Shown here: positions 1 through 64,000 of the stretch, piece by piece
Numbering within the stretch: position 1 is the first letter of the stretch
Layout of the letters: the number at the start of each line of letters is the position of its first letter
Assembly (NCBI GenBank): GCA_964513145.1
Contig: CAZELK010000005.1
Coordinates: 1 to 64,000, forward strand
Origin: Candidatus Woesearchaeota archaeon
GTDB lineage: Archaea > Nanobdellota > Nanobdellia > SCGC-AAA011-G17 > JACPIM01
DNA: 64,000 bases
Direction: 5' to 3'
Program-made: the position numbers and the translations under genes
Notes under the pieces: generated by a model
Seen by the model: the letters and a program-made list of their open reading frames with translations, nothing else
The model's database searches: none
Told to the model about the DNA's origin: nothing

Positions 1-51
1 AATAGAAGGCTATGCCTCTATCTATTTAAAAATTAGGAATGCACCAGAGCT

Positions 52-360
52 TTAATTTATTTTTAGTTTGAATTCTGGAAATATAGTTTTGATAATATTA
101 AAATCTTTATCTTTTGTAATTAATTTCGCTTCTCTATTTAGACATATGGCTGCGATTAATATATCAACAGCACCCATTGGTTTTCCTTTTTCTCTTAATT
201 TATTTGATATTTCTATAGCTTTGATATAATCTTGATTATCTGGAAAGAGTATTTCAAATTTATTTAGAGATGGTGGGTGTTCAACAACAGTAAATACAGA
301 AACTATTCCCTCTTTTCTTTCTATAGCTACGCTTGTGTCAAGTATTTCTTTCTTTTCCAT
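52..360 (-). CDS. PIN-domain (VapC-like) toxin
   Basis: ILDTS N-terminal PIN motif, MGAVDILIAAIC and LITKDKDF acidic motifs; overlaps upstream antitoxin. Confidence 0.85.
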   Translation of the reverse strand: MEKKEILDTSVAIERKEGIVSVFTVVEHPPSLNKFEILFPDNQDYIKAIEISNKLREKGKPMGAVDILIAAICLNREAKLITKDKDFNIIKTIFPEFKLKIN

Positions 361-596
361 TCTTTTTCTTTTATTTTTTTATAAAATTCAGTACTTTCTT
401 TTTCAGCTACCTCATTAATGCTTTTTTGCACTTCTTCTGGCAATAATCTTAAAAGTTCTTTTCCAGGTACTGGATTTTTAATAAATAAAGTCTTTTTTAT
501 AATGGTTTGCCTAGCTATTTCACTCCATTTTATTTCTGGATGCTTTTTCATTTCTTCATATATCTCATCTGAGATACTCAAGGTTATATGCGCCAT
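327..596 (-). CDS. Ribbon-helix-helix antitoxin
   Basis: MAHITLSISDEIYEEMKKHPEIKWSEIARQ RHH pattern; directly upstream of PIN gene. Confidence 0.75.
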   Translation of the reverse strand: MAHITLSISDEIYEEMKKHPEIKWSEIARQTIIKKTLFIKNPVPGKELLRLLPEEVQKSINEVAEKESTEFYKKIKEKEWKRKKYLTQA

Positions 597-675
597 ACAT
601 ATTATACATAAGTGCCATATTTATATATATTTCTATTTATGGCAAGAATATTTAAACAAAATTCATTTCATATAA

Positions 676-1128
676 TTGAATATGAAAAGTATTTCAACAG
701 ATGCTCCGTTAAGCGAAATAACATTAAGGAAGTATGAAAAACCAGCAAATCTCAGCCAAAGGGAATTAACAAGAAAATTATGCTTATCTGTTGGATTATT
801 GCAACCAGGAGATTCAAGGGACGTAGTTGTTGATATTTTAAATGTCTTAATTCAAAACAAAAACAAAGAATTAAACTCTGAAGAGATTCGTGAAAATGTT
901 ATACAATTACGAAAGCAACATAATTTACAATTAAAAGGGATAGCTGCTTCAAACATAAGAAGGCAATTGAGAAGATTAAGAAGCTTGTTTTTAGTTGAAA
1001 AAATAAAAAACAATTATAGAATAACTGAATTTGAGACTTTAATAACAACTTTTGAAGACAAGGTAGAGAAATTTTATTTGAAAAATATTCTGGACAGGGT
1101 TAAAGAATATTTTCAAGCTATTAAATAA
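676..1128 (+). CDS. Conserved hypothetical protein, probable winged-helix DNA-binding
   Basis: 150-aa ORF with helical wHTH-like C-half (SNIRRQLRRLRSLFLVEKIKNNYRI). Confidence 0.55.
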   Translation: MNMKSISTDAPLSEITLRKYEKPANLSQRELTRKLCLSVGLLQPGDSRDVVVDILNVLIQNKNKELNSEEIRENVIQLRKQHNLQLKGIAASNIRRQLRRLRSLFLVEKIKNNYRITEFETLITTFEDKVEKFYLKNILDRVKEYFQAIK

Positions 1129-1720
1129 GCTTGATTTTTTCTAATAACTCATTTTTTTGTTTTCTGCTTGTGTAAGTTTTTCCAAATCTAACTAGGATTG
1201 GATTTATTTTAGCCCAATATTCTTTTGGAAACAATTTCCTTAAATCTTCTTCAATTTTTTCTTGTGTGTTATTTTTTGTCCATCCCAACTTATTTGAAAT
1301 ATAATTTACATGAGTGTCTATTGGCGTAGCATCAAAACCATATTCAGATAAAAACACGTTGGCTGTTTTTCTTCCAACTCCAGGCAATTCTATTAGTTTA
1401 TCAAAGTCTAACGGGGGAGTGCAGTTATATTTCTCAGACAATTCTTTAGCGCAATTTAAAACGTTTTTAGATTTATTTTTGTAAAAATTTATTGGCTTAA
1501 TTGTTTTTTGAATCTCTTTTAATGTTGTTTCTGATAACTCTTTTGGAGTTTTGTATTTGGAGAATAATAATTCTGCTACTTTTATTGTTACTTCATCCCT
1601 AGTTCTGGCTGATAATAAGGTGGCTATTAAGGTTTTCCATGGCTGATCCCATTGTTCAGCAGCCAAACGCATTTGAGAACTATATTTTTCTAATTCCTTT
1701 AACTGGTTAATTATATTCAT
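1121..1720 (-). CDS. nth: Endonuclease III (HhH-GPD DNA glycosylase)
   Basis: LLSARTRD, LPGVGRKTAN HhH, PIDTHV catalytic Asp; no C-terminal 4Fe-4S cysteines. Confidence 0.9.
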   Translation of the reverse strand: MNIINQLKELEKYSSQMRLAAEQWDQPWKTLIATLLSARTRDEVTIKVAELLFSKYKTPKELSETTLKEIQKTIKPINFYKNKSKNVLNCAKELSEKYNCTPPLDFDKLIELPGVGRKTANVFLSEYGFDATPIDTHVNYISNKLGWTKNNTQEKIEEDLRKLFPKEYWAKINPILVRFGKTYTSRKQKNELLEKIKLI

Positions 1721-1879
1721 TTTTTAATTTTTCTCCATAATTTAAGAGTCTCATGCTGCAATTCTACGGAAGTGTATTTTCCTTTTAAATGTGATAAAAT
1801 TCCCTCTATTAATTTTACCGGATCTTTAACTTTAGACAATTGTTTCGGTCTTTCCTTTACAAATTTTTTCAAGCTTCAT
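1717..1879 (-). pseudogene. Frameshifted small antitoxin-like ORF
   Basis: ATG at 1879 after GAGGGT; one extra A in an A6 run; corrected frame reads MKLEKFVKERPK...KYTSVELQHETLKLWRKIKK and its TGA overlaps the nth ATG. Confidence 0.45.
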
Positions 1880-1890
1880 ACCCTCTTTTG

Positions 1891-1974
1891 TCAATCACTC
1901 TTTAGCCAAACTTTTTTTACTAAGTAAAGCTGTTTGAACTCCATTCTATTATTTTCATCTATTAACAATCTCAT
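1891..1974 (-). pseudogene. Truncated DUF5615/PIN-like toxin stub
   Basis: MRLLIDEN start typical of DUF433 partner toxins, stops after 27 codons; 4 nt downstream of DUF433 gene. Confidence 0.55.
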
Positions 1975-1978
1975 AAGA

Positions 1979-2212
1979 TTAAGCGATCAAATAAATTTCT
2001 TCGTGTTTAAGTCTTTTCGCAGCATACTCTATTGCAGCCAATATATCTTCTTTTTTTAAATGTGGATAGCCTTCTAAAATATCTTCTATACTCATTGCAG
2101 AAGCTAATAACTGTAAAATAAATTCAACTGAAATACGAGTACCTTTAATTATAGGTTTACCTACTAAAATTTCTTGGTTTATAGTTATCCTATCAGTTAC
2201 TTTGTCTATCAT
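1979..2212 (-). CDS. DUF433 family antitoxin
   Basis: GKPIIKGTRISVEFIL...YPHLKKEDILAAIEYA signature. Confidence 0.9.
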   Translation of the reverse strand: MIDKVTDRITINQEILVGKPIIKGTRISVEFILQLLASAMSIEDILEGYPHLKKEDILAAIEYAAKRLKHEEIYLIA

Positions 2213-2268
2213 AAATATGTAAATACTTTTATTATTTTTAATTTTTTGGGTTATTTTTTACTTTGAAT

Positions 2269-2868
2269 TTACTTAAATACTGAGCCTTCTTCATTGCTCC
2301 AAAATAAAAGATCTATTTCGTCCATAGGAATATTTAGTTTTTTTGAGAATTCTTTAAATTTATTTTCAATTTCAATGTATTTTCTTCTTGTTAATGTTTT
2401 TGGGATTTCTTCAATTACTTTTTGCTCATATAAATTTTTTAAAATATGTCTATCTAAAATTGCCAGGTCTCTTCGACCTATATTGCGCTGGTAATGCCCA
2501 CTTTCTTTTAGGCCTACACCTTTAATATTATTTACAAGCCAGTCTCTCATTTCAACTGGATTTAATAATTTTAAATTATAAATTATTTCATTATATTTTG
2601 ATTTGGCTTCCAATAAATATTTTGATTTATTATTTTGAAACCTTGTTCTTCCAATTAAAAAATTTAATGGATTAATATCCTTATTCAAAAAATCATTTTT
2701 CTTTAAATCTTCAATAGCTTTCCAGCATAATTTTGCCTTACTTTGCGGAGTTAAAATACAAAAACATAATTCATAAAACAAATCCTCTTCTTTTGTTATT
2801 TTTGCAAAGTCATTTAATCTCTTCTTAATTATTTCTTTTTTTTGTTCATATGCATTTACAATATCCAT
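2269..2868 (-). CDS. ogg: 8-oxoguanine N-glycosylase/DNA lyase (archaeal Ogg type)
   Basis: CILTPQS, KGVGLKESGH HhH with Lys, LAILDRHIL; start moved to ATG 2868 just after upstream stop. Confidence 0.85.
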   Translation of the reverse strand: MDIVNAYEQKKEIIKKRLNDFAKITKEEDLFYELCFCILTPQSKAKLCWKAIEDLKKNDFLNKDINPLNFLIGRTRFQNNKSKYLLEAKSKYNEIIYNLKLLNPVEMRDWLVNNIKGVGLKESGHYQRNIGRRDLAILDRHILKNLYEQKVIEEIPKTLTRRKYIEIENKFKEFSKKLNIPMDEIDLLFWSNEEGSVFK

Positions 2869-2870
2869 TT

Positions 2871-3434
2871 TTATCTTAAGTGCTCGTAAATTTCTTCCCA
2901 ATTAAATACTCTCTTTATTCCATTATTTAGTTTTTCATTCCATGGCTGATCAAATAATAACACTTCTATACCTAAAGAATGAACTTTTAAGGCAGTTTCA
3001 GGGTCGTCGTCTATTGCAATATCGCATTTTGCTTTTTTAGAGGTTTCGTGTTTTGATCCGCCTATTTCCCCTTCTCTTGGGTATTGATTGACTAAATGCA
3101 CTTCTGAAAAACATGAAGGGAAAAATCTTTCAAGCCATTCAATTGTTTGTTCTTTCAAATGCGGAGGCCGACCTGAAACTATTATTAATTCATGAGTTTT
3201 TGATAAATCTTTTATTATCTGGGGAGAACTGCCTATTGGCAAAATTTTTTCAAAAAAATTACTTTTTTCAAAAGACCTATAATAATCAATAAACTTTTGT
3301 AATTGCCCAGCATAATTATGAACGCCAAGATTATTTTTGTCTAATTTTATTTTATGCTCTTCAAAAATATAATTAATAAAAGCTGGTGTTGAATCTGCCA
3401 TAGTATCGTCTATGTCTACATGGATCTTTGCCAT
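2871..3434 (-). CDS. HAD-family 5'(3')-deoxyribonucleotidase
   Basis: VDIDDTMAD HAD motif I, IVSGR, AIDD, LFDQPWN, typical NT5C-like. Confidence 0.8.
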   Translation of the reverse strand: MAKIHVDIDDTMADSTPAFINYIFEEHKIKLDKNNLGVHNYAGQLQKFIDYYRSFEKSNFFEKILPIGSSPQIIKDLSKTHELIIVSGRPPHLKEQTIEWLERFFPSCFSEVHLVNQYPREGEIGGSKHETSKKAKCDIAIDDDPETALKVHSLGIEVLLFDQPWNEKLNNGIKRVFNWEEIYEHLR

Positions 3435-3998
3435 TTATTTATCTAAAAATATTTTGCTTGCCAAAGGCTCCAATTGCTTATTATATTTAGATTCTTTTCT
3501 TTTATTATATGGCATTTCAGACGGCGAAGTCAAAGTGTCAAATGTTAATCTGCATACTCTTGTGCCAGACCATAGTGTTACCGGAACTTTTGATATGTTT
3601 GCTATTTCCAATGTCAAATAACCTTCAAACCCAGGATCAACTGAACCTGCTGTTGAATGAATAACAACACCCAAGCGACCAAGAGAGCTTCTACCATCCA
3701 GCCTTCCAACTAAATCATCCGGGAGCTTTATGTATTCTTTTGTTGCTCCCAAAACAAATTCACCTGGGTGCAATATAAACGGTTCATTCTCATTTTTTTC
3801 TATTGTTTCCATCATATCTGCTGGAACACTTTCTTTTGTATCGATATGCGTTACTTGAGTTGTTTTAAAAATCTTAAATTTACTTCCTAATCTTAAATCA
3901 ACTGAAGCCAAACTTACACTACTTATATCTAAACCTTGTATTACCAAAGAACCATCAGCAATTCTCTTTTTTATATCTCTATCACTTAATACTGCCAT
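3435..3998 (-). CDS. dcd: dCTP deaminase
   Basis: SVDLRLG, GRSSLGRLG, AGSVDPGFEGYLTLEI, Y..R..SKY motifs. Confidence 0.95.
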   Translation of the reverse strand: MAVLSDRDIKKRIADGSLVIQGLDISSVSLASVDLRLGSKFKIFKTTQVTHIDTKESVPADMMETIEKNENEPFILHPGEFVLGATKEYIKLPDDLVGRLDGRSSLGRLGVVIHSTAGSVDPGFEGYLTLEIANISKVPVTLWSGTRVCRLTFDTLTSPSEMPYNKRKESKYNKQLEPLASKIFLDK

Positions 3999-4072
3999 AC
4001 CCCTTAATTTGTACAGCTACTATTTAATATTTTTTATATTCCGAAGATACTATTTTTGATACAAAATTGAAA

Positions 4073-4306
4073 TTAAACTTCTTGTCTTAATTTATCATAA
4101 TCTTCTCTGCTAATTTTAGCCTGCTTTAAGATTTCATTTAGCAACCCAGTTCCAAGTTCTTCATTACCATGAACTGGAATTACAGTTCTTCTGCCATCCA
4201 AGTGCTTAAATCTTATATGACTACCTTTTCCATAGCTTTTCTCAAACCCTAACCTCTCTAGAATCTTACACATTTTTTTGCCAGAAACCAGTACTAATTT
4301 TGTCAT
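4073..4306 (-). CDS. hicA: HicA toxin
   Basis: LGF...GKGSHIRFKHLDGRRTVIPVHGNEEL. Confidence 0.92.
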   Translation of the reverse strand: MTKLVLVSGKKMCKILERLGFEKSYGKGSHIRFKHLDGRRTVIPVHGNEELGTGLLNEILKQAKISREDYDKLRQEV

Positions 4307-4527
4307 ACTTCAATCTGAACTTGCTGTACGCCAATAAATTTCATTGGCTCTATTTCCTCTTTATCTGCTTCCAAACAAACTTCAATAGCTTCTTTAATTC
4401 TGTCAAGAACCTGGGCGATTGTTTTACCCTGGGTATGGCAACCAGCTATGTCTGGAACAGTTGCAACATACCATCCTTCTTCATCTTGCTCTATTAAGAC
4501 TGTAAAGTTTAACATTTTATTTTCCAT
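4303..4527 (-). CDS. hicB: HicB antitoxin (short form)
   Basis: IEQDEEGWYVATVPDIAGCHTQGKT; ATGA overlap with hicA. Confidence 0.92.
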   Translation of the reverse strand: MENKMLNFTVLIEQDEEGWYVATVPDIAGCHTQGKTIAQVLDRIKEAIEVCLEADKEEIEPMKFIGVQQVQIEV

Positions 4528-4579
4528 AAAAGTATTAAAGAACAGGCTTATATAAAATTATCGGCAGTTTTCACTCGAG

Positions 4580-6175
4580 TTATCTTGTTTTTAAATTGTT
4601 TAATATATTAGTTAATTGCTCTGTGCTTTTTTTCAAATTAGGATCCTCTTTTTTTATAATTGGTTTATCTATTGGCTTTTCGATAATTGGTTTTAATAAT
4701 GTGTCAAAATTTAATTTATTATCCTGAGCATAATGAATATTTAATTTTAAAGCTGTTTCTGCTTTCATTAATTCCAATCCAATGTCCAATGCATGAGGAA
4801 CTAAAGAAATTATGTTTTCTTTAATCAGAATATTTCTCATCTCTTCTGCTGATTTTGCCTTGTAAATTCCCAAAGTTTCTTTTGTTGGTGATGTGTGCTC
4901 GAGAATAATTTCATTATCTTCTAAACTTATAATCAAATTACCCCTGGGATCAAATTCAGACAATAAACTTGCATATCTTGGCAAATACATTTCAACTATT
5001 TTATTGCATCTTTCCCAAGAATCATCATAAATATGTGCTGACTGCGACAAAATAACTAAATTGCCTAATTTTAAATCATCATTTATTCCTTTTGCTTTTA
5101 ACCCTTCTTCAACCTGCTTTCTTATTTCTTCCTGCAATACTCTTAAAGCCAAGGCATTTTCTGGATAACCTTCGAACATGTCATGACTTCTAAAAATAGC
5201 AGTCATATACAATTTATTATTATTTACCCTTAACCAGATATGATTTAAGCATGGACTTCCACCCAATGTCAAGTCTTTTACAGTATCCCATAAACTTATT
5301 ACAACTGCTCTTGAAACTGATTCACGAATTAATTTTTCAACAGCGCCTTTAACCTGGTCAATGCCAAACCAGCTTCGCATTCTGCTTCCATAAGTGTATT
5401 CATTTTTTGATGTTCCACCTGGAAGATCCTTAGTCATTCTCGGAATATATTCATTTACATGCTGCTTGTCTGACGGGAAAAAATCCGGAACATTAAGATT
5501 ATATGGATCTTCATCTGAAATAATCGACATTAAATTCACAATTTCTTTTTGCATATCATCATAATGAGTGCCTGATTCTTTGCCAAATTTTAAAATTGTG
5601 TCTAAAACTTTTATCCATGCTTCTGCAACTGTTTTTCCCCTTACTACATAACCAATATATTCGCCAACATATTTTTTTACAAACTCTTCTTTTTTAATAA
5701 AAATCATTTTTTCCCTTGTTTTTTGTATTTGTGGCAATGTTGAGAAATCAAATATGCTTAAATCCGGAACTTTTACTAAAGAAACTGTTTCCCTTATCAA
5801 GTTTAAAGCTTCTTCTGTTATATCTAAGTCTATGTAACCTTCATACTGGCTATTTACACGCCAACATGGTTTTTCAGTTGTGTCTGTTTTTCCCTTGAAA
5901 AAACCTTTTTCGAAAAAGTCTTTTAAAACTATGCCTGATTTTGAAAAATCTACCCCACTCAATAACAAAATAGAAATTTTTGGATTTGCCAATAAATTTC
6001 TTATTAATAAATCCAAACCTCTTTCTGCACTATACAAAGGACCAATTACACAATATTTACTAGAATCAATTTTTTGGGCCAATTCTTTTGGCTTGCTCCA
6101 CAAAGTTACTATGCCCACATTGCTATCTGGATTGCCATAAATTAGTCTAGACCCCTTATATAAAGCTTCAAACAA
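4580..6175 (-). CDS. thyA: Thymidylate synthase fused to N-terminal MtrA-like and C-terminal DUF4346-like domains
   Basis: YTYGSRMR, SPCL catalytic Cys, FRSHD, SQSAHIY; TTG start 10 nt after GAGGTG; extra domains recognised by motif. Confidence 0.85.
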   Translation of the reverse strand: MFEALYKGSRLIYGNPDSNVGIVTLWSKPKELAQKIDSSKYCVIGPLYSAERGLDLLIRNLLANPKISILLLSGVDFSKSGIVLKDFFEKGFFKGKTDTTEKPCWRVNSQYEGYIDLDITEEALNLIRETVSLVKVPDLSIFDFSTLPQIQKTREKMIFIKKEEFVKKYVGEYIGYVVRGKTVAEAWIKVLDTILKFGKESGTHYDDMQKEIVNLMSIISDEDPYNLNVPDFFPSDKQHVNEYIPRMTKDLPGGTSKNEYTYGSRMRSWFGIDQVKGAVEKLIRESVSRAVVISLWDTVKDLTLGGSPCLNHIWLRVNNNKLYMTAIFRSHDMFEGYPENALALRVLQEEIRKQVEEGLKAKGINDDLKLGNLVILSQSAHIYDDSWERCNKIVEMYLPRYASLLSEFDPRGNLIISLEDNEIILEHTSPTKETLGIYKAKSAEEMRNILIKENIISLVPHALDIGLELMKAETALKLNIHYAQDNKLNFDTLLKPIIEKPIDKPIIKKEDPNLKKSTEQLTNILNNLKTR

Positions 6176-6244
6176 ATTAATTTTTCACCTCAAAACAATT
6201 TTGATGTTTTTATATATAAATATTTGTCTCGTGAATAACAATAA

Positions 6245-6874
6245 TTAATATTCAATGCCTCTTCTAGCTGAAACACCTTTTTCATAATAATGCTTGACTA
6301 ATTTCATTTCAGTAACCAAATCAGCCATTTCTATTATTTTTGGGTCAGCGTCCCGACCTGTAATAATTAATTCTGTTGTTTTGTTTTTATTTTTTATTAA
6401 ATCCATTAATTCAGTTAACTGCAAAAATCCAAGTTTTACTGCCACATTTACTTCATCTAAAACAACCATATCATATTCTTGTGAAGAAGTAATTTCTTTT
6501 GCCTTATCAAATGCCAATCTTACAAAACGTCCTTGCTCTTCATCATTTAAAAAACAATATCTGCAAGGGCCGCATTCTATATCTTCTCTTACATAATCAA
6601 AAAAATGAGCCTTGTCATCAAAACCAATCAATTTCAACTGCTTTTTTTCAACAACACAACCACGACCATACTGAATAAACTCATTATTTGGAAGAAAATT
6701 TTTAGCACTAATGAATTCACCAGTATAAGCACCACCTTTCATGAACTGGATTATAAAAACTTTAAGACCCTGGCCAATTGCCCTGACAGCCAGGCCAATT
6801 GCTGCAGAAGTTTTTCCTTTTCCATTACCTGTGTATACTTGAACTAAGCCCAGCTTGCTTTGCGTTATTTTTAT
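6245..6874 (-). CDS. cobO: Cob(I)alamin adenosyltransferase (CobO/BtuR type)
   Basis: Frame extends upstream of track ATG to LGLVQVYTGNGKGKTSAAIGLAVRA; IQFMKG, VVLDEV, LIITGR, ADLVTEM, RRGIEY; start codon uncertain (ATA 6874 or 6868). Confidence 0.9.
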   Translation of the reverse strand: MKITQSKLGLVQVYTGNGKGKTSAAIGLAVRAIGQGLKVFIIQFMKGGAYTGEFISAKNFLPNNEFIQYGRGCVVEKKQLKLIGFDDKAHFFDYVREDIECGPCRYCFLNDEEQGRFVRLAFDKAKEITSSQEYDMVVLDEVNVAVKLGFLQLTELMDLIKNKNKTTELIITGRDADPKIIEMADLVTEMKLVKHYYEKGVSARRGIEY

Positions 6875-6886
6875 CCACCACCTTTT

Positions 6887-8914
6887 TTAATTTGGTTCTT
6901 TTAAATTTATAACCTGCTCCACTCTTGAACCATTTCTGTAAATTGTAATCCCTTTACAACCAGCTTCATGCGCTTTAAAATATACTTTTTCAACATCCTG
7001 CAATGTAGCTGCAGATGGGAAATTTACTGTTTTTGAAATTGCATTATCAATGTAGTTCTGGAAAATAGCCTGCATTTTTACATGCCACTCTGGACTAATT
7101 TGATGAGACATAACAAATGATTTTTTTATTTTTTCAGGTATTTCTTCTATTCCTTCTAATGACCCTTGCTCAACTATTTTCTTAATTAATGATGGCGAGT
7201 AAAATCCTCTTTCTTTTGCAATTTTCTCAAAATGTTTATTTACAATAATTATCTGTGTTCCATCAAGAATATTTCTCATGTAACAAATTGCAAAATTAGG
7301 CTCTATGCTATTACTTGTTTCTGCCAACATGCTTATACTCCCTGTTGGTGCAATTGCTGTAACTGTTGCATTTCTCATTGATATTTTATTATTGAAAATA
7401 CTTTTTTTGTAATTTGCAAAATTTCCTTTTTCTACGCCTAAATTAGATGATTCTTCTCTTGCTGTTTTTTGCACGAATTTTATTATTTCTTCTGCAATTT
7501 CCAATGCTTTTTCGCTATTATATGGGATCTGCAATGCAAATAAAAGATCTGCAAAGCCCATTACACCAAGACCTACTTTTCTGTTTGCTTTTGTCATTTC
7601 ATTTACTTTCTCAATTTTATAATTAGTTGCGTCAATTGCATTATCAAGAAATCTGACAGCTAATTTTACAACTGTTTTTAATCTTTCAAAATCTATTTTA
7701 TCTTCTTTTACAAACTTTTCTAAATTTACTGAACCTAAAAAACAACCTTCATAAGGATATAATGGAATTTCTGCACAACTGCTTGTTGTTTCCAATTCCC
7801 CAAATTCCGGTGTTGGATTTTTTTTATTAATATTGTCCAAGAATAACAAGCCAGGCTCACCGTTTTTCCAGGCTGCTGAGATTATCATGTCAAATATTTT
7901 TCTTGCATTATATTTATTTACGACTTTTTTTACATGCGGGTCATAAATATCATAATCTTCTCTTTTTTTTACTGCTTCCAAGAATTTGTCTGTAATACCT
8001 ACAGAAATATTAAAATTTTTTAAATTTGATATGTTGTCTTTTGCACCAATAAACTCTATTATATTTGGGTGATCGCATCTCAGGATAGCCATGTTGGCAC
8101 CTTTTCTATTACCCCTGCATCTTATTAAGTCACTTGCATTGTTGAAAATATGCATGAAGGCGATTGGACCAACTGCCTTTCCAGTAATTTCTGAAGTTCT
8201 GCTTCCGCTAGGACGGATTTTTGAAAAGTTAAAACCAGTGCCTGCTGAAGTTTTCTGCAATATAACTGCATGGAGCAAGGAAGTAAAAATACTTTCAAGA
8301 CTATCTTCTATTGGTATTGCAAATGAACTTGCCAAAGCAGTTGAGTTTGTGCCTGCGTTTGCCAATATTCTTCCTGAGGGCAGAAATTCTAAATTTGAAA
8401 TTATGTCATAAAATCTTTTTTCTAAATCTTTGACATATTGCTCGTCTTTTTTATATAATTTTTCAACTAAGGCTATACATTTTGCGACTCTCAAAAACAT
8501 TTCATTCGGAGTTTCTATTACATTACCATGCTTATCTTTTTGCAAATATTTGGCTTCTGCTATTTTTAATGCTGAAATACTTAAATCAGAATCATCAATT
8601 TTTCCAATTAAAGACTGCTTAGCTTCCCTAATCATTGTTCGTTTATATCTGTATAAAATATAGGATTTAGCTGTTTCAGCATGGCCTTCTCTTATCAAAA
8701 TTTTTTCAATTATATCCTGTATATCTTCAACAGTCGGGGTTTCTTTTTTTGCATAATTTAATTCCAATTCTTTTTCAACATTTTCTGCCAAATTTTCTGC
8801 CAATTTATTATCTAATTTATTTACAGAATCCATTGCTTTAGAGATAGCATTAACAATCTTCTCCTTACTAAAAAGAACTATTCTACCATCCCGTTTTCTT
8901 ACTTTTGTTATCAT
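6887..8914 (-). CDS. nrdJ: Class II (AdoCbl) ribonucleotide reductase-like protein with ATP-cone, catalytically degenerate
   Basis: ATP-cone VRKRDG...VEDIQD; TAIAPTGSIS, GITIYRNGSR; but LASSF replaces LxxCF and TSSCAE replaces TNPCGE. Confidence 0.85.
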   Translation of the reverse strand: MITKVRKRDGRIVLFSKEKIVNAISKAMDSVNKLDNKLAENLAENVEKELELNYAKKETPTVEDIQDIIEKILIREGHAETAKSYILYRYKRTMIREAKQSLIGKIDDSDLSISALKIAEAKYLQKDKHGNVIETPNEMFLRVAKCIALVEKLYKKDEQYVKDLEKRFYDIISNLEFLPSGRILANAGTNSTALASSFAIPIEDSLESIFTSLLHAVILQKTSAGTGFNFSKIRPSGSRTSEITGKAVGPIAFMHIFNNASDLIRCRGNRKGANMAILRCDHPNIIEFIGAKDNISNLKNFNISVGITDKFLEAVKKREDYDIYDPHVKKVVNKYNARKIFDMIISAAWKNGEPGLLFLDNINKKNPTPEFGELETTSSCAEIPLYPYEGCFLGSVNLEKFVKEDKIDFERLKTVVKLAVRFLDNAIDATNYKIEKVNEMTKANRKVGLGVMGFADLLFALQIPYNSEKALEIAEEIIKFVQKTAREESSNLGVEKGNFANYKKSIFNNKISMRNATVTAIAPTGSISMLAETSNSIEPNFAICYMRNILDGTQIIIVNKHFEKIAKERGFYSPSLIKKIVEQGSLEGIEEIPEKIKKSFVMSHQISPEWHVKMQAIFQNYIDNAISKTVNFPSAATLQDVEKVYFKAHEAGCKGITIYRNGSRVEQVINLKEPN

Positions 8915-9044
8915 AAAACACCAAAATTAAGGTTTTTATTATTGTGCTGTTTATATTATTTTCTTTATGATTTAATTTCATAGGTACTTTATTTAATATT
9001 AAACCACAATATTTAAATATTACTTTGTTTTACTTAGTAATACT

Positions 9045-9299
9045 ATGGAAACTATAACTATTAAAATTGAAGAACAATTTGCTAAAAATCTTGAAAAAAC
9101 TATAAAAAAACATAATTACAGTACAAAAACTGAATTTATAAGAGAAGCTATACGAGACAAAATTCATGATTTAGAAAAAGAAGAAGCTCTTATGAGAGCC
9201 AGAAAATTATTCGGAACTTCTCGATTACAAACTACGGATGAACAACGCCATAGGGCTGGGGAAGAAGCCTTTGAGGAATTAGAAAAAGAACTACAATAA
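9045..9299 (+). CDS. CopG/RHH family antitoxin-like regulator
   Basis: METITIKIEE...YSTKTEFIREAIRDKI. Confidence 0.8.
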   Translation: METITIKIEEQFAKNLEKTIKKHNYSTKTEFIREAIRDKIHDLEKEEALMRARKLFGTSRLQTTDEQRHRAGEEAFEELEKELQ

Positions 9300-9701
9300 A
9301 TCTTTTGGTTTTTTAATTTCAACAATATCAGTTAATTTCTCAAAATGATTGTCTGTTGCTATCATAACAGCTTCGTTATCTCTTGCCAAAATTGCGTGCA
9401 AAACATCTTTTTTTGGAATGTTTCTCTTAAATGCTATTTGTTTAGCCTCAATTAATTGATTTTTATTGGAATGAACTTTTTTTATATTATTAGCTTTAAA
9501 AATTCTGAAGATTGATTGTATTTCTTCAGAAGCATAACTTAATTTTTTTAATTCCATTATATGCAAATCAGATAAAATTAAGGCGGCATCTTCTTCAATT
9601 AATTTTAATATTATCTTTTTAATTAGTTCTTCACCCATATTTCTTTTTTCATAAACATCCAACAATATAGATGTATCTAAATTATAAATCCCCATAAACA
9701 T
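9291..9701 (-). CDS. PIN-domain protein
   Basis: LDTSILLD, DVLHAILARD, IATDNHFEKL; likely start MGIY at 9695. Confidence 0.85.
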   Translation of the reverse strand: MFMGIYNLDTSILLDVYEKRNMGEELIKKIILKLIEEDAALILSDLHIMELKKLSYASEEIQSIFRIFKANNIKKVHSNKNQLIEAKQIAFKRNIPKKDVLHAILARDNEAVMIATDNHFEKLTDIVEIKKPKDLL

Positions 9702-9738
9702 TAGTTAAGTAAGTTAAATTTTGTTTGAAATACTCACA

Positions 9739-12384
9739 TTAATCAGCACAAGTTTTTATTATTTTACCATCTTCAATTTTTATTTCACAAGTGTTTTTTT
9801 CTGTAGAATTTATTCCGAGCATTGACAGTTTATCTGTGTTTAAACTGATTTCTTCAATTGGTATGTCATGGTTTTCTTTTAAAGAATGGTAGGCTGTGCT
9901 TAACAAGCCGTTTTCCATTGTGAAAACTTCATCCCCCTTTAAAATTAAATTTTCATTATTTGTCAAGACTTTAAAGGTTTTTTTCTTTATTTCCTGGAAT
10001 TCTGTTTGTTCCTGTGCCACACTTAAAATCGGATATCTAGAACCGTCCCTGTAAATTGTTATGCCTTTAAGCCCTTTTTTCCAAGCATCAAAATAAATAC
10101 TTGAAACCATTTCAGGCTTAATGCTTTCAGGCAGATTTACAGTAGAAGAAATACTGTGATCAATAAACTTTTGACACGCACTTTGGACTTCGATTCTTTT
10201 TTCTGCACTAATAAAATGAGCTGTTCTAAAGAAAAATGATGGCAACACTTTTCTTAATTCATCCAAATTAGTTATATCCTTTGCCTTTTCAGTTAATTGC
10301 TTTAAATCAATAAAAGACTGGACTGTTGGATGAAATACATTGTAAAATTTCGAACTTTCTTCCTTGTTTAATGTTTCTGACCTTCTTTGATAATACAAAG
10401 CAAAAATCGGTTCAACACCAGAACTAACACCAACATAATAATTATTTTTATTTTTAAAACCCAAGACTACATTTGAGATTGTACCTGTTGGTGCAATTGT
10501 CAAAATTGCTATATTTCTTAGTCCTCTTTTCTTTATACTATCTTTTACTTCCTGGCTTAATGCTTCCTGAAAAAACGGACCTTTTGAATAAGCTTCGTAA
10601 TTAAATATTGGTGAAGGTTCTTTTTCTTCAGCCAATAATGAAGAAGCCATGTATGCTGTATTTGCTATAAATTCCATAACTTCAGATATTAAAGACAAAC
10701 CTTCTTCAGAATCATACCCTATTCCCAACTGATTTAACATATCTGCAATACCCATTACACCCAAACCCAAACGTCTTGTTTCTGAAGTAGCCAACCTCTG
10801 TTTTTCCAATGGGTTAAGGAACATATTCCATGTAATTGTATTGTCCAGGAACCTAGTAACTGTTATTACTGCTTCTTTTAATGAATCCCAGTTTATTTTT
10901 GCATGTTCAGTGTAACCATTGTCAACAAACCTTGATAAATTCATGGCACTTAAATTACATGCGCCGCCATCTTCAAGAGAAATTTCTCCGCACGGATTAG
11001 TAGTAACAATTTGCCTTCCAACGTAATTTGAGGGCGAATATTTAACCATTCTTGACCAGAATATTAAACCTGGTTCTGCAGTTTTATAATTGCTGGCTAC
11101 AAATTTGTCCCAAATCTCCCTTGATTTAACTAATTTTTTTATTTCTTTTGTCTGATCAGAATTAAAATATAATAAAAAATCACCAGAGTAATGTACTGCA
11201 AGATCATGCTCTGGAAGAGATAAAATAAAATCCCCAAAAATATTTCTTAATTTCTCATCTTTTAACATTTCTTCTGTCAATTCCTTTTTGTAAGTTATTA
11301 AAAAATTATTTAGTTCTGGTACAGAATCAAATTTTTCTATTAACTCATAATTGGAAAGTTCTTTTGATGGTATGCCATAAGAATAATGAATATATCCCTG
11401 CCTTGTTTCTTCAGGCTCATCATTTTTTAATCTTTTATAAACAAGAATTTTGTCAGCCCCATAAAGAGTTTGTTCTTCAACAGAATTCATAAATTCATCA
11501 GTTACTTTCATACTTACATTAGCAAACCTTACCTGGGTATTTTCACGAATTTGACGCTCTATTTCATTTAACTGTGATTCATCAAATAAATTAGACCATT
11601 TACATTGATCCACAATTTGTCTTGTTACCCAATTAGGGGTTCTTTTTACATTAATAAAATTGAATACATCTGGGTGTTTTACATCTAAAGTTAACATCAA
11701 GGCTCCCCTTCTGCCACTCTGGCCAATCAATCCAGTAGTCAATGAATATATCTCCATAAATGAAACAGCGCCAGTTGAATGATTGGCTGCGTTATGAACT
11801 AATGAAAAAGCAGGTCTTAATGAGGACATATCAACGCCAATTCCACCACCATAAGAATAAGTTCTTGCACATTCATAAGCTGTTTTGTAAATACTTTCAA
11901 TATTATCTTCTTCAATTATTGAAACAAAACAATTGCCCAATGTTTTTAATCTGTATAAATCCCCAGCTCCAGCAATGACTCTTCCGCCAGGCAAGAAATG
12001 ACCTTCGAATAAATTATTATAAAATTTAACTGCACATTCTTCTTGTTTCTCTTTTGTCAATTCTACTGCAGCTAAAAAAGCAGCCAGTCTTGCAAAAGTC
12101 TCTTCTGGCTTTGTTTCAATTAATTCATCTTTTAAATTTTTTAAAAAATATTTGCTTGAATAAATATCTTTAGCTAATTTGTTATTGCCCAAGTATTTAT
12201 TTTCCAGATGCATAGGCAATTTACCATTATTTTGAAGGTCTCTTAAGAAAAATAAAAGTGCTTTATAATTTTTGATATATTCTGGTGGGGATAATTTAGC
12301 AACCTTGCTTTTATGTGAGAACATTAATTCTAATTCGTGATTAAAATTATTTTCAACCTCTGTTTGAGATATAGTTTTATCCAA
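9739..12384 (-). CDS. nrdJ: Class II (AdoCbl) ribonucleotide reductase, intact, no ATP-cone
   Basis: LGNCF, GRRGALM, TNPCGE, GACNL, TIAPTGTIS, GITIYRDGSR, C-terminal Cys pair; TTG start after GAGGTG. Confidence 0.93.
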   Translation of the reverse strand: MDKTISQTEVENNFNHELELMFSHKSKVAKLSPPEYIKNYKALLFFLRDLQNNGKLPMHLENKYLGNNKLAKDIYSSKYFLKNLKDELIETKPEETFARLAAFLAAVELTKEKQEECAVKFYNNLFEGHFLPGGRVIAGAGDLYRLKTLGNCFVSIIEEDNIESIYKTAYECARTYSYGGGIGVDMSSLRPAFSLVHNAANHSTGAVSFMEIYSLTTGLIGQSGRRGALMLTLDVKHPDVFNFINVKRTPNWVTRQIVDQCKWSNLFDESQLNEIERQIRENTQVRFANVSMKVTDEFMNSVEEQTLYGADKILVYKRLKNDEPEETRQGYIHYSYGIPSKELSNYELIEKFDSVPELNNFLITYKKELTEEMLKDEKLRNIFGDFILSLPEHDLAVHYSGDFLLYFNSDQTKEIKKLVKSREIWDKFVASNYKTAEPGLIFWSRMVKYSPSNYVGRQIVTTNPCGEISLEDGGACNLSAMNLSRFVDNGYTEHAKINWDSLKEAVITVTRFLDNTITWNMFLNPLEKQRLATSETRRLGLGVMGIADMLNQLGIGYDSEEGLSLISEVMEFIANTAYMASSLLAEEKEPSPIFNYEAYSKGPFFQEALSQEVKDSIKKRGLRNIAILTIAPTGTISNVVLGFKNKNNYYVGVSSGVEPIFALYYQRRSETLNKEESSKFYNVFHPTVQSFIDLKQLTEKAKDITNLDELRKVLPSFFFRTAHFISAEKRIEVQSACQKFIDHSISSTVNLPESIKPEMVSSIYFDAWKKGLKGITIYRDGSRYPILSVAQEQTEFQEIKKKTFKVLTNNENLILKGDEVFTMENGLLSTAYHSLKENHDIPIEEISLNTDKLSMLGINSTEKNTCEIKIEDGKIIKTCAD

Positions 12385-12585
12385 ATTTTCACCTCTTTTT
12401 ACTTAAGGACTTTTTTATATAAATATTTTGTCTTTTAATTGAATATATTTACAAAACTTAAACATTATTTAAATATTCCTTAGTCACTTTTCGGTGGGCT
12501 GTTAAATTTTTACAAAATGCACTATTAAGGCTTAAGTACATTAAATAAAAATTGAATTTTAAGCGAAAAAACTTCATTAAAAAGG

Positions 12586-12615
12586 TTTAAAAAGTATTCT
12601 TCAAAATATATTTTA
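12586..12615 (+). repeat. 30-bp direct repeat, copy 1
   Basis: TTTAAAAAGTATTCTTCAAAATATATTTTA, identical at 13429-13458. Confidence 0.9.
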
Positions 12616-12640
12616 TTAAATATATAAATAAAGCTATTAA

Positions 12641-13111
12641 TTATTTAAAAAATCTTTTTAACCAAATCATAACCTGTATTATAAAGTTATTTTTTTTAAT
12701 TTTGAAATATTTATTTATAAAATATCCCGGATTAACTATCTGTATATTTTTATAACTCTTTAGAGTTAATAAATGTTTATCCCATGAAACTATAAAATCT
12801 GCATTTACTTCTGAAGCGCATTCTATAAATTTATTATCATCAGGATCATCTTTGATTACATTTATTTTTTCTTTTGGTTCTATCACTTCAGCATAAGATA
12901 AAATTAAAGCTAACTGCCTCTCAATTTTCTCTTTGGGTTGTTCAAATTCTTCTATTAATTTTTCTTCCAATTCCTTTAAAATATCTAACGAAACAAAAAC
13001 TTTAATTTTATTTTCTAAAGCAAGTTCAATAATTTTATGCGAACTACCAGTGAAACTAATTATAGAAGAAATAAAGACATTTACATCCAAAACTACATTA
13101 ATTTTTAACAC
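12641..13111 (-). CDS. PIN-domain putative toxin
   Basis: VVLDVNVFIS, DDPDDNKFIECA, IVSWDKHLL. Confidence 0.9.
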   Translation of the reverse strand: MLKINVVLDVNVFISSIISFTGSSHKIIELALENKIKVFVSLDILKELEEKLIEEFEQPKEKIERQLALILSYAEVIEPKEKINVIKDDPDDNKFIECASEVNADFIVSWDKHLLTLKSYKNIQIVNPGYFINKYFKIKKNNFIIQVMIWLKRFFK

Positions 13112-13394
13112 CTCTTGATTTATGGATTAATTTATCAATATTATGTTCGCTTACTCCTTTCTCTTTACTCCATCTACTTCCCCAAGCAGTTAATTCTTTA
13201 AACTCTTCTTTAGGATCACTTATTTTTACTTTTTTTATAATCAAAAAATCTTTCATTCTACTTAAAACAACTGTAGATCCAATTTTAAGGTCTAATTCCT
13301 CTCTAAAATGTGCTGGTATTACAACCTGCCCTTTTGTTGAAATTTTTGTTATTTCCATAAATTCACACTCCAGTAAGAATGTAATACTTTCCAA
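13098..13394 (-). CDS. AbrB/MazE/SpoVT antitoxin
   Basis: TKISTKGQVVIPAHFREELDL; real start may be MEITK. Confidence 0.88.
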   Translation of the reverse strand: MESITFLLECEFMEITKISTKGQVVIPAHFREELDLKIGSTVVLSRMKDFLIIKKVKISDPKEEFKELTAWGSRWSKEKGVSEHNIDKLIHKSRGVKN

Positions 13395-13428
13395 CTTAAA
13401 TAACTTTTGCTCGATATAAATATAAAGA

Positions 13429-13458
13429 TTTAAAAAGTATTCTTCAAAATATATTTTA
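13429..13458 (+). repeat. 30-bp direct repeat, copy 2 (promoter region of ThiF gene)
   Basis: Identical to 12586-12615; ends 1 nt before ATG 13460; contains TTTAAAAA TATA-like box. Confidence 0.9.
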
Positions 13459-13459
13459 G

Positions 13460-14401
13460 ATGAGATATATAAGACAAGAAAGATTCGTTGGTAAGGATAA
13501 ACAGAACCAAATAAGAAATAAAACTGTCGCTATAGTTGGTTTGGGTGCTTTGGGGAGCGTAGCCAGTGAATTATTAACCCGGGCAGGGGTAAAAGAACTT
13601 ATTTTGATTGACAGGGATTTTGTTGAATTGAGCAATTTACAAAGGCAGGCTATATTTTGCGAAGAAGATATTGATAAAAGCAAGGCTTTAGTTTTAAAAG
13701 AAAAATTAAAAAAAATAAATAATGAAATTAAAATAAATGCTTATTTTGATAATTTAGACAATGATAATATAAATTTAATTAAAAGCGATTTAATTTTGGA
13801 TTGTACTGACAATTTAGAAACAAGATTTTTAATAAACGAATTTTGCATTAAAAATAGGATTCCTTTTATTTACAGTTCTGCTATAGGCGATTCTGGATAT
13901 GTATTTAATATAGTTCCTGGAGAAGCTTGCTTTAACTGTATATTTAAAGAAACAAATGGGCTAGAAAGCTGTGAAACATTTGGGGTATTAAATACCATTA
14001 CTCATTTAATTGCTTCTATACAAGTTAACGAGGCTTTAAAAATTTTAACTAATTCTGACTATGAAAAATACCTAATTTATGTAAGTTTAGAAAATAATGA
14101 GCTTGCAAAAATAAAAGTTAATAAAAATAATGATTGCGTGGTTTGTGGAAATAAAATTTTTGATTATTTGGAAGGCAAGAAAAACAAAAAAATAATAAAA
14201 TTTTGCGGAAGCTCCATTTATTTAATTAACGGCAACTTTAATTTGGAAAATATGAAGAAAAAATTAGAAAAAGAAAATATTTTTTTAAGTGATAAAGCAA
14301 TTCATTTTAATAATATAATAATTTTTGATAACAAAGTACTGATTAAAGCTAAAGATGAAAAAGAAGCTAAAAGTCTGTATTCAAAATATATTGGAAATTG
14401 A
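13460..14401 (+). CDS. ThiF/MoeB/E1-like activating enzyme
   Basis: VGLGALGS, DRDFVELSNLQRQ, DCTDN, two CxxC zinc pairs. Confidence 0.92.
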   Translation: MRYIRQERFVGKDKQNQIRNKTVAIVGLGALGSVASELLTRAGVKELILIDRDFVELSNLQRQAIFCEEDIDKSKALVLKEKLKKINNEIKINAYFDNLDNDNINLIKSDLILDCTDNLETRFLINEFCIKNRIPFIYSSAIGDSGYVFNIVPGEACFNCIFKETNGLESCETFGVLNTITHLIASIQVNEALKILTNSDYEKYLIYVSLENNELAKIKVNKNNDCVVCGNKIFDYLEGKKNKKIIKFCGSSIYLINGNFNLENMKKKLEKENIFLSDKAIHFNNIIIFDNKVLIKAKDEKEAKSLYSKYIGN

Positions 14402-14517
14402 GAGGGTGACCAGTGGTATCTTAACAAATTTTGCTGATTCTCACAAATGTTTTTGCTACTGTGAATTTATAATGCAGTTTATGTAATTTTATTCAGTTTT
14501 TTCTAATAACCATTTCC

Positions 14518-14562
14518 ATTGTTAATAGATATATTTAATATATTTCTTCTATTGTTAATAGA
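14518..14562. promoter_or_regulatory. Paired ATTGTTAATAGA boxes, probable orphan operator
   Basis: 12-mer at 14518-14529 and 14551-14562; second copy lies in palindrome TCTATT-N3-AATAGA; abuts a short decayed MEMVIRK ORF on minus strand. Confidence 0.4.
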
Positions 14563-14594
14563 AATATAAATTAACATGAAAGATAAGGATTAAT

Positions 14595-15323
14595 CTACCT
14601 AAGCTTTTTCAAAACAAATTCTTTAACAATCTTAAAATCTAAGATTTCGTCTAAAACAAACGGTTCAAGCTCTTTTTTCCATAAAGAATTCATGTTATCA
14701 ATTCTTTTCTCAATCTTTTTTAAATCGAACTCTATTTCAAAAATTGCCAACTTTCTGCTAATTAATTTTTTATCAACCTCTACAAATTTAAGTAAAAAAA
14801 ATAAATCATATAGATCTCTTGCTTTTTCTCTAGTAAATAAAGAGTGTATTTTTTCAGCAACAATCTCTCTTAAACTTAAAGCCCTAATAGAAAATGGATT
14901 TATATCAATATAATCAGAAACATATGATTTAACATCAAACTTTTCTAAAATAATGTTGTTGATATTTATATCTATTCTAACAGTATTGTAATCTGTAATT
15001 ATACCCTGAAATCCAACTTTTATAAAAAAAGAATTCTTTGTTTTCTTTATCTCCTTAATCTTTGCCTCTTTTATATTACTTATTGCTTCTGAGATTATTT
15101 TTTCAATATCAAAATCATTAATTAATGAAAAATCCAAGTCTTCTGAAAACCTTCGCAACCCATATAATTTGTATAATGCGGTGCCTCCTTTAAATACAAG
15201 GAGATTGGTTTTTTTATAAATGTTAAAAAGTATTAAATCCTGAAAATAATCTTTTTCTATGTGTTCTTTATTAATAAGCCCTTTATTTTTCGCTGTTTGC
15301 TGCAAAATGTCTTTTGTTATCAT
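14595..15323 (-). CDS. AbiEii-family nucleotidyltransferase toxin (type IV TA)
   Basis: EKDY, VFKGGTAL, RFSEDLDF, AEKI, KARDLYD. Confidence 0.92.
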   Translation of the reverse strand: MITKDILQQTAKNKGLINKEHIEKDYFQDLILFNIYKKTNLLVFKGGTALYKLYGLRRFSEDLDFSLINDFDIEKIISEAISNIKEAKIKEIKKTKNSFFIKVGFQGIITDYNTVRIDININNIILEKFDVKSYVSDYIDINPFSIRALSLREIVAEKIHSLFTREKARDLYDLFFLLKFVEVDKKLISRKLAIFEIEFDLKKIEKRIDNMNSLWKKELEPFVLDEILDFKIVKEFVLKKLR

Positions 15324-15992
15324 TTATTTTAAATTATCAATTAATTTCCACTCCTTATTTTTTCTGCCAGTTCTCCTTGCTAAAGGATCCAGATAGACAT
15401 ATTTATTATTTATTTTACTTTTTAATTCAGAAACATCAAACCCATTATTTTCAAGAATATAGCCAATTCTTTTTATTATACTGCTTTTCCCAATTTTTAT
15501 TAAGTATTCTTTAATTAGATTAATATTTAATGATTCTACAGCTTCTTCAACAACAGAAAAAGGGACTACTCCAATTGAATCAATTATTGCTTTTTCTGGT
15601 GTGGCTATTGGAATTTTAAACCCCAAATAATTTTTATTTTCAAATCCAAAAAAGTATTCTGTATGGAAAAATCTTATTTTAGTGTTATACTTAAATTGTT
15701 TTTTGTTTTTTGTAGTAAAACAAAATATATCTTTTGGAATCTGTGTTATTAGTTTGTAGTAAGACAATGCAGAAACAGAAGAAATATAACTTGGCTTTAC
15801 TAAAAAACTACTAATTAAAAGCGGATCATCATGAAAAGTATATACATCTTTTTTTATTCTCTTTATCTCGTTTTCTTTCTTCAATCTTCTTAATATTTTT
15901 TTTGCATATTGTTTTCCAGATACAATCTGAGATACATCTGCAAGAGAAAATACAGGAATCTCTTTTAATTGCTGGATTTTTATATCATACAT
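15324..15992 (-). CDS. AbiEi-family antitoxin
   Basis: N-terminal wHTH, PSYIS..SALSYY.LITQIP, IATPEKAIID; abuts AbiEii. Confidence 0.88.
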   Translation of the reverse strand: MYDIKIQQLKEIPVFSLADVSQIVSGKQYAKKILRRLKKENEIKRIKKDVYTFHDDPLLISSFLVKPSYISSVSALSYYKLITQIPKDIFCFTTKNKKQFKYNTKIRFFHTEYFFGFENKNYLGFKIPIATPEKAIIDSIGVVPFSVVEEAVESLNINLIKEYLIKIGKSSIIKRIGYILENNGFDVSELKSKINNKYVYLDPLARRTGRKNKEWKLIDNLK

Positions 15993-16087
15993 AGAAATAT
16001 ACTTATTATAATATTTATAAACTTTTCTATACTGAAAGTGGATACTTATATCTACTTTCTAGTTATATTATTTCAAAACTATTTAAA

Positions 16088-16159
16088 AATAATGTTCTGA
16101 GTGAAGCTAAGGATGAAAAAGAGGCTATGAGTGTTTATTCTAAATTTATTGGAAGTTAA
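16088..16159 (+). pseudogene. Diverged duplicate of the ThiF gene 3' end
   Basis: NNVLSEAKDEKEAMSVYSKFIGS* versus ThiF end NKVLIKAKDEKEAKSLYSKYIGN*. Confidence 0.8.
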
Positions 16160-16168
16160 AAACAAATA

Positions 16169-17023
16169 TTAGTCATTTAATCGTCTTTTATGAACTGATA
16201 AATATCTTCTTAAAAAATAATTTACAAAGTACTCTTCATCTTTTTTAAATGTCTTGTAATAGGAAATTCTTTTTTTATATTCTATTATTATCATTGGATA
16301 ACCAGAATTCCATAAAGTATGATTAATAATTAAACGCCCGATTCTTCCATTTCCATCGCCGAATGGGTGGATTTTTTCAAACTTATAATGAGCTCTTGCT
16401 GCTAATTCAACTGAATGAATCTTTGAAGTTTTCAGAAATTTTATAAATTCTGACATTAATCTCTTTATATCCTGCCAATCTGGTGCTAAATACGAACCAA
16501 CCCTAACTAAATAATCCCTATATTTCCCAGAGATCTCTTTTTTAGTTTCTTTAAAAATCTCATTATGCCATTCCAACAATAAATTATTCGTTATTTTTTT
16601 ATTTTGTTTTAGTATATCTAAAAAAACTTTAGCATGACTTTCAATTTCTTTTATATCATTTAATGATTTATTTGGGGCTATCTTTTCCTTTATTATCTCT
16701 CTCGTCTCTTCTAATGTTATTGTGGAACCCTCTATTGCATTTGTATTGTAAGTAAAGGCTATTGCTAATTCTTCCAACTCTTTTTGTTTTACAGAGTCTG
16801 GTATTTTATGCCATTCGTTCTGAAAATTATATTTTATTTTATCTAATTTTTGATAAATTTCTTTTTTATATTCTTTTACTAAATTGAGTTTAATTTCTTC
16901 TATGTTTTTCGGGATTTTTTTTCCCAAATAAATTTCTTTTGTGATTACCTTATTTTTTCTTCTAAAAGAATACTGCAAGTAGAAATATAATTTATTTCCT
17001 TTCTTTCTTTTAAAGACTCTCAT
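16169..17023 (-). CDS. Fic-domain protein
   Basis: HPFGDGNGRIGR catalytic motif; TNAIEG inhibitory motif (class II Fic). Confidence 0.93.
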   Translation of the reverse strand: MRVFKRKKGNKLYFYLQYSFRRKNKVITKEIYLGKKIPKNIEEIKLNLVKEYKKEIYQKLDKIKYNFQNEWHKIPDSVKQKELEELAIAFTYNTNAIEGSTITLEETREIIKEKIAPNKSLNDIKEIESHAKVFLDILKQNKKITNNLLLEWHNEIFKETKKEISGKYRDYLVRVGSYLAPDWQDIKRLMSEFIKFLKTSKIHSVELAARAHYKFEKIHPFGDGNGRIGRLIINHTLWNSGYPMIIIEYKKRISYYKTFKKDEEYFVNYFLRRYLSVHKRRLND

Positions 17024-17114
17024 TAAATATTATTACCATTACATTATATTTAAATATTGCTATTTTTATTAATTTGTAATTGTATATTTTAATCTAATTT
17101 TAATCCATTTAAGT

Positions 17115-17801
17115 CTAAGTAGAATTAACTATTTGGTGTTTTGAAGTTAACGTTTTTGCAATACGCATAAAAACACAATTATCTTTATATTCAGGATTCC
17201 AGTGAAAGATATTAGCCCATAAGTTATCTGCATAAAATACTGCTGCTCTTTTTTCTATGGGCTGCCAAAAACGAATGCTGCCTTCAGAAATAGCTTCTCT
17301 TGGGAGACCTTGCTTAGTTGAATTTTTTAATAAATCAGCTAAACTTATTCTTTTATATCTTTGCAAAGTATCTACATTTAACGGTTCAAGGATTTCTACT
17401 AAATCCCCAGAACTAGCTATTTTATGGTATATTGTATAAAGAACGCCATTTCTTATTAAATAAAAATTATCCAGCCATTCTGCTTTCCCAGATATGGGTC
17501 TTAATATATCTTCTAAGGCAATATTTAATTGATCCTTTTTTATTTTCTCCCCATTTCCATCAAAGGCCTTTTCTGAAATTAATAATTTAATAAACTTAAA
17601 AAATAATGAATAATTTAATAAAAAACTGCCTGAGTTTTTAGCTAATCTTTGTGCTTGGTAATAATCAATGTTTTCATAAAATCTTGGTAAAAAAGGAAAT
17701 AGATTAACCAATAAATCTGGATTATCTTCTGTTTCTGGAAGAATTATATAATTTGACAGGTCTTGTTTGGTTTTTATAGGTCTTTTATTGATAAACATCA
17801 T
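17115..17801 (-). CDS. Hypothetical protein resembling DPANN DGR-target (CLec-like) family
   Basis: AEWLD...EPL...TKQGLP...G...FWQP...AAVFYA motif string; family call from memory only. Confidence 0.45.
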   Translation of the reverse strand: MMFINKRPIKTKQDLSNYIILPETEDNPDLLVNLFPFLPRFYENIDYYQAQRLAKNSGSFLLNYSLFFKFIKLLISEKAFDGNGEKIKKDQLNIALEDILRPISGKAEWLDNFYLIRNGVLYTIYHKIASSGDLVEILEPLNVDTLQRYKRISLADLLKNSTKQGLPREAISEGSIRFWQPIEKRAAVFYADNLWANIFHWNPEYKDNCVFMRIAKTLTSKHQIVNST

Positions 17802-17954
17802 TAATACTTGTTTAAATTTTGATTTATTAAAACTTTCTAGCTGAAAAAGTATTATTTCTTAAATAATATTTAATTAATCTTATTTAATATACTAATAGAA
17901 ATATTTAAATAGATATTATTCTTATTTAATATCTATTATTAAATAATAAATAGG

Positions 17955-18464
17955 ATGGATAGTGAGAAAATTGGCAAAGAAAGTAGGGATGACTTAGTTA
18001 AGGAATTTCTTGAAATTTTAAAAGAAAAATATGATTTACAAAATGAAGATTTAATAAAATTATTACAAAAAGAAGACACTGCAAACATTCCATGCTCTAT
18101 TTTTAATGAAAAATTAGGTTCTTTAGAAAGCATTGTAAAATATCTGAAAGAAGAAAGAGAATTTAATTACAAAAAAATAGCTTTCTTGCTTCACAGAAAA
18201 GATGGGCCAATAGGAGTTACATACAGAAATGCAAAGAAAAAGTTTGATGAAAAATTAAATACAGATTCTAAATATTTTATTCCCTTAACTATTTTTTCAA
18301 ATACAAAATCAAGTGTTCTTGAAAATATTGTTTCTTATTTGAAATCTCATTATTCTCTGAATTTCAATGAAATTGCCAATTTATTGAAACGTGACTACAA
18401 GACTATCTGGACAGTTTATCAAAAATTTCTCAAAAAATCAAAGCTAAACAAGCATGAAAAATAA
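17955..18464 (+). CDS. Tandem-HTH transcription regulator-like protein
   Basis: Two internal repeats (LESIVKYLKE..YKKIA.LL.R / LENIVSYLKS..FNEIA.LL.RDYKTIWTVY); TCTTATTTAATAT repeated upstream at 17878 and 17920. Confidence 0.7.
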   Translation: MDSEKIGKESRDDLVKEFLEILKEKYDLQNEDLIKLLQKEDTANIPCSIFNEKLGSLESIVKYLKEEREFNYKKIAFLLHRKDGPIGVTYRNAKKKFDEKLNTDSKYFIPLTIFSNTKSSVLENIVSYLKSHYSLNFNEIANLLKRDYKTIWTVYQKFLKKSKLNKHEK

Positions 18465-21400
18465 AATAATTAAGAACAAAGACAGAAGGAAAGAATTAAT
18501 CAGAGATATGATTATTTTTGCTTTCATAATATTGTTTGCTGTTACTTATTTCTATTTAGATCCTTCAATAACTGGAAGGGTTGTGTTTGGAACCCAGATA
18601 GAAACTGATAGAGTATTTACAATACAGATTGCAGATGTACTGAATTTAAGTTTGATTAGTCCAGCAAATGGAACAAACATTAATAATAATTCAATAATAC
18701 TAAATGCAACTCAAGAAGGCAATGTCAGCAAGTTTATAATTTATGGGGGAAATTCTTCAAATTTAAATTACAATAATATTTTATATATTAATTTTTCAAT
18801 TTCTGGAGTTCAAGCAAATAATATTACTTATAATTTCTCAGCTTTGCCAATAAATCCAGATGGGACTGATGGTCTTGTATTATTGCATCATTATGACAAT
18901 GCAAGTATTTATGAAAATTATACTTATGTTTTAGATTTTAGCAATTCTGAGAAAGCTTTGAATAATGGTACTTACCAAAGATGGAATATTTCACAGCAAT
19001 CATTTGGGAATTCAACATATGGAAGATTTGGAAATTCATTTTTATTTAACGGAATAAATAATTACATTTCAGTAAATAATTCTGCTTCATTACAAATAGT
19101 GCAGAATATTACATTAAGTGCATGGATTAAATTTGACTACAATACCACTAATTATTCAAGCATTTATACAAATATTTCATCACAGGGAATTATAGACAAG
19201 GGAGATTATGGCTTATACTTTGATGAAAATACTGGGACTATTAATTTTAAATTAGACAATAAATCTGCTGTAGAAAACTGGACTTTAAGTTATGATGGTG
19301 CTGGCAATTCTACTCTTGCTTTAAGAGAATATAATGGTTATTTATATGCTGGCAAAGGTTCAACAACTAGGGAAGGGGATATTTATTATTGTAATCCTGC
19401 TTTTAACACAAGTGGGACAATAGAAATTTGTGATCCTGATGAATGGTTCTTGAGTTATAATGGTGCACAAGAAGAAATACGATCATTAGAAGTATTCAAT
19501 GGCAAGTTATATGCTGGACAAGGTATTACTGATGGGGATGCTGATATTTTTGTATGCTTTGCAAATAATACTGGTAATGTTAATATTTGTGATGGAAATT
19601 CAGACTGGGTACAATCTTATAATCCACCTAGTATTTATAATTTTGCACAAACATTACTGAACTATAATGGCAAACTATATGTTGGATTTGGCGATACTGT
19701 TGGTGAAAGTGATATTTTTGTATGTAAACCGAATGTTACTGGTAATGATAAAATATGCGATTCTGGAGACTGGAATAATTCTTTAAATTTAGCTGCTACT
19801 ACAGTAAGGTCCTTAAGAGAATATAATGGGAAATTATATGCTGGATTGGGTGATGGATCTGGTAGTGCGGATATTTATATCTGTAATCCTGAAATAAATA
19901 CAACTAATTTGGGCGAGGGTTTAACAGAATGTGATCCTGATGAATGGCAATTATTTTTTGATGGTTCTACTCGAAGTATAGAATCAATGGAGGAATTCAA
20001 TGGAAGACTCTATGCTGGATTTGGGAGACTGGTTGATGGTAGCGGGGATATTTATGTTTGTGATGAAACACTAAATACAACAGGAGATAGAATAATATGT
20101 GATAGGGATGAATGGATACAAACTTTTAATGCTGCTGAAGATGTAGCATTCACATTGAAATCTTATAATGGAAAATTATATGCTGGAGAGGGAGATGATG
20201 CTGGAGAAGGAAATATTTATGTTTGTGACCCAGCAAGAAATACGACTGGAAATATTTATGTTTGTGATCGAAATGAATGGACAATAAGTTATGATGGTAT
20301 TGCAAAGAGCGTTTCAACTTTAAATGTTTATAATGGTAAATTATACGCTGGAACAGGCTCCAGCAACGAAAATGTAACTGACGATATTTTAGTATTAGGT
20401 TATAATAATTCTGAAACTGTTAATTCTACAACTACAATATGGGAAAAAGACAGGTGGTACCATGTTGCTGCAACTTACAACGGATCAAGTATGAATTTAT
20501 ATGTAAATGGTATTTTAGAAGGAACAAAAGCAGCACCTATGCTTATAGAGCAAAATATAACTAATTTGTTTGTTGGTTATGATTCTGGTTATGGTTACTT
20601 TAATGGCACTATAGATGAAGTAGCAATATGGAATAGAAGCTTATCAAAAGAAGAAATAGACAATCTTTATAGTATTGGTGGGGCAAAATATTATTGGAAA
20701 GCTAATGCTACAGACACTGGAGCAAATATAAATACAACAGCAATACAAGAATTTGAGATACTTTCGCAACCTTTAATATCTTTAGAATTTCCAACTAATA
20801 ATTCTATCTTAAATACTAAGTCTGCGAATTTAATTTATTTGCCAAGATCAATTGGTAATTCAACTATAAATAATTGTACACTTTATATTGATGATAATTT
20901 AAATCAGACAGATACGTCAATAACAGAATATATCTCTAATTTATTTAGCATGAATTTGCAGGAAAAATCTTTTTCTTGGTTTGTAGGTTGTCGATCATCA
21001 CAGAATATACAATCAAATTCGTCTACTTTCTTTTTCACAGTAGATTCTACTTATCCGAATTTAACTTTGAATTCGCCCTTAAATGCTTCAAATATTATAA
21101 ATTTATCAACAACTCTTAATATAACGACTGCTGATAGTTTATCAAATGTAACTAAATTAATAATTTACGTGGGTAATTCAAGTGATTTAGATTACAATAA
21201 TGTTTTGTATATAAATTATTCCGTAATAAATGGCTCATCATTTAATATTACTTATAATTTTTCAGCTTTGCCAATAAATCCAGACGGGAGTGATGGCCTT
21301 GTATTGTTACATCATTATGACAATGCTTCGCCATATGAAAATTATACTTATGCTTTAGATTTTAGTAATTCTGAGAAAGCTTTGAATAATGGTACTTATG

Positions 21401-24400
21401 AAAGATGGAATATTTCACAGCAATCATTTGGAAATTCAACATATGGAAGATTTGGAAATTCATTTTTATTTAATGGAATTAATAATTATATTTTAGTAAA
21501 TAATTCTGCTTCATTACAAATAGTGCAGAATATTACATTAAGTGCATGGATTAAATTTGACTACAATACCACTAATTATTCAAGCATTTATACAAATATT
21601 TCATCACAGGGAATTATAGACAAGGGAGATTATGGCTTATACTTTGATGAAAATACTGGGACTATTAATTTTAAATTAGACAATAAATCTGCTGTAGAAA
21701 ACTGGACTTTAAGTTATAATGGTGCTGGAAATTTAACTTACTCACTAAAAGAATATAATGGGTATTTGTATGCTGGTAAAGGAAATGCATCTAGAGAAGG
21801 AGATATTTATTACTGTAACCCTGCTTTTAATACAACTGGGTCAATAAAGATTTGTGATCCTGACGAATGGTTCTTAAGTTATGATGGTAATAATAATACT
21901 ATATTTGCTCTTGAAGTGTTTAATAGTAAATTGTATATGGGGCAAGGCAGTCTTAGAACTGGTGATGGAGACATATATGTTTGCTTTGCCAATAATACTG
22001 GAAATATAAATATCTGTGATGGAAATTCAGACTGGGCAATCTCATATAATGGTGCTGAGGAGGAAATACTTTCTTTGTATAAGTTTAATGGTAGGTTATA
22101 TGCTGGACAAGGAAGCGGTTCAAATGATGGTGACTTATTTATATGTAGACCAAATCAAACTGGGGACATAAATCTTTGTGATAATAATGATTGGGGTATA
22201 AGTAGATTAAATGCTGCTACTGGGTTAACTTCAATTAAGAGTTTTAATAATAAATTATATTTCTCTCAGGGCAAAGGTAGTCAGAGTGCTGATCTTGAAG
22301 TGTGCAATCCAGAACTAAATACAACTAATTTGGGGGAAGGATTAAAAGAATGTGATAGAGATGAATGGATGATTTCAAGTTCTATAGGGGCTTACGGTTC
22401 CTGGTCTTTGGAGACATTTAATGGCTACTTATTTTCTGGCGGGTTTGGAGCTCCACCACCAACAGAGATTTTAATGTGTAATCCAATATATAATTTAACT
22501 GGAGATAACACAATTTGCGATGGCAATAATGAATGGTTTACAGTTTTTGATAGTTCTGAAGCTAAAATTACTTCTTTAAAGGCATATAATGGAAAATTAT
22601 ATATTGGGGAGGGCAATAGTTTCAGTTCTGGTGGCAGTATTCTAGTTTGTAACCCTTCAGCAAATCAGTCTAATACAAATTTAACAAGTTGTGAAAAAAA
22701 CTATTTTGAGTGGAATAGAAGTTTTTTAGGTTCTGGGGGTGAAGTTAATGCATTTGAAATCTTTAATGGGCATTTGTATGCTGGTGTTGGTTTGGGTTAT
22801 GGAAATGTAACTGATGATATTTTAGTATTGGGTTACAATAATTCTGAAACTGTTAATTCCACAACTACAATATGGGAAAAAGACAGGTGGTATCATGTTG
22901 CTGCAACTTACAATGGATCTTCCATGAATTTATATGTAAATGGTATTTTAGAAGGAACAAAAGCAGCACCTATGATGATAGAGCAAAATATAACTAATTT
23001 GTTTGTTGGTTATGATTCTGGTTATGGTTACTTTAATGGCACTATAGATGAGATAGCAATATGGAATAGAAGTTTATCAGATATAGAAGTAGCTAACTTA
23101 TTCAATCTTAGTTACAAAAAATATTTCTGGAAAGCGAATGGAACAGATTTAGCTGGAAATACAAATAATACCGGAATATTTGAATTTAACCTTACAACTG
23201 GAGTTTCAAATACAGCCCCAAACAATGCAACTCCATACATATTTGCTCAACCATTTACATCAAACACAGTAATAAGAACAAACAGTTCATTAAATGCCAG
23301 TTCTTTTGTGCAAGATCCGAATGCAGATTCAATGATAGCAGAAATAGTTTTCTGGAGAAACACAACAGTTGAACACTTCAGGATTAACAGGACAAATATC
23401 GCAAGTTCATCAAATGCCTCATATACATTAACAGAAAACCAGACGAATAAATTCTTTAAAGGAGAAAATTGGACAGCAGCATTCAGAGTAAATGATGGTA
23501 CAATAAGTTCTAACTGGGTAAATGCATCAATATTAATCTCAAATACTCAGCCAGAAAATTCAAACACGACTATAAGACCATTATCACCAATAAAGACAGA
23601 CTCATTAAATTGTTCTTTCACGTATATAGATACAAACAATGATGCAGGCATAGCAACAATAATCTGGTACAATAACAGTAAAGAACATTTCAGAACAAAC
23701 ATAAGTATAGCAAACAACTCAAACAACACAATAGTATCTTACACATTAACAAGAAACAATACTAATGCATTTTTAAGAAGTGAAACTTGGACTTGTGCAG
23801 CAATAGTCAATGACGGAGTAATAAACAGTGACTGGTTCAATGCAAGTGTAACAATACAAAACATCCAGCCAAATAATGCAAGTCCAATAATAAATCCAAA
23901 TAACCCAGATACAAATGATGACTTAAATGCGTCTTCGTTAATTTCTGATTCAGATGCAGACTTAATGACAGCAGAAATAGTTTTCTGGAACGGAAGCAGA
24001 GAACATTTCAGAACTAATATAACCAGCATATCAAATAACTCATATGCTTCTTATAAATTAATAAAGAATTCAACAAATATATTTACTAGCGGGGAAAACT
24101 GGACAGCAGCATTTAAAGTAACAGACAATTCAAGTTCATCTTCTGACTGGGTAAATGCTTCTGTATTAATTGCAAGTGCAACTTCTCCTGTTGTAACAGA
24201 ACAAACACAAGCTGGCGGTTCAAGCAGCGGGATAAGCAGCGGGTTTGAAGAAAAATCAAGTATACAAAGTGTAGAATTATTGCAACAAGGCAACTTATAT
24301 CAATATAAATTATTAGCACCAGGTCAAAATGTAATAGAATTAAATGACAAATTATTAAGCACAGAATCACTGAATATTTTTGCTTCTAATTTAATGAATG

Positions 24401-25191
24401 ATGTTGAAATTAAAATAGAAGAACTAGAAAGATTGCCTTCTAAATATACTAAAGATTTAAACTATGCCCATAAATACATTAGTATAGAGACTCATAACTT
24501 TTTAGATTCTTTAGTGACAAACAGGGAGCTTGTATTTAAATTATCAAAATCCCTCACAAAAGATAAAAAGGCTTCTTTATATTTATTTGAAGAAACAAAA
24601 GATAAATGGATTAAATTAAATACTTTCCAAATTAAAGATGAAAGTAATTTTGTATATTATAAAGCAATATTGCCTCACTTAAGTTTATTTGCAATCAAAT
24701 TAGACAATACTGGAATAGATGAGCTTGTAAAATTAGAAGACATCAGGGAAAAAATAAGTGACAATTTTGATCCTTCTGAAAATAAATCATTATATGAAAG
24801 ATTTATGCTATTGTCTTTCTTGCTGATAGTATTATTTAATATTATTTTACTACACTTTGTATTATTAGGTTTGGCATTTTTAATTATCTGGCCTTTTGCA
24901 GAGATTATAAAACTCATAAACAAACTCTCAAGTAAAAAATCAAAGTACACAGACTTTGCCAATAGAATAGAATTTTCCACAAATAAGATATTATCTTATA
25001 TTGAGATAACTTTAGCAGCTTCTTTCATTATTTATGTGCTTATCGGGTATAATATAAATATAATAAAAACCAACATTACAAAAGATATTATAATTTCCAT
25101 GGCATTGCAAGCAGCAAATATCCTATTAATTGCCTATATTTTGTTCTTGCAGGCAGAATTAAAAAGATTTAGAGGAAAAATAAAAAAATAA
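18454..25191 (+). CDS. Giant membrane-anchored surface protein (LamG domains, Cys-linked beta-propeller repeats, Ig-like and PGF-pre-PGF-like region)
   Basis: N-terminal TM helix; LamG motifs (TLSAWIK, WYHVAATYNG, IDEVAIWNRSLS); YNGKLYAG repeats; many NxS/T sequons; C-terminal TM helices. Confidence 0.85.
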   Translation: MKNKIIKNKDRRKELIRDMIIFAFIILFAVTYFYLDPSITGRVVFGTQIETDRVFTIQIADVLNLSLISPANGTNINNNSIILNATQEGNVSKFIIYGGNSSNLNYNNILYINFSISGVQANNITYNFSALPINPDGTDGLVLLHHYDNASIYENYTYVLDFSNSEKALNNGTYQRWNISQQSFGNSTYGRFGNSFLFNGINNYISVNNSASLQIVQNITLSAWIKFDYNTTNYSSIYTNISSQGIIDKGDYGLYFDENTGTINFKLDNKSAVENWTLSYDGAGNSTLALREYNGYLYAGKGSTTREGDIYYCNPAFNTSGTIEICDPDEWFLSYNGAQEEIRSLEVFNGKLYAGQGITDGDADIFVCFANNTGNVNICDGNSDWVQSYNPPSIYNFAQTLLNYNGKLYVGFGDTVGESDIFVCKPNVTGNDKICDSGDWNNSLNLAATTVRSLREYNGKLYAGLGDGSGSADIYICNPEINTTNLGEGLTECDPDEWQLFFDGSTRSIESMEEFNGRLYAGFGRLVDGSGDIYVCDETLNTTGDRIICDRDEWIQTFNAAEDVAFTLKSYNGKLYAGEGDDAGEGNIYVCDPARNTTGNIYVCDRNEWTISYDGIAKSVSTLNVYNGKLYAGTGSSNENVTDDILVLGYNNSETVNSTTTIWEKDRWYHVAATYNGSSMNLYVNGILEGTKAAPMLIEQNITNLFVGYDSGYGYFNGTIDEVAIWNRSLSKEEIDNLYSIGGAKYYWKANATDTGANINTTAIQEFEILSQPLISLEFPTNNSILNTKSANLIYLPRSIGNSTINNCTLYIDDNLNQTDTSITEYISNLFSMNLQEKSFSWFVGCRSSQNIQSNSSTFFFTVDSTYPNLTLNSPLNASNIINLSTTLNITTADSLSNVTKLIIYVGNSSDLDYNNVLYINYSVINGSSFNITYNFSALPINPDGSDGLVLLHHYDNASPYENYTYALDFSNSEKALNNGTYERWNISQQSFGNSTYGRFGNSFLFNGINNYILVNNSASLQIVQNITLSAWIKFDYNTTNYSSIYTNISSQGIIDKGDYGLYFDENTGTINFKLDNKSAVENWTLSYNGAGNLTYSLKEYNGYLYAGKGNASREGDIYYCNPAFNTTGSIKICDPDEWFLSYDGNNNTIFALEVFNSKLYMGQGSLRTGDGDIYVCFANNTGNINICDGNSDWAISYNGAEEEILSLYKFNGRLYAGQGSGSNDGDLFICRPNQTGDINLCDNNDWGISRLNAATGLTSIKSFNNKLYFSQGKGSQSADLEVCNPELNTTNLGEGLKECDRDEWMISSSIGAYGSWSLETFNGYLFSGGFGAPPPTEILMCNPIYNLTGDNTICDGNNEWFTVFDSSEAKITSLKAYNGKLYIGEGNSFSSGGSILVCNPSANQSNTNLTSCEKNYFEWNRSFLGSGGEVNAFEIFNGHLYAGVGLGYGNVTDDILVLGYNNSETVNSTTTIWEKDRWYHVAATYNGSSMNLYVNGILEGTKAAPMMIEQNITNLFVGYDSGYGYFNGTIDEIAIWNRSLSDIEVANLFNLSYKKYFWKANGTDLAGNTNNTGIFEFNLTTGVSNTAPNNATPYIFAQPFTSNTVIRTNSSLNASSFVQDPNADSMIAEIVFWRNTTVEHFRINRTNIASSSNASYTLTENQTNKFFKGENWTAAFRVNDGTISSNWVNASILISNTQPENSNTTIRPLSPIKTDSLNCSFTYIDTNNDAGIATIIWYNNSKEHFRTNISIANNSNNTIVSYTLTRNNTNAFLRSETWTCAAIVNDGVINSDWFNASVTIQNIQPNNASPIINPNNPDTNDDLNASSLISDSDADLMTAEIVFWNGSREHFRTNITSISNNSYASYKLIKNSTNIFTSGENWTAAFKVTDNSSSSSDWVNASVLIASATSPVVTEQTQAGGSSSGISSGFEEKSSIQSVELLQQGNLYQYKLLAPGQNVIELNDKLLSTESLNIFASNLMNDVEIKIEELERLPSKYTKDLNYAHKYISIETHNFLDSLVTNRELVFKLSKSLTKDKKASLYLFEETKDKWIKLNTFQIKDESNFVYYKAILPHLSLFAIKLDNTGIDELVKLEDIREKISDNFDPSENKSLYERFMLLSFLLIVLFNIILLHFVLLGLAFLIIWPFAEIIKLINKLSSKKSKYTDFANRIEFSTNKILSYIEITLAASFIIYVLIGYNINIIKTNITKDIIISMALQAANILLIAYILFLQAELKRFRGKIKK
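18826..23078 (+). repeat. Internal tandem duplication (period about 2.43 kb)
   Basis: 18826-19305 matches 21250-21729 and 20371-20645 matches 22804-23078, with long identical stretches. Confidence 0.9.
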
Positions 25192-25204
25192 TAAAGTCTT
25201 TAAC

Positions 25205-25293
25205 AGAAGTTTGAATAGTTCCTATTTTTTGTAATTTTTTCTGTATAATTCAATAATTTTGATGTCTTGAAAAATTAAATATTTTCAAAATTA
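25205..25293 (+). repeat. ~89-bp direct repeat, copy A
   Basis: Close match to 28178-28267; first 23 nt also at 26372-26394. Confidence 0.88.
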
Positions 25294-25344
25294 ATTAAAG
25301 CCTCATCACTTAATAAGTCCCGTTCTGTCATTTCTTTTTTAAGT

Positions 25345-25728
25345 CTATATTTCTACACATACTTCAGAATTTTTTAATAAAGAAGGAGATTTTCTAATTA
25401 TATTCTGTACTCTTTCAATAACTTTATTTCTTTTAACTATTTCAAAAGCAAGTTGCACGAATATAACATTATTTTCTACTTTAATATCAAAATCCCATTT
25501 CTTAATTTCTTTTAAGGATTCTTTTTCAACTTTAAACATATTAGAAGCATTGAAAATTTGTATTCCCGTAATAAAACTTTCTTTATCAATATCCAAAACA
25601 ATATCTTCAAATTCTATAGATCTGAAATATTCTCTATCTTTAATTTTAAAAAATAGAATATCATGTACATAATCGTAATCAACTTCTCCATTTCCTCTTG
25701 CATCAAGATGTTTTATTTCCATTTTCAT
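25345..25728 (-). CDS. DUF2283-family antitoxin-like protein
   Basis: VDYDYVHDILFFKI...LDIDKESFITGIQIFNAS. Confidence 0.8.
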   Translation of the reverse strand: MKMEIKHLDARGNGEVDYDYVHDILFFKIKDREYFRSIEFEDIVLDIDKESFITGIQIFNASNMFKVEKESLKEIKKWDFDIKVENNVIFVQLAFEIVKRNKVIERVQNIIRKSPSLLKNSEVCVEI

Positions 25729-26042
25729 ATTTTCGGTAAAGTTTCAGTTATATAAAATGTTATTATTTCAATATTATCTTTTTTAATCTCAAATATTATC
25801 CTTAAATAGCCTTCTTTTCTATTAAAAAAGGCGGCATAGTTGTTATTTCCTTGTATTCCAACTAATACTGGCTTCTCTTCAGTTAAAATATTAATAAGTT
25901 GCTCGTCCTTATATACCTTTCTTTGCATTTCATTTAGTCTAAAATAAGCATGCGAATTGACTATTATTTTATTTAAAAATCTGTTAATAAGCTCTTTAAA
26001 TTCTTTATAATCAACTCTTTTTATTATCCTTGTTGAAGGCAT
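25725..26042 (-). CDS. DUF4258/RelE-like putative toxin
   Basis: HAYFRL...YAAFF...LRIIFEI...IITF; overlaps DUF2283 gene. Confidence 0.6.
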   Translation of the reverse strand: MPSTRIIKRVDYKEFKELINRFLNKIIVNSHAYFRLNEMQRKVYKDEQLINILTEEKPVLVGIQGNNNYAAFFNRKEGYLRIIFEIKKDNIEIITFYITETLPKI

Positions 26043-26192
26043 AAAAGTAGTTAATTGCTAGTATTAAAAAATTTATCTATCAAAATTTTAGTAGTAATTA
26101 GAAGAAATTAAAAAGAAAATTAGAGTTGATTTTAGTAGAAATCTTCAGAAGCTAACAAGTTATAAACTTTTATTTTTCGCCTTTTGCTAATT

Positions 26193-26342
26193 TCAAAGCC
26201 TTCCATCATCTTTCTTTTCTATATTCTCCGGAATCTTCTCCCCAAAATAAACTTCTTTTGTAATTACATTATTTTTTCTCCTAAAAGAATGCTGTAAGTA
26301 AAAATAAAAGTTATTTCCTTTTTTTTTTTTTATTATTCTCAT
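26193..26342 (-). pseudogene. 49-aa remnant of a Fic protein N-terminus
   Basis: MRIIKKKKGNNFYFYLQHSFRRKNNVITKEVYFGEKIPENIE aligns to the start of 16169..17023. Confidence 0.8.
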
Positions 26343-26413
26343 AACTATTATTACCATTAAATTATGTTTAGAGAAGTTTGAATAGTTCCTATTTATTACC
26401 GCTTTTATTGATA

Positions 26414-27201
26414 TTAAATTAATAATTCAATTACTCTTTTAATTTCTTCAGGACTATGATTAAGTTGTTGACTAGCTATTGCAAAATCAGTTTTAGTAAT
26501 TGTTTTTAATATTTTATAAATATTTTTCAGAGGAATAAAACCAGCAGTTTTGCCTTTAATTTCTTGATTTTTAATTTTTGAATACCAAAGCAATGCAAAC
26601 ATATCACAGATATCTTTTATTTTTTTGTGTTCTCTGTCTCTAAATTTTAAAGCGTTTATTTTAGTCGCAAGTAATAGTTCTGGTTTTGGAAGCCATAATT
26701 TTTTGTTAAATTGTTTTAATTCTTCTCTATATATACTTTATTTTCAAAAACAAACCTTAATAGCGGTTCATCAGCTGGTTGAAAATGAAATACTTGTTTA
26801 AATTTATCGGGTATAAAATCAACTAATAGATCAATGTATAAGGGAAAAGTAAAATGAGCAGGAACTTTTTGTCCTTCCTGAATTTCTTCTTCTGTTTCAG
26901 TATGCAGTTCTTTTAATAATCTAAATGATAAAGGTTTAAAATTTAACTTATTTTGTAATAATTCCATTGATTTCTCTAAAGAAGAATTCTTCATTTGTTC
27001 TAATGTTGATTCTTTATCAAAATGAAATCCTAAATCAATATCTCTACTTCCTAAATAAGGTCTTCCTTGTGCTTTTTGAAAATTCTTATTAACATGAAGA
27101 AATACAGCCCATCCGCCCAAAATACAAACTGGTTCTTGAAGTACTAAAATTACTTTTTGTAAATAATTATAAGATGTTCTTGTTTCAAATTCTAAATACA
27201 T
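26414..27201 (-). pseudogene. Nucleotidyltransferase-like toxin split by a 2-nt frameshift
   Basis: ILGGWAV and SRDIDL motifs in 5' part; continues in another frame as KVYREEL...LLATKI..L..RD..K.IKDICD after a (TA)4 tract at 26728-26735. Confidence 0.78.
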
Positions 27202-27202
27202 T

Positions 27203-27775
27203 TTATTTTAATTTTTTAAGAAGCATTTCAGCAGCTTCTTCACAAGGTCCCCCTTCTGTAAATAAATCAATAATCAATTGAGGGATTGAAACTATAAATA
27301 AATTATTAATTTTTCTTTTTTTGTACATAACATGTTCATCTTCAATTATTAATCTTACATTACCTTTTCCATATAATCCTTCTTTGGTCATTATTTTATG
27401 CCATTTTTCTAAATCCTCTTCTTTAATATAAACATCTACTCTAGAGGGAAATAAATATTGCTGAACTAAATTTTCAGCTTGATAAGTTGTCAAAGCATAA
27501 TCTAAATTTGCTTTTTTTAATAATTTTAAAGGCTCTTTAATCATATATTCTCTATATTTTTTTGATTTTTTATGGATTTTTAGCCAATATTTAAGAACTT
27601 CTTTAGAATTAAGGACTTTAGTATTTTTAATTAATTTCTTCTTTTCTAATTCTCTTAAAAATAATATTATCCATTGTCTTGTACAGCCAGATCTTTTAGA
27701 TAATTCATTTTTGCTTAATTGTTCTGGTTCAGACAATAATACTCTTAAAATTCTTTCTTTTTTATTTCCTCGCAT
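27203..27775 (-). CDS. wHTH antitoxin, type IV TA (AbiEi-like C-terminal domain)
   Basis: N-terminal HTH; YALTTYQAENL, VSIPQLIIDLF.EGG; directly upstream of NTase. Confidence 0.7.
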   Translation of the reverse strand: MRGNKKERILRVLLSEPEQLSKNELSKRSGCTRQWIILFLRELEKKKLIKNTKVLNSKEVLKYWLKIHKKSKKYREYMIKEPLKLLKKANLDYALTTYQAENLVQQYLFPSRVDVYIKEEDLEKWHKIMTKEGLYGKGNVRLIIEDEHVMYKKRKINNLFIVSIPQLIIDLFTEGGPCEEAAEMLLKKLK

Positions 27776-27777
27776 AG

Positions 27778-27816
27778 ATGTAAGTAACTCAATTAATATA
27801 TAAAGCTTACTTACAT
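27778..27816. promoter_or_regulatory. Perfect 10-bp inverted repeat around TATA box, probable autoregulatory operator
   Basis: ATGTAAGTAA (27778-27787) and TTACTTACAT (27807-27816) bracket TTTATATA on minus strand. Confidence 0.7.
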
Positions 27817-27884
27817 GTAATTAAAATGAAGGATTTGATTATCTATAAGAATATTAAACTAAGAAGTCATTTATTTTTATGTTA

Positions 27885-28066
27885 TTAGATTATTTCAAGT
27901 TTTTTTAACATGCTTAAGATTTCATGCGATATTTCAGTATTATTTCTTATTTCTTGATAAGCAAGCTTCCAGTTCATGGGTTTGCCATCAAGTACAATAA
28001 CAACATTTTCTCTTTCTTTTAAAGGCAGATTAGAATAAATTTTAAAAAAAGCTTTTTCTCATCCAT
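27885..28066 (-). pseudogene. Small conserved hypothetical gene, frameshifted in an A5 run
   Basis: Corrected frame MDEKKAFFKIYSNLPLKERENVVIVLDGKPMNWKLAYQEIRNNT...LKKLEII*. Confidence 0.55.
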
Positions 28067-28107
28067 GTCATTATTTGATGTAGAAATATTATTAAATTTT
28101 TGCATAT

Positions 28108-28173
28108 CTATTTTAACTTTTTAAGAAGCATTTCAGCAGCTTCTTCACAAGGTCCTCTTTCAGTAAGTAGATA
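28108..28173 (-). pseudogene. Duplicate of antitoxin 3' end
   Basis: 28121-28155 identical over 35 nt to 27216-27250 (GPCEEAAEMLLK). Confidence 0.85.
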
Positions 28174-28177
28174 ACAT

Positions 28178-28267
28178 AGAAGTTTTAATAATTCTTATTT
28201 TTTGTAATTTTTTCTGTATAATTCAATAATTTTGATGTCTTGAAGAATTAAATATTTTTAAAAATTA
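28178..28267 (+). repeat. ~89-bp direct repeat, copy B
   Basis: Close match to 25205-25293. Confidence 0.88.
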
Positions 28268-28311
28268 TGAGAGAGAATAAGGTTTAAAAGCTATTAAAAC
28301 CTTGTTAATTT

Positions 28312-29313
28312 ATGATAAAGATAGATGGGCAGCATTCTGGAGGGCAGACTTTACGTACCAGTCTAAGTTTATCAATTTTAACTCAAAAACCTTTCAAAAT
28401 AATAAATATAAGGGGCAAAAGAGAAAATCCTGGTTTGCAACACCAGCATTTGACAGCAGTTAATGCATCAAAAAACATATGCAATGCCAAAGTTAAGGGC
28501 AATGTATTACATTCTAAAGAACTTGAATTTACACCTTCCAAAGTTATTCCTGGAAGGTACAATTTTGATATAGGGAGTGCAGGTTCAACTACATTAGTTT
28601 TGGAAACACTTATGCCACCATTGTTATTTGCAAAAGAAAAATCAGTCTTGAAAATAATTGGAGGGACTTCGAATCCTTTAGCTCCACCAGCTCTGCATAT
28701 AAAAGGTGTTCTCTTATGGTATTTAAAAAATTTAGGCATAAATGTTGAAATCAATGTTGAAAAGGAAGGTTTTGTTCCAAAAGGCGGTGGAAGAATTTTA
28801 GCAAAAATTTCACCTTGCAAGAAACTAAAACCTTTGGACTTAACTGAACGAGGATCTTTAAATAAAATCTGTGTTTTTGCTGTTTCGTCACAAAGCTTAA
28901 GAGACAAAGATGTTGCAAGCAGATTGCTAGATGGATTTACCAAAGTTATTAATGATAATTTAGAACCACATAAACAATATGTTGAATCTTTGGATCCTGG
29001 TTGTTTTATTTCAGCTATTGCTGATTACAATAACTCCAGAATAGGATATACTAATCTTGGCACTTTGAAAGTTAAAGCTGAAGATGTTGGCAGAGAATGC
29101 GCAAATAAATTATTACTTGAAATTAATTCTAATTCAACTGTTGATTATTTTACTGCAGACCAATTATTGATTTACATGGCTTTGAGCGGAAAAGGCAGAA
29201 TAATTACAAGCCAAATAACAGACCATATAAAAGACAATATAGACATAATAGAGAAATTCCTGGATGTTAAATTTACAGTTAAAGATAATGAAATAAGTGT
29301 TGATAAAAAATAA
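28312..29313 (+). CDS. rtcA: RNA 3'-terminal phosphate cyclase
   Basis: GGQTLRTSL, NIRGKRENPGLQHQH, GSAGSTTLV, GFVPKGGG, ADQLLIYMAL, TDHI. Confidence 0.93.
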   Translation: MIKIDGQHSGGQTLRTSLSLSILTQKPFKIINIRGKRENPGLQHQHLTAVNASKNICNAKVKGNVLHSKELEFTPSKVIPGRYNFDIGSAGSTTLVLETLMPPLLFAKEKSVLKIIGGTSNPLAPPALHIKGVLLWYLKNLGINVEINVEKEGFVPKGGGRILAKISPCKKLKPLDLTERGSLNKICVFAVSSQSLRDKDVASRLLDGFTKVINDNLEPHKQYVESLDPGCFISAIADYNNSRIGYTNLGTLKVKAEDVGRECANKLLLEINSNSTVDYFTADQLLIYMALSGKGRIITSQITDHIKDNIDIIEKFLDVKFTVKDNEISVDKK

Positions 29314-29473
29314 TTTATTTTTAAAAGTCTTTCAAAAAAACTGAAAGGTTTTCGGATTTTTTAAAAACTTTCCTAAAAGTACGAAAATATCCTGTACTGT
29401 AAAAAAATTACATCTAGAACCTATTTTAAAGTTTAAATAAAATATTAAATAATTTAAAGTATTAATTAGGGGT

Positions 29474-30088
29474 ATGGAAATTCCTCCGTTTACAAATGAG
29501 CTTGCGGAATTTGTAGGTATTTTATTGGGTGATGGTTATATAAGTCAAAATGATTATGAAGTTAAGATTTCGCTTGATAAAATTAAAGATAAAGAGTATG
29601 TCTTTTTTGTAAAAAATTTAATTTTTAATTTATTTAATATTCAAGCTAAAGCCTATCCGCGTTCTTGTGATGGTACTACAGATATAAGAATATCTAATAA
29701 AGAGTTTCATCATTATTTAACAAATGGTTTAAAGTTACAACAATCTCCTAAATTTAATCGAGCTATTATTCCAAATGAATTTTATAATAAAGAATGCTTC
29801 TATCCTTTTTTATTACGCGGTTATTTTGATACTGATGGATGCATAACTGATACTGATAATAATGGCGTTAGATACCCAAGAGTTGAAATGAAAATATGTA
29901 AGTCTCCAATGCAATCTCAATATATAAAAATCCTTAAAAATTTAGGAATTAGATTTGGATCTTATAGAATCGAGAATGAGGCGATTAGAATACAAATCAA
30001 CGGTAAAAATGAATTAAAAAAATGGATGTTATTTATTGGTTCAGATAATCTAAAAAATATAAAAAAAGCACAAAATTTTAAAAAATAG
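29474..30088 (+). CDS. Free-standing two-motif LAGLIDADG endonuclease
   Basis: LAEFVGILLGDG and FLLRGYFDTDG; no intein splicing termini; TAG overlaps tRNA 3' end. Confidence 0.88.
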   Translation: MEIPPFTNELAEFVGILLGDGYISQNDYEVKISLDKIKDKEYVFFVKNLIFNLFNIQAKAYPRSCDGTTDIRISNKEFHHYLTNGLKLQQSPKFNRAIIPNEFYNKECFYPFLLRGYFDTDGCITDTDNNGVRYPRVEMKICKSPMQSQYIKILKNLGIRFGSYRIENEAIRIQINGKNELKKWMLFIGSDNLKNIKKAQNFKK

Positions 30089-30251
30089 CGGAGAGTGGAT
30101 TTGAACCACTGACCTAAACCCCAATATTTTTTTAGATATTGATCGGGTGTCTAAGACACGCATATGAGCCCATTCCGCTAATTTTACTTAGTGACGGACA
30201 CTCCTGGCTGTCCTATTGCAGTTGTAAGATTTTTTCTTAACAATCTCCGCT
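30086..30251 (-). tRNA. Initiator tRNA-Met(CAT) with four introns
   Basis: Exons 30251-30245, 30215-30193, 30171-30163, 30148-30143 and 30115-30086 join to a 75-nt cloverleaf with A1-U72, GGG/CCC anticodon stem and TTCAAAT T-loop. Confidence 0.9.
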
Positions 30252-30289
30252 ATAGTTGGAGTGCCATTAAAAATTAGCTTGAAATGTCT

Positions 30290-31012
30290 TTATAAAATTT
30301 CGTATTTTTTTAACAATTGATTAAACCTATTTTCTAAGAAAGGTATTCTAAAACCTATCTCCTTAAATTTTTCAAAATTTTCTTTTCTATAGATGGAAAC
30401 TCTATACTGACCATTAGGTTGTTTTAATCTTGGTGCATATGTAAGATGAGAATTTATATCTATACTTTTTAATAAATTATAGATATCTTTAGCAAAAAAT
30501 TCATCTCCACTTACAAATCTTATTTCAGTAAGCTTCTTTAGAATTGTACCTTCCATATCAAAAGCTTGTTTTAAATATTCTATTTTTACTTTTTTTGGAG
30601 AATCAAATATCCAATTAGGAACACGCATTTGCTCATCTGATTTTGGAAGTTTAAGAATATAATATAAAAACCAAGCTAATGTTTTTGAGTTTACATAAAT
30701 TTGTTTACCTTTAGAATTTTCTTTTCTAAATAAGATTATTTTATTTGAGAAGAGTTTTATAATTAAATCATTAAATAATTCTATTTTTCTTGGGTCTTTC
30801 TTTTGATGAAAAAATGTTCGCATTAAATCTTTTATTAAACTACCATCTGGCATTAAACCCATTAGTGAAGATACATCTTCATTTAAAATAAATGGTAATT
30901 TAATAAAAATCGGTTTAGTCATATTAGAAACTTTTAATTGAAAATATTCTTCTTTTTGTTCTATCTTAAAATATTCTCTTAAATTATTTTCATTAATAGA
31001 TTTGTACTCCAT
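30290..31012 (-). CDS. Free-standing LAGLIDADG endonuclease-like protein
   Basis: SSLMGLMPDGS and YLKQAFDMEG motifs, RVPNWIF. Confidence 0.8.
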   Translation of the reverse strand: MEYKSINENNLREYFKIEQKEEYFQLKVSNMTKPIFIKLPFILNEDVSSLMGLMPDGSLIKDLMRTFFHQKKDPRKIELFNDLIIKLFSNKIILFRKENSKGKQIYVNSKTLAWFLYYILKLPKSDEQMRVPNWIFDSPKKVKIEYLKQAFDMEGTILKKLTEIRFVSGDEFFAKDIYNLLKSIDINSHLTYAPRLKQPNGQYRVSIYRKENFEKFKEIGFRIPFLENRFNQLLKKYEIL

Positions 31013-31126
31013 AAAATAATAAAAATGTTTTATTATATAAGCGCTAGGCGGGTGTTTGTCTTGTCCAGTAGGTTTTGTCCAATAGCAAGCCTTTATTCTT
31101 GAATTAATAGTAATAAAAAATAAGTT

Positions 31127-31141
31127 CCGAAAAGTTTTCGG
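31127..31141. repeat. Palindrome CCGAAAAGTTTTCGG (dispersed motif)
   Basis: Related copies at 29341-29355, 41744-41758 and 55424-55438. Confidence 0.6.
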
Positions 31142-31314
31142 TGTCCAGTTCTTTTTTCTGAAAGATTTTTAGAGAAATCGGAAAGTTTACGAATTTACCG
31201 GAAGATTTACGATTTATTTGAAGAATGTTTGGAGTTTATTTTTTAAAAGTTATTAACCAAAAATTGAAATTGACTCGAAAAGTTTATATATCATTAATAT
31301 CATATAATTATATC

Positions 31315-31527
31315 ATGGCAGAAGTTAAAGCTATTATTCGAAAATGGGGGGATTCTCTCGCAATTATCATACCCAAAGATATTGCCAAATTAGAAAATAT
31401 GAAACCTAATCAAAAAGTAAATGTCATTGTGAAAAAAAATATTGACTTATCTGATTTATTTGGCAAATGGAAAACTAAAAAAACTGCACAAGATTTGAAA
31501 AATGAATCAAGAGAAGATTGGGTGTAA
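31315..31527 (+). CDS. AbrB/MazE antitoxin
   Basis: MAEVKAIIRKWGDSLAIIIPK; start set at ATG 31315. Confidence 0.9.
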   Translation: MAEVKAIIRKWGDSLAIIIPKDIAKLENMKPNQKVNVIVKKNIDLSDLFGKWKTKKTAQDLKNESREDWV

Positions 31528-31529
31528 CA

Positions 31530-31892
31530 ATGTATTTTTTTGATACATATGCGCTTTATCAATTAGCCAAGGGCGAAGAAAATTATAGTATATTTAAAAA
31601 TAATGCCGAGATAGCGACCTCCTTATTAAACTTGTATGAATTATATTATTCTTTATGCAGAGATAAAGAAGAAAAATTAGCGGAAGATTTTTTTAATCGA
31701 TTATTACCCTGCTGTTTAGATATTACTTCTGATGACATAAAACAAGCAGCCAAGATCAGATTAAAATACATTAAAAAGAAATTATCCTATATTGATGCTT
31801 TAGGTTATGCTCTATCTTGGAGGCAAAATATTTTGTTTTTAACTGGTGATAAGGAGTTTGAGAATTTAGAAAATGTTTATTTTTTAAAGTAA
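31530..31892 (+). CDS. PIN-domain toxin
   Basis: MYFFDTYAL, LSYIDALGY, FLTGDKEF. Confidence 0.9.
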   Translation: MYFFDTYALYQLAKGEENYSIFKNNAEIATSLLNLYELYYSLCRDKEEKLAEDFFNRLLPCCLDITSDDIKQAAKIRLKYIKKKLSYIDALGYALSWRQNILFLTGDKEFENLENVYFLK

Positions 31893-31941
31893 TTATATAA
31901 AATTTCTATTATATAAATTATTATTACAAAATATGCTTTTT

Positions 31942-32694
31942 TTATTTTTTTAAGACAATATTCAGAACATCGTAAATATTTTCTACTTCTATTACTTCCA
32001 GATTTAGTTCATCTTTTGCATAATCTTTCAAATCAAATCTCTTTGGAATATAGCTCGTTTTGTAAAAAACCAACCCGTTTCTTTTAACTTCCTTTATTTC
32101 TTTTTCATAATAACTTATAGAACTTTGGCCTTTTGGTATTAAAAATATTTTTTTATTCTTTTCTGCAGCAGCTTCTGCTTTTTCTACTACCCCACCTATT
32201 TGACCTATTGTACCGTCTTCCCTAATTGTTCCAGTTATAACTATATCATTTCTTAGTTCTTTGCCCAATAAAACTGAAACTGTTGCTGCTGTCATCGCAG
32301 CTCCAGCTGAAGGACCTCCAAGAACGTCGCTTTCTATATCAAATGTGTAGATTAAATTATGATTTCCTATTTTTTTTATTGCGACTTGTTGAGCTATATT
32401 GGCAGCCACATTTGCACTATATTGTGTGTCTGGCTCTAAGAATGGATCTGTATTTACTAATATTTTTCCGTCTCCAGGAGTTATTTCGACATTTACTTTA
32501 CCCAATACTCCGCGATTATCTTTAGATGATACTGCAGCTATACTTGTTGAGGCTTTTTCTAATTTTACCTGATCTAATACTTCTGCCCCAGTTATAATAT
32601 TAGTTTGCAATGGTTGTGAAGGAATTAAAATAGTTGCAACTAAAAAACCTGCCAAAAATAATATGATGTAATTTAATAGTTGGTTAGTTTTCAT
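31942..32694 (-). CDS. Secreted S16 (Lon-like) serine protease domain protein
   Basis: N-terminal TM helix; GGPSAG Ser and IGGVVEK Lys dyad; start moved to MKTNQ at 32694. Confidence 0.85.
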   Translation of the reverse strand: MKTNQLLNYIILFLAGFLVATILIPSQPLQTNIITGAEVLDQVKLEKASTSIAAVSSKDNRGVLGKVNVEITPGDGKILVNTDPFLEPDTQYSANVAANIAQQVAIKKIGNHNLIYTFDIESDVLGGPSAGAAMTAATVSVLLGKELRNDIVITGTIREDGTIGQIGGVVEKAEAAAEKNKKIFLIPKGQSSISYYEKEIKEVKRNGLVFYKTSYIPKRFDLKDYAKDELNLEVIEVENIYDVLNIVLKK

Positions 32695-32787
32695 CTTATA
32701 TTGTAATATATATTTTAATATATAATATATTCTAAACCCATTATACTTTACCATAACCTATAAAAATCTTTTGAATAGTTAATTTAT

Positions 32788-33144
32788 ATGCCAGATTTAA
32801 TAGCTTGTTTATCTGTTGGAAAAGGAACATGGGGGCATGTTGGCAGAATAGTACAAGAAGCTAGCTGGGACAAGATTTTTTTAATTACAAATGAATATGG
32901 TAAAGAAAACTTTACTAAAAATGACAAGACTGAATTTATTGTTGTTAATTCCAATCAAGGCTTAAAAGAATTAAGGGAAGAAATTTACAATAAATTGAAA
33001 GAAAAAGTAACTGGTACTGAAGTTGGAATTAATTTTATTTCCGGTTCTGGAAAAGAACATATGGCTTTAATGAGTGCTATTTTAAAACTAGGTGTTGGGA
33101 TAAGATTAGTTGCTTTGACAAAAGACGGAATGGAAGAAATATGA
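32788..33144 (+). CDS. Conserved hypothetical protein, possible CARF-like Rossmann fold
   Basis: LIACLSVGKGTW and INFISGSGKEHMA pattern. Confidence 0.5.
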   Translation: MPDLIACLSVGKGTWGHVGRIVQEASWDKIFLITNEYGKENFTKNDKTEFIVVNSNQGLKELREEIYNKLKEKVTGTEVGINFISGSGKEHMALMSAILKLGVGIRLVALTKDGMEEI

Positions 33145-33255
33145 AAACCAAGGTTCTTATCAACTCCTAACAAAAAGATTGGAATTATATGTTCATATTT
33201 AAAAAAATTAATGCTATAATTAGAGTGTATATATAGTTATTTTTGCATGCCCACT

Positions 33256-33309
33256 TTATTTTATAAAAATTGCTTCCTTGAAATCTACCCAAGCATAGGT
33301 ATCTATCAT
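33256..33309 (-). pseudogene. PIN toxin stub
   Basis: MIDTYAWVDF then stop after 17 codons; ATGA overlap with upstream ORF. Confidence 0.6.
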
Positions 33310-33539
33310 ATATTGTATTTTTCAATCTGCTCTTTTAATTCATCCTCTTCCGTGAATTTCTCCATTTCTTTTAATGTTCCAAAATAATCTTTTTTTAATT
33401 TTTTTAATCTTGTCGTAACATCTAATTTTCTTAAATGTTCCAATTTCTTAGGAAGGTTTTCTACCAAAAAGCTGGGAATATTAAAAGAATCTGGATTTTT
33501 TTCACTTGACATTATTATGTCTCCAATAGTGTTCATCAC
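33306..33539 (-). CDS. Probable antitoxin
   Basis: 77 aa, DYFGTLK..EKFTEED C-terminus; coupled to PIN stub. Confidence 0.45.
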   Translation of the reverse strand: MMNTIGDIIMSSEKNPDSFNIPSFLVENLPKKLEHLRKLDVTTRLKKLKKDYFGTLKEMEKFTEEDELKEQIEKYNI

Positions 33540-33728
33540 TAAATCTTATTTCTTTTGTTAATGTTATTTAGTCTTCTCCTATAACTAAAACTTCTGCCAT
33601 AAATTAGTAATATTTTGACTATTTATAATTTTTATTATTTATTTTACTATGTGCAGAGTCCCCAATTATTTTACTATATAATTTGACAGCACAATAAATA
33701 TTTTATACTCTTAAACTTCTAAAAACTT

Positions 33729-34784
33729 ATGAGCTTATTTGATAATCGACTAAAAGGAAGTGAATCTTTATTTATTGATGAAAGTGTCTTTGATTTAGAT
33801 TATTTACCACATATTATTAAGTTTAGAGAAAATCAACAAAAGTATATTGCAGATTGTATTAAGCCTTTATTAGAAGGTAGAAATGGAAAAAATCTAGTAA
33901 TCACAGGCACTTCGGGAATTGGCAAAACTGCAGCAACCAGGTTTGTTTTAAGAGAACTTGAAGAAAAAGGACTGGATGATGAAGCTTTACCAATTTATAT
34001 AAACTGCTGGAAAAAGGATACGGGTTATAAAATTGTTCTTGAAATTTGTGATCAGTTAAAATATAGGTTTATACAAGGAAAACATACTGACCAATTATTA
34101 AAGGAAATTACCAAAATATTAAATAAAAAACCAGTTATATTAGTTCTGGATGAAGCAGACAAGCTACAGGATTTACAGATTCTTTATTTATTATTAGAAG
34201 ATCTAAATAGAAAGGGAATATATTTAATAACAAATAATTTAGAATTCCTAAGCAGCATGGATAACAGAATAAGATCCAGGTTAATGGCAGAATTATTAGA
34301 ATTTAAGCCTTATAATCCTGAAGAAACTTATGGAATTTTAAAACAAAGAGTTGAATATGGGTTTGCGAAGAATGTTTTTAGTGAGGGGGCATTAAAGCTA
34401 ATAACAAATAAAACCCATGAAAAAAACGATTTAAGGCTCGGGATTTTTCTTTTAAGGGAAAGCGGAATGGCTGCTGAGAATGAAAGTTCAAAACTTATTT
34501 TAGAGAAACATGCTCTGGAAGCTATTGAAAAATTAAAAGATTTCAAAATAGAGAATTCGGAGAATATCGAAAAAACAAAAAAAAGCATCTTAAATTTAAT
34601 AAAAGAAAATTCCGGGAAAAGCTGTCTTGATTTATTTACCTTATATAGGCACGAAGGCGGGAGGAAAAGTTACAGGACGTTTTCAAGAAAAATAGCCAGC
34701 TTAGTTGAAAAAGGACTGGCTTCAAGAAAAGAAATTATTAAAGGCACTGGCAAGTCAAGTATAATTGAATATTCCAAGAACTAA
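33729..34784 (+). CDS. cdc6: Orc1/Cdc6-family AAA+ ATPase
   Basis: GTSGIGKT Walker A, VLDEAD Walker B, IYINCW, RIRSRL, FKPYN, C-terminal wHTH. Confidence 0.88.
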   Translation: MSLFDNRLKGSESLFIDESVFDLDYLPHIIKFRENQQKYIADCIKPLLEGRNGKNLVITGTSGIGKTAATRFVLRELEEKGLDDEALPIYINCWKKDTGYKIVLEICDQLKYRFIQGKHTDQLLKEITKILNKKPVILVLDEADKLQDLQILYLLLEDLNRKGIYLITNNLEFLSSMDNRIRSRLMAELLEFKPYNPEETYGILKQRVEYGFAKNVFSEGALKLITNKTHEKNDLRLGIFLLRESGMAAENESSKLILEKHALEAIEKLKDFKIENSENIEKTKKSILNLIKENSGKSCLDLFTLYRHEGGRKSYRTFSRKIASLVEKGLASRKEIIKGTGKSSIIEYSKN

Positions 34785-35168
34785 TTATTTTACAAATTCA
34801 ACATTAGCCATATTTTCAAACTCCTTATCACCAGTTAAAAATTTTAGGTTATTTTTTTTGGCATAAACATAACCTATGCAATCAGTATATGATAAATCAT
34901 TTTTTTTATTTTCTTTTCTAAATTTGATTGCTTCTTTTAAAATTTCATCTTTAATTTCTACTATAGCGGGTTTATAACAATCGTATAATTTATTCGCTTC
35001 CTTTTCTCCCAATTCATTTAAAAAATTCCAATATACCTCGGCAAGATTAAAAATTGTTAATATTATTGGTTCTTCTGAATAATTTTTATAATTAATGTTG
35101 CCTTTTTCAAGTTCGATTATTGCATAACTATCCCAAAAATATTTAATGCCAACCCTTTCTTGCATCAT
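34785..35168 (-). CDS. PIN-domain toxin
   Basis: FWDSYAII, LSYTDCIGY, FLTGDKEF; paralog of 31530..31892. Confidence 0.9.
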   Translation of the reverse strand: MMQERVGIKYFWDSYAIIELEKGNINYKNYSEEPIILTIFNLAEVYWNFLNELGEKEANKLYDCYKPAIVEIKDEILKEAIKFRKENKKNDLSYTDCIGYVYAKKNNLKFLTGDKEFENMANVEFVK

Positions 35169-35361
35169 CTTTCAATTCTTGCCCTGACTTTTTTATTTTA
35201 CCCTTAAATCTTCCAAAAAATTCTCCGGCTATTGGTCTGTTTTTTATTTCAATAATTATTTTGTCATTTTCTTTTATTTTTTTAGCATCCACTATTTCTT
35301 TTGGTATAATTATACCTATTGAGCTTCCCCATTTTTTAGCTATTGTTTTAATCTCTTCCAT
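35143..35361 (-). CDS. AbrB/MazE antitoxin
   Basis: AKKWGSSIGIIIPK; TAGTTATATT tandem upstream (35367-35386). Confidence 0.9.
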   Translation of the reverse strand: MEEIKTIAKKWGSSIGIIIPKEIVDAKKIKENDKIIIEIKNRPIAGEFFGRFKGKIKKSGQELKDDARKGWH

Positions 35362-35432
35362 AACATTAGTTATATTTAGTTATATTTAAACCTTGCTATC
35401 TATTTATAAATCTTTTAAATTTAAAAGTTTAT

Positions 35433-36020
35433 ATGAAAATCTTAGCTTTTACAGATGTCCATGGAAACAAGAAAATTATAAAGGAAATTATTGAGAAAGC
35501 GAAAAAAGCTGATATTTTAATCTGTTGTGGGGATATGACTAACTATGGCAATGAGCTTGAAAATATTCTTAAAAGATTTAAAGATTTAAAAAAAAATATG
35601 GTACTAATTCCTGGAAATCATGAGGATTATGAAGATATAAAATTATTATGTAATAAATATGATTTCTTAATAAATGTGCATCTTAGAATGTTTAAATATG
35701 GAGACTTTTTATTTTTTGGTTATGGGACTGGGGGATTTAATTATGTTGATATTGAATTAGAAGAAAAAATGAAGAAAATTAAATTTGATAAGAAAGACAA
35801 GATCATTTTTATTACGCATGGACCGCCTTATGGAACAAAACTGGATAAGCTGGATGGTTTAGGTTATAGGGGGAGCAGAACTTTAAGAAAGTTTATTGAA
35901 AGATTTAAACCAAAACTTTATCTTTGCGGGCATTTACATGAAAACTTCGGAAAACAAGAGAAGATTGGAGAGACTTTAATAATTAATCCTGGGAGAACTG
36001 GAATGATTATTGAAATTTAG
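35433..36020 (+). CDS. Calcineurin-like metallophosphoesterase
   Basis: DVHG, GD, GNHE, ITH, CGHLHE. Confidence 0.9.
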   Translation: MKILAFTDVHGNKKIIKEIIEKAKKADILICCGDMTNYGNELENILKRFKDLKKNMVLIPGNHEDYEDIKLLCNKYDFLINVHLRMFKYGDFLFFGYGTGGFNYVDIELEEKMKKIKFDKKDKIIFITHGPPYGTKLDKLDGLGYRGSRTLRKFIERFKPKLYLCGHLHENFGKQEKIGETLIINPGRTGMIIEI

Positions 36021-36024
36021 AGTT

Positions 36025-36807
36025 TTATTTTAAAAATAATTTTTGATAATTCATATATATATTATTTTCTACTTCAAGTTTATCCATGTTTTTTAATTCA
36101 GCTATTTTTTTAATTGTATATTGAATAAAAGCAGGTTCATTTTTTTTGTCTAGAAAGGGGGATAGCCATGGGCAGTCTGTTTCTGTCAATAACTGGTTTA
36201 TATTTACTATTTTCGCGAGCATTTGGAAATGTTCTGAGCGTTGTATTATACATGGAATAGAGAAATAATAACCTAATTTTTCTGCTCCTAATATCAGTTT
36301 TTTATTGCCAGAAAACATATGTAAGTGCACTTTTTTAGCATTGGATTGCTCCAAAATATCTATAGTCTCCTTTTCAGCCCCTCTTGAATGTACAATTAAA
36401 GGCTTGTTTATTTTCTCACTTAATTCTATTATCCTTTGAAAATTTTTAATCTGATTTTCTTTATCTTTAGAGAACTTAAAATCCAAGCCAATTTCCCCTA
36501 CACCGATTATTTTGCCTTTATTTTTTTTGATAAATTCTAAAGTAAAATCAATATCAAATTTAGTATTTCTATCATAATCATCATAACCTTCAATAACTGA
36601 AACATTTAAAGCATTTAACGGATATATTCCCAAAGCGGGTTTTATTATTTCATATTTTTTAGATAATTCTAAAACTTTCAAATTGTTTTCATGATTTACT
36701 CCCTGAGTTATTATTGCTTTGACATTTTCTTTTTTTGATCTTTCTATAACTTCCTTTAATTCTTCGTCAGAAAACCTGTCCAAATGTGCATGAGCGTCGA
36801 TTAACAT
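36025..36807 (-). CDS. tatD: TatD-family nuclease
   Basis: DAHAH, GEIGLD, VHSRGA, LTETDCP. Confidence 0.93.
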   Translation of the reverse strand: MLIDAHAHLDRFSDEELKEVIERSKKENVKAIITQGVNHENNLKVLELSKKYEIIKPALGIYPLNALNVSVIEGYDDYDRNTKFDIDFTLEFIKKNKGKIIGVGEIGLDFKFSKDKENQIKNFQRIIELSEKINKPLIVHSRGAEKETIDILEQSNAKKVHLHMFSGNKKLILGAEKLGYYFSIPCIIQRSEHFQMLAKIVNINQLLTETDCPWLSPFLDKKNEPAFIQYTIKKIAELKNMDKLEVENNIYMNYQKLFLK

Positions 36808-36842
36808 TTTTATGAAAGCAATGGTTTGTGTGAATATTAATT

Positions 36843-37076
36843 TTATTTAAGTAGCTCTTTAAATTTTTCTTTTGTAAGTCCAGATTGATGCAATATACTA
36901 AGCAAGGTTCCTTTAGCAAGTTCTTTATGTAATGGAATTGGAACTACTTTCTTTCCAAAATTATCTTCTTTTTTTAAAATTGCGTGATCACCAGTTGTTC
37001 TAATATGTTGAAAACCTAATTTTATTAATATTTTAAGTACTTCATTGCCAGATACTACAGGTAATTTTGACATCAA
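36843..37076 (-). CDS. hicA: HicA toxin
   Basis: LPVVSG...LGF...TGDHAIL...VPIPLHKELAKGTL. Confidence 0.9.
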   Translation of the reverse strand: MMSKLPVVSGNEVLKILIKLGFQHIRTTGDHAILKKEDNFGKKVVPIPLHKELAKGTLLSILHQSGLTKEKFKELLK

Positions 37077-37309
37077 ACCTCTACAAAAGAAAAAGTTGGA
37101 GGGCTATCTCTTTCTACATCATTTAGCTTTTCAGGAAATTCTTCTAAATAAAGATCAATAGCTTCCTTAATATTCTTGGTAGCTTCTTCAATAGTGCTTC
37201 CTTGACTAGTAATTCCTAAACTAGTACAATGGGCTACAAAGACATCTTCTTTAGTGCTTAGTTTTTCCTTTACTATTACAATATCAAGATAATATTTACC
37301 TTTCAACAT
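37073..37309 (-). CDS. hicB: HicB antitoxin (short form)
   Basis: FVAHCTSLGITSQGSTIEEATKNIKEAI. Confidence 0.9.
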   Translation of the reverse strand: MLKGKYYLDIVIVKEKLSTKEDVFVAHCTSLGITSQGSTIEEATKNIKEAIDLYLEEFPEKLNDVERDSPPTFSFVEV

Positions 37310-37384
37310 TCTTAAATTAAAGAGCTAAATCTATATAAGATTTATGTTTTAGTTATTTTGTAATATAAATTGTAAATGGCTTTT

Positions 37385-38560
37385 TTAGATAAATGGTCGG
37401 AATATAAAACTAAATAATTTAATGAAATAAGGCATTAAATTTATGAAAATAACAATTAATAAAAAGTAACTAATAATAGACCAGAATTTTTGCGCTTTCT
37501 TTTCTTCTTTAAATATGACTGATGACAATACTAAAAACATTCTTCCACCATCTATTGGGCCCAAAGGCAATAAATTAAATAATCCTACACCCAAATTTAC
37601 TATAAATAACCAAAATACTAGTTTTAACAACCATAAAACTGAATTTCCAAAAACTTCATTTACATTAGGTTTTATTTTTGTATTTATTGAAAAGTCTGTT
37701 ATTCCAATAAATCCTCTTGAACTATTCCCAGGATTTTTTTCTGTTATCAAATCAAATCTACCTTTATCAGTTTCTAAAATTATCTTTTCATTTGGCTTAA
37801 CTTGGTCTGTAATTGATGTAAAATCCTTTAAACTTTTAATTTCTTTTTCATTAATTGAGTTTATCTTGAATGGTGTTTGAATATCTGCTTTGGCTGCAGG
37901 ATAACCTGGAACTAATTTATTTACTTGGATACTTTCAAAATCAATTATTTTATTCTGAACTGGAAGAGAAACAAAACTAATCACTAACAGCAAAACCATT
38001 GCCAAGGCTATATTTGAAAATGCGCCAGCAGACAATATTGCCAGTTGCTCTTTATTTGAAGCTTTTTGCAGTGATTTTTCATCAGGTTCTACAAATGCGC
38101 CCAAGATTGGACCGAAAAAAAGAAAGCCAGAGTTTTTTACTTTTATTGAAAATAATCTTGCGAATACGCCATGTGAAAACTCGTGAATAACAGCAACAAT
38201 AAAAATTGAAATTATCCAATGCCAAAATGACAAAACTGGCAACCCTGGGACTTTTACTCCAGGCAGTACTGGCGCCAAGGCAGGCTGGGCATTTGGAATA
38301 AACAATAAATCAAAAGTGCCTTTTAATAAAATATAAACAATAAAAATCATTCCAGCAAAACCAATAAAAATGCTTACATAAGACAATGGGCGAAGAATTA
38401 TTTTAAATTTCTTTGCTATATTATCCATTAATTTAAGCCCTAATTTAGTTCTGCAAATAAAAAGAATTTTTCCTTTAACTTCAAATTTATCTTTGTTAAA
38501 AAAATAAAATACTAATAATAATAAAAAGAAGATTACTGCTAAAATTAAGTCTATATTCAT
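37385..38560 (-). CDS. Site-2 protease (M50) with PDZ domain
   Basis: HEFSH, GAFVEPDE, NLLPLGPIDGG. Confidence 0.92.
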   Translation of the reverse strand: MNIDLILAVIFFLLLLVFYFFNKDKFEVKGKILFICRTKLGLKLMDNIAKKFKIILRPLSYVSIFIGFAGMIFIVYILLKGTFDLLFIPNAQPALAPVLPGVKVPGLPVLSFWHWIISIFIVAVIHEFSHGVFARLFSIKVKNSGFLFFGPILGAFVEPDEKSLQKASNKEQLAILSAGAFSNIALAMVLLLVISFVSLPVQNKIIDFESIQVNKLVPGYPAAKADIQTPFKINSINEKEIKSLKDFTSITDQVKPNEKIILETDKGRFDLITEKNPGNSSRGFIGITDFSINTKIKPNVNEVFGNSVLWLLKLVFWLFIVNLGVGLFNLLPLGPIDGGRMFLVLSSVIFKEEKKAQKFWSIISYFLLIVIFINLMPYFIKLFSFIFRPFI

Positions 38561-38592
38561 CTTTTTTTATAAAATAAATGATATTAAATAGT

Positions 38593-38766
38593 TTACTTCT
38601 GGACTTTTTTACTTTTTATAACTCTAAAACTTCTTCTGCCACACTTTTTACAGCTGACTTCCTTGTTTAGAATTTTACTTACACTAGCCCTTATTTTTGT
38701 TTTGCACTTTCTGCAAACAAATACGCCATGAAATAATCTTGCTGTTGCTTCTGTAAATCTTACCAT
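38593..38766 (-). CDS. rpl40e: 50S ribosomal protein L40e
   Basis: 57-aa ORF below track cutoff: MVRFTEATARLFHGVFVCRKCK...CKKCGRRSFR. Confidence 0.85.
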   Translation of the reverse strand: MVRFTEATARLFHGVFVCRKCKTKIRASVSKILNKEVSCKKCGRRSFRVIKSKKVQK

Positions 38767-38767
38767 T

Positions 38768-39163
38768 TTATACTGCCTTAATTTGCATAATTACTTTCTG
38801 ATTTAAAATTATCCAATAAATAACCTGGATTCCTTCTGCTACCTTGTCTTTTAATTCTTCTGGTATTTTAAGATCAAATGTTTCAAAAGACTCCAAGTCC
38901 ATAACATTTGCTTCTGTGTCTTTAATTGACAAAACCTGTGCTGTTTTTTTCTCTATTAATGGGATATCGACTTTATCGCCACCAGGCATAACTTTTATGA
39001 TTTTTTGATCATCTAAAATTGAGACTGCCTCTATTCTTGCCTTGGCATGACCATGCTTACCTGACTTTCCCACCTGAATGTCTCTGATTACACAGGCCTT
39101 ACCATCAAAAACTATTGTATTTCCCTTTTTTAAAGTACTTGCAGGTACTTGCTTCATACTCAT
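38768..39163 (-). CDS. eif5a: Translation factor aIF5A
   Basis: KSGKHGHAK hypusine motif. Confidence 0.96.
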   Translation of the reverse strand: MSMKQVPASTLKKGNTIVFDGKACVIRDIQVGKSGKHGHAKARIEAVSILDDQKIIKVMPGGDKVDIPLIEKKTAQVLSIKDTEANVMDLESFETFDLKIPEELKDKVAEGIQVIYWIILNQKVIMQIKAV

Positions 39164-39254
39164 AAAAAAACAAAATTACTATTTCTTTATAAAGATTTGC
39201 TTTAAATTTTTTATTATCAAAATATTTATAAAACTATAAAAGGCATCACACTTT

Positions 39255-39935
39255 ATGATAAAAAAAGGAGATTTTGTAGAAATAGATTTTGTTGGAAAAA
39301 TTGCTGACAGCAATGAGATTTTTGACTTGACTAGGGAAGATGTTGCCAAAGAAAAAAATATTTATAATCCCAATTTATCTTACAAGCCTTTGGTTATTTG
39401 CGTTGGTGAAGGCGATATTCTAAACAGCTTAGATGAGAAATTGATTGGAAAGAAAGAAGGAAAATTTGAAATTGGAATTAAAAGCGAGGAAGGATTTGGG
39501 AGAAAAAATCCAGCTTTACTAAAATTAGTGCCTATTAAGATTTTTAAAAAAGAAAATTTAAGACCTTTTCCAGGATTAAATGTAAATATTGATGGATATG
39601 TAGGTACAGTAAGAAGTGTTTCTGGCGGAAGGGTTATAGTTGATTTTAATCACCCTTTATCTGGAAAAGATTTAGTATTCGACATTGAAGTAAAAAAAAT
39701 TATAAATGATGTTAAAGACAAAGCAGAGAGCATAGTCTCAAAAATCAATAACAAATACGAGTTAAAGATTGATAAAAAAGTTTTAAATTTAAAAATAAAA
39801 ATTGATGACAAGCACAAAGAAATTTTAAAAGAAAAAATACTAAAATTAATCCCAGAAATAAAAGAAATTAAATTTGAAGAAGAAAAGGAAACTAAAATAA
39901 ATTCTAAAGCTGATAAAAAAGTGGATTTACAATAA
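39255..39935 (+). CDS. FKBP-type peptidyl-prolyl isomerase (SlyD-like, long archaeal form)
   Basis: KKGDFVEIDFVG, VDFNHPLSGKDL. Confidence 0.92.
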   Translation: MIKKGDFVEIDFVGKIADSNEIFDLTREDVAKEKNIYNPNLSYKPLVICVGEGDILNSLDEKLIGKKEGKFEIGIKSEEGFGRKNPALLKLVPIKIFKKENLRPFPGLNVNIDGYVGTVRSVSGGRVIVDFNHPLSGKDLVFDIEVKKIINDVKDKAESIVSKINNKYELKIDKKVLNLKIKIDDKHKEILKEKILKLIPEIKEIKFEEEKETKINSKADKKVDLQ

Positions 39936-40006
39936 AATAGGTTTTCTAAAATATATTCTAAATAGCAAGGCAATATTTAAATATATGATTAGTAAATAGT
40001 GAAACA

Positions 40007-41119
40007 ATGGATAAAATGATAGAGGGTGTAAAAGAAAGGGGTTTTATTAAAAATCAAATGCCAAGAAATCAAAACCCATTAGATGCTGAGCTAGAGGCTT
40101 TATTAGCAAAACAGAAAGCAAAAATCAAGGTTGTTGGGTGTGGCGGGGGTGGAAATAATACAATTAACAGAATTTCTGAAGTCGGAATTACTGGAATTGA
40201 AACTATAGCAGTTAATACTGATGCCCAAGATTTACTTTATACAAATGCAGATACTAAAATCTTAATTGGAAAAACGACTACTCATGGATTAGGAGCTGGA
40301 AGCATTCCCCAAGTTGGAGAAGAAGCAGCAAGAGAACAAGAACATGAAATAAAAGAAAAGATACAAGGAGCTGACATGGTCTTTATAACTTGTGGATTGG
40401 GAGGAGGAACAGGAAGTGGGAGTGCGCCTGTTGTTGCTGAGGTTGCAAAGAAATTGGGAGCTCTGACAGTAGCAGTAGTCACAATGCCTTTTGAAATGGA
40501 GGGACAAAGAAGATTTGAAAATGCAACTTTCGGTCTAGAAAAATTAGAGGGCACTGTGGACACATTAATAGTTATACCAAATGATAAACTATTAGATTTA
40601 GCACCTGATTTACCATTACATACTGCTTTCAAAGTTGCTGATGAAATTTTAACAAATTCTGTAAAAGGAATTGCTGAATTAGTAACAAAAACTGGGCTTG
40701 TAAATTTAGATTTTGCTGATATAAGGACTGTTATGGGCAAGGGTGGAGTAGCTGTAATAGGCGTAGGGGAAAGCGATTCTGAAAACAGGGCTATAGAAGC
40801 TGTTGAAAAAGCAATTAATAACCCTTTATTAGATGTTAGCATTGATGGTGCTGTCGGGGCTTTGATAAATGTTGCTGGCGGTCCTGACATGACTTTAGAA
40901 GAAGCAAGAAAAGTTGTTGAAACTGTTTCTTCAAGATTAGACCCTGATGCAAGAATTATTTGGGGGGCACAGATATCTGAAGATTTAGCAAACACAATAA
41001 GAACTATGCTTATAGTTACTGGTGTTAGTTCACCACAAATATTTGGACCTAGAAAAAAGATGTCACAAAGATTAAGAAGGGAAATAGAAGACGAATTAGG
41101 CATTGAGTTTATAAGCTAA
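40007..41119 (+). CDS. ftsZ: Cell division protein FtsZ
   Basis: [23 protein letters not shown]. Confidence 0.98.
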
Positions 41120-41167
41120 AGTTTATATAGAGTTATTTTATTTTTTTCAATAGGGATTTGGCAAAAA

Positions 41168-41515
41168 TGAAAAAGCTAATTTATGGCGGGTTAATTTTAT
41201 CGAGTTTATTTTATTGCGGGAAAAAGGTTAATGATTATATTATCAGGCAGAAAGAATTACTAAAGGATATAGTGGTTGCAGAATAAATGGGGATGGATTT
41301 AATGATTTTGATGTATATTGTAATTTTCAAGAGATAATGGGGATTATACACAAAAAACTTTAATTTTTGAAATGAGGAATTTGGAGAGAATTACGTCAGG
41401 GGATGTTGACAATAATAAAACTATAGATCTAATCTTATTAAATTCTTGTGGCGAGATTATAAAATGGAAAAACCCGGGAAATATTAACGCCCACAGATTG
41501 GATAAGCCCATAAAA
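41168..41515 (+). pseudogene. Decayed FG-GAP/VCBS-repeat exported protein
   Basis: Signal-like MKKLIYGG...C, then INGDGFNDF and SGDVDNNKTIDLIL in different frames. Confidence 0.55.
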
Positions 41516-41958
41516 TGACGTCCTCCACGCCATAAATGGTGTGGTTTCCAGCAGAGGTCAAATATGTCTGACTTGCATATAGTTCCTGAATCAACGACAA
41601 TAGCCAAAACTGCTGGTCTTACATTATCTCAAACAGGCGTTACTTTTCGCTTGTCCAGCGATAGACTGCTGATGCAGTGAATGATATTAAAGAACCAGCA
41701 TATTTAAATGTTATTGTGATTCAGTGCTATTCATGAGAAATTCTCGGAAGATTTTCGGTTTCTTCGGAAGGCTTGCGAGATTTATGAAAAGTTTCCGACA
41801 TGAGATTAACTGCAGAAATGTTTAAGAAGAAAAAATGATATTAAAAAGATACCCCAATTCATCCATGTTCTGAAGAACATGGTTTTCCTGGGTACGACCG
41901 TTATAAAAACCAAAAATTTAAAGAAAAAATTTATAAAGATATTATTTTTCTAGAGACT

Positions 41959-42129
41959 ATGATAGATAAGTTTAAGAATATATTATCTGAGTATATAAGA
42001 GTTTTTAGAATAACTCATAAACCAAGTTTAGAAGAATTTAAAGGTATTATAAAAGTATCAAGCATAGGGATTGCAATTATAGGAATCCTCGGATTTATAA
42101 TACATGTTGTGTGGAATTTAATAACATAA
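41959..42129 (+). CDS. secE: Protein translocase SecE/Sec61-gamma
   Basis: 56-aa ORF: EYIRVFRITHKPSLEEF...GIAIIGILGFII; directly upstream of spt5. Confidence 0.92.
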   Translation: MIDKFKNILSEYIRVFRITHKPSLEEFKGIIKVSSIGIAIIGILGFIIHVVWNLIT

Positions 42130-42130
42130 A

Positions 42131-42580
42131 ATGCCAATATTCGCATTAAGAACAACAGCAAATAGAGAAGACCAAGTTATGGATTTTGTAGCCAGCAATG
42201 TGCAAAAAAAAGGTTTGAATATTTACTGCATTATTAGACCCCATGGATTAAGGGGTTATATTTTTCTAGAGAGTGAAAACAGAGAGGTAGCTGAAGATAG
42301 TTTTCATGGCGTACCTTATGCAAGGGGTTTATTATTAAACAATATTGAATACAAAGAGATTGAACATATGCTTGAACAAGTCAAGGTTCAAGTAAATATA
42401 CAAAGAAATGATGTTGTTGAAATTATATCAGGTCCATTTGCAAGGGAGAAAGCAAAGGTTTCCAGAGTAAACATTCAAAAAGAAGAGGTTGTAGTAGAGT
42501 TATTAGAAGCTGCTGTTCCTATACCAATTACTGTAAAACTTGATTCTGTTAAAGTAATAAGAAGAGATAAGGAAGATTAG
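42131..42580 (+). CDS. spt5: Transcription elongation factor Spt5/NusG
   Basis: GYIFLE NGN domain, IISGPFAREKAKV KOW. Confidence 0.95.
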   Translation: MPIFALRTTANREDQVMDFVASNVQKKGLNIYCIIRPHGLRGYIFLESENREVAEDSFHGVPYARGLLLNNIEYKEIEHMLEQVKVQVNIQRNDVVEIISGPFAREKAKVSRVNIQKEEVVVELLEAAVPIPITVKLDSVKVIRRDKED

Positions 42581-42581
42581 A

Positions 42582-43361
42582 ATGAATTTTTATGGCAAGG
42601 TTGCTGTAATTACTGGCGGTTCTAGTGGGATTGGCAAAAGCACTGCTTTAGAATTAGCAAGGGAGAATTGCAAAGTAATTATTATAGGGAAAACTAAGGA
42701 GAAAGTACAAAGTACATTAGATGAATTAAAATCAATTTCAGAAAATAATTCCGGGTATGTTTGTGATATTAGTGAAGAGAAAAAAATAAAATATGTTATT
42801 GATGAAATTATTAAAAAATATGATAAGATTGATTTTCTTATAAACAATGCTGGATTTTCAAATTATAAAGAATTTGCTGATCAAAGCACACAAGAAATAA
42901 TAGACATAATTAATACAAATTTACTTGGAGTAATATTTTTTTGCAAATATGTAATTCCTTACATGGAAAAGCAAGGATATGGTCACATTTTAAATGTAGC
43001 TTCTGTGGCAGGAAGGATAGGTTTTCCAAAATTAAGCGTATATTGCGCAAGTAAATTTGGCGTTGTCGGGTTTACTGAAAGCATTTATTACGAGTTAAAG
43101 AAAAAAAACATCAATGTCAGTTTAATTTGCCCTGGTGCTGTGAATACTGATTTTTACAGGGATGAAAGTTTTAAGAGCTTTCCACATAATAAAAGACATA
43201 AAAGAGTTCTAGAACCTACTGAAGTTGCCAAAGAAATTAAAAAAGCAATAATAAATAAAAAATTCGAGATTATTATACCAAGATTATTCAGACTTAAACT
43301 GCTATTTAAAGATATTTTAAAGCCTATTGCAATGAAATATATAGAAAAATTACCCAGATAA
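42582..43361 (+). CDS. Short-chain dehydrogenase/reductase
   Basis: TGGSSGIG, NNAG, YCASK. Confidence 0.93.
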   Translation: MNFYGKVAVITGGSSGIGKSTALELARENCKVIIIGKTKEKVQSTLDELKSISENNSGYVCDISEEKKIKYVIDEIIKKYDKIDFLINNAGFSNYKEFADQSTQEIIDIINTNLLGVIFFCKYVIPYMEKQGYGHILNVASVAGRIGFPKLSVYCASKFGVVGFTESIYYELKKKNINVSLICPGAVNTDFYRDESFKSFPHNKRHKRVLEPTEVAKEIKKAIINKKFEIIIPRLFRLKLLFKDILKPIAMKYIEKLPR

Positions 43362-43426
43362 AAATTTATGTACAAAGCCAAAATTTAAGAAAGCTTTAAA
43401 TATAGAATTTTTGTTAAAAAAATAAA

Positions 43427-44158
43427 ATGCCTAAGGAAAAACTTGATTTAATTGTAGATGGTGGAAAGGCTACTTCAACACCACAAATAGCCCAAAAACT
43501 AGGGCCTTTAAAGATAAATATATCTGAAGTTATAAAGAAGATTAATGATAAAACCAGCAATTTTGCAGGTGTTAAAGTACCGATTAAATTAAGCATAGAT
43601 ACTACGAGCAAGGATGTTGAAATTGATGTTGGGACTCCACCAGTTTCTGAATTGATTAAAAATGAATTAAAGATTGAAAAGGGATCTGGCATTCCTAATA
43701 AAGACATTAAAGGAAATATTGCAATTGAACAAGTTATTAAAATAGCTGACATGAAAAAAGATTCCATGTATGTTGTTGAATTAAAATCAGCTGTAAAAAA
43801 TGTTATTGGTTCATGCAATTCTTTGGGTGTTTATGTAGAAAATGAACCTGGCAAGTTTTTTGTTAAAAGAATTGAACAGGGGTTATTTGACAAAGACATA
43901 AATGAATTAAAAAAAGAACCAAGCAAAGAAAAACTAATTTTGTTAAAAAAACATTTAACTGGATTACAAGAAGCTTACAAGAGAGAGCAAGAAAGAATAA
44001 AGGCTGAAGAAGAGAAGGCAAAAGAAGCGGCAGCTGCGGCAGCTACTGCAGCAGGAACAACTGGAGCAGCAACTGGAGCAGCAGCTAAAGAAGAAAAAGC
44101 AAAAGAAGAAATAAAAGAAGAGCCAAAGAAGAAACCAGAAGCTGAGAAGAAAAAATAA
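43427..44158 (+). CDS. rpl11: 50S ribosomal protein uL11 with long C-terminal extension
   Basis: VDGGKAT..P..AQKLGPL.IN, GTPPVSELIK, IGSCNSLGV; Ala-rich and Glu/Lys tail. Confidence 0.92.
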   Translation: MPKEKLDLIVDGGKATSTPQIAQKLGPLKINISEVIKKINDKTSNFAGVKVPIKLSIDTTSKDVEIDVGTPPVSELIKNELKIEKGSGIPNKDIKGNIAIEQVIKIADMKKDSMYVVELKSAVKNVIGSCNSLGVYVENEPGKFFVKRIEQGLFDKDINELKKEPSKEKLILLKKHLTGLQEAYKREQERIKAEEEKAKEAAAAAATAAGTTGAATGAAAKEEKAKEEIKEEPKKKPEAEKKK

Positions 44159-44167
44159 TTAAATTTT

Positions 44168-45904
44168 TTATGAGTTAAATTTTCTTTTTTTTTTATAATA
44201 AAGGAAACCTAAGATTAGCATCATTAATGCTAAAATCTCTGTTAATAAAATTAAGTTTTCATTTAATTTAGTTACTGAAACTTCTAATCTTTTTGGTTTT
44301 AAAACAACTATGTCGTTACATCCATTTATTGCTTTTTCTATTAATGATCCAGCTTCATTAAATTTACCTTCACTGATAAAAGATTCTGCTTTTTCTATTA
44401 ATGTCCTCAAGTTTTGACATTCTTCGTTTTTGCCAAATAAATCTCTCGCATACTGTAATCTAGGAACTAGCATGGTTTTATTTCCAGCACCAAATTCAAT
44501 AGCATTTAAATAAATAGTTGTAGAATCTTTTATTTTAGGGAGATTTACTTCAGCAAATATAGTAATCTGGGATGTCTCATCTTTGTTTAAACTAGAAATT
44601 ATTTCTAAATCTATTTTTTCTTCCGCTCCCTGACTTAAACTTGGAATAAATGTTTTTGTTAAAACAGTTTTTATATTTTCATTATCAGAAACTGCTTTTA
44701 AATTAATGCCCTGAAGAAGGAAATTGCCTTTATTCTTTATTATTAACTGCGCTATTGTTTTATCTTTTAAGAAAATTGTCTGCGTTCCTGGCGATATTAC
44801 TTCTATTACTGCGCTTACTACATTTTTCCCCCCGCCACCTATACTAACTTGTGATGGATCATCACGACTTTCTATTGTTAAAGTTACATTATTTGATCTT
44901 CTTGTTAAATTACTGTCATTTGCTTCAAATACAACATATTCAGTTCCGAAGAAATCTATAACTTGTGAGAAACTTACAATACCGTTAGTTATACTTACGT
45001 TTATTGCTTTATTTCCTATAACTGAATAATTTAAATTATTATTTTCAAGATCTGTAAAAAAAGCTGATAAATTAATTGCGTTATCCAAACTAGTATCTTC
45101 TACCCATGACTGGTTTGAGATTAAACCTGTAAAAGATGGTGCTGAATTATTTTGGATTGAATGACCACTTGAATTATACCATATGCTCCAGTTATCTCCA
45201 TCAAATACTCTTGCAGAAAATATCCAATTATCCCCATTAGTCATATTTAAGTAGTTTATTTGAGTAAAATTTTTGAATAAAGTTATTTCTATAGAATTAT
45301 TGTACCATCTTGTTTCATTTAGCTGATTAGAATCTCCATCAGCATCTAAATAGTTAAGTTGACCTGTTAAATTGCCTGTTGATTTGTTTGCTGAGTGATC
45401 ATTTGAAATATTTATACTTGTTATCTCCGGGATTCTATTTATAAAAATAGTATTGTTTGAACTGTAATTACAATTACTTGAGTTATCGCAAGCTAAAGCA
45501 GACCATAAATAATAACCTCTTCCTTGTGAAATATTTATTGTAAATTGGGTTGCGTTATTTGCTAATCCAAAAGAAGAATTAGTTATATTTATCTGAAATT
45601 CCCCAGTCCAATTACCAAATATAGAGATATTGTTTATTAAGTTGACTTCCTCAGCAGTTATATTAAAAGTAATATTTGTATATGAAAAATTTGAATTGTT
45701 TGCTGGGGAATTAATTGTTATATTCGGATAAGCAGTATCAGCTACTTGGATTTTAAATATATTATATCCTGTTATTAAATTATTTTCATAATTGTCCAAA
45801 TAAAAGTAAGTTAAAGAAAATATAATTAGCAAAGAAATTGTAATCATGTCTATTGCTAAAGTCTGGTTTCTTAAATTATTTTTTCTTCTTAGTCTATTTT
45901 TCAT
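44168..45904 (-). CDS. Membrane-anchored surface glycoprotein with Ig/cadherin-like repeats
   Basis: N- and C-terminal TM helices, many NxS/T, EDT...INLSAFFTD cadherin-like motif. Confidence 0.75.
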   Translation of the reverse strand: MKNRLRRKNNLRNQTLAIDMITISLLIIFSLTYFYLDNYENNLITGYNIFKIQVADTAYPNITINSPANNSNFSYTNITFNITAEEVNLINNISIFGNWTGEFQINITNSSFGLANNATQFTINISQGRGYYLWSALACDNSSNCNYSSNNTIFINRIPEITSINISNDHSANKSTGNLTGQLNYLDADGDSNQLNETRWYNNSIEITLFKNFTQINYLNMTNGDNWIFSARVFDGDNWSIWYNSSGHSIQNNSAPSFTGLISNQSWVEDTSLDNAINLSAFFTDLENNNLNYSVIGNKAINVSITNGIVSFSQVIDFFGTEYVVFEANDSNLTRRSNNVTLTIESRDDPSQVSIGGGGKNVVSAVIEVISPGTQTIFLKDKTIAQLIIKNKGNFLLQGINLKAVSDNENIKTVLTKTFIPSLSQGAEEKIDLEIISSLNKDETSQITIFAEVNLPKIKDSTTIYLNAIEFGAGNKTMLVPRLQYARDLFGKNEECQNLRTLIEKAESFISEGKFNEAGSLIEKAINGCNDIVVLKPKRLEVSVTKLNENLILLTEILALMMLILGFLYYKKKRKFNS

Positions 45905-46173
45905 TTATTCCTCTTATTATAATAGTAATAATTTCCTTTGTGGGTGATTACATCTTTTAATTTGAACTCCCTAAGATAATTGTAAATTAATTTGTAAAGA
46001 ATCTGCTGCTTATTTTTGTAATGATTATTAATTTCATTTTCCTGCATAAAGTGGGAATATATTTCTCGCAAAGTGTAAGCTAAACTAGGGTCTTTTTTTA
46101 ATAATTCAAGAACTTTTCCTCTAAGTGAATTTTTATCATTTCCTTTTTCTAAGTCTATAACTTTTACAGGCAC
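45901..46173 (-). CDS. Small winged-helix protein
   Basis: KVLELLKKDPSLAYTLREI...YNYLREF...HKGNYYYY; 4-nt overlap with next gene. Confidence 0.55.
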   Translation of the reverse strand: MPVKVIDLEKGNDKNSLRGKVLELLKKDPSLAYTLREIYSHFMQENEINNHYKNKQQILYKLIYNYLREFKLKDVITHKGNYYYYNKRNK

Positions 46174-46241
46174 ATATTTAGAATTATTTTTTTATATATA
46201 AATATACTGTATTTTACATTATAATACATTACTATACATTA

Positions 46242-47144
46242 TTATACCTTACTATTTAATAATTCGAGTTTTTTGATAAAAATCGTGGCATAAGCCCCTT
46301 TTGGCAATGTAAAATAAATATAGTCCTTTTTATGGCTTAATTCTGTTACTTCAACCAGAACATCCCGATATTGCGTATCTGATACCAAGAATGGGTGTGA
46401 TCTTATTAAAAATGAATTTTTATCCAGGTGTTCTTTTTTTAATATTTTTTTATATAATCTGCCTGTTTTTCCCTTTAAATTTGTATCAAAATTTATCAAA
46501 GGCACTTTGAAGTTTTTTATTTCTTTTTTTAAGAAAACAAATTCCCCTATTGAATAAGGAATTTTAAAATTTTCATATTCTGATAGATACTCTGATAAAA
46601 CTTCATTAAATAAATACGACTGGTAAGCGTGAAAATAAAATCTTAATTTTAATTTATATGTATAATCTGATTTATTTTCAATTAGATTATCCAATTCTTT
46701 AAATTTTTTATCAATTATTAATTTTCCAAGAATATGATTATTATGATTTATCCCAAATCTCTGCTCATCAAAATAATTCTCCATGAAATTTGGCATGTTC
46801 CTTAACTTTTGATCAAATTTTATTTTGAATTTGTTTCCTATTAAATCCCCAAGATTAATCCTTTTATCTCCGCACCCAATAAATTTTAATGATATATCTT
46901 TTAAATTGAGTTCTGAAGTTATTTTTGGAATTGAAATATACTGTGTTGTGATTGCAGCCTTGTCTTTATTTCCCGCGAAACCTATTTGCTTTGGATTTAT
47001 GTGTAATTTCTTTGCTATAACTTCTATTGCCTTTATTGTATTATAATTTCTTTTTTTTAATTTGAAATACGCATAATCTCCGTCTTCTTTAATTTTAAGT
47101 TTTATGACTTCTTTAACTTGAAAATATTCCAGTTTTTCTTTCAT
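46242..47144 (-). CDS. truD: tRNA pseudouridine-13 synthase
   Basis: FAGNKDKAAITTQ, GNKFKI, NYFDEQRFG, FTLPKGAYAT. Confidence 0.92.
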   Translation of the reverse strand: MKEKLEYFQVKEVIKLKIKEDGDYAYFKLKKRNYNTIKAIEVIAKKLHINPKQIGFAGNKDKAAITTQYISIPKITSELNLKDISLKFIGCGDKRINLGDLIGNKFKIKFDQKLRNMPNFMENYFDEQRFGINHNNHILGKLIIDKKFKELDNLIENKSDYTYKLKLRFYFHAYQSYLFNEVLSEYLSEYENFKIPYSIGEFVFLKKEIKNFKVPLINFDTNLKGKTGRLYKKILKKEHLDKNSFLIRSHPFLVSDTQYRDVLVEVTELSHKKDYIYFTLPKGAYATIFIKKLELLNSKV

Positions 47145-47205
47145 TTTACAATATGCAACAAGAAATACAACAATGTATATAAAAAGCTTTTACTTTTTAC
47201 ATTTT

Positions 47206-47838
47206 ATGGGGGATATTATTACTTACGAAGCCTTATATGATATACTCAGAAAAGAGAAGTATGAAAAAGAACTGCAAAAATTAGAACCTAATTTTTTTCA
47301 GCTAGTTATAAAGTATTTAGAAGAAAAAGAAGCTATTTTAGCATCACAAAAAACTAAAGACTCTGTATTTGCAAAAGAAAGCGATAAAACCCAGAAACAA
47401 TTAGATAATGTAGGGAAAATACTTAGAGAAATTTATGAAAAAAGAGAAAATAAAATAGTTCAAAATGCTTTGATTTCTTCCAGATTTAATGAAAGCAATT
47501 TGCCAAATATGTTAAGCGAGGAAATCCAATTTTATAATCACATAAAAAATATATTAAGCAAATATAGAACAAACATATTAGAAAACTTGCTTTTGAAAAA
47601 GCTACCAAATATTTTACAAGATGAAATTAAAATAAAAGAAGAAAAACCAAGTGAACTTAAAAAAGAAAATCCTTTTAGCTTATTACGAATTTTAGAACCT
47701 GTTCCACAATTTATAGCTGATGATTTAACCTTATATGGCCCTTTTGAAAATGAGGATGTGGTTTCTTTGCCCAATCATATTGCTTCAATTCTAATTAATA
47801 AAAACAAAGCTGAAGAAATTAAGCCAGAGATTAAATAA
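47206..47838 (+). CDS. GINS complex subunit (Gins15-like)
   Basis: ITYEALYDILRKEK...LQKL, C-terminal B-domain YGPF..EDVVSLP; start at ATG 47206. Confidence 0.8.
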   Translation: MGDIITYEALYDILRKEKYEKELQKLEPNFFQLVIKYLEEKEAILASQKTKDSVFAKESDKTQKQLDNVGKILREIYEKRENKIVQNALISSRFNESNLPNMLSEEIQFYNHIKNILSKYRTNILENLLLKKLPNILQDEIKIKEEKPSELKKENPFSLLRILEPVPQFIADDLTLYGPFENEDVVSLPNHIASILINKNKAEEIKPEIK

Positions 47839-47968
47839 TAATTGAAAAAATTTCTAAGAGCCGTATTGGGATTTTTATGGGATGTAAATATTTAGAGTAC
47901 CTAAGTTTATTATATGAAAATTATGGACTGCACCCCCAAAATTGGACAAAAAAATTTGAGATGCTGTT

Positions 47969-48085
47969 TACTATAAATATAGAATAAATCTTCCTAAAGA
48001 ACTTGTTGAAGAAAATAACTTATTAAGGAATGAATTAAAAATTAAATATGAAAATGGAAAAATTATTATTGAGAAAATGTATTAG
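47969..48085 (+). pseudogene. AbrB-like antitoxin remnant
   Basis: YYKYRINLPKELVEE...KYENGKIIIEK without in-frame start. Confidence 0.55.
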
Positions 48086-49151
48086 ATTTGTCTATAATCT
48101 TTTGCAGAAGAGAAATAAACTCCTTTGTATCAACAAAATAATTTGGGTAAGCTTTCTTTAAATCACTACTTGTGTCAGCTCCAACCAAAACAACATCATA
48201 TTCCCTTTTTCCCTGATTCCTCTTTTCTGCTTTTGCATAATCAGAGATTGCTAATTCTTCTTGACTTTTGGTATATCCGGTAATATTTAATTTTTCTTGC
48301 ACGATATCTAACTCTAATAGAAAGAACTCTAGTTTTGGTTTTTTCCTTACAGCTTGTTCAAAAACATTTATAGCTTGCGTCCACCCTTTCATAACTTTAA
48401 TTACCTGCAATTCTTTTTCTTTTTCTTTGATTTTATTATATAGCTCTTCTTTTTTGTCAGGAGTATTCGGTACTAATGGAGTATCTTCTATTAACGCAAG
48501 AGCAGAACTCACTAATCTAAAAAAATCCATCCATTCTTTTTGTCCTTCATTGGATTTAATTGCCTGTCTTGTAAAGAAATCAACAGTCTCAATTGCAGTA
48601 GCCCAAAGATGCTGGAGTTTTGATCTTATTTGAATCTCTATAAGTAACTTATTATAATCTTTTTTTCCTTCTTTATCACTATTATATCGATAAATAATGT
48701 GGATGCTTCTATAACCATCTTCTTTTGGATTTTTAATGTAGTCTTTTTCACCGACTTTTTTATGTTTTAAATCTCCTTTTACATAACTTTCTTTGTATAA
48801 TTTTCGCACCAACTCTACATTAGACAGGACAGTTCTACATCCCGCAATATCTTGCATTTGGGATAGTTTCATGGTGGGTTTATTTCCATAATACCCCCTT
48901 TGTAATTTTTTAACTATTGATGGAAGTCTTTTTAATCTCTGGACTGTAATTGATTCCACATCTATTTTTTCTGAGACTCTTTTTAGCCTTTTTTTAAAAA
49001 TATGCATTGGGTACCTATGTATTGCTCTCCAATTATCTAATATAGCCAAAGCTTCTTCTACTTCTTGTGGGGAACTTTTAGTATTAATAAAAACACTTCC
49101 AGCCCAATCAATTTTTGATTTACTAAATCCTTTTGGTTTTATCCAATTCAT
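48066..49151 (-). CDS. CapRel-like fused toxSAS toxin-antitoxin (RelA/SpoT synthetase domain)
   Basis: NWRAIHRYP, QRLKR..SI..KL, MQDIAGCR, GYRSIH, EIQIRSKLQH.WATA.E, C-terminal DVVLV...LKKAYPNYF. Confidence 0.85.
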   Translation of the reverse strand: MNWIKPKGFSKSKIDWAGSVFINTKSSPQEVEEALAILDNWRAIHRYPMHIFKKRLKRVSEKIDVESITVQRLKRLPSIVKKLQRGYYGNKPTMKLSQMQDIAGCRTVLSNVELVRKLYKESYVKGDLKHKKVGEKDYIKNPKEDGYRSIHIIYRYNSDKEGKKDYNKLLIEIQIRSKLQHLWATAIETVDFFTRQAIKSNEGQKEWMDFFRLVSSALALIEDTPLVPNTPDKKEELYNKIKEKEKELQVIKVMKGWTQAINVFEQAVRKKPKLEFFLLELDIVQEKLNITGYTKSQEELAISDYAKAEKRNQGKREYDVVLVGADTSSDLKKAYPNYFVDTKEFISLLQKIIDKSNTFSQ

Positions 49152-49519
49152 TCAGTTTAGGGTGAATTCTTTATTTAAAATAGTTCCTATTTTGCGCATT
49201 AGTTGATATTTCATTTATGCCATTTAAAGCTATTATAACATCATTTTAGAAAATTTTGAAGTATTTCTTATAATAGACCTCTTTTTGCGCGGTAAATTCT
49301 GGCACTGAAAAAATGTATAAACCTTAGGTAACTAATAACTAAGTTGTAAAATGCCAAAAAGGAATGAGAGAAGAATATTATAATATAAAATATTAATGTC
49401 TGTATTGGGAACTTGGAGACTGTAGAGGGTTTAAATACGAAATGCCCCCAAAAATATTTAGAGCCAAATATTAAAAAATGAAAAGGTTATTAAATCCAAA
49501 TTAATCAAAAAATAGATAA

Positions 49520-49831
49520 ATGAAAATCCCAAAAAAGATCAATAGGTATTGTAAAAAATGTAAAAAGCATACAGAGCACGCTGTTTCACAAGCAAAGAAA
49601 AAAGAAAGGGGCAGTTTAAAGAGAGGGTCAATTAATAGAGCAAGAAAACGAGGTTTAGGAAGGGGATTTGGTAATTTAGGAAGATATGGTTCGAGACCAG
49701 CTATTTCCAAATTTAAAATGAGTGGGGCTAAAACTTCCAAAAAAGTTGACTTAAGGTATAAATGTAAAATCTGCGGAAAGAGCAGTGTTCAAAAAAAAGG
49801 ATTTAGAGCCAAAAAAGTGGAGTTCAAATGA
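49520..49831 (+). CDS. rpl44e: 50S ribosomal protein L44e
   Basis: [30 protein letters not shown]. Confidence 0.97.
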
Positions 49832-50013
49832 GAAGATTAAATGAACCAAGTTCGCGATTTATAAAAGTAAGATGCTCCAAGTGTAAAAATGAACAAATTA
49901 TTTTTGGAAAACCCACTACCCAAATAACCTGCCTGGTGTGCTCTAGTATTTTATCTGAACCAAGCGGCGGAAAAGGAAAAATTAAGGCCAGGGTTTTAGA
50001 GGTATTGGAATAG
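49828..50013 (+). CDS. rps27e: 30S ribosomal protein S27e
   Basis: [27 protein letters not shown]. Confidence 0.97.
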
Positions 50014-50808
50014 ATGCTTTTCAAGAAGAAAGACTTACCAAATACAAGTGATTTTGTTATTTGCACAGTCAAGAGCATACTGCATCATTCTGTTTTTGTT
50101 ACATTAGATGAATACGACAATTTGGAAGGTTTAATTCATATTTCTGAAATAGCGCCAGGCAGAATAAGAAACATAAGGGATTTTGTAAAACCAAATAAAA
50201 GAATTGTCTGCAAAGTGCTAAAAATAAATAAAGAAAATAAACAAGTAGACCTTTCCTTGAGAAGAGTTTCAATTAACTCCATGAAGATAAAAATTGACGA
50301 AGGCAGGCAAGAGGAAAAAGCTGAGAAACTTCTTGAACATGCTGGAAAACAATTAAAATATGATTTAGAAAGAATGTATAAAGAGGCTGGAATAAGAATT
50401 ATTGAGAACTTTGGTTCTTTAAGAGAGGGTTTTAACAGTGTTGCTCTAGAAAACAGCGAAGAAATAAAAAAACTTGGAATAAATGAGTCAATATTAAATG
50501 TTTTAATAAAAGTTATTAAGGATAAAATAAAACTACCAAAAATTAAAGTTAAATTAAGTTTAGACTTAAGAAATTATGATACAAATGGAATAGAACTTAT
50601 TAAGGCATTACTGGAAAAAATGTCAGATAATTATAAAAAAACCGGCTATGACTTAAAGATCACTTATATGAGTGCACCAAAATACCTGCTGGAGTTGATA
50701 ACTACTGATAAAAAAAATTCCGAACCTTTAATAGAAAAAATAGCAACTGAGATAATTAATGAAGGCAAGAAATCAAATATAACTGGAAAATGGCAAAAAG
50801 AATCTTAA
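50014..50808 (+). CDS. eif2a: Translation initiation factor aIF2 alpha
   Basis: S1 domain GLIHISEIAPGRIRNIRD, DLSLRRV, SAPKY. Confidence 0.95.
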   Translation: MLFKKKDLPNTSDFVICTVKSILHHSVFVTLDEYDNLEGLIHISEIAPGRIRNIRDFVKPNKRIVCKVLKINKENKQVDLSLRRVSINSMKIKIDEGRQEEKAEKLLEHAGKQLKYDLERMYKEAGIRIIENFGSLREGFNSVALENSEEIKKLGINESILNVLIKVIKDKIKLPKIKVKLSLDLRNYDTNGIELIKALLEKMSDNYKKTGYDLKITYMSAPKYLLELITTDKKNSEPLIEKIATEIINEGKKSNITGKWQKES

Positions 50809-50948
50809 AATGTGTTGTGTGCAATTCTTATACTTTGAAAGAAGAACATTGCGGAAAAACCACTATTAACCCTAAACCAGCAAAATACTCTCCAGAAGAT
50901 AAATACCAAAATTACAGGCTAAAATACAAAAAAATTCACAACCTTTAA
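50790..50948 (+). CDS. nop10: H/ACA RNP protein Nop10
   Basis: 52-aa ORF: ILKCVVCNSYTLKE..CG....PKPAKYSPEDKY..YR. Confidence 0.93.
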   Translation: MAKRILKCVVCNSYTLKEEHCGKTTINPKPAKYSPEDKYQNYRLKYKKIHNL

Positions 50949-50972
50949 ATATTAATTGGGCTTTTTAGTGCT

Positions 50973-51734
50973 ATGACATGGAATATAAATGAAATTGGCA
51001 AAATAAATTTGAAGAACCCCATATTAATTGAGGGCTTGCCAGGGGTAGGAAATGTTGGCAAAATTGCTGTTGATTTTATAATTGACAGCTTGAAAGCCAA
51101 AAAAATCTATGAAATAACTTCTTACAATTTTCCACACTGTGTTTTTGTAAATGAGGACAATTTAGTTGAATTACCAGCAATAGAAATATTTCATAAAAAA
51201 TTGAATAATAAAGACTTTCTTTTTTTAGCTGGGGATATACAACCTTTGGATGAGAAGTCCTGCTATGAATTTTGCGATAATATTCTTGATTTATTTCAAA
51301 AATATGATGGCAAAGAAATTATAACTTTGGGTGGGATTGCCCTGGATAAAGTCCCAAAGCAAGCCAGGATTTATTGTACAGGCACAAACTCCAAAGTGAT
51401 TAAAAGATATCAAAGCAATGTTGTAAAAAATATTTATGGGGTTATTGGACCTATAATCGGCGTTTCGGGGTTATTAACTGGTTTAGCCAGAAGAAGAAAT
51501 TTAGATGCAGTTTCCATATTAGCTGAAACTTTCGGACATCCAACTTATCTTGGGGTAAAAAGTGCCAAAGAAATTTTGAAATTACTAAATAGCAAATTGA
51601 ATTTTAAATTAGATTTGGATGTGCTAGACAGAGAGGTTGGAGAAATTGAGAAAGAAATTACTGAAAAAACAAATAGCCTAAAAAATGAAAGAGCACTAAT
51701 AAAACCAAAGAGAGATGTAAGTTATATTGGGTGA
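50973..51734 (+). CDS. PAC2-family proteasome assembly chaperone
   Basis: IEGLPGVGNVGKIA, GDIQP, ITLGG, ET.GHP; conserved position after nop10. Confidence 0.92.
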   Translation: MTWNINEIGKINLKNPILIEGLPGVGNVGKIAVDFIIDSLKAKKIYEITSYNFPHCVFVNEDNLVELPAIEIFHKKLNNKDFLFLAGDIQPLDEKSCYEFCDNILDLFQKYDGKEIITLGGIALDKVPKQARIYCTGTNSKVIKRYQSNVVKNIYGVIGPIIGVSGLLTGLARRRNLDAVSILAETFGHPTYLGVKSAKEILKLLNSKLNFKLDLDVLDREVGEIEKEITEKTNSLKNERALIKPKRDVSYIG

Positions 51735-51921
51735 AATAAATTTTATTTTCAAGACAAATAATTTATAACTGGTGTGAATCTTATTTAAATATAATAAATA
51801 ATATCAAAACAAAATTAGAAAAATGTGGTGAATACCCAATATATTATTCTGGTATTATTTCATATTTAAATTTATTTTCTGAAAACATTTTCATATTTGA
51901 TAAAAATATGCTGTTTTATCT

Positions 51922-52134
51922 ATGCTTGAGAATATTAACAATAATAATGATTTTACTATAGATGCGCTTAAAAAATTCTTTACTGAACGACAAACTTTCT
52001 TCAGAGTTAAGATTAATTTTGAGGAAGAAATTTTGAAGCTCCAAAAAAAACAAAAAGAAATTAAATTTTTAAGTGAAAAAATGAATGTGATAAATAAACT
52101 ATCTCTTGAAATTTATAAATTTTTGAGAATGTAA
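51922..52134 (+). CDS. Hypothetical protein
   Basis: 70-aa ORF only; no motif recognised. Confidence 0.3.
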   Translation: MLENINNNNDFTIDALKKFFTERQTFFRVKINFEEEILKLQKKQKEIKFLSEKMNVINKLSLEIYKFLRM

Positions 52135-52247
52135 CGAATTTTACTGATTCTCGTAATTGATATAAAAAAGATTAAATAAAATATCAATGAGAGGCGAAGT
52201 AAAGTTGGCAACTTATTTGAAATTATTGCATCTATTTTAATATATTA

Positions 52248-53510
52248 TTAACATAATAACCATCTCCAAACTGGGATAACTTTTATTAATTTATTTTTTA
52301 GTTTAATTTCTCTTTCGGCATCAGATGTTAAAATAACCCCCTCTTTTAGCTTGAATTTTTCCATTGCTTCCAATAAACCATTTATTTCTCTATCTTTATT
52401 TTCATCGTTTAATTCATAACAAACTTGAATTGCTTCTTTAATCTTGATGCCCTCCCTTATTAAGAAATCACATTCTCTCTTTTCTGAAAAATAATAAATC
52501 TCTTTTCCTTTTCTTTTTAACTCTATAAATACTATATTTTCTAAAAGTTTACCTTTATCTTCTGAGAATTTGAATCCCACTTCTTTCACGAACCCATTAT
52601 CAACACAATATAGCTTTCTAGGATTTTGAATTTGTTTTTTTAAAGAATAATCAAATTTATTAATAAAAAAGAAAATAAAAGCATTTTCGAAAGTTTCTAA
52701 AATTGATTTAACAGTTGATAAATTTTTTATCTCAATTATTTTTGACAAAGATCTTATACTTAATTCTTTGGAAATATTTGATAATAAGTAATTAGAAATT
52801 TCCTTAATTGGCTTTTCTAAATTCTTATTAAATCTCTTTATTATATCTCGATATAAAATACTCTCATATATCTCATGTAAAAGTCTTTTATCTTTATCTA
52901 TAATTACTTTTGGTATCCCCCCTAATGAAAAAAATTCTGAGAATTCTTTTCTTAATTGGGATTGGAGTTTTATATCGATTTTCCAATCATTTCTTTTTAA
53001 TTTTTTTGAATCTAAAAATTCTTTAAAACTGAATGGAAATAAATTATTACTTATCGACCTCCCAGTTAGGATTGTTGATATCTCTTTGCTTAATAGCTTA
53101 GAATTTGACCCGGTTATAAAGATTGTAAATTTTTCTTTTATTCTATCTACCCATTTCTCCCAATCTTTTGTTTCTTGTATCTCATCTATAAAAAAATAAC
53201 AATTTGTAAGATAATTTTGTTCATTTAAAAAATCTAATATTTTTTGAAAATCTTCGGCTGAAAAATCAATTAATCTTTCATCATTAAAATTTATATAAAA
53301 AAATTCTTTTTCTTTTAGTTTTAAATGATTTTTTAATATATATAACAAAGTTGATTTACCGCATCTCCGAACACCAGTTATAATAATTGGAAGTTTCAAA
53401 TGAATGAATGATAATATTTTTTTTGTTATCTCTCTTTCTACAAAATTAGACTGTATTTCAAATTCTTTTTGTTGTTCAAATAGAACATAATAAAGATCAT
53501 CCCTATTCAT
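52248..53510 (-). CDS. AAA+ ATPase with DUF4143-type C-terminal domain
   Basis: GVRRCGKST, FIDEIQ, TGSNS, KLYCVDNG, ENIVF.EL, ECDF. Confidence 0.9.
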   Translation of the reverse strand: MNRDDLYYVLFEQQKEFEIQSNFVEREITKKILSFIHLKLPIIITGVRRCGKSTLLYILKNHLKLKEKEFFYINFNDERLIDFSAEDFQKILDFLNEQNYLTNCYFFIDEIQETKDWEKWVDRIKEKFTIFITGSNSKLLSKEISTILTGRSISNNLFPFSFKEFLDSKKLKRNDWKIDIKLQSQLRKEFSEFFSLGGIPKVIIDKDKRLLHEIYESILYRDIIKRFNKNLEKPIKEISNYLLSNISKELSIRSLSKIIEIKNLSTVKSILETFENAFIFFFINKFDYSLKKQIQNPRKLYCVDNGFVKEVGFKFSEDKGKLLENIVFIELKRKGKEIYYFSEKRECDFLIREGIKIKEAIQVCYELNDENKDREINGLLEAMEKFKLKEGVILTSDAEREIKLKNKLIKVIPVWRWLLC

Positions 53511-53553
53511 TATTTTATGATATTTTATTGATTTATAAATCTTTTGATATGAT

Positions 53554-53603
53554 ACAATTTTTGTAACACTCTTTTTATAAAGTGTAACAATTTTTGTAAC
53601 ACT
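53554..53603. promoter_or_regulatory. 17-bp direct repeat upstream of AAA/DUF4143 gene
   Basis: ACAATTTTTGTAACACT at 53554-53570 and 53587-53603, with overlapping imperfect inverted symmetry. Confidence 0.55.
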
Positions 53604-53614
53604 TTAATTTAATA

Positions 53615-54889
53615 TTAATGACTAAATTCATTTAGATCTTTTTGTAGATTTTGTAAAGATTTTGGACTCTCTCTTAATTCGTCTTTTTGATCCCTTTCAT
53701 TAAAAATAGGTTGTCCATACACACCATCATATCCAGGTTTATAGTTTACTTTTCTTTCTCGTATTTTGACTATAGCATCAGCAATCTTTTCATTAGTAAC
53801 TGATTTTAATTCTTCAAATCCTACTTTCATTAATACATCAAACTCATTACCAAATTTAGATATTATAGAATTATATTCTTTTACTACTGTTTTTGTTGAT
53901 ACCCCTTTTTTCAAAATTAATGATATTACTTCTGATAATGGGATTACTTCAGTATAAAATGGAACTTTTTCTGGTTCTTTTCTATCTGCTAATTCTTCAA
54001 TTCTATAAGCTACCCCAATTGTTAATGGGGTTTTACATTTTGGACAGATACCATTTAATTTCTTAGATTCAGAAGGCTGTAAAACTACACCACAAGCTCT
54101 ATGACCATCAATATGATATTTACCATAAGCAGGGTTCACTTCTATAGTTCCTACAAGTCCGTCTCCAGTCCTAATTGTATTTATAATATTTTTATAGGTT
54201 AAAGTTTTTATATCAAGAATTGTTGCCTCTCTACCCAACCTATGTGGGTGATAAGAATGAGGATCTGAAAAAGAAACCAGATTATACTTATCTAGTGATG
54301 AGACTCTTCTATTCATGTCTGGGGAAGAAGATAATCCAGTTTCAAATGCATGAATATATTTTGATTTTTCCTTAAAACATTGTTCAACAGAATCAAAACC
54401 AGTTTTGCTTCCAAAAATTCCAAAATAACTTGTCCATGCGTGGGCTGGAATAATTTCTATTTGGTCTGAAATTGATCTCATCATATCGACTAACTCTATA
54501 CATGAAAATCCGAAAATTGGTCTTCCATCATAATCTATTCTTCCTTTTTTTAAAAAAGCATCTCTAACTTGTATTACAACTTCTTTGTTAGGCATTAATA
54601 ATAAATTATGAATTCTTCGACCTTTTCCATCTTGAGTATACATTAAAGAAACTTCGGTCTGCCAAATAAAAGGAAATGAATTAGTCTCCTTAGTCCATAA
54701 AACCCCATTTGAATCTTCTTCAAGCTGGGTATTAATTTGTTCAAACCATTTTGGGTGAAGGGCATCGCCAGTACCCAATACATTAAGACCTTTTAATCTT
54801 GAATTATCAGCTAACCTTTGTATAGTAGTTTGCTTACTGCAAGCCATAGCATAAGGTCCGTGTATATGAAAATCACCAATTATTTGCAT
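53615..54889 (-). CDS. Endonuclease Q-like PHP-domain protein
   Basis: DFHIH, GTGD, PAHAWT, ETGLSS, SDPHS, GKYH.DGHR.C, CPKC. Confidence 0.88.
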   Translation of the reverse strand: MQIIGDFHIHGPYAMACSKQTTIQRLADNSRLKGLNVLGTGDALHPKWFEQINTQLEEDSNGVLWTKETNSFPFIWQTEVSLMYTQDGKGRRIHNLLLMPNKEVVIQVRDAFLKKGRIDYDGRPIFGFSCIELVDMMRSISDQIEIIPAHAWTSYFGIFGSKTGFDSVEQCFKEKSKYIHAFETGLSSSPDMNRRVSSLDKYNLVSFSDPHSYHPHRLGREATILDIKTLTYKNIINTIRTGDGLVGTIEVNPAYGKYHIDGHRACGVVLQPSESKKLNGICPKCKTPLTIGVAYRIEELADRKEPEKVPFYTEVIPLSEVISLILKKGVSTKTVVKEYNSIISKFGNEFDVLMKVGFEELKSVTNEKIADAIVKIRERKVNYKPGYDGVYGQPIFNERDQKDELRESPKSLQNLQKDLNEFSH

Positions 54890-54931
54890 TTTTAATGGGA
54901 ATTAATTTTTATTTATAATAATTTGTATATT

Positions 54932-55258
54932 TTAGATTTTTCTTTCAATATTAACTAATCTATCTTTTATATTATTGAGTGTGTCTTCAACTTTTGAAAG
55001 CCTTGTTTCTATATTTAAAAATCGATTCTTAAAATTTTTTGTTCTTTCTTCTAATTTTCCTAAAGTTCTGGCTTGGCTAAATATAAAAGCAGCTATTGCA
55101 AAATTGCCAGTTATTATTAAACCAATCCCGCCAACTATTACATCTGCTTTTTCTCAAGAACCGCCAAAAATATATAATAAAATTTGATAAATTATAAAAA
55201 TTATAGATAATAAGAATATAATCCAAAGAATGTTTTTAATAAGATCCTTAAAACTCAT
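54932..55258 (-). pseudogene. Membrane/coiled-coil protein interrupted by one in-frame TGA
   Basis: MSFKDL...YIFGGS-TGA(55154-55156)-EKADVIV...IERKI*, 108 codons. Confidence 0.6.
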
Positions 55259-55492
55259 ATTCTTAACCAACCCAGATTTTTAGCTAACAGCAAAAAGAAT
55301 GATATGGCTAAAGCTAAAAATAGCCAACGCATAATATTCAAATAAATTAAATCCATATTTTCAAATTTAATCTTCATCTATTTAGAATAAATCTTAAAGT
55401 TTATTAAGCTTGCCACAAAAAAACCGAAAATATTTCGGAAAAAATTATTCTAATTTGAAAACTTTAAATAAATATGACTTGCTCTCTAAAAA

Positions 55493-56437
55493 TTATTGTT
55501 CTGAGTTTACAACAGTAATCTGTTTCTCAATAGAATCTTTGTAGAAATAATTTAAAACTATATTTACAGGTTCTTCAAAGGCTATATCCTGTATATTTGA
55601 TGTTGGAATATTACAGTTAATCACTTTCTCTTTTAATGCTAATTTTATAATTCCCTTGTTTGTATCTTTTAACTGGCTGCATTTAATTCCTGATTTTGCT
55701 GAGTTTGATGTTACTTCCAATAAAACTTCATCTTTTCCAGCAGATACGTCAACACACTTATCTGAAAATGTCGTTGGGGAGTAAACCTGACCTTTGCCCA
55801 CATTTGAAATTGTAAATGTTAATTTTATTTCATTTACTGCTGAACTTCTTTGTTTTACATCTTTTATTTTTACTGGGGCGCTAGAAGACTCTGCGATAAC
55901 CTTATCTGAATTAATTGTGCATTTATCTTCTGTATTTTTTTCAATTGGATTTTTCTTTAAACATACTTTTGCTACTGACCTAGTCTGATATAAATAACAG
56001 ATATCTGCTCTTAAAGAAGTTGGAAAATCTGCATTTAAATCATATTTATAAATTGCCTGATCAAACTGCAGCTCTTCTGGAGAACTTTGAACTATTTGAT
56101 CTCCTGATTTTGACTTACCTTCCAAAGCAATTGCTAATTTTGCATTTAATGAAGACAATGAAAATGCTTCCCCATTTACCCCACTTAAAGAAGATATTAT
56201 TTTATTTTCTGGTATTGTGAATTCTCCTTTATTTTGAAGATTTAAAGTTATAAAAAACGGCTCTTGATTATTGTCTATTACTTTTAATGGGGGCTGGTTT
56301 TCTTTAAATGAAAAATCTAATCCATCATTTCCACCTATAAAAATACCCAATGCCTGCTTTTCTTTTTGAGCATTCTGACAAGCAGATATTAAAACAACCA
56401 AAGACAAGACCAAAACAAAAAGACTCTTTTTTTTCAT
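55493..56437 (-). CDS. Lipoprotein-like exported protein
   Basis: LVVLISAC lipobox-like; paralog of 57080..57982. Confidence 0.7.
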   Translation of the reverse strand: MKKKSLFVLVLSLVVLISACQNAQKEKQALGIFIGGNDGLDFSFKENQPPLKVIDNNQEPFFITLNLQNKGEFTIPENKIISSLSGVNGEAFSLSSLNAKLAIALEGKSKSGDQIVQSSPEELQFDQAIYKYDLNADFPTSLRADICYLYQTRSVAKVCLKKNPIEKNTEDKCTINSDKVIAESSSAPVKIKDVKQRSSAVNEIKLTFTISNVGKGQVYSPTTFSDKCVDVSAGKDEVLLEVTSNSAKSGIKCSQLKDTNKGIIKLALKEKVINCNIPTSNIQDIAFEEPVNIVLNYFYKDSIEKQITVVNSEQ

Positions 56438-56496
56438 ATTAAATTTTAGTATAGATTAATTTATATAGTTTACGAGAATAATTTTAATTATAAGGG

Positions 56497-57078
56497 GTGT
56501 TAATTATGGGTTTTTTATCTAGGGCAAATCCAACTAAAAAAGGTTTTATTAAGGGGGCTGTGGCTGTTACAATTATTGCTTCTGCTTTTGGTTATTTAAT
56601 GAGGGACTTAATAAATTTTGGCAAATCTGAAGGTGATATGAGGCCAGCAAAAGTTGCTCAAGCTGAAAAAAGAATTTTCAAAGAAGCGTTAATAAAACTT
56701 GAGGATTTTGAAATATCTAGTGATAAAGTATCTTCTATTCAACAAGACTTTGAAAATCTTACATTTATTATTGGACATTGTGAGGATCTTAAAATTGCTG
56801 AAGAGGAATATAAGATTAAAGGTGATTTTTATAAGGCTAAAGATATATTAATTAAGATACAGAAATACATGAAAATAGTTGGCAATGAAAAAGACTTTAA
56901 AAATCTAGACCCAAAAATTTTTCCTAAAGAAGCAGCTGAATTAATTTTAAAAATTTTAGCAGAACTTAAGGAAGACATTGCAATTGAATTGGCATTTCTT
57001 GAACATGAGATAAAATCAAGTGAAAATAATGTTATAGAAGCTGCAAGAAAAGCTCATCAAAAAGTAGGAGGAAAATAA
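56497..57078 (+). CDS. Hypothetical protein, N-terminal TM plus helical body
   Basis: 193-aa ORF with hydrophobic N-terminal segment. Confidence 0.55.
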   Translation: MLIMGFLSRANPTKKGFIKGAVAVTIIASAFGYLMRDLINFGKSEGDMRPAKVAQAEKRIFKEALIKLEDFEISSDKVSSIQQDFENLTFIIGHCEDLKIAEEEYKIKGDFYKAKDILIKIQKYMKIVGNEKDFKNLDPKIFPKEAAELILKILAELKEDIAIELAFLEHEIKSSENNVIEAARKAHQKVGGK

Positions 57079-57079
57079 T

Positions 57080-57982
57080 TTAACTTTCTAATTTATTTAC
57101 TTTTATCGGACCCAAAGTTTCTATTAACTTGTAAGGATAATCAAATGATATTTCAATAACATCCTGCCTGAAAATTTCATCATAAAGGCTTAGATCTGCA
57201 TTACATATTATCACTTTTTCTCCATCTTTTAAAGATAATTTGCTTGGATTACTGCATTCAAGATTATTGGCGCCTTGGAGATTAACTTTGAATGAATTTA
57301 TTATTTCGCCTTCATTGTTTATTTTTCCTTTCCCAATATTTTTTATAAAAATTTTAAGATTTAAATTCAATAATCCTTCCTCTTGCGGAACTACTATCTT
57401 CTCTATTTTTGTTACGGTGACTGGAGAATATTTTGCCTGGCTACCCAAGCTTGTTATTGTTTCCTTATTTTGACATCTTGATTGCTGGGAAGATTCAGAC
57501 TTTATACAAATTTGAGATGTAACCAAAGTTTTATGGTTTGTTATTAACTCAATTATAAAACTAGTCATCATTCCTGGAAAGACTTTTGATTCTTCATATT
57601 GAAATGGGCCAAATACTACTGTTTCTTTTGATGGTATTACTTTATTTTCTATAAGCTCTGCAGGCTGTAATGCAAAGCTTTGCTGCTCTTTTCCTTCTAA
57701 AGAACTAAATTCATCTGAAGGAGTATCTGAAAGTGCTAAAGTGCCAGATATATCTTCTAAATCATTGTTTACTATATCTACAGCGACTTTAAAATTTTTA
57801 CCTGCAAAAATTTCATCTAATGGCGGCTGACCCTCCCTAAATTTAATTGACAAGCCTTTACTTTCCACTACTTGTTTTTCTTTTTGACCAAGATTTAAAT
57901 TAGGCAGAGTTGGTAATTGGGTACATCCAGAAATAACTAAAACAATTAAAATTATTGTAAATATAATCCCTATTTTTATCAT
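57080..57982 (-). CDS. Lipoprotein-like exported protein
   Basis: LVISGC lipobox-like; F.EGQPP, SPV.V, LKIFIKN.GKG shared with 55493..56437. Confidence 0.7.
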   Translation of the reverse strand: MIKIGIIFTIILIVLVISGCTQLPTLPNLNLGQKEKQVVESKGLSIKFREGQPPLDEIFAGKNFKVAVDIVNNDLEDISGTLALSDTPSDEFSSLEGKEQQSFALQPAELIENKVIPSKETVVFGPFQYEESKVFPGMMTSFIIELITNHKTLVTSQICIKSESSQQSRCQNKETITSLGSQAKYSPVTVTKIEKIVVPQEEGLLNLNLKIFIKNIGKGKINNEGEIINSFKVNLQGANNLECSNPSKLSLKDGEKVIICNADLSLYDEIFRQDVIEISFDYPYKLIETLGPIKVNKLES

Positions 57983-58016
57983 ATTATTTAAATTAAATAA
58001 AAGTATAAATACCTTT

Positions 58017-59519
58017 CTAAGTTGTTGTGGGTGACAATAAATTCTTTGATATTATGGCTGATGTAAATGCCTGGAATTCATAATCAAATTTAGCTTCTGC
58101 TTCTATTAATGAAAATGACAAATCTTCTGTTACTGCTGAATTATCTATTTCAAACTCACAAAAAAATCTCTGGTCAGATACATCTTTATCCTTGTTTAAT
58201 TTTAAAATAATATCTTCTTTTAATTTTAAAACATTATTTTCAATTAAATCAAATTCTTTACAGTCTTCTATTTTTGGCTTAAAACCATTTGGCAAAGACA
58301 CTCTTAAAGATTTAAGACTGGATATTTTTCCGTTCCAGGAAAATTTATCATTTTTTATTTCGAGTCCCAACAAATAAACTGCGCTATCTCTTAATGGCTG
58401 GGCATCAAATAAATTTAATGATAATATTGCTGGGCTTTTCTTTAATTGTTCTGATCTTACTGACCTATCTGATGATATTAATGGATCATTTATTTTAAAA
58501 TAAGCGAAAGGATTTTTATTATCTTGCTCCAGGGATGTCAATATTGTAGAATCCAATGTATAAATCTTTAATCTTGAACTTACTATAAAATCCTTATAAT
58601 TAGCTTTTAAAGTTATTTTTTGAGATATTGTTTTTTTATCACCAAACTTAATAGCATAAAGAGTTTCTTCGCCAAAGCTACATAAAATATTTAAACTCTT
58701 ATCCTGATTTGGATAGACAAATACTGAATTTGAACCTTCATTTTCACCAAATAATTTTATTTCTCCGCCTTCACTGCCTGAAAAACCAATAGTTGTAATT
58801 TGCTGGACAACATCACCTTTTGTACATGAAAATTCAACATTTGTTGATAAATCTTCCAAAGCATAAATTTTTACTGCTGCCAAGGCTTCAATTTTATCTT
58901 TTTCCCTGAAAATGTCTTTTTTTGGCTCGAATTTTCTAAACTCTACGCCTTGCGGCTTTTTCTTTTCAACTGTCTGCGGATTTTTAAAAGTGCCATAAGA
59001 AGCTACAGTACCGACTGGATCAAGTACAAAATTTTTAACTTGGGATATAGCTACTGAAACTGGACCTGATGTTTCTGAACCTAAAATAGATAATTGGGTT
59101 CCAAATATAGAAACGCCGCCACCAGTCAAAAGATTCCAAAAAAAAGACCATGTAGCGAATACTAAAAGAACAATAACAACATATGAAATAATTTTACCTA
59201 TTCTTGTGTATTTAAAGAAGGCGCTTATTATCTTAAATATCTCACCTATTAAAGTTAATGGAAGAAAAACTATTTTCTTAAAGTCTCCACTGGTAAATGC
59301 TTCAGAAATTTTATTCCATAAAGAAGAAAATCCTGAATTTATAAAACCAGAAAGTGTAGACTTCTTTTTTTCTTTTTCAATATTTTGCCCTTCTTCATAC
59401 CATTTGTTTAACTGTTGGGTTTTTTTCTCCGCTTCTTTTTCTTGGGCTCTTCTCCGCTTTTCTGCTCTTTCTTCTCTTAGTTCTCTATAATATTTCTCTT
59501 GCTCAGAATCTTCAGCCAT
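58017..59519 (-). CDS. Membrane-anchored protein with extracellular beta-sandwich domains
   Basis: Charged N-terminus, TM helices, C-terminal domain loosely similar to neighbouring lipoproteins. Confidence 0.65.
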   Translation of the reverse strand: MAEDSEQEKYYRELREERAEKRRRAQEKEAEKKTQQLNKWYEEGQNIEKEKKKSTLSGFINSGFSSLWNKISEAFTSGDFKKIVFLPLTLIGEIFKIISAFFKYTRIGKIISYVVIVLLVFATWSFFWNLLTGGGVSIFGTQLSILGSETSGPVSVAISQVKNFVLDPVGTVASYGTFKNPQTVEKKKPQGVEFRKFEPKKDIFREKDKIEALAAVKIYALEDLSTNVEFSCTKGDVVQQITTIGFSGSEGGEIKLFGENEGSNSVFVYPNQDKSLNILCSFGEETLYAIKFGDKKTISQKITLKANYKDFIVSSRLKIYTLDSTILTSLEQDNKNPFAYFKINDPLISSDRSVRSEQLKKSPAILSLNLFDAQPLRDSAVYLLGLEIKNDKFSWNGKISSLKSLRVSLPNGFKPKIEDCKEFDLIENNVLKLKEDIILKLNKDKDVSDQRFFCEFEIDNSAVTEDLSFSLIEAEAKFDYEFQAFTSAIISKNLLSPTTT

Positions 59520-59542
59520 TAATTATACCTCTTTTATAAAAA

Positions 59543-60718
59543 TTATTTTGTGAATATTTCCAATGATCTTATTTCAAACTTATTTCTCGGGATAATTTTA
59601 ATGAAATTTTCACCTTTTTTAATCAAATTAGAAATATCCCTGGAATATATGTTTCTGTCAGTGTCTAATGTTATTCTTTCATCGTTAATTATTATTGTTG
59701 CAGAACTTCTTTCGTCTTCTTCATTTGGAACTAAATCCATTTTTAATTCTATTTCGTAATTCAAGTCCTCTTCTTTTGCATCAAAAAAATAAATTGGGAC
59801 TTTTTGACTTTCTGAATCAATTTCTAATTCTATCTGCTCTAAAACATAATTTCCCTTTTCAGATTCAAATGATAATTTATTTTGTTCATCCTTGAAATAG
59901 TTCTTTGGAATATCTATAACCTGTTCGCTGGCATCACAAATTATCTGGCCCAAATGCAAATTAAAATCATTCAAAAATATCTTTATTATTCCCTGATCAT
60001 CATTTACATTTAAGCAGTTAATAAAATAATTTAAAGTTGCCTCCTTTATTTTGTCTTTTTCCAAAGAGAACTGTCTTGTTTCTTTTTTATTTTCTGAAGA
60101 AACTTCTTTTATTAACTTAATATCCTTTAATGCATATTCATTTACTGATAAAAATCTCCATGAGGGAGAAGAAGCTTCTACTCTTAAAACATTATCATTT
60201 TTTAGATTTGAAACTGGTATTTCCAATGGCAAGTTTTCGTTACCTACTATGCCCCTAAATACAATCTGATTATTCAGGTAAATAACTAATGATCCTTTAG
60301 ATGAGATAATATTGAAAAATAATTTTAGTTTGTTTGTGTTTGCTATATCTTCTATTTTAAAATTTAAATCCTGGAAATTGTTATTGAAAAGACTTCTTGA
60401 AACTGAAAGGGCATTTGCCAAAGTTATTATATTCTGAGTTTTTTTAGCAAAAAGATTTACTGGGGGGATTTTTATTTTTTCTTTTTGAGCAGAATCAGAA
60501 AAAACCAATCCCGGGGATTCTACTAATAGATTTGTTATGATTTTATCTGAAGGTGTGCCTTGACCATAATTATCCTGTATTGTGCCTTTTTCCAGTATAT
60601 CTTTTTGAGCTTCTGGTGGAATTAGCAGCATATAAACTGTGATTAAAATACCCATTAGAATAATTAAACCTGTTACATGTATTGTTTCTGACTCTACAGC
60701 ACCCCTTTTATTAAGCAT
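59543..60718 (-). CDS. Exported protein with class III (pilin-like) signal peptide
   Basis: MLNKRG/AVES followed by hydrophobic helix; start moved to ATG 60718. Confidence 0.65.
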   Translation of the reverse strand: MLNKRGAVESETIHVTGLIILMGILITVYMLLIPPEAQKDILEKGTIQDNYGQGTPSDKIITNLLVESPGLVFSDSAQKEKIKIPPVNLFAKKTQNIITLANALSVSRSLFNNNFQDLNFKIEDIANTNKLKLFFNIISSKGSLVIYLNNQIVFRGIVGNENLPLEIPVSNLKNDNVLRVEASSPSWRFLSVNEYALKDIKLIKEVSSENKKETRQFSLEKDKIKEATLNYFINCLNVNDDQGIIKIFLNDFNLHLGQIICDASEQVIDIPKNYFKDEQNKLSFESEKGNYVLEQIELEIDSESQKVPIYFFDAKEEDLNYEIELKMDLVPNEEDERSSATIIINDERITLDTDRNIYSRDISNLIKKGENFIKIIPRNKFEIRSLEIFTK

Positions 60719-60874
60719 ATTAAATAGAATTATTTTAGTTATATAAGCTTTTTGAACTGCCAATAATATTTAAATATTGTTTCTATTTATAAGTGATAAC
60801 AAATAGAAAGGTTTATAAATACGTTATTTCTTCTAAGTAGTAATTTAAATTAATATTTATGGGGGAAAATTAAA

Positions 60875-61255
60875 ATGGCAGTTGATTATCAGAAAATAGG
60901 AATTGGTGCAGTGGCACTTGGAATTGGCGTACTTGGTACTTTATTCGCATCATATCTAATTGGTGGTTGTTCTTCAAGTGAAAAAGAACATAAAATTAAA
61001 ACTATTAAATTGGGGAAAGGTTATGAGGCTGTAAAAGTTGAAGCTGACAATGATTATGCATTTGTTATTGACAAAGACACAAAAAAATTAAGAGTTGTAC
61101 AATATATTGATGACAAGCCTTTTACTCAAACAAAAAAACATGACAAAGATGGCAAGCCTATAGAAAATAGCTTAGAATTTTTAGTAAACGGCAATGTATT
61201 TGAACTGGGGTCTCCAACAATGACAGCTGGTTCAGTCAGTATAAGAAGGGATTAA
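60875..61255 (+). CDS. Hypothetical exported protein
   Basis: Hydrophobic N-terminus ending IGGC. Confidence 0.55.
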   Translation: MAVDYQKIGIGAVALGIGVLGTLFASYLIGGCSSSEKEHKIKTIKLGKGYEAVKVEADNDYAFVIDKDTKKLRVVQYIDDKPFTQTKKHDKDGKPIENSLEFLVNGNVFELGSPTMTAGSVSIRRD

Positions 61256-61261
61256 TTTCTT

Positions 61262-62344
61262 TTATTTTTTTATTAAATATTTTGCAAAATAAAGAAGTCT
61301 AGGTTCTTTTATCAATAATCTAAACAAAAACTTAGATGGATAATCCCTGTCAAATGATTCCAGGATATTTTTTACTTTTGCTTTTTTAACTAATCCAATT
61401 AACTTATCTAGATCATATTCAGTGAATTTGTCTAAAACTTTTCTTATTAATAAATTGTATTTTAAATCGCGATTAAGCGGTTTTAATAATTTTTCATAGT
61501 TTTTGTTTTCAGTTATTGCTTTTGAGAGAAATTCTGCAGCAATCATTCCCTGAATTATTCCGCCATGACTTGGATTTTTAGTCTGACAAGCAGCATCACC
61601 TATTAAAAAAACCCTTTCATTCTGCAGTTTCTGTTTTGGATCAAACATGGGAATTACTCCAGATTGATATTCCCTTATCTTTGAATTTGGAGCTCTTTTT
61701 TTTAATAATGATTTAAAGAAAACATTGGAATTTGTATAAGAAGCTGTCCCAATTCTAGCAATGTTTTCATCTTCTGGAACAACCCAGCCAAAATAACCTT
61801 CACCCAAATAAACTTCAATAATTTCCGAATCTTCCATTTTCAGATTTATTCTGGCTTGAAGGCCAATCATAAATTTCCTGTTATTATACATATTGGCTGA
61901 CTTTGCTACTAAACTAAATGGGCCATCTGCGCCAACCAGGCAGTCTGTTTTAATTATTTTCTTATTTGAGTTAAACTCTACATAATTTTCATATAATTTA
62001 CAACTCTCAAATTTATTATTTAAAAAATAATTAGCACCAGAATTAATTGCCTTATTTGCCAAGAATTTATCAAACTTCATTCTGTCGAGAACTATGTTTG
62101 GTTTTTTAAAATTAATTTCAACTGAATTTTTTTTTGAAAATACCTTAAAACCTTTAATTAAATTTACAATAACTTCTTTTTTTAAGTCTATAATATTTTT
62201 TATGGAGTCTGTTACAAGACCAGTGCATTGGACTGGAGAACCTATTAATTTATGCTCCTCATAAACATTTACTTCCTGGCCTTTTTTTGCCAATAAATAA
62301 GCTAAATGGCTTCCTGCTGGTCCGGCACCTATAATTGAAATCAT
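61262..62344 (-). CDS. Geranylgeranyl reductase-family FAD oxidoreductase
   Basis: IIGAGPAG, CTG, GADG, FGWVVP, IGDAA, GGI. Confidence 0.88.
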   Translation of the reverse strand: MISIIGAGPAGSHLAYLLAKKGQEVNVYEEHKLIGSPVQCTGLVTDSIKNIIDLKKEVIVNLIKGFKVFSKKNSVEINFKKPNIVLDRMKFDKFLANKAINSGANYFLNNKFESCKLYENYVEFNSNKKIIKTDCLVGADGPFSLVAKSANMYNNRKFMIGLQARINLKMEDSEIIEVYLGEGYFGWVVPEDENIARIGTASYTNSNVFFKSLLKKRAPNSKIREYQSGVIPMFDPKQKLQNERVFLIGDAACQTKNPSHGGIIQGMIAAEFLSKAITENKNYEKLLKPLNRDLKYNLLIRKVLDKFTEYDLDKLIGLVKKAKVKNILESFDRDYPSKFLFRLLIKEPRLLYFAKYLIKK

Positions 62345-62443
62345 TTTAACCTTTTTAACAAAAAAGCTTAACCAAAAAAATTGGAAAGCTTAACAAAAAC
62401 GGCTAAAAAAACTTTATAAAGTTATCTAAGATTAAGTTAAAAT

Positions 62444-63328
62444 ATGCTTGAAGAGATTGTGATTAGTTCTGTTGCCATAATTGGCTTGATTATTGCGACA
62501 ATAACTGACATTAAATATCGGGAAGTTCCGGATTATCTGAGTTATTTTTTAATAACTACTGGTTTTGTTTTCAGATTTTTTTATTCTGTTCTTAATAATA
62601 ACTGGTATTATTTTCTTTATGGGCTAATTGGTTTCGGAATTTGTTTTTTAATAGGATTATTGCTTTATTTAACAAAACAATGGGGTGGGGGGGATACAAA
62701 ACTTTTAATGGGGTTGGGAGTCATATTTGCCACAAAGCCTTTTTTCATAAAACAAGATGGAACTTATTTTCTTAATACTTTCATTAACCAAGATTTAATA
62801 TTTTTATTTAATTTGTTAATTTTTATTTTCTTGACTGGAGCTGCTTATGGCTTAATTTATGGCGTTTATTTGGCTTTTAAGAACAAAAATAATTTTGTAA
62901 AGGAATTTAAAAGAATTTTGAATGAAGACAATATAAAATTTGTAAGAGTTTTTTCTTTGATTATATCAGGAATATTAGTATTCTTAATTTTCTTAAGCAG
63001 TGATTTAGCAACTAGAATTATTTTAACTGGTTTTGTTTTCTTTTTAATATTTTATGTTCATTTATGGATCTTTGTAAGGTCTGTGGAAAATGCATGCATG
63101 TTCAAGGTTATACCAATAAACGAATTAACCGAGGGAGACTGGATTGCTGACAATGTAGTAATCAAAAATAAAATTATTTTTCATAAGAACAAATTATCTG
63201 TTGATAAAAAAGATATTTTAAAATTCATTAAAGAGGGCGTCAGAAAAGTTAAAATTAAAGAGGGAATTCCATTTGTACCCTCTTTTTTAATAGGGACTTT
63301 ATTGAGCTTTATATTTGGAATTTTTTAA
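62444..63328 (+). CDS. A24 prepilin/archaellin peptidase
   Basis: TDIKYREVPD, WGGGDTKLL, L.EGDWI, IPFVPSF. Confidence 0.92.
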   Translation: MLEEIVISSVAIIGLIIATITDIKYREVPDYLSYFLITTGFVFRFFYSVLNNNWYYFLYGLIGFGICFLIGLLLYLTKQWGGGDTKLLMGLGVIFATKPFFIKQDGTYFLNTFINQDLIFLFNLLIFIFLTGAAYGLIYGVYLAFKNKNNFVKEFKRILNEDNIKFVRVFSLIISGILVFLIFLSSDLATRIILTGFVFFLIFYVHLWIFVRSVENACMFKVIPINELTEGDWIADNVVIKNKIIFHKNKLSVDKKDILKFIKEGVRKVKIKEGIPFVPSFLIGTLLSFIFGIF

Positions 63329-63329
63329 A

Positions 63330-63971
63330 TTAGGGGTATCTTTCTTGGTAATAAGTTTTGGTTGTTTCTTGTTTTTTCAGCTTAACTTCTTCTGGTTTTT
63401 TTTCTTCTTGCGGATTTAAGACTGAAACATTCTTTTTTATCTTGTTTAATATACCATCTAATTCTTCTTCAGTCACTTTTTTACGTTCCAAAACTAAATT
63501 TAATTTGTCTTTTGCAAATCGTGGAATTACATTAATAGCAACATGCGGGATTAATTGCCCAGCAAATTCTCCATTTGCAACAAAAATATTTGTTCCTTGA
63601 GCATCCAAAGAATTAAACAATAAAGCAGAAATTTTATTTGCTAAATTGAATAAACTACCCACATCTTTAACTTGCGACAATATTTGAAAATGCTGTTTTG
63701 GAAAAACTAATGTATGTCCCGGGTTGGATGGATTAATTTCAAGAACAGCCATTAACTCTTTATCTTCATAGACTTTTTTTGATTTTATCTTGTTTTCAAC
63801 TATTAAGCAGAAAGGACATTGCTGTGGTGGCTGGACATTTTTTAATGATTCAAATTGCTCTGGTGAGAGTTTCTTTAAAAAATCTGGCAATACTTTTTTT
63901 TGCTCTTCTTCAGATAATTTTGATATTTTATTTAATTCTTCTATTTGTTCTTTTGTAAATAATTCTTCCAT
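63330..63971 (-). CDS. HIT-family protein with degenerate triad
   Basis: CPFC, NPGHTLV.PK.H, but PHVAINVIPR instead of HxHxH. Confidence 0.85.
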   Translation of the reverse strand: MEELFTKEQIEELNKISKLSEEEQKKVLPDFLKKLSPEQFESLKNVQPPQQCPFCLIVENKIKSKKVYEDKELMAVLEINPSNPGHTLVFPKQHFQILSQVKDVGSLFNLANKISALLFNSLDAQGTNIFVANGEFAGQLIPHVAINVIPRFAKDKLNLVLERKKVTEEELDGILNKIKKNVSVLNPQEEKKPEEVKLKKQETTKTYYQERYP

Positions 63972-64000
63972 TTTTTTAACATTTTTATGAAAAAGCTTAA

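Follow-up and report, generated by a model that had tools for sequence, protein, structure and literature searches.

The window, 64,000 nucleotides of a Candidatus Woesearchaeota archaeon, carries two class II ribonucleotide reductase (RNR) genes on its minus strand. The upstream gene (9739..12384, TTG start preceded by GAGGTGA) encodes P0002, a cone-less canonical NrdJ of 881 aa, and the downstream gene (6887..8914, ATG start) encodes P0001, a degenerate and tail-less NrdJ paralog of 675 aa that bears an ATP-cone. The spacer between them holds a PIN-domain gene (9291..9701, minus strand); different genes fill it in loci L005 and L009, and it measures just 80 nt in G097, which belongs to the same genus as the window genome (G000). 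Directly downstream of the P0001 gene lies a gene for a cobO/cobA-type ATP:corrinoid adenosyltransferase (6245..6886, minus strand; PF02572, E 2e-57). As a control, the canonical NrdJ genes of the phylum that have both cone and tail were found to be followed by cobO too, hence this linkage is ancestral and cobO is an old operon partner of cone-bearing NrdJ in the phylum. The P0001 gene also stands within a conserved dNTP-metabolism cluster with genes for a ThyA fusion, dCTP deaminase and 5'-nucleotidase.

The translation and profile searches identify P0001 as a full-length homologue of ATP-cone NrdJ. Pfam recognises the ATP-cone, Ribonuc_red_lgN and Ribonuc_red_lgC, and NCBIfam TIGR02504 matches at 629 bits, above its cut-off. 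The cone (PF03477, E 6e-24, model positions 2-87 of 88) covers residues 4-93 (8636..8905, minus strand), and at the positions conserved in canonical relatives 19 residues are kept and 6 show conservative changes. A residue-by-residue alignment with the NrdJ of Thermotoga maritima (1xje, E 9e-116) places Ser197 (TCA, 8326-8324) on C134, the first redox cysteine and proton donor (C225 in E. coli), Ser378 (AGC, 7783-7781) on N320, Cys380 (TGT, 7777-7775) on the thiyl-radical cysteine C322, Glu382 (GAA, 7771-7769) on E324 and Cys391 (TGT, 7744-7742) on the second redox cysteine C333. The finger loop (7769..7783, minus strand) reads S378-S-C380-A-E382 in place of N-P-C-G-E, the Asn being gone while the thiyl Cys and the Glu stay. 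In loop 2 (R265-C-R-G-N-R-K-G-A273; 8096..8122, minus strand) a Cys stands where T. maritima has the substrate-reading Gln (Q203; for the roles of K202 and Q203 see PMC3267527).

Other parts of P0001 are kept. These are the apical phosphate loop P-S-G-R (8369..8380, minus strand), an NTP-type motif according to the assignment in PMC8365446, the distal phosphate loop APTGS, the specificity-site anchors D204 and R234 (T. maritima D141 and R171) with helix A between them (8213..8305, minus strand), and the betaJ motif (C653, K654, G655, T657, Y659, R660). In E. coli the 3'-OH of the effector is contacted by D232 (PMC4728125). The chain stops 12 residues past the betaJ motif GITIYRNGS and has no C-terminal Cys tail. 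The AF2 model has a mean pLDDT of 90.5 and among PDB structures resembles T. maritima NrdJ most closely (TM-score 0.84, normalised to the target), so that the fold is predicted to be intact. A domain search of P0001 found no DNA-binding or other output domain.

P0002 has all five catalytic residues (C152, N463, C465, E467 and C476), the loop-2 Gln222 and an apical loop that reads PGGR. Its C-terminal redox tail, Cys866...Cys879 (C-x-I-x-I-E-D-G-x-I-I-K-T-C; 9742..9789, minus strand), is a motif also conserved in the partner proteins of other genomes, and Pfam gives no ATP-cone match. The lineage is highly divergent (branch length 1.34; 112 of 203 core consensus positions retained), the nearest solved structure being again T. 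maritima NrdJ (E 1e-74). The description of both copies given by the sequence-only reading, that is a 675-aa protein with Ser at the first redox Cys and at the Asn, no tail and the rest kept, next to an 881-aa protein with all catalytic residues and tail cysteines and no cone, was thus borne out by the open reading frames, codons, alignment and Pfam.

The same reading had asked whether the substitutions and the pairing occur elsewhere and whether selection is relaxed. At position 197 all ten nearest 90%-identity clusters (74-89% identical) have Ser; position 378 is Ser or Thr in each, the C-terminal tail is missing throughout, and in six of them position 391 is Ala. Being common to all these clusters, the substitutions of P0001 are not due to chance or assembly error, and judging from these sequences the residue loss goes back a long way and is shared. 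Altogether, protein databases and 401 sampled genomes of the phylum yielded 42 recognisable degenerate NrdJ sequences with a cone; at least 27 of these genomes carry one. The thiyl Cys is invariant in all 42, while the Asn is lost in 39 and the Glu has become Asp or Ser in 10. Position 197 is S, C, I, V, T, P or A, position 378 S, D, N or T, position 382 E, D or S, and position 391 C, A, G, V, S, I or T; no new residue is conserved across the 42 except V626I. This variation points to relaxed constraint at the active site and not to a new motif. Across 117 canonical relatives with cone and tail, 230 columns reach a conservation of 90% or more; 135 of them are kept, including those of the ATP-cone, D204, R234, RxGLGxMG, both the betaJ motif and the distal phosphate loop. 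The lost or variable ones are in the active-site shell (197, 378, 379, 381, 391, 392) and in loop 2, which varies between degenerate lineages.

The whole length of P0001 is under purifying selection. Its dN/dS (NG86) is 0.05-0.16 versus 0.08-0.13 for P0002, figures that are approximate because dS is 1.0-2.0 and near saturation, and no relaxation relative to the catalytic paralog is therefore seen. Taken segment by segment, the gene stays within 0.08-0.15, the barrel being as constrained as the cone. The open reading frame is intact in every relative, and the clade is deep and diverse.

As for the pairing, a canonical NrdJ, tailed and mostly cone-less, was found in all 26 carrier genomes checked, and none of these has the dead copy alone. 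The two genes share a strand, with the canonical one directly upstream, in 13 of them (G000, G142, G097, G036, G099, G193, G131, G234, G259, G148, G205, G263 and G175), and in 12 loci the gap between the paired genes is -10 to 164 nt. In the other 13 the canonical gene is found elsewhere in the genome (G092, G080, G060, G381, G223, G005, G380, G063 and G256 among others). The window genome, which is 98.8% complete, has exactly two PF02867 genes, those of P0001 and P0002; NrdD and NrdR were not found in it, and a whole-genome search returned a single ATP-cone, that of P0001. Among the best 150 matches of an exhaustive search none was a natural fusion joining a catalytic module to a dead one, which counts against a complex of the two proteins.

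The E. coli C225, N437 and C462 equivalents and the C-terminal tail have established roles in ribonucleotide reduction, and for this reason P0001 is probably a pseudoenzyme, a full-length alpha paralog of class II RNR that has lost the ability to reduce ribonucleotides. The best reading, which we hold to be somewhat probable, is that it belongs to a heteromeric class II RNR as a regulatory subunit without catalytic function. P0001 would have been kept as a regulatory or structural partner of P0002, encoded just upstream, and the two would pair by way of helices A and B, the interface used by all dimeric class I and II RNRs. P0001 would supply the ribose and phosphate anchors of one specificity site (D204, R234 and loop 1) together with the only ATP-cone of the cell, so that P0002, itself equipped with loop 2, an active site and a redox tail, would receive in trans its ATP/dATP sensing and some of its control over dNTP specificity. 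Between the two alternatives put forward from the sequence alone, a heteromer with a dead paralog is accordingly favoured over a repurposed thiyl-radical enzyme, because domain loss is complementary (P0001 keeps the cone and loses tail and active site, and P0002 the reverse), adjacency is conserved, selection is purifying, the active site varies by lineage and the only cone is on the dead copy. The pattern in which cone and anchors are kept and the active-site shell and loop 2 are free also fits a regulatory role. The cell would then have one working B12-dependent RNR beside a strongly conserved dead copy that bears the genome's only ATP/dATP-sensing domain.

In the class II RNR literature we found no paper describing dead NrdJ paralogs or such a partner role, although related arrangements are known. 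In yeast, the Rnr2-Rnr4 heterodimer, shown experimentally, requires a catalytically dead beta paralog as partner. There too selection maintains an RNR paralog that has lost catalytic or cofactor residues, always beside an active one, but it is a class I radical-generating beta, whereas P0001 is a class II alpha whose complex is proposed. In yeast class Ia enzymes the C-terminal tail reduces the active site of the neighbouring monomer in trans; if this held here, a simple 1:1 P0001-P0002 heterodimer would not work. Dimeric, AdoCbl-dependent T. maritima NrdJ (PDB 1XJE, 3O0O) has the fold and domain order of P0001 and shares its thiyl Cys, Glu, phosphate loops, D141/R171 anchors and betaJ motif. 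P0001 has no counterparts of C134 and N320, no such Gln in loop 2 and no redox tail, and close relatives of it are without a counterpart of C333 as well. A further difference is the apparently functional ATP-cone of P0001. In some class I RNRs a cone is found on the radical-generating NrdB where NrdA has none (PMC5794259), which likewise puts activity sensing on a polypeptide other than the cone-less catalytic one, but in those enzymes the NrdB that bears the fused cone is active, whereas P0001 is a dead copy of the catalytic subunit itself. The split class II RNR NrdJa/NrdJb of Pseudomonas aeruginosa (PMC4520616) is also made of two polypeptides from adjacent genes; these are however the N- and C-terminal parts of one enzyme and not two full-length paralogs. 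Class II ATP-cones have been described as "cryptic" in function and unlikely to act in classical activity regulation (PMC9669993), which counts against the regulatory reading.

P0001 could instead be a free-standing nucleotide sensor, with ATP-cone and dNTP pocket, acting away from the P0002 dimer interface, for example by assembling, in response to nucleotides, into oligomers that tie up P0002 or its tail, or on another target of the cluster such as the ThyA fusion, dCTP deaminase or 5'-nucleotidase. The conserved cone and anchors, the dNTP-metabolism cluster and the unlinked copies of several genomes agree with this, and P0002, having kept its own specificity-site anchors, retains everything needed to homodimerise and could act as a homodimer. 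This role is nevertheless rather unlikely, as the partition of cone and tail and the tight or overlapping junctions fit subunits of one enzyme better, an output domain is missing and constraint over the whole barrel exceeds what a sensor needs. NrdR, a zinc ribbon and ATP-cone repressor, similarly ties an ATP/dATP-sensing cone to RNR control, but it binds DNA. Within the taxonomic family of the window, the genera g1 and g2 have the dead NrdJ, and in the genus g3 a cone-less NrdJ is directly preceded by NrdR; since NrdR and the dead copy are found together in many other genomes, neither simply replaces the other. The relatives G316 and G336 of this family manage with NrdR and a cone-less NrdJ, and the dead copy is therefore not indispensable.

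We regard it as unlikely that P0001 has kept AdoCbl binding and thiyl-radical formation, either for non-reductive chemistry, such as redox-neutral dehydration or isomerisation of nucleotides, or for handling or loading of the cofactor with the co-transcribed CobO. The invariance of the thiyl Cys while its neighbours drift is left unexplained by a purely regulatory role. Together with the kept betaJ motif, which with the finger-loop Cys forms the adenosyl pocket (PMC9531940), it continues to lend support to a repurposed enzyme, as do both phosphate loops, the adjacent cobO and the constrained barrel. Against it, the cobO linkage is ancestral, the base-reading loop 2 is unconstrained and the residues around the ribose differ by lineage, no new catalytic constellation being fixed among the 42 sequences.

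On the model of the class III enzymes that depend on formate, P0001 might still be a genuine RNR served by some unusual reductant or proton donor, but this is very unlikely. The retained thiyl Cys and Glu, the intact phosphate loops, the TIGR02504 score and, in the window genome, one bottom-face Cys would allow it, but that Cys is the C462 equivalent and not the C225-equivalent donor that class III keeps, and most relatives have Ala, Gly, Val, Ser, Thr or Ile in its place. Moreover the loss of the Asn in 39 of the 42 sequences and of the Glu in 10, the missing tail and the free loop 2 speak against reduction, and no carrier depends on such a copy alone. A decaying, functionless duplicate, as the missing catalytic residues and the absence of the gene from G316 and G336 might suggest, is hardly credible and effectively refuted by the selection data, given a dN/dS of about 0.1 throughout, intact frames in a deep clade, the retained consensus positions and a confident model.

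The favoured reading of P0001 as a regulatory partner is also supported by an evolutionary series in the phylogeny. In the NTP-type clade of the tree the degenerate clade (support 98) branches from ancestors with cone and tail, as does the clade of cone-less tailed partners. Family f28 has a cone-bearing, tail-less copy that still reads CNCEC, with the active site intact, and the single-residue decays SNCEC and CNCEI are nested inside its clade; judged by their sequences, copies of this type represent an earlier stage.

The gene encoding P0001, the degenerate copy of NrdJ, lies at 6887-8914 on the minus strand and specifies 675 amino acids from an ATG start. Its product matches the Pfam families for the ATP-cone (PF03477, 84.8 bits against a gathering cut-off of 25.8), the all-alpha N-domain of ribonucleotide reductases (RNRs; Ribonuc_red_lgN, PF00317, E 1e-20) and the ten-stranded alpha/beta barrel with its finger loop (Ribonuc_red_lgC, PF02867, E 1e-124, model positions 1-523 of 523). 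Both P0001 (629 bits) and its neighbour P0002 (502 bits) score above the 400-bit cut-off of TIGR02504, the NCBIfam equivalog of NrdJ. The AF2 model of P0001, built on a 55-sequence alignment, has a mean pLDDT of 90.5 and a pTM of 0.89, and its top PDB matches are complexes of Thermotoga maritima NrdJ (TM-score 0.84 normalised to the target).

The HMMER alignment of P0001 with T. maritima NrdJ (1xje; E 9e-116) sets Ser197 against C134, Ser378 against N320, Cys380 against C322, Glu382 against E324 and Cys391 against C333. The thiyl-radical cysteine at the tip of the finger loop (Cys380) and the catalytic glutamate (Glu382, E. coli E441) are present. The asparagine of N-x-C-x-E (E. coli N437, T. 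maritima N320) is gone, with Ser378 (AGC, 7783-7781) in its place, and the bottom-face redox pair (E. coli C225/C462, T. maritima C134/C333) is incomplete, Ser197 (TCA, 8326-8324) replacing the first cysteine while Cys391 is kept. N-P-C-x-E is the class II norm, occurring in 3175 of 3347 sequences (PMC9669993). In the canonical reaction the C225 equivalent protonates the leaving 2'-OH and then forms a disulfide with the second cysteine, the glutamate acts as the base, and the C-terminal cysteine pair re-reduces the active site (PMC4390871). P0001 ends with ...GITIYRNGSRVEQVINLKEPN, 12 residues past the betaJ motif GITIYRNGS and without a cysteine tail, and no free-standing Cys-rich or zinc-finger tail mini-ORF was found near the nrdJ genes (4000-14000). 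Position 266 in loop 2 is a cysteine; it is Gln in 97% of canonical sequences and variable among the degenerate lineages. AdoCbl binding is putative, the retained betaJ motif and finger-loop cysteine being indirect evidence. The sequence-only reading had given both serine codons exactly as they stand, and its description of a protein without the C-terminal pair that keeps the thiyl cysteine, the glutamate, the partner cysteine and an ATP-cone is borne out by the alignment, the Pfam matches and the open frame.

The gene encoding P0002 (9739-12384, minus strand; 881 aa, TTG start after GAGGTGA) is the canonical copy. Its Pfam matches are Ribonuc_red_lgN and Ribonuc_red_lgC only, and it carries C152, N463, C465, E467, C476, the loop-2 Gln222 and the C-terminal Cys866 and Cys879, so the earlier claim that this copy has every catalytic residue and the tail cysteines with no cone also holds. 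Partners of this type sit on a very long branch (1.34) with all catalytic residues present, and P0002 keeps 112 of 203 core consensus positions compared with 159 in the degenerate copy. P0002 and its orthologues diverge from other NrdJ proteins much more than the degenerate copy does, and contain extra barrel sequence at about residues 250-410, some 160 residues being unmatched between two Pfam barrel stretches. In the genome as a whole (978 kb, 98.8% complete) only these two proteins carry PF02867, the single ATP-cone is that of P0001, and a whole-genome search found neither NrdD nor NrdR.

The two nrdJ genes are separated by a gene encoding a PIN-domain protein (9291-9701, minus strand, 136 aa), which stands alone in the spacer with no obvious antitoxin ORF adjoining. 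It accounts for the gap of 821 nt. In the related loci L005 and L009 other genes occupy this spacer, and in G097, a genome of the same genus, it measures just 80 nt; these differences in content and length mark it as an insertion hotspot. Directly downstream of P0001 lies a gene for a CobA/CobO-type corrinoid adenosyltransferase (PF02572, E 2e-57), with a ThyA-DUF4346 fusion after it. The cobO frame runs in frame from the nrdJ stop (TAA, 6889-6887; window 6820-6895, minus strand), and the stretch between the Shine-Dalgarno-like tract AGGTGGTGG and the P-loop contains no ATG, GTG or TTG; the called starts of cobO orthologues lie 14-83 nt past the nrdJ stop. A special link of this cobO, pointing to a cofactor-chaperone role, was considered and rejected as specific evidence, since canonical NrdJ genes of the phylum with both cone and tail are also followed by cobO (loci L018-L023, L025-L027, L031-L034 and L037-L043) and the linkage is thus ancestral. 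Among the control loci, L026 and L033 belong to unpublished genomes (G242 and G395), and the conclusion stands without either.

A search of 5.8 billion protein clusters returned ten clusters with 74-89% identity to P0001 (P0004-P0013). All ten have Ser at 197, Ser or Thr at 378, Cys380 and Glu382 kept, and no tail; in six the second redox cysteine is Ala, which leaves these with no bottom-face cysteine at all. The substitutions are therefore not private to this assembly. Pairwise NG86 dN/dS is 0.05-0.16 among five orthologues of P0001 and 0.08-0.13 in the partner gene, and per-segment values for P0001 are 0.08-0.15 in cone and barrel alike; with dS of 1.0-2.0 these values are rough. P0001 is clearly under purifying selection, and the low ratio over its whole length gives no sign of the relaxation, for the gene as a whole, that had been raised as a way in which the proposal might fail.

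Degenerate sequences were sought exhaustively with HMMER in 1.8 billion representatives and, within the phylum, in 401 genomes (six of them unpublished: G242, G243, G321, G332, G359 and G395); once loci had been fetched and classified they numbered 42, from at least 27 of the 401 genomes. A sequence counts as degenerate here if it bears a cone and has a replacement at one or more of the five catalytic positions. Read at P0001 positions 197, 378, 380, 382 and 391, where the canonical pattern is CNCEC, they include SSCEC, SSCEA, STCEC, CSCEC, CDCEC, CDCDS, SDCET, SDCDG, IDCDS, TDCSV, SSCEG, VSCEV, ISCEV and PSCEA. Position 197 is Ser in 25, Cys in 10, Ile and Val in two each, and Thr, Pro and Ala in one each. 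At 378, Ser (25), Asp (12) or Thr (2) replaces Asn in 39 of the 42, the other three keeping it. Cys380 is invariant, and Glu382 (32) has become Asp (9) or Ser (1) in ten. Position 391 has Cys in 15, Ala in 9, Gly in 8, Val in 5, Ser and Ile in two each and Thr in one. The tail is absent in nearly all 42; the copy in G148 (L074:2476-4695, minus strand; SDCDA), unlike the others, ends in a four-Cys C-terminal ribbon (…SECGASLQLSIGKGICQVCGTELVQ), and two further NrdJ genes of the same genome are a tailed cone-less one upstream and a canonical one with cone, tail and cobO.

Across 230 columns that are at least 90% conserved in 117 canonical relatives with cone and tail, the degenerate sequences keep 135, are mixed at 82 and have lost 13. 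Conservation extends to residues of the cone (K7, R8, D9, G10, K19 ... K83, Y88, R89), for which nucleotide binding is putative, to D204 and R234, which anchor the specificity site (T. maritima D141 and R171), and to RxGLGxMG, the distal phosphate loop and the betaJ motif. The residues that face the ribose (196-200, 378-381, 391-392) are lost or vary, as does loop 2 with the Gln (T. maritima Q203) that reads both substrate and effector (PMC3267527). This division is the mark of relaxed constraint on catalysis with constraint retained on effector binding and fold. The degenerate copies P0012 (983 aa) and L069:3178-6198 (minus strand, G097) contain an HNH-endonuclease intein of about 300 aa, inserted between R279 and C280 (…ANMAIVR | C…VHN | CDHP), an intein thus being maintained in a non-catalytic host protein. 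Members free of the intein, P0001 included, have Cys280 where canonical NrdJ has Val, and this cysteine may be a footprint of the intein.

All 26 carrier genomes checked hold a canonical NrdJ, and in none does the degenerate copy occur alone. This NrdJ, which has a tail, is the immediate upstream neighbour on the same strand in 13 of them and is encoded elsewhere in the genome in the other 13. Outside the truncated loci of G205 and G263, the upstream partners are cone-less save in G234 and G259. The distance from partner stop to degenerate start is -10 to 164 nt in 12 loci, and close relatives (L005, L009, L010) share the order ThiF, cone-less NrdJ, variable insert, degenerate NrdJ and cobO. 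Partners of distant degenerate copies share the tail motif C-x-I-x-I-E-D-G-x-I-I-K-T-C. A Rosetta-stone search found, among the top matches, no fusion of a catalytic with a degenerate module; the only double-module proteins, P0123 (1600 aa), P0124 (1351 aa) and P0014 (1155 aa, partial), are cone-less tandem fusions of two complete modules, both catalytically intact with CNCEC. They have a single C-terminal zinc-finger tail and a second module with an unusual apical loop (CGGA) and altered loop 2, and they resemble covalently joined pseudo-dimers, with one tail for both active sites. Two further loci, L066 (G072:C1:138000-148000) and L067 (G059:C60:1-9000), hold three tandem NrdJ genes followed by cobO: a cone-bearing tail-less copy, a cone-less tail-less copy and a second cone-bearing copy, all CNCEC. 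The third ends in a short CxxC in G072 and has no tail cysteine in G059; at most one of the three carries a redox tail.

In family f28 the loci L079, L084, L086, L088, L089, L092, L099, L100 and L102 show a downstream gene that is cone-bearing and already tail-less, still with CNCEC, directly after a cone-less NrdJ with a zinc-finger tail. The single-residue decays in L101 (SNCEC) and L098 (CNCEI) are nested inside this tail-less clade, and decay has clearly been repeated within tail-less lineages. The apical phosphate loop distinguishes NDP enzymes (P-N-S-P) from NTP enzymes (P-[ASG]-G-R) (PMC8365446), and P0001 (PSGR) and P0002 (PGGR) are both of the second kind. In the IQ-TREE phylogeny the NTP-type clade (support 95) contains canonical enzymes with cone and tail (P0016, P0151), a clade of tailed partners, cone-less except for L011, and a degenerate clade of 21 rows (support 98). 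Such an arrangement is what duplication with later complementary loss would be expected to give. Further degenerate groups fall among NDP-type sequences, and the maximum-likelihood tree places the degenerate form in several spots. A single clade of 29 degenerate rows is not rejected by the AU test (p 0.37); the form may have arisen once or more often, and only the decays nested in f28 are clearly repeated losses.

Class II RNRs are textbook single-polypeptide enzymes, either homodimers or monomers. In the structures from T. maritima and E. coli, loop 2 reaches the specificity site from the other chain. The helix A/B dimer interface houses the specificity sites, and the effector's ribose and its phosphates are bound by a single chain (E. 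coli D232 and others; PMC4728125). P0001 would be unable to turn over ribonucleotides, and would still fold, dimerise and retain a dNTP effector by way of D204, R234 and loop 1, with a cone that may bind ATP or dATP. In a heterodimer with P0002, P0001 would anchor the effector site and the intact loop 2 of P0002 would read it, setting the specificity of the single live active site, and the cone would bring ATP/dATP control to a catalytic subunit lacking its own. On balance we lean, by a modest amount, towards the proposed role of P0001 as the regulatory partner of P0002 in a heteromeric class II RNR. Its catalytic losses, the purifying selection and the constant presence of an active paralog match the logic of Rnr4-like pseudoenzyme partners; the complex itself is putative.

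An obligate asymmetric heterodimer predicts that the partners' own specificity-site anchors should decay; this was not seen in the partners, where the Asp and Arg are kept. P0001 may instead be a sensor that acts otherwise than through the dimer interface, its cone and effector anchors being conserved, and we consider this unlikely. The invariant thiyl cysteine, the adenosyl-pocket elements and the phosphate loops do not fit well with the heteromeric reading. They leave room for another, in which P0001 goes beyond regulation, binds AdoCbl and forms a thiyl radical on Cys380 as a new AdoCbl radical protein, either as a subunit that activates or loads the cofactor for the catalytic NrdJ or for non-reductive nucleotide chemistry: the thiyl cysteine is present in 42 of 42 sequences, and both the adenosyl-pocket elements (PMC9531940) and the phosphate loops are retained. 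Apart from a trivial V626I, no newly fixed residue is shared across the 42 degenerate sequences, a search for a common new motif as a sign of neo-functionalisation found none, and the conservation pattern is not that of a new active site; such a role is quite improbable in our estimation. That P0001 is a cryptic reductase is very unlikely, the first redox cysteine, the asparagine and the tail all being missing. A functionless relic, for which the same losses might be cited, is scarcely credible in a gene with such low dN/dS.

If the heteromeric reading is correct, P0001 would be, as far as we know, without precedent as a pseudoenzyme alpha subunit of a cellular RNR. A full-text search of the literature found no description of a catalytically dead or heteromeric NrdJ. 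The heteromer would represent a division of labour between catalytic and regulatory alpha subunits that arose by duplication and complementary loss. The pairing of a cone-less NrdJ with a cone-bearing tail-less NrdJ, the active site of the latter often lost, is itself widespread and selected. The occurrence of several NrdJ genes in one genome has counted as puzzling (PMC8365446), and class II ATP-cones have been assigned a cryptic function (PMC9669993); heteromeric pairing is a candidate answer to both.

It would also show how dNTP pools can be controlled in very small archaeal genomes, in a genus apparently without NrdR. NrdR was found in 301 of the 401 genomes, a tally that includes the six unpublished ones, and was not found in the genome of the window (G000), G097 or G142. 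In G316 and G336, of the sister genus in the same family, NrdR lies directly upstream of a cone-less NrdJ and no degenerate copy was found. Mutual exclusion of the two was considered and holds only in this family (g1/g2 versus g3). NrdR and the degenerate copy occur together in at least nine genomes (G036, G099, G193, G131, G092, G080, G234, G259 and G148), so they are not simple alternatives. The NrdR proteins of this sister genus (L046:518-973, plus strand, in G336:C5; G316:C42:2085-2519) are canonical, and the cone-less NrdJ of both genomes carries an intein. In another family, L142:366-2843 (minus strand; G154:C36) encodes a complete NrdR, zinc ribbon and ATP-cone, in an in-frame fusion with an NrdD-like domain of class III that matches PF13597 over model positions 1-516 of 562, the C-terminal part being unmatched. 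Similar open frames of 778-854 aa occur in G090, G334, G143, G017, G139, G296 and G382.

Follow-up and report, generated by a model that had tools for sequence, protein, structure and literature searches.

Cleavage by the endonuclease EndA followed by ligation by RtcB is the established route of tRNA splicing in archaea. Reviews of these introns, like tRNAscan-SE 2.0, give three as the maximum number per archaeal tRNA gene, and the main texts of the literature searched held nothing relevant on archaeal tRNA genes with four. Supplementary Data 4 of Valentin-Alvarado et al., 2024 nevertheless has columns for a fourth intron (PMC11291895); four introns are both predicted and observed there for Freyarchaeia Arg-TCT and Ile2-CAT, and four are observed for Leu-GAG and for Atabeyarchaeia Trp-CCA. 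These Asgard cases stand in the supplementary table alone and are not discussed in the text of that paper. The published record for the density of such introns is held by P. calidifontis, with 71 introns in 46 tRNA genes (PMC8450103).

The enzymes of the DPANN archaea were considered by Kaneta et al., 2018, who linked DPANN α4 EndAs that carry an 'L3' insert to more tRNA disruption (PMC5829648). In the same work the M. jannaschii-like α4 type is described as strict, and the tRNA sets of Woesearchaeota and Pacearchaeota are found to be incompletely predicted, such that hidden disrupted genes were suspected. For multiple introns in a single tRNA, splicing intermediates of Cyanidioschyzon merolae show that there is a preferred order of removal (PMC3728597).

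The gene described here lies in a window of 64,000 nt, the whole stretch of DNA that was analysed, on contig C5 of a genome of 977,603 bp (18 contigs, not closed, 29% GC, 98.8% complete). It is very probably a functional gene, and the only one for initiator tRNA-Met in a small DPANN archaeon, broken up by four introns which EndA and RtcB would remove.

The initiator tRNA gene and its spliced product

On the minus strand five GC-rich pieces alternate with four AT-rich pieces, and these correspond to the five exons and four introns of the gene (Table 1), with introns making up 91 of its 166 nt (55%). When the exons are joined, a product of 75 nt is obtained, which ARAGORN calls as tRNA-Met(cat) and which folds as a cloverleaf at -30.1 kcal/mol (ViennaRNA) with 21/21 cloverleaf pairs formed. 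The CAU anticodon follows U33 in a loop of 7 nt, U8 and a normal T-loop are present and CCA is not encoded. The first pair is A1:U72, and the anticodon stem contains three consecutive G:C pairs, G29-31:C39-41; together these are the defining marks of an archaeal initiator tRNA. On this predicted product the locus is confirmed as an archaeal initiator tRNA-Met gene, with a predicted role in methionine charging and initiation. The unspliced locus gave no match with ARAGORN or at the Rfam gathering threshold, the Rfam tRNA model reaching 21.7 bits in a match confined to the 3' part.

Table 1. Features of the initiator tRNA-Met locus and its surroundings (positions in the window)
Feature	Position	Strand	Length	Remarks
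RtcA, RNA 3'-phosphate cyclase	28312..29313	+		about 1 kb from the tRNA; Pfam PF01137
LAGLIDADG endonuclease ORF	29474..30088	+	204 aa	convergent with the tRNA; Pfam PF14528/PF03161
TTTTTT run	30080..30085	-		directly after A73; likely archaeal terminator, predicted
Initiator tRNA-Met gene	30086..30251	-	166 nt	five exons, four introns
Exon 5	30086..30115	-	30 nt	tRNA positions 44-73: variable loop, T-arm, 3' acceptor strand, A73
Intron 4	30116..30142	-	27 nt	site 43/44; central helix ACCC/GGGT, 4/4
Exon 4, ACCCGA	30143..30148	-	6 nt	positions 38-43
Intron 3	30149..30162	-	14 nt	canonical site 37/38; central helix CTCA/TTAG, 3/4
Exon 3, GGGCTCATA	30163..30171	-	9 nt	positions 29-37: anticodon-stem GGG and CAU anticodon
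Intron 2	30172..30192	-	21 nt	site 28/29; central helix TCCG/CGGA, 4/4
Exon 2	30193..30215	-	23 nt	positions 8-28: U8, D-arm, G26, start of anticodon stem
Intron 1	30216..30244	-	29 nt	site 7/8; central helix GCGG/CTGC, 4/4, one G-U
Exon 1, AGCGGAG	30245..30251	-	7 nt	positions 1-7, 5' acceptor strand
Candidate TATA box, TTTATAAA	30289..30296	-		38-45 nt upstream of tRNA position 1; predicted
Second LAGLIDADG ORF	30290..31012	-	240 aa	ends 38 nt upstream of the tRNA; Pfam PF14528

Intron motifs

The archaeal BHB rule consists of a 4-bp central helix and of two cuts, each 2 nt 3' of a helix strand and inside a 3-nt bulge. Introns 1, 2 and 4 each carry a hairpin, of 4+3 bp in intron 1, CTAA/TTAG in intron 2 and the 6-bp CAATAT/ATATTG in intron 4; the first two are without an outer helix and the last has an outer helix of 1 bp. 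Intron 3 is almost without an inner helix, uses the anticodon stem as its outer helix and has a C34-U mismatch within the central helix. The inner hairpins thus measure 4, 4, 1 and 6 bp and the outer helices 0, 0, 4 and 1 bp in introns 1 to 4, and the strict hBHBh' form, in which an outer and an inner helix close both 3-nt bulges, is seen in none of them. Introns 1, 2 and 4 are of the relaxed HBh' form and intron 3 is of the hBH form, both of which are known variants.

Shifting the intron boundaries never yields the same product. An aligner that permits introns only at sites obeying the BHB rule, given as reference the uninterrupted gene of a relative from another family (G022), returned exactly the same four introns, and such a constrained recovery with a reference from outside the family argues for more than chance. 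This aligner was used instead of plain spliced alignment, which misplaced short exons in 7/55 introns and ran into the flanks. Among 55 introns from 20 loci, the central helix has a mean of 3.4 out of 4 pairs, compared to 1.0-1.65 when its 3' strand is slid by 1-5 nt, and in an unconstrained parse of these loci it is complete (4/4) in 39 of the 55 introns and has three of four pairs in a further 9. The mismatch at C34 is also present in the 37/38 helix of a genome of the same genus (G001), there as C-A, a recurrence which suggests that it is tolerated rather than an error.

The pairing in intron 2 could be followed through evolution, as its BHB and hairpin are paired in 98.7% of cells in an alignment of 10 genomes, against 30-46% for slid strands. 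In four of its eight pairs both partners differ between genomes, as where TCCG:CGGA is replaced by TTCG:CGAA, and the covariation score was reached by 0/500 shuffles. The central helices of introns 1, 3 and 4 hardly vary among the relatives and carry no covariation signal; in the case of the 43/44 introns, the MAFFT alignment misaligned the hairpins.

The initial annotation of this DNA had read the locus as encoding an initiator tRNA-Met, interrupted by four introns of the BHB type (one of them at 7/8) and having an exon of 6 nt, and this reading is upheld by the cloverleaf, the orthologues described below and the constrained alignment. Its coordinates, lengths and sites for the introns were all correct, and the 75-nt product, the intron share of the gene, the four central helices with their one mismatch and the three clear intron hairpins were likewise reproduced by computation and measurement.

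Orthologues and intron variation across the order

In BLAST searches of 60 relatives, the starts of the matches coincide exactly with the proposed exon starts. In two genomes of other families, G022 and G043, the gene at the corresponding place is 75 nt long and uninterrupted, and it scores 63.9 and 62.0 bits, respectively, with the Rfam tRNA model (gathering score 29). The spliced product is identical to these genes at 68/75 and 64/75 positions, and all of the differences within stems are compensatory, including pairs whose partners lie on separate exons, at linear positions 5 and 70 (exons 1 and 5) and 30 and 44 (exons 2 and 4). Such compensation across exons indicates that the five exons evolve as one RNA.

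Parsing of a set of 21 genomes, this one and 20 relatives of the order, with the BHB-constrained aligner gave the same outcome throughout: once 0-5 BHB-compatible introns are removed, each yields a 75-nt product called as tRNA-Met(cat) by ARAGORN. The initiator gene is uninterrupted in 3 genomes, has one intron in 2, two in 1, three in 8, four in 6 (from five families and including this genome) and five in 1, G019. The 57 introns in total occupy 14 positions, which include 4/5, 7/8, 10/11, 15/16, 20a/21, 28/29, 29/30, 37/38, 43/44, 44/45, 53/54 and 59/60. Homologous introns are found at 7/8 in G003, G008 and G019, at the canonical 37/38 site in 15/20 relatives and at 43/44 in 7 relatives. The sets differ even within the genus, comprising 7/8, 28/29, 37/38 and 43/44 in G000, the D-loop, 37/38 and 44/45 in G001, and 7/8, the D-loop and 53/54 in G003.

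The five-intron gene of G019, which belongs to another family (locus L002, G019:C83, about 132-330), has its introns at 7/8, 28/29, 37/38, 53/54 and 59/60; all of their central helices are 4/4 and ARAGORN calls the spliced product.

Copy number and tRNA genes across the genome

The initial annotation had proposed a check for another initiator tRNA gene, and none was found when the mature sequence was aligned, with splicing allowed, to both strands of the entire genome. The locus described here is the sole initiator locus, at a score of 197, and the next matches score no higher than 122 and need 9-10 arbitrary gaps. Contig C7 carries a separate elongator tRNA-Met, which has three introns and is without the initiator marks.

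The interruption of tRNA genes is widespread in this genome, in which only 8 are uninterrupted. A partial census, made with 60 reference tRNAs from two relatives (37 anticodons), validated 27 tRNA genes with at least about 44 BHB-compatible introns between them, an approximate lower bound, with counts corrected by hand for mis-parses (spurious leading 'introns', Pro on C7 and Tyr on C16). The intron density of the genome is about equal to that of the record holder P. calidifontis. After such correction by hand, Leu-UAA (C6, near 53372-53554) reads as a second four-intron gene; three introns each are present in Ser-GCT, Leu-TAG and the elongator Met gene.

Many of the tRNA introns of the genome (C1-C17) share a hairpin of the form AAACTTTT...AAAAGTTT. 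Near 145720-145846 of C1 there is a two-intron tRNA gene whose spliced product is an Ile tRNA with the anticodon UAU, and AUA may be decoded in this organism without a CAU-type tRNA-Ile2.

Splicing enzymes

EndA is encoded by one gene (C7:33755-34318, 188 aa), and no paralogue or partner subunit was detected in the genome, even at E<=10. Its best matches are the α4 enzyme of M. jannaschii and the α subunit of N. equitans, and residues 42-188 align to the M. jannaschii enzyme free of gaps. The protein is predicted to be of the plain α4-like type; it is not of the (αβ)2 or ε2 type with a specificity loop, and it falls outside the Thermoproteales type in this respect. The 'L3' insert, sought from the text of Kaneta et al. 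(PMC5829648), was not located in it. A relaxed specificity of this EndA is plausible, and is a reasonable expectation because three of the introns are without an outer helix.

The gene for the RtcB ligase is also present, outside the window (C6:75200-78150), and its reading frame is interrupted. A piece of 33 nt with an in-frame TAG separates DGHWG from YGFPIGG and contains a BHB-like TGGG/CCCC helix and a GAAG/CTTC stem, and a piece of 11 nt changes the reading frame ahead of VGFDINC, the apparent start of an intein. Both pieces are candidates for BHB introns, here in the ligase's own mRNA.

Proposed processing and alternative explanations

We infer a route of processing in which a precursor of at least about 166 nt would be transcribed from the TATA-like box and would end at the T-run. 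EndA would then cut at the four BHB motifs to release introns of 29, 21, 14 and 27 nt, and RtcB would join the five exons to the 75-nt tRNA, to which CCA would be added afterwards. The candidate TATA box shares nucleotides with the stop codon of the second LAGLIDADG ORF, and a similar box is found upstream of an orthologue of the same genus.

The claim of the initial annotation that the helices compete with the cloverleaf is right, and they also compete with each other. The central helix of intron 1 takes up G2-G5 of the acceptor stem and that of intron 2 the 3' strand of the D-stem, and the central helix of intron 4 (A38-C41) and the outer helix of intron 3 (G29-31:C39-41) are mutually exclusive, as both need C39-C41. 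Since the BHB helices reuse nucleotides of the cloverleaf or of a neighbouring BHB, the precursor must pass through alternative conformations, and the four introns may be removed in a set order, as the initial annotation proposed. Base-pair probabilities from nearest-neighbour folding of 15 splicing states rise to 0.96 in some states for the helices of introns 1 and 4; for the central helices of introns 2 and 3 they are <=0.04 in every state, and no clear order of removal emerges from these values.

Several features count against processing by EndA and RtcB: the C-U mismatch of the 37/38 intron and its near lack of an inner helix, the three introns without an outer helix, which strict BHB recognition requires, a sole EndA of the α4-like, strict type (PMC5829648), the improbable helices of introns 2 and 3 in folding and the interrupted frame of RtcB. 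The gene might be real and yet lose some of its insertions by another route, at other boundaries, or after modification of the RNA or chaperoning by proteins; to this account belong the relaxed motifs, with outer helices of 0, 0 and 1 bp and an inner helix of 1 bp in intron 3, the single α4-like EndA with no detectable partner subunit and the low predicted probabilities of the BHB helices. We consider it unlikely, given that the proposed junctions are the only ones to produce a cloverleaf matching the uninterrupted orthologues, that no shifted boundary is equivalent, that 57 introns from 21 genomes conform to one cut rule, that the helix covaries, and that the literature links DPANN α4 EndAs to disrupted tRNA genes (PMC5829648).

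It is very unlikely that the locus is a decaying or non-functional copy with the working initiator tRNA elsewhere, be it unassembled or split in trans. An assembly of 18 contigs that is not closed, the frequency with which draft genomes miss tRNA genes and the mismatch in the 37/38 helix could all be taken in its favour, but the whole-genome spliced scan has no second locus at a completeness of 98.8%, and the 21/21 cloverleaf pairs and all of the initiator marks are intact. Differences from the orthologues are compensatory with all four BHB helices kept, most other tRNA genes of the genome are interrupted likewise, and a gene of the same kind is present in the 20 relatives. Next to no credence can be given to the notion that a GC-richer intergenic stretch resembles a tRNA by chance, after selective deletion, which might be read from the failure of ARAGORN and of the Rfam gathering threshold on the unspliced locus: the product shares 85-91% identity with bona fide tRNA genes in relatives, and the best noise match in the genome stays at or below 122 against 197. 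Chance resemblance is ruled out by this genome-wide gap in score together with the orthologue identity and the 21-genome parse. The reading as a functional initiator tRNA gene, with introns that EndA and RtcB would remove, is thus the one kept here.

Neighbouring genes

The TAG stop codon of the 204-aa LAGLIDADG ORF is the complement of tRNA positions 71-73, and the same arrangement is present in G009. In 7 genomes from 6 families, a free-standing convergent LAGLIDADG gene ends at most about 20 nt from the 3' end of the initiator tRNA gene or overlaps it, the other such loci being L005, L015, L020, G025:C11, G037:C50 and G046:C7. Homologues of these endonucleases are numerous in these genomes, and some adjoin other tRNA genes. 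The second LAGLIDADG ORF, on the other side of the tRNA gene, has an 83% identical homologue upstream of the tRNA in G003, of the same genus. The closest named relative of a gene neighbouring the tRNA is from a MAG labelled 'Nanoarchaeota archaeon'.

The vicinity of RtcA was examined as a conserved linkage with the tRNA and this was rejected, as there is no initiator tRNA near RtcA in three other genomes. Further along the window (31225-31892, plus strand), Pfam identifies an adjacent pair of a MazE-like antitoxin and a PIN-domain toxin.

Taken across the order, one might speculate, with considerable doubt, that BHB introns are rapidly gained and lost at the initiator tRNA gene, which would make it a hotspot (0-5 introns, 14 positions), that one insert-less α4-type EndA of relaxed specificity handles all of them, and that replacement of alleles may be driven by the LAGLIDADG gene found next to the 3' end of the tRNA (7 genomes, 6 families), by which intron-laden alleles would be spread or reshuffled.

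Comparison with known systems

An essential gene of this kind is missed by the standard tRNA finders, such that the genomes concerned seem to lack an initiator tRNA. The gene described here is among the most fragmented of tRNA genes, with a structure clearly validated by comparison: it has four introns, an exon of 6 nt and an intron right after the acceptor stem, and it occurs in a lineage with a simple α4-like EndA only, which bears on the co-evolution of EndA specificity and tRNA gene disruption. The series from 0 to 5 introns in one gene, varying inside a genus, is good material for the study of intron gain and loss in archaeal tRNA genes.

The statement in the initial annotation that up to three introns are described per gene agrees with the reviews and is outdated by the four-intron Asgard genes; since such tRNAs are already catalogued (PMC11291895), most of the novelty that it had attached to the number four, and which it had itself made dependent on a literature check, is gone. 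As in the present genome, the Asgard genes have four short BHB-type introns each, many non-canonical sites and exons below 10 nt, and nearly all tRNA genes are interrupted (PMC11291895). They differ in belonging to another phylum, in the EndA reported, which is of an L1-loop type, and in the isoacceptors affected, the Asgard initiator tRNA having three introns.

The Thermoproteales (Pyrobaculum, Thermofilum and Caldivirga) are similar in having BHB and relaxed-BHB introns at many positions and at high density, according to Sugahara 2008 as cited in PMC4033280 and PMC8450103, and in these accounts one intron can mask the motif of another and intron sequences recur across genes and lineages. The maximum published for them, as far as these citing accounts go, is three introns, and their EndA is a heterotetrameric (αβ)2 enzyme with a crenarchaeal loop, in contrast to the four introns and the single α4-like EndA found here. 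The initiator gene works like the multi-intron class of the Thermoproteales but in a different enzyme context.

In C. merolae, too, there are multiple BHB-type introns, with sites in the D-arm and T-loop as well as at 37/38 (PMC3728597); there the setting is a eukaryotic nucleus, no gene has more than three introns and the evidence comes from RNA experiments. The nearest comparison by lineage is with the DPANN EndAs of Kaneta et al. (PMC5829648), which come from the same superphylum and share the same EndA architecture, although that study ties relaxed specificity to the 'L3' insert and does not describe individual genes with four introns. The number four is in itself not new, and the gene lies at the upper end of the range known so far; its novelty is that of a well-supported case from DPANN which combines an α4-like EndA with an intron at 7/8 and an exon of 6 nt.

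Follow-up and report, generated by a model that had tools for sequence, protein, structure and literature searches.

The 64,000-nucleotide archaeal stretch analysed here (the window) carries, between the GINS and rpl44e genes, an intact gene whose product is a CapRel-type fused toxSAS protein by sequence, residues and fold. In our preferred and probable reading, this CapRel-family fused toxin-antitoxin was delivered to the GINS–rpl44e site by a transposon and, by analogy with CapRel-SJ46, serves as a virus-triggered tRNA pyrophosphokinase.

Sequence, functional residues and fold of the window protein

The gene and the parts of its product are located as follows.

48066..49151, minus strand: CapRel-type fused toxSAS gene, intact (361 aa)
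48597..48941, minus strand: toxSYNTH (RelA_SpoT) catalytic core, residues 71–185 (Pfam match and residue map onto CapRel-SJ46)
48180..48326, minus strand: pseudo-zinc-finger (putative sensor/antitoxin) domain, residues 276–324 (AlphaFold2 secondary structure and fold match to 7ZTB)
48138..48149, minus strand: YPNY (YXXY) putative autoinhibition motif, residues 335–338 (identical to CapRel-SJ46 Y352-P-N-Y355)

The Pfam RelA_SpoT model matched residues 71–185 (8.6e-19, 68 bits, cut-off 27), and R72, D101, R106, G146-Y147 (G-loop) and E172/Q174/R176 lie in or adjoin this core. Alignment with CapRel-SJ46, a fused toxSAS toxin-antitoxin of Salmonella prophage SJ46 (PDB 7ZTB and 9ERV; PMC9712102, PMC11578894), paired residues 9–354 of the window protein with 15–371 (E 4.6e-47, 96% of the length, 33.6% identity). 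Because the alignment spans residues 9–354, the C-terminal domain is homologous to that of CapRel-SJ46, beyond mere motif likeness. Plain alarmone synthetases (RelQ/RelP chains) matched residues ~52–192 only (~1e-10), the C-terminal domain adding 170 residues beyond the alarmone-synthetase part. The initial annotation, which had read the gene as toxSYNTH motifs fused to a C-terminal domain ending in LKKAYPNYF, is confirmed by the RelA_SpoT and CapRel-SJ46 matches; LKKAYPNYF occupies residues 331–339 and is identical in CapRel-SJ46. The PADLOC model PDC-S33 matched the protein end to end (3.2e-118). This model also matches CapRel-SJ46 (7e-87) and members of the outgroup clade, and is therefore in effect a CapRel-family model.

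The functional residues listed for CapRel-SJ46 (PMC9712102) were mapped onto the window protein. Eight are kept identical (R79 as R72, R116 as R106, Y155 as Y147, V338 as V321, L339 as L322, A351 as A334, Y352 as Y335 and Y355 as Y338), and two interface positions show conservative swaps (A77 to V70, A341 to G324); D101 and E172 likewise align with catalytic residues of CapRel-SJ46. The catalytic positions R72, R106, G146-Y147, D101 and E172 were invariant among homologues (n = 130), and the YPNY motif was almost invariant among clade members (n = 185).

An AlphaFold2 model (pLDDT 86.8, pTM 0.83) gave 7ZTB/9ERV as its best PDB fold matches, over the full length (TM 0.79–0.83), so that modelling, like the alignment, both proposed in the initial annotation, led to CapRel-SJ46; RelQ/RelP chains reached TM 0.35–0.43, normalised by model length. 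Strands are modelled at residues 276–282, 287–293 and 318–324 and helices at 295–311, 325–334 and 338–360. The pseudo-zinc-finger domain (pseudo-ZFD) accordingly has the order strand, strand, helix, strand, the topology described for CapRel-SJ46 (PMC9712102), and is cysteine-free, the sequence of residues 266–361 containing no Cys, and YPNY forms the hinge joining the C-terminal helices 325–334 and 338–360.

From the analogy with CapRel-SJ46 we infer the enzyme's substrate, toxicity, trigger and antiviral role. The C-terminal pseudo-ZFD would keep the N-terminal toxSYNTH pyrophosphokinase inactive, the YPNY hinge inserting between R72 and R106 so that the ATP site is blocked. A foreign (viral) protein binding the C-terminal domain would, as for CapRel-SJ46, release the enzyme, which once freed would pyrophosphorylate tRNA 3′ CCA ends and stop translation (abortive infection).

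A patchy clade of DPANN archaea and ultra-small bacteria

In a FastTree phylogeny, midpoint-rooted only, the window protein belongs to a clade (support 99) placed beside prophage-borne bacterial CapRels, which is the outcome of the phylogeny that the initial annotation had called for. The clade is large and patchy, and its carriers are DPANN archaea together with some ultra-small bacteria. Its members closest to the window protein are hundreds of DPANN genes and a few ultra-small bacterial ones (57–80% identity), not bacterial CapRels, which makes another ultra-small organism the proximate donor. The gene was present in 5 of 41 relatives and in 27 of 401 genomes of the phylum (7%), where three copies had in-frame stops and one was a fragment; searches of the three other genomes from the same genus did not find it. 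Identities of CapRel and of eIF2-alpha were 79 vs 35% (for a genome of another order), 74 vs 38%, 74 vs 47% and 54 vs 47%. CapRel identities are independent of taxonomy; therefore, the gene moves horizontally. Horizontal acquisition, as first supposed, is thus upheld by these identities together with the empty sites described below. The earlier statement that RelA/SpoT homologues are uncommon in archaea does not hold for DPANN, given the 27 of 401 genomes above and the 19–69% of genomes per DPANN phylum reported to carry RelA/SpoT genes (PMC8407392).

In that report the DPANN genes were read as stringent-response enzymes, and the window protein might by the same reasoning be an alarmone ((p)ppGpp-type) synthetase giving the archaeon a stringent-response-like signal. 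The RelA_SpoT Pfam domain is present and source annotations name the product a ppGpp synthetase. However, the protein scored 62.7 bits against a cut-off of 320 with the NCBIfam model of YjbM-type small alarmone synthetases, its closest full-length solved relative is a tRNA pyrophosphokinase, and both the autoinhibition motif and its interface are conserved. The window genome (98.8% complete) contains neither an HD_4 hydrolase for alarmone removal nor a second RelA_SpoT gene. A gene found in none of three other genomes searched from the genus and in 7% of the phylum also fits a core regulator poorly. We consider this alternative very improbable.

An insertion between GINS and rpl44e with footprints of an IS6/IS240-type transposon

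The remaining features of the insertion are listed below.

47839..47913, plus strand: degenerate promoter of the transposon's small gene, with a TATA-like stretch and, after it, the remnant of a TACCTAAG-type operator (by-eye alignment)
47914..48085, plus strand: putative AbrB/MazE-type small gene of an IS6/IS240-family transposon, a frameshifted pseudogene (stop-to-stop frames, profile match)
49152..49300, minus strand: CapRel cassette promoter with TATA-like TTTTAAATAAAG and two GCGCAAAA boxes (upstream box counts)
49286..49337, no strand assigned: remnant of the transposase–cargo intergenic region, a palindromic TATA region of the transposase promoter (blastn against locus L004)
49338..49519, no strand assigned: remainder of the insertion and native rpl44e upstream region (last ~40 nt align with the G001 and G003 spacer)

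The insertion is flanked, as originally described, by GINS (Gins51, 47173–47838) and rpl44e (49520–49831) and measures 1.68 kb. GINS and rpl44e are only 76–77 bp apart in two genomes of the same genus (G001 and G003), which identifies it as a true insertion; with these empty sites, and CapRel identity of 79% against 35% for eIF2-alpha, the proposed horizontal gain at this site is supported. The same spacer holds other cargo in two further genomes: G002 has a 431-aa FAD-type enzyme there, G004 a VapBC-like pair. The GINS–rpl44e spacer is a local hot spot for accessory genes.

The CapRel gene is found elsewhere in an intact mobile element. At locus L069, 24-bp terminal inverted repeats with an 8-bp target duplication (CTTATTTT) enclose an IS240-type transposase, the CapRel gene and a small gene, and locus L004 has the same gene order. 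Sister elements of this transposon in other archaea bear Fic, NYN or Schlafen-type ATPase cargo. Two kinds of footprint link the window to these elements. The first is a 52-bp blastn match (79%, E 1.6e-4) of positions 49286–49337 to the transposase–CapRel spacer of L004, with a pattern GGTACC..TTTATA..ACCGCGCAAA common to the window, L004, L069, L015, L019 and L031.

The second footprint is the small gene next to GINS. Its N-terminal 20 codons (47914–47976, ATG at 47914) lie in a frame other than that of the rest (47960–48085, +1 frame), and the gene is therefore frameshifted; direct sequence reading found no usable start codon in the second frame. It shares 20 bp with the 3′ end of the CapRel gene. 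The frame 47960–48085 matched the profile of a 52-aa DPANN protein family (9e-15). The match to Pfam MazE_antitoxin (PF04014; 1e-4) scored 22.6 bits and so fell short of the 24.7-bit cut-off. Of 74 family members, 17 matched this model, the best at 8.5e-7. A model of the 52-aa protein (pLDDT 92.6) had MazE, AbrB-N and C56/C68 as top-ranked fold matches, all weak (E >0.2), and the small-protein profile gave no relevant match among sequences of solved structures. The promoter region, which immediately follows the stop codon of GINS, could be aligned by eye to the conserved arrangement TTTAAA..CTTCGGG(C/T)ACCTAAT..ATGAAAATTATG that precedes the small gene in L019, L031 and L176–L182. Of the "AbrB remnant" proposed initially, the remnant part is borne out by the frameshift and the profile match, while the AbrB identity stays at 22.6 bits, short of the Pfam cut-off. 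We read the AbrB-like piece as the small gene of an IS6-type transposon, the probable carrier of the cassette.

We also considered this piece as the cognate antitoxin of CapRel and rejected the idea. It is absent from ~79 of 85 loci (window included), is convergent with CapRel and accompanies unrelated cargo. Because it partners unrelated cargo genes, the 52-aa protein more probably serves to regulate the element than to act as a cognate antitoxin.

The window showed neither a transposase gene nor any detectable trace of one, no L069-type inverted repeat occurs near the insertion when up to 3–5 mismatches are allowed, and no inverted repeat with target duplication surrounds the window CapRel gene. 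At the protein level, tblastn with five transposase N-termini against 49338–49519 gave at best 15.8 bits (shuffle controls: mean 15.1, maximum 19.6 bits). A 12-nt direct repeat, AAATATTTAGAG (47886 and 49452), was dismissed as a target duplication, since at this base composition chance alone should yield about one in 1.9 kb; its left copy falls within the promoter of the small gene. With transposase, inverted repeat and target duplication gone, delivery is read from the footprints, which suggest that the CapRel gene came to this site on an IS6/IS240-type element that has since decayed. It would have entered the GINS–rpl44e spacer as transposon cargo; the transposase would then have been lost and the small gene frameshifted, leaving intact the CapRel gene together with a promoter of its own that has two GCGCAAAA boxes. 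Since intact inverted repeats and a target duplication surround the CapRel gene at 1 of 84 loci, the transposon is a documented vehicle, not the general one.

Conserved promoter boxes and a seemingly conserved putative sensor domain

The TATA-like TTTTAAATAAAG lies ~20–31 nt upstream of the CapRel ATG, and the GCGCAAAA boxes are at −46 (49192–49197) and −139 (49285–49290), the proximal one adjoining the palindrome AATAGGAACTATT. Among clade members GCGCAAA occurred in 55 of 80 upstream regions vs 2 of 81 downstream regions, with upstream position peaks at −44, −97, −129 and −170.

The putative sensor domain was compared within and outside the clade. In CapRels the pseudo-ZFD is typically the most variable stretch of the chain, as an arms race would make it. 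At equal toxSYNTH identity (0.6–0.7), pseudo-ZFD identity was 0.53 in the clade vs 0.31 in other CapRels, in a comparison whose sequence pairs are non-independent and whose comparison set is biased to divergent representatives. The standard deviation of pseudo-ZFD length was 0.9 residues in the clade vs 3.9 in other CapRels, and entropy within the clade was 1.22 for the pseudo-ZFD, 1.29 for the N-terminal helices and 1.12 for the linker. To judge from these sequences, a pseudo-ZFD so conserved fits a conserved trigger or some other role better than a capsid arms race. The capsid-sensing part of the initial annotation finds no support in these data.

One such role would be a CapRel-type switch whose C-terminal domain has gained an added or altered task in ultra-small cells, either binding its own GCGCAAAA operator array (autoregulation) or sensing a conserved cellular or host-derived signal in place of a virus protein. 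The box array accompanies the gene across phyla and domains at fixed positions, and the cassette has no other conserved gene whose product could bind the boxes; the pseudo-ZFD, besides being unusually conserved and of fixed length, is of a kind that in CapRel-SJ46 resembles a zinc-finger transcription-factor fold (PMC9712102). However, no protein residue covaried with the GCGCAAA to GCCCAAA box variant (4 variant loci, low power), and the protein that binds the boxes could instead be a conserved host factor. We regard such a change of task as quite unlikely.

A wider proposal, which we offer tentatively, is that of a distinct CapRel lineage spread across DPANN archaea and CPR-like bacteria, partly via IS6-type transposons, with a conserved trigger and/or self-repression. 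The conserved sensor domain together with the GCGCAAAA array is the reason for supposing that the switch may read a conserved trigger and/or repress its own promoter. Candidate triggers would be a shared virus protein or a signal derived from the host or the symbiosis; if the proposal is true, the regulatory logic would be unlike that of the capsid-sensing CapRels of bacteria.

Gene neighbourhood and the question of selfish maintenance

The neighbours at 84 CapRel loci were mostly housekeeping genes, and no consistent defence island was found among these loci. All-against-all clustering of neighbours gave the small gene as the only conserved partner (5 independent loci plus the window), and otherwise scattered ribosomal or AAA_14 genes; in Pfam and PADLOC tallies of 150 neighbours no family occurred in more than three. 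Carriage by recognised viruses was considered and rejected: IMG/VR holds a single clade member (L092), with no capsid or terminase in the ten ORFs scanned. The context of L092 is defence-like, with CARF, HEPN, Schlafen-helicase and PDDEXK genes.

The absence of a consistent defence-island context would suit a selfish addiction module that stabilises its own transposon or cassette and has no role in virus defence. So would carriage as transposon cargo, the patchy distribution with frequent transfer, the conserved sensor domain, and the survival of an intact CapRel gene in the window, where no transposase and only a broken small gene remain. A single-chain toxin-antitoxin, however, cannot use the differential decay of a separate antitoxin, and pseudogenised CapRel copies exist, so that loss of the gene is tolerated. 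Moreover, the characterised relatives are defence proteins (PMC9712102), the sister transposons bear defence-type cargo, and one clade member, L092, sits among defence-like genes. Selfish maintenance therefore seems unlikely to us, and a transposon-delivered, CapRel-family defence protein remains our preferred reading.

Implications

To our knowledge, the defences of DPANN archaea against viruses and other invaders are almost wholly unexplored. The CapRel gene offers a testable single-protein system in this group. The RelA/SpoT genes seen here are putative CapRel-type self-inhibited translation toxins, a reading that would replace the stringent-response annotation in hundreds of genomes. The transposon link provides a concrete route for gene movement among ultra-small archaea and bacteria, and cargo-carrying IS6-type elements (CapRel, Fic, NYN, Schlafen-type ATPase) may be a mobile defence toolkit. 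Two features may reveal biology unseen in bacterial CapRels, namely the operator array and the conservation of the sensor domain.

Comparison with known systems

PDC-S33 of PADLOC is a computational candidate family without an experimental description of its own, and no paper mentioning it was found in the literature searched. Two-gene toxSAS systems (FaRel2, PhRel) and RelQ/RelP/YjbM share the RelA_SpoT catalytic fold with the window protein but are without the fused C-terminal pseudo-ZFD and the YXXY hinge.

Among AbrB/MazE/SpoVT proteins (MazE, AbrB-N, VapB and C56/C68 of Sulfolobus plasmid-viruses), the likeness of the small gene lies in the MazE_antitoxin match of 17 of 74 family members and in the top-ranked but weak fold matches; the DPANN small gene differs in being convergent with the cargo, not co-transcribed. 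The elements of the relatives share with the IS6/IS26 family (DDE_Tnp_IS240) an IS240-type DDE transposase and target duplications of ~7–11 bp. Their terminal inverted repeats begin GG.. or ..GCATTGTTGCA, ends which we take to resemble the IS26-type end. The DPANN elements differ from that family in the added conserved 52-aa AbrB/MazE-type gene and in their passengers inside the inverted repeats, which include metabolic genes besides CapRel, Fic, NYN and Schlafen-type ATPase; the window copy differs further in being without transposase and ends.

The closest counterpart is CapRel-SJ46. Both proteins are of the same length class (361 vs 373 aa), both are single-gene systems on a mobile element, and both combine toxSYNTH, linker helices, a cysteine-free pseudo-zinc-finger and a C-terminal helical anchor. 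CapRel-SJ46 is prophage-borne, whereas the window clade travels on an IS6-type transposon or as a bare cassette, and the hosts of the clade are archaea and ultra-small bacteria. The window clade is further set apart by a conserved GCGCAAAA box array in its promoter and by a sensor domain that appears much less variable within the clade.

CapRel assignment, conserved residues and predicted fold

The product of the gene lying between GINS and rpl44e was compared along its whole length with family models and solved structures.

48066-49151, minus strand: intact CapRel-type ORF, 361 residues

RelA_SpoT is the sole Pfam domain of the protein (residues 71-185, 8.6e-19). Three full-length comparisons, with PADLOC PDC-S33 (3.2e-118, model positions 1-343 of 349), with PHROG 4773 (3.8e-97) and with the structures 7ZTB and 9ERV of CapRel-SJ46, the fused toxSAS toxin-antitoxin of Salmonella prophage SJ46 (4.6e-47, residues 9-354 aligned to 15-371), place the entire predicted protein in the CapRel family. 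PDC-S33 is in effect a CapRel model, since CapRel-SJ46 itself matches it at 7e-87. Housekeeping small alarmone synthetases align with the catalytic core only (~1e-10), and the YjbM-type NCBIfam model scored the protein at 62.7 bits, below its cut-off of 320.

The residues reported for CapRel-SJ46 include the ATP-coordinating R79 and R116, Y155 of the G-loop, the YXXY motif Y352/Y355 and the interface residues A77, V338, L339, A341 and A351 (PMC9712102). In the alignment the first three correspond to R72, R106 and Y147, and the motif to Y335/Y338, all identical. V338, L339 and A351 are likewise identical (V321, L322, A334), and the two interface changes, A77 to V70 and A341 to G324, are conservative. 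The initial annotation had singled out a C-terminal domain bearing a YxxY motif; the nine residues LKKAYPNYF are the same in both proteins and the autoinhibition interface is kept, which bears this out. The catalytic residues are invariant across 130 aligned homologues, and the YXXY motif is nearly invariant among 185 members of the archaeal clade. An AlphaFold2 model built from the 130-homologue alignment (pLDDT 86.8, pTM 0.83) predicted a cysteine-free strand-strand-helix-strand unit at residues 276-324, followed by two helices with a hinge exactly at YPNY; this topology is that reported for the pseudo-zinc-finger and anchor of CapRel-SJ46. The comparison with CapRel-SJ46 proposed at the outset thus held for the fold as well as the sequence: 9ERV and 7ZTB were the top Foldseek ranks over the full length (E ~1e-23, TM 0.79-0.83), followed by alarmone synthetases covering the N-terminal half only.

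The GINS-rpl44e spacer is a site of variable insertion

TruD, GINS, rpl44e, rps27e and eIF2-alpha follow the same order in the window and in two genomes of the same genus, G001 and G003. GINS and rpl44e are 76-77 bp apart in these two genomes and 1681 bp apart in the window, confirming that the gene was inserted between them. The spacer is also empty in a further genome, G040. In another genome, G002, it holds a gene for a 431-aa FAD-type oxidoreductase-like enzyme, and in G004 a VapBC-like pair (69-aa AbrB-type antitoxin and 124-aa PIN-like protein). These differing contents mark the spacer as a local hot spot where accessory genes have inserted within this family.

Occupied GINS-rpl44e spacers
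Window 47839-49519: CapRel cassette
L006:72-1503: occupied spacer
L009:2101-2765: occupied spacer

Near both edges of the insertion lies a perfect 12-nt direct repeat, AAATATTTAGAG (47886-47897 and 49452-49463, 1566 bp apart), at a frequency that is about chance for the window's composition. Its left copy falls within the promoter of the small gene described below, and its right copy is also similar to that promoter. At 3 kb from the cassette is a gene for an AAA_14 + DUF4143 ATPase (52248-53510, minus strand); members of the same ATPase family occur at most four genes from CapRel at four other loci (L019, L030, L056, L058).

The adjacent small gene belongs to a family of cargo transposons

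Directly following CapRel at its 3' end, and on the opposite strand, 47960-48085 encodes an AbrB/MazE-like peptide frame. Its expected N-terminus (ATG 47914) is out of frame, and the second frame has no rescuing start codon. An intact gene of about 52 aa in the same convergent placement was found at L003/L031, L004, L019 and L069, whose CapRels are 52-74% identical to the query. The small-gene family comprises 93 clusters, the named ones all from DPANN archaea; Pfam MazE_antitoxin matched 17 of 74 members, and the model of the small protein (pLDDT 92.6) ranked MazE, C56/C68 and AbrB-N folds highest, all weakly.

The context of the small gene was examined for seven members on long contigs. A Pfam-marked DDE transposase adjoins it in five, with cargo between or none; four are of IS240 type (two of these marks being weak) and the fifth is DDE_Tnp_1. 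In the sixth member, L182, an unmarked 296-aa gene occupies the transposase position. The cargo differs per element: a Fic protein, an NYN nuclease, a Schlafen/AlbA-type ATPase, an S49-type protease beside GmrSD, or an unknown protein. At L181 nothing separates the small gene from the transposase, and metabolic genes lie at the far side of the latter. Across the transposon family, which includes CapRel among its passengers, a HAD hydrolase with an inositol phosphatase and further unknowns are also carried. In four elements, small gene, cargo and transposase are enclosed by matching inverted repeats at the termini, (A)T(G/A)CATTGTT.., and by direct repeats of 7-11 bp at the flanks.

Small-gene transposons in DPANN archaea
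L069:6725-9320
L176, L178, L179, L181 and L182: at ~3420-6630 each

The L069 element, from archaeon GW2011_AR18, is bounded by a perfect 24-bp inverted repeat (6725 and 9320) and an 8-bp duplication, CTTATTTT; inside these lie transposase, CapRel and small gene. L004 has the same gene order as far as the contig end. A CTTCGGG(C/T)ACC site common to both element promoters is likely an operator for the small protein. From the transposase neighbours, varied cargo and enclosing repeats we conclude that the small gene is a component of a passenger-carrying IS6/IS240-type transposon family. The 'AbrB remnant' noted initially is an AbrB/MazE-like, frameshifted gene, and its identity is refined to that of a transposon component.

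The IS6/IS240-type transposon is one demonstrated vehicle of CapRel, at L069. We infer that it was also the vehicle in the window, which keeps the broken small gene with a degenerate promoter, the CapRel gene and a 52-bp stretch with 79% identity to the L004 sequence between transposase and cargo. No transposase was detected at the window insertion, and recognisable element ends were not found in the window. Intact ends are present at only 1 of 84 loci, and homology at most loci ends with coding sequence and promoter, so the transposon is not the sole route of the cassette.

CapRel is patchily distributed and probably repeatedly transferred

The gene is present in 5 of 41 relatives and 27 of 401 high-quality genomes of the phylum, and was not found in the three other genomes of the genus. 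Three of the 27 phylum copies are stop-interrupted and another survives as a fragment, indicating that the gene is subject to loss as well as gain.

Copies with in-frame stops (one or two each), and a C-terminal fragment of 144 aa
G319:C21:19830-20903
G409:C7:17398-18480
G203:C51:6043-7104
G214:C1:683984-684334

Identity to the window genome (G000)
G319, other order: CapRel 79%, eIF2-alpha 35%
G240, other order: CapRel 74%, eIF2-alpha 38%
G004, same family: CapRel 74%, eIF2-alpha 47%
G023 and G018, same order: CapRel 54%, eIF2-alpha 46-47%

The eIF2-alpha proteins of the congeners G001 and G003 are 64-65% identical to that of the window genome, and CapRel was found in neither. Repeated horizontal transfer best accounts for the patchy presence, the identity independent of taxonomy and the insertion polymorphism at GINS-rpl44e. 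The horizontal acquisition proposed for the window gene agrees with these identities and with the empty site in G001 and G003.

Protein searches, both word-indexed and exhaustive, returned 5286 representatives at E ≤1e-3 and 1419 at 1e-30. The 120 best clusters share 67-80% identity with the query, their named sources being Pacearchaeota, Woesearchaeota, Nanoarchaeota and Aenigmatarchaeota. A one-genome-per-species scan gave 341 relatives, the best 80 of which are nearly all from DPANN archaea and span several phyla and a GC range of 20 to 56%. In a FastTree phylogeny of 279 sequences, the mostly-DPANN relatives formed one clade (86 leaves, support 99) nested in an extended clade of ~100 leaves (support 93-94). 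Two outlying members of the latter were examined: the first has archaeal surroundings (archaeal-type S15), and the second comes from a short contig of plasmid-like character (NikA-like). Outside the archaeal clade are bacterial CapRels, largely prophage-borne and including SJ46. The tree was rooted at its midpoint only, so transfer from bacteria to archaea is plausible at most.

Four clade members come from bacteria-named records, and three were checked. The genomes of L051 and L056 (1.0 and 0.7 Mb) contain bacterial L7/L12 and lack S8e. L051:8001-9062, on a 288-kb contig, neighbours trigger factor, RuvC and TsaD, and L056:294-1358 is followed by DNA polymerase I; at least these two are real copies in true bacterial chromosomes. 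The neighbours of the third, L053 (an epimerase and a treble-clef zinc-finger protein), are uninformative as to domain. The L051 and L056 CapRels (65-66% identical) fall in a subclade of 16 leaves (support 97) with archaea intermixed; the clade is thus common to DPANN archaea and ultra-small bacteria. One of these two records is named Gammaproteobacteria although its genome is 1 Mb with 29% GC. A 68% identical clade member also occurs on a 39.6-kb contig of a 2.5-Mb record named Candidatus Methanoperedens (L035, genome G041); either the gene was transferred into a lineage of possible hosts, or the contig was wrongly binned with this archaeal genome of non-DPANN size.

Clade promoters carry a box array

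The motif GCGCAAA was found upstream of clade CapRels in 55 of 80 regions, compared with 2 of 81 downstream regions. A region usually contains 2-4 copies, with peaks at -44, -97, -129 and -170, and the proximal box adjoins a TTTAAATA-type TATA box. The window gene has boxes at -46 and -139. No covariation between box variants and protein residues was found among the four GCCCAAA-variant loci, the only ones available. A palindrome, AATAGGAACTATT (13-mer AATAGTTCCTATT), lies next to or overlapping the proximal GCGCAAAA box, 28 nt upstream of the CapRel start. The 13-mer occurs exactly three times in the window against 0.5 expected, a count reached by 1 of 100 shuffles, and two copies fall within a toxin-antitoxin islet at 25-28 kb.

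Copies of AATAGTTCCTATT in the window
25214-25226
26381-26393
49179-49191

Probable function and comparison with known systems

By all features readable from sequence, the window protein is probably a working CapRel-type switch: the ORF stayed intact while the element decayed, active site, hinge and interface are conserved, and the C-terminal model is confident. The genome has a single RelA_SpoT gene, and a hydrolase fitting alarmone signalling was not found in it. By analogy, the protein would most likely be an autoinhibited enzyme that pyrophosphorylates tRNA 3' ends; binding of a trigger protein would release the autoinhibition, and the released enzyme would arrest translation. We infer substrate, toxicity, trigger and antiviral role by homology.

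The bacterial CapRel story may not carry over plainly to this clade. Sensor-domain entropy in the archaeal clade (1.22) is comparable to that of other non-catalytic parts, and the domain is of fixed length and far more conserved than in other CapRels at equal catalytic-domain identity; in these alignments it does not appear hypervariable. CapRel neighbourhoods are mostly housekeeping and not defence islands, the exceptions being the defence-type cargo of the sister transposons and one defence-rich contig. The latter, L092:1-15569 (IMG/VR, 'giant virus' bin), carries the one clade CapRel that the viral collection contains, with a CARF-HTH regulator, a HEPN protein, a Schlafen group-3 helicase, a YhcG/PDDEXK nuclease and a UDG-like gene as neighbours. 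No viral hallmark genes were present in the ten ORFs scanned, and the stretch resembles a defence island. Both the conserved sensor and the housekeeping neighbourhoods disfavour such plain transfer, and we found no support for the initial label 'capsid-sensing'.

CapRel and its mechanism are already described (PMC9712102, PMC11578894), and RelA/SpoT genes, reported in 19-69% of several DPANN phyla, were interpreted there as bacteria-derived alarmone enzymes (PMC8407392). The searched literature, chiefly titles and abstracts, yielded no description of an archaeal CapRel or of PDC-S33. Three points appear, as far as can be told, to be new: the assignment of the AbrB-like neighbour to an IS6-type cargo transposon, one copy of which is intact and carries CapRel; the GINS-rpl44e spacer as a hot spot; and the conservation of the sensor domain put in numbers.
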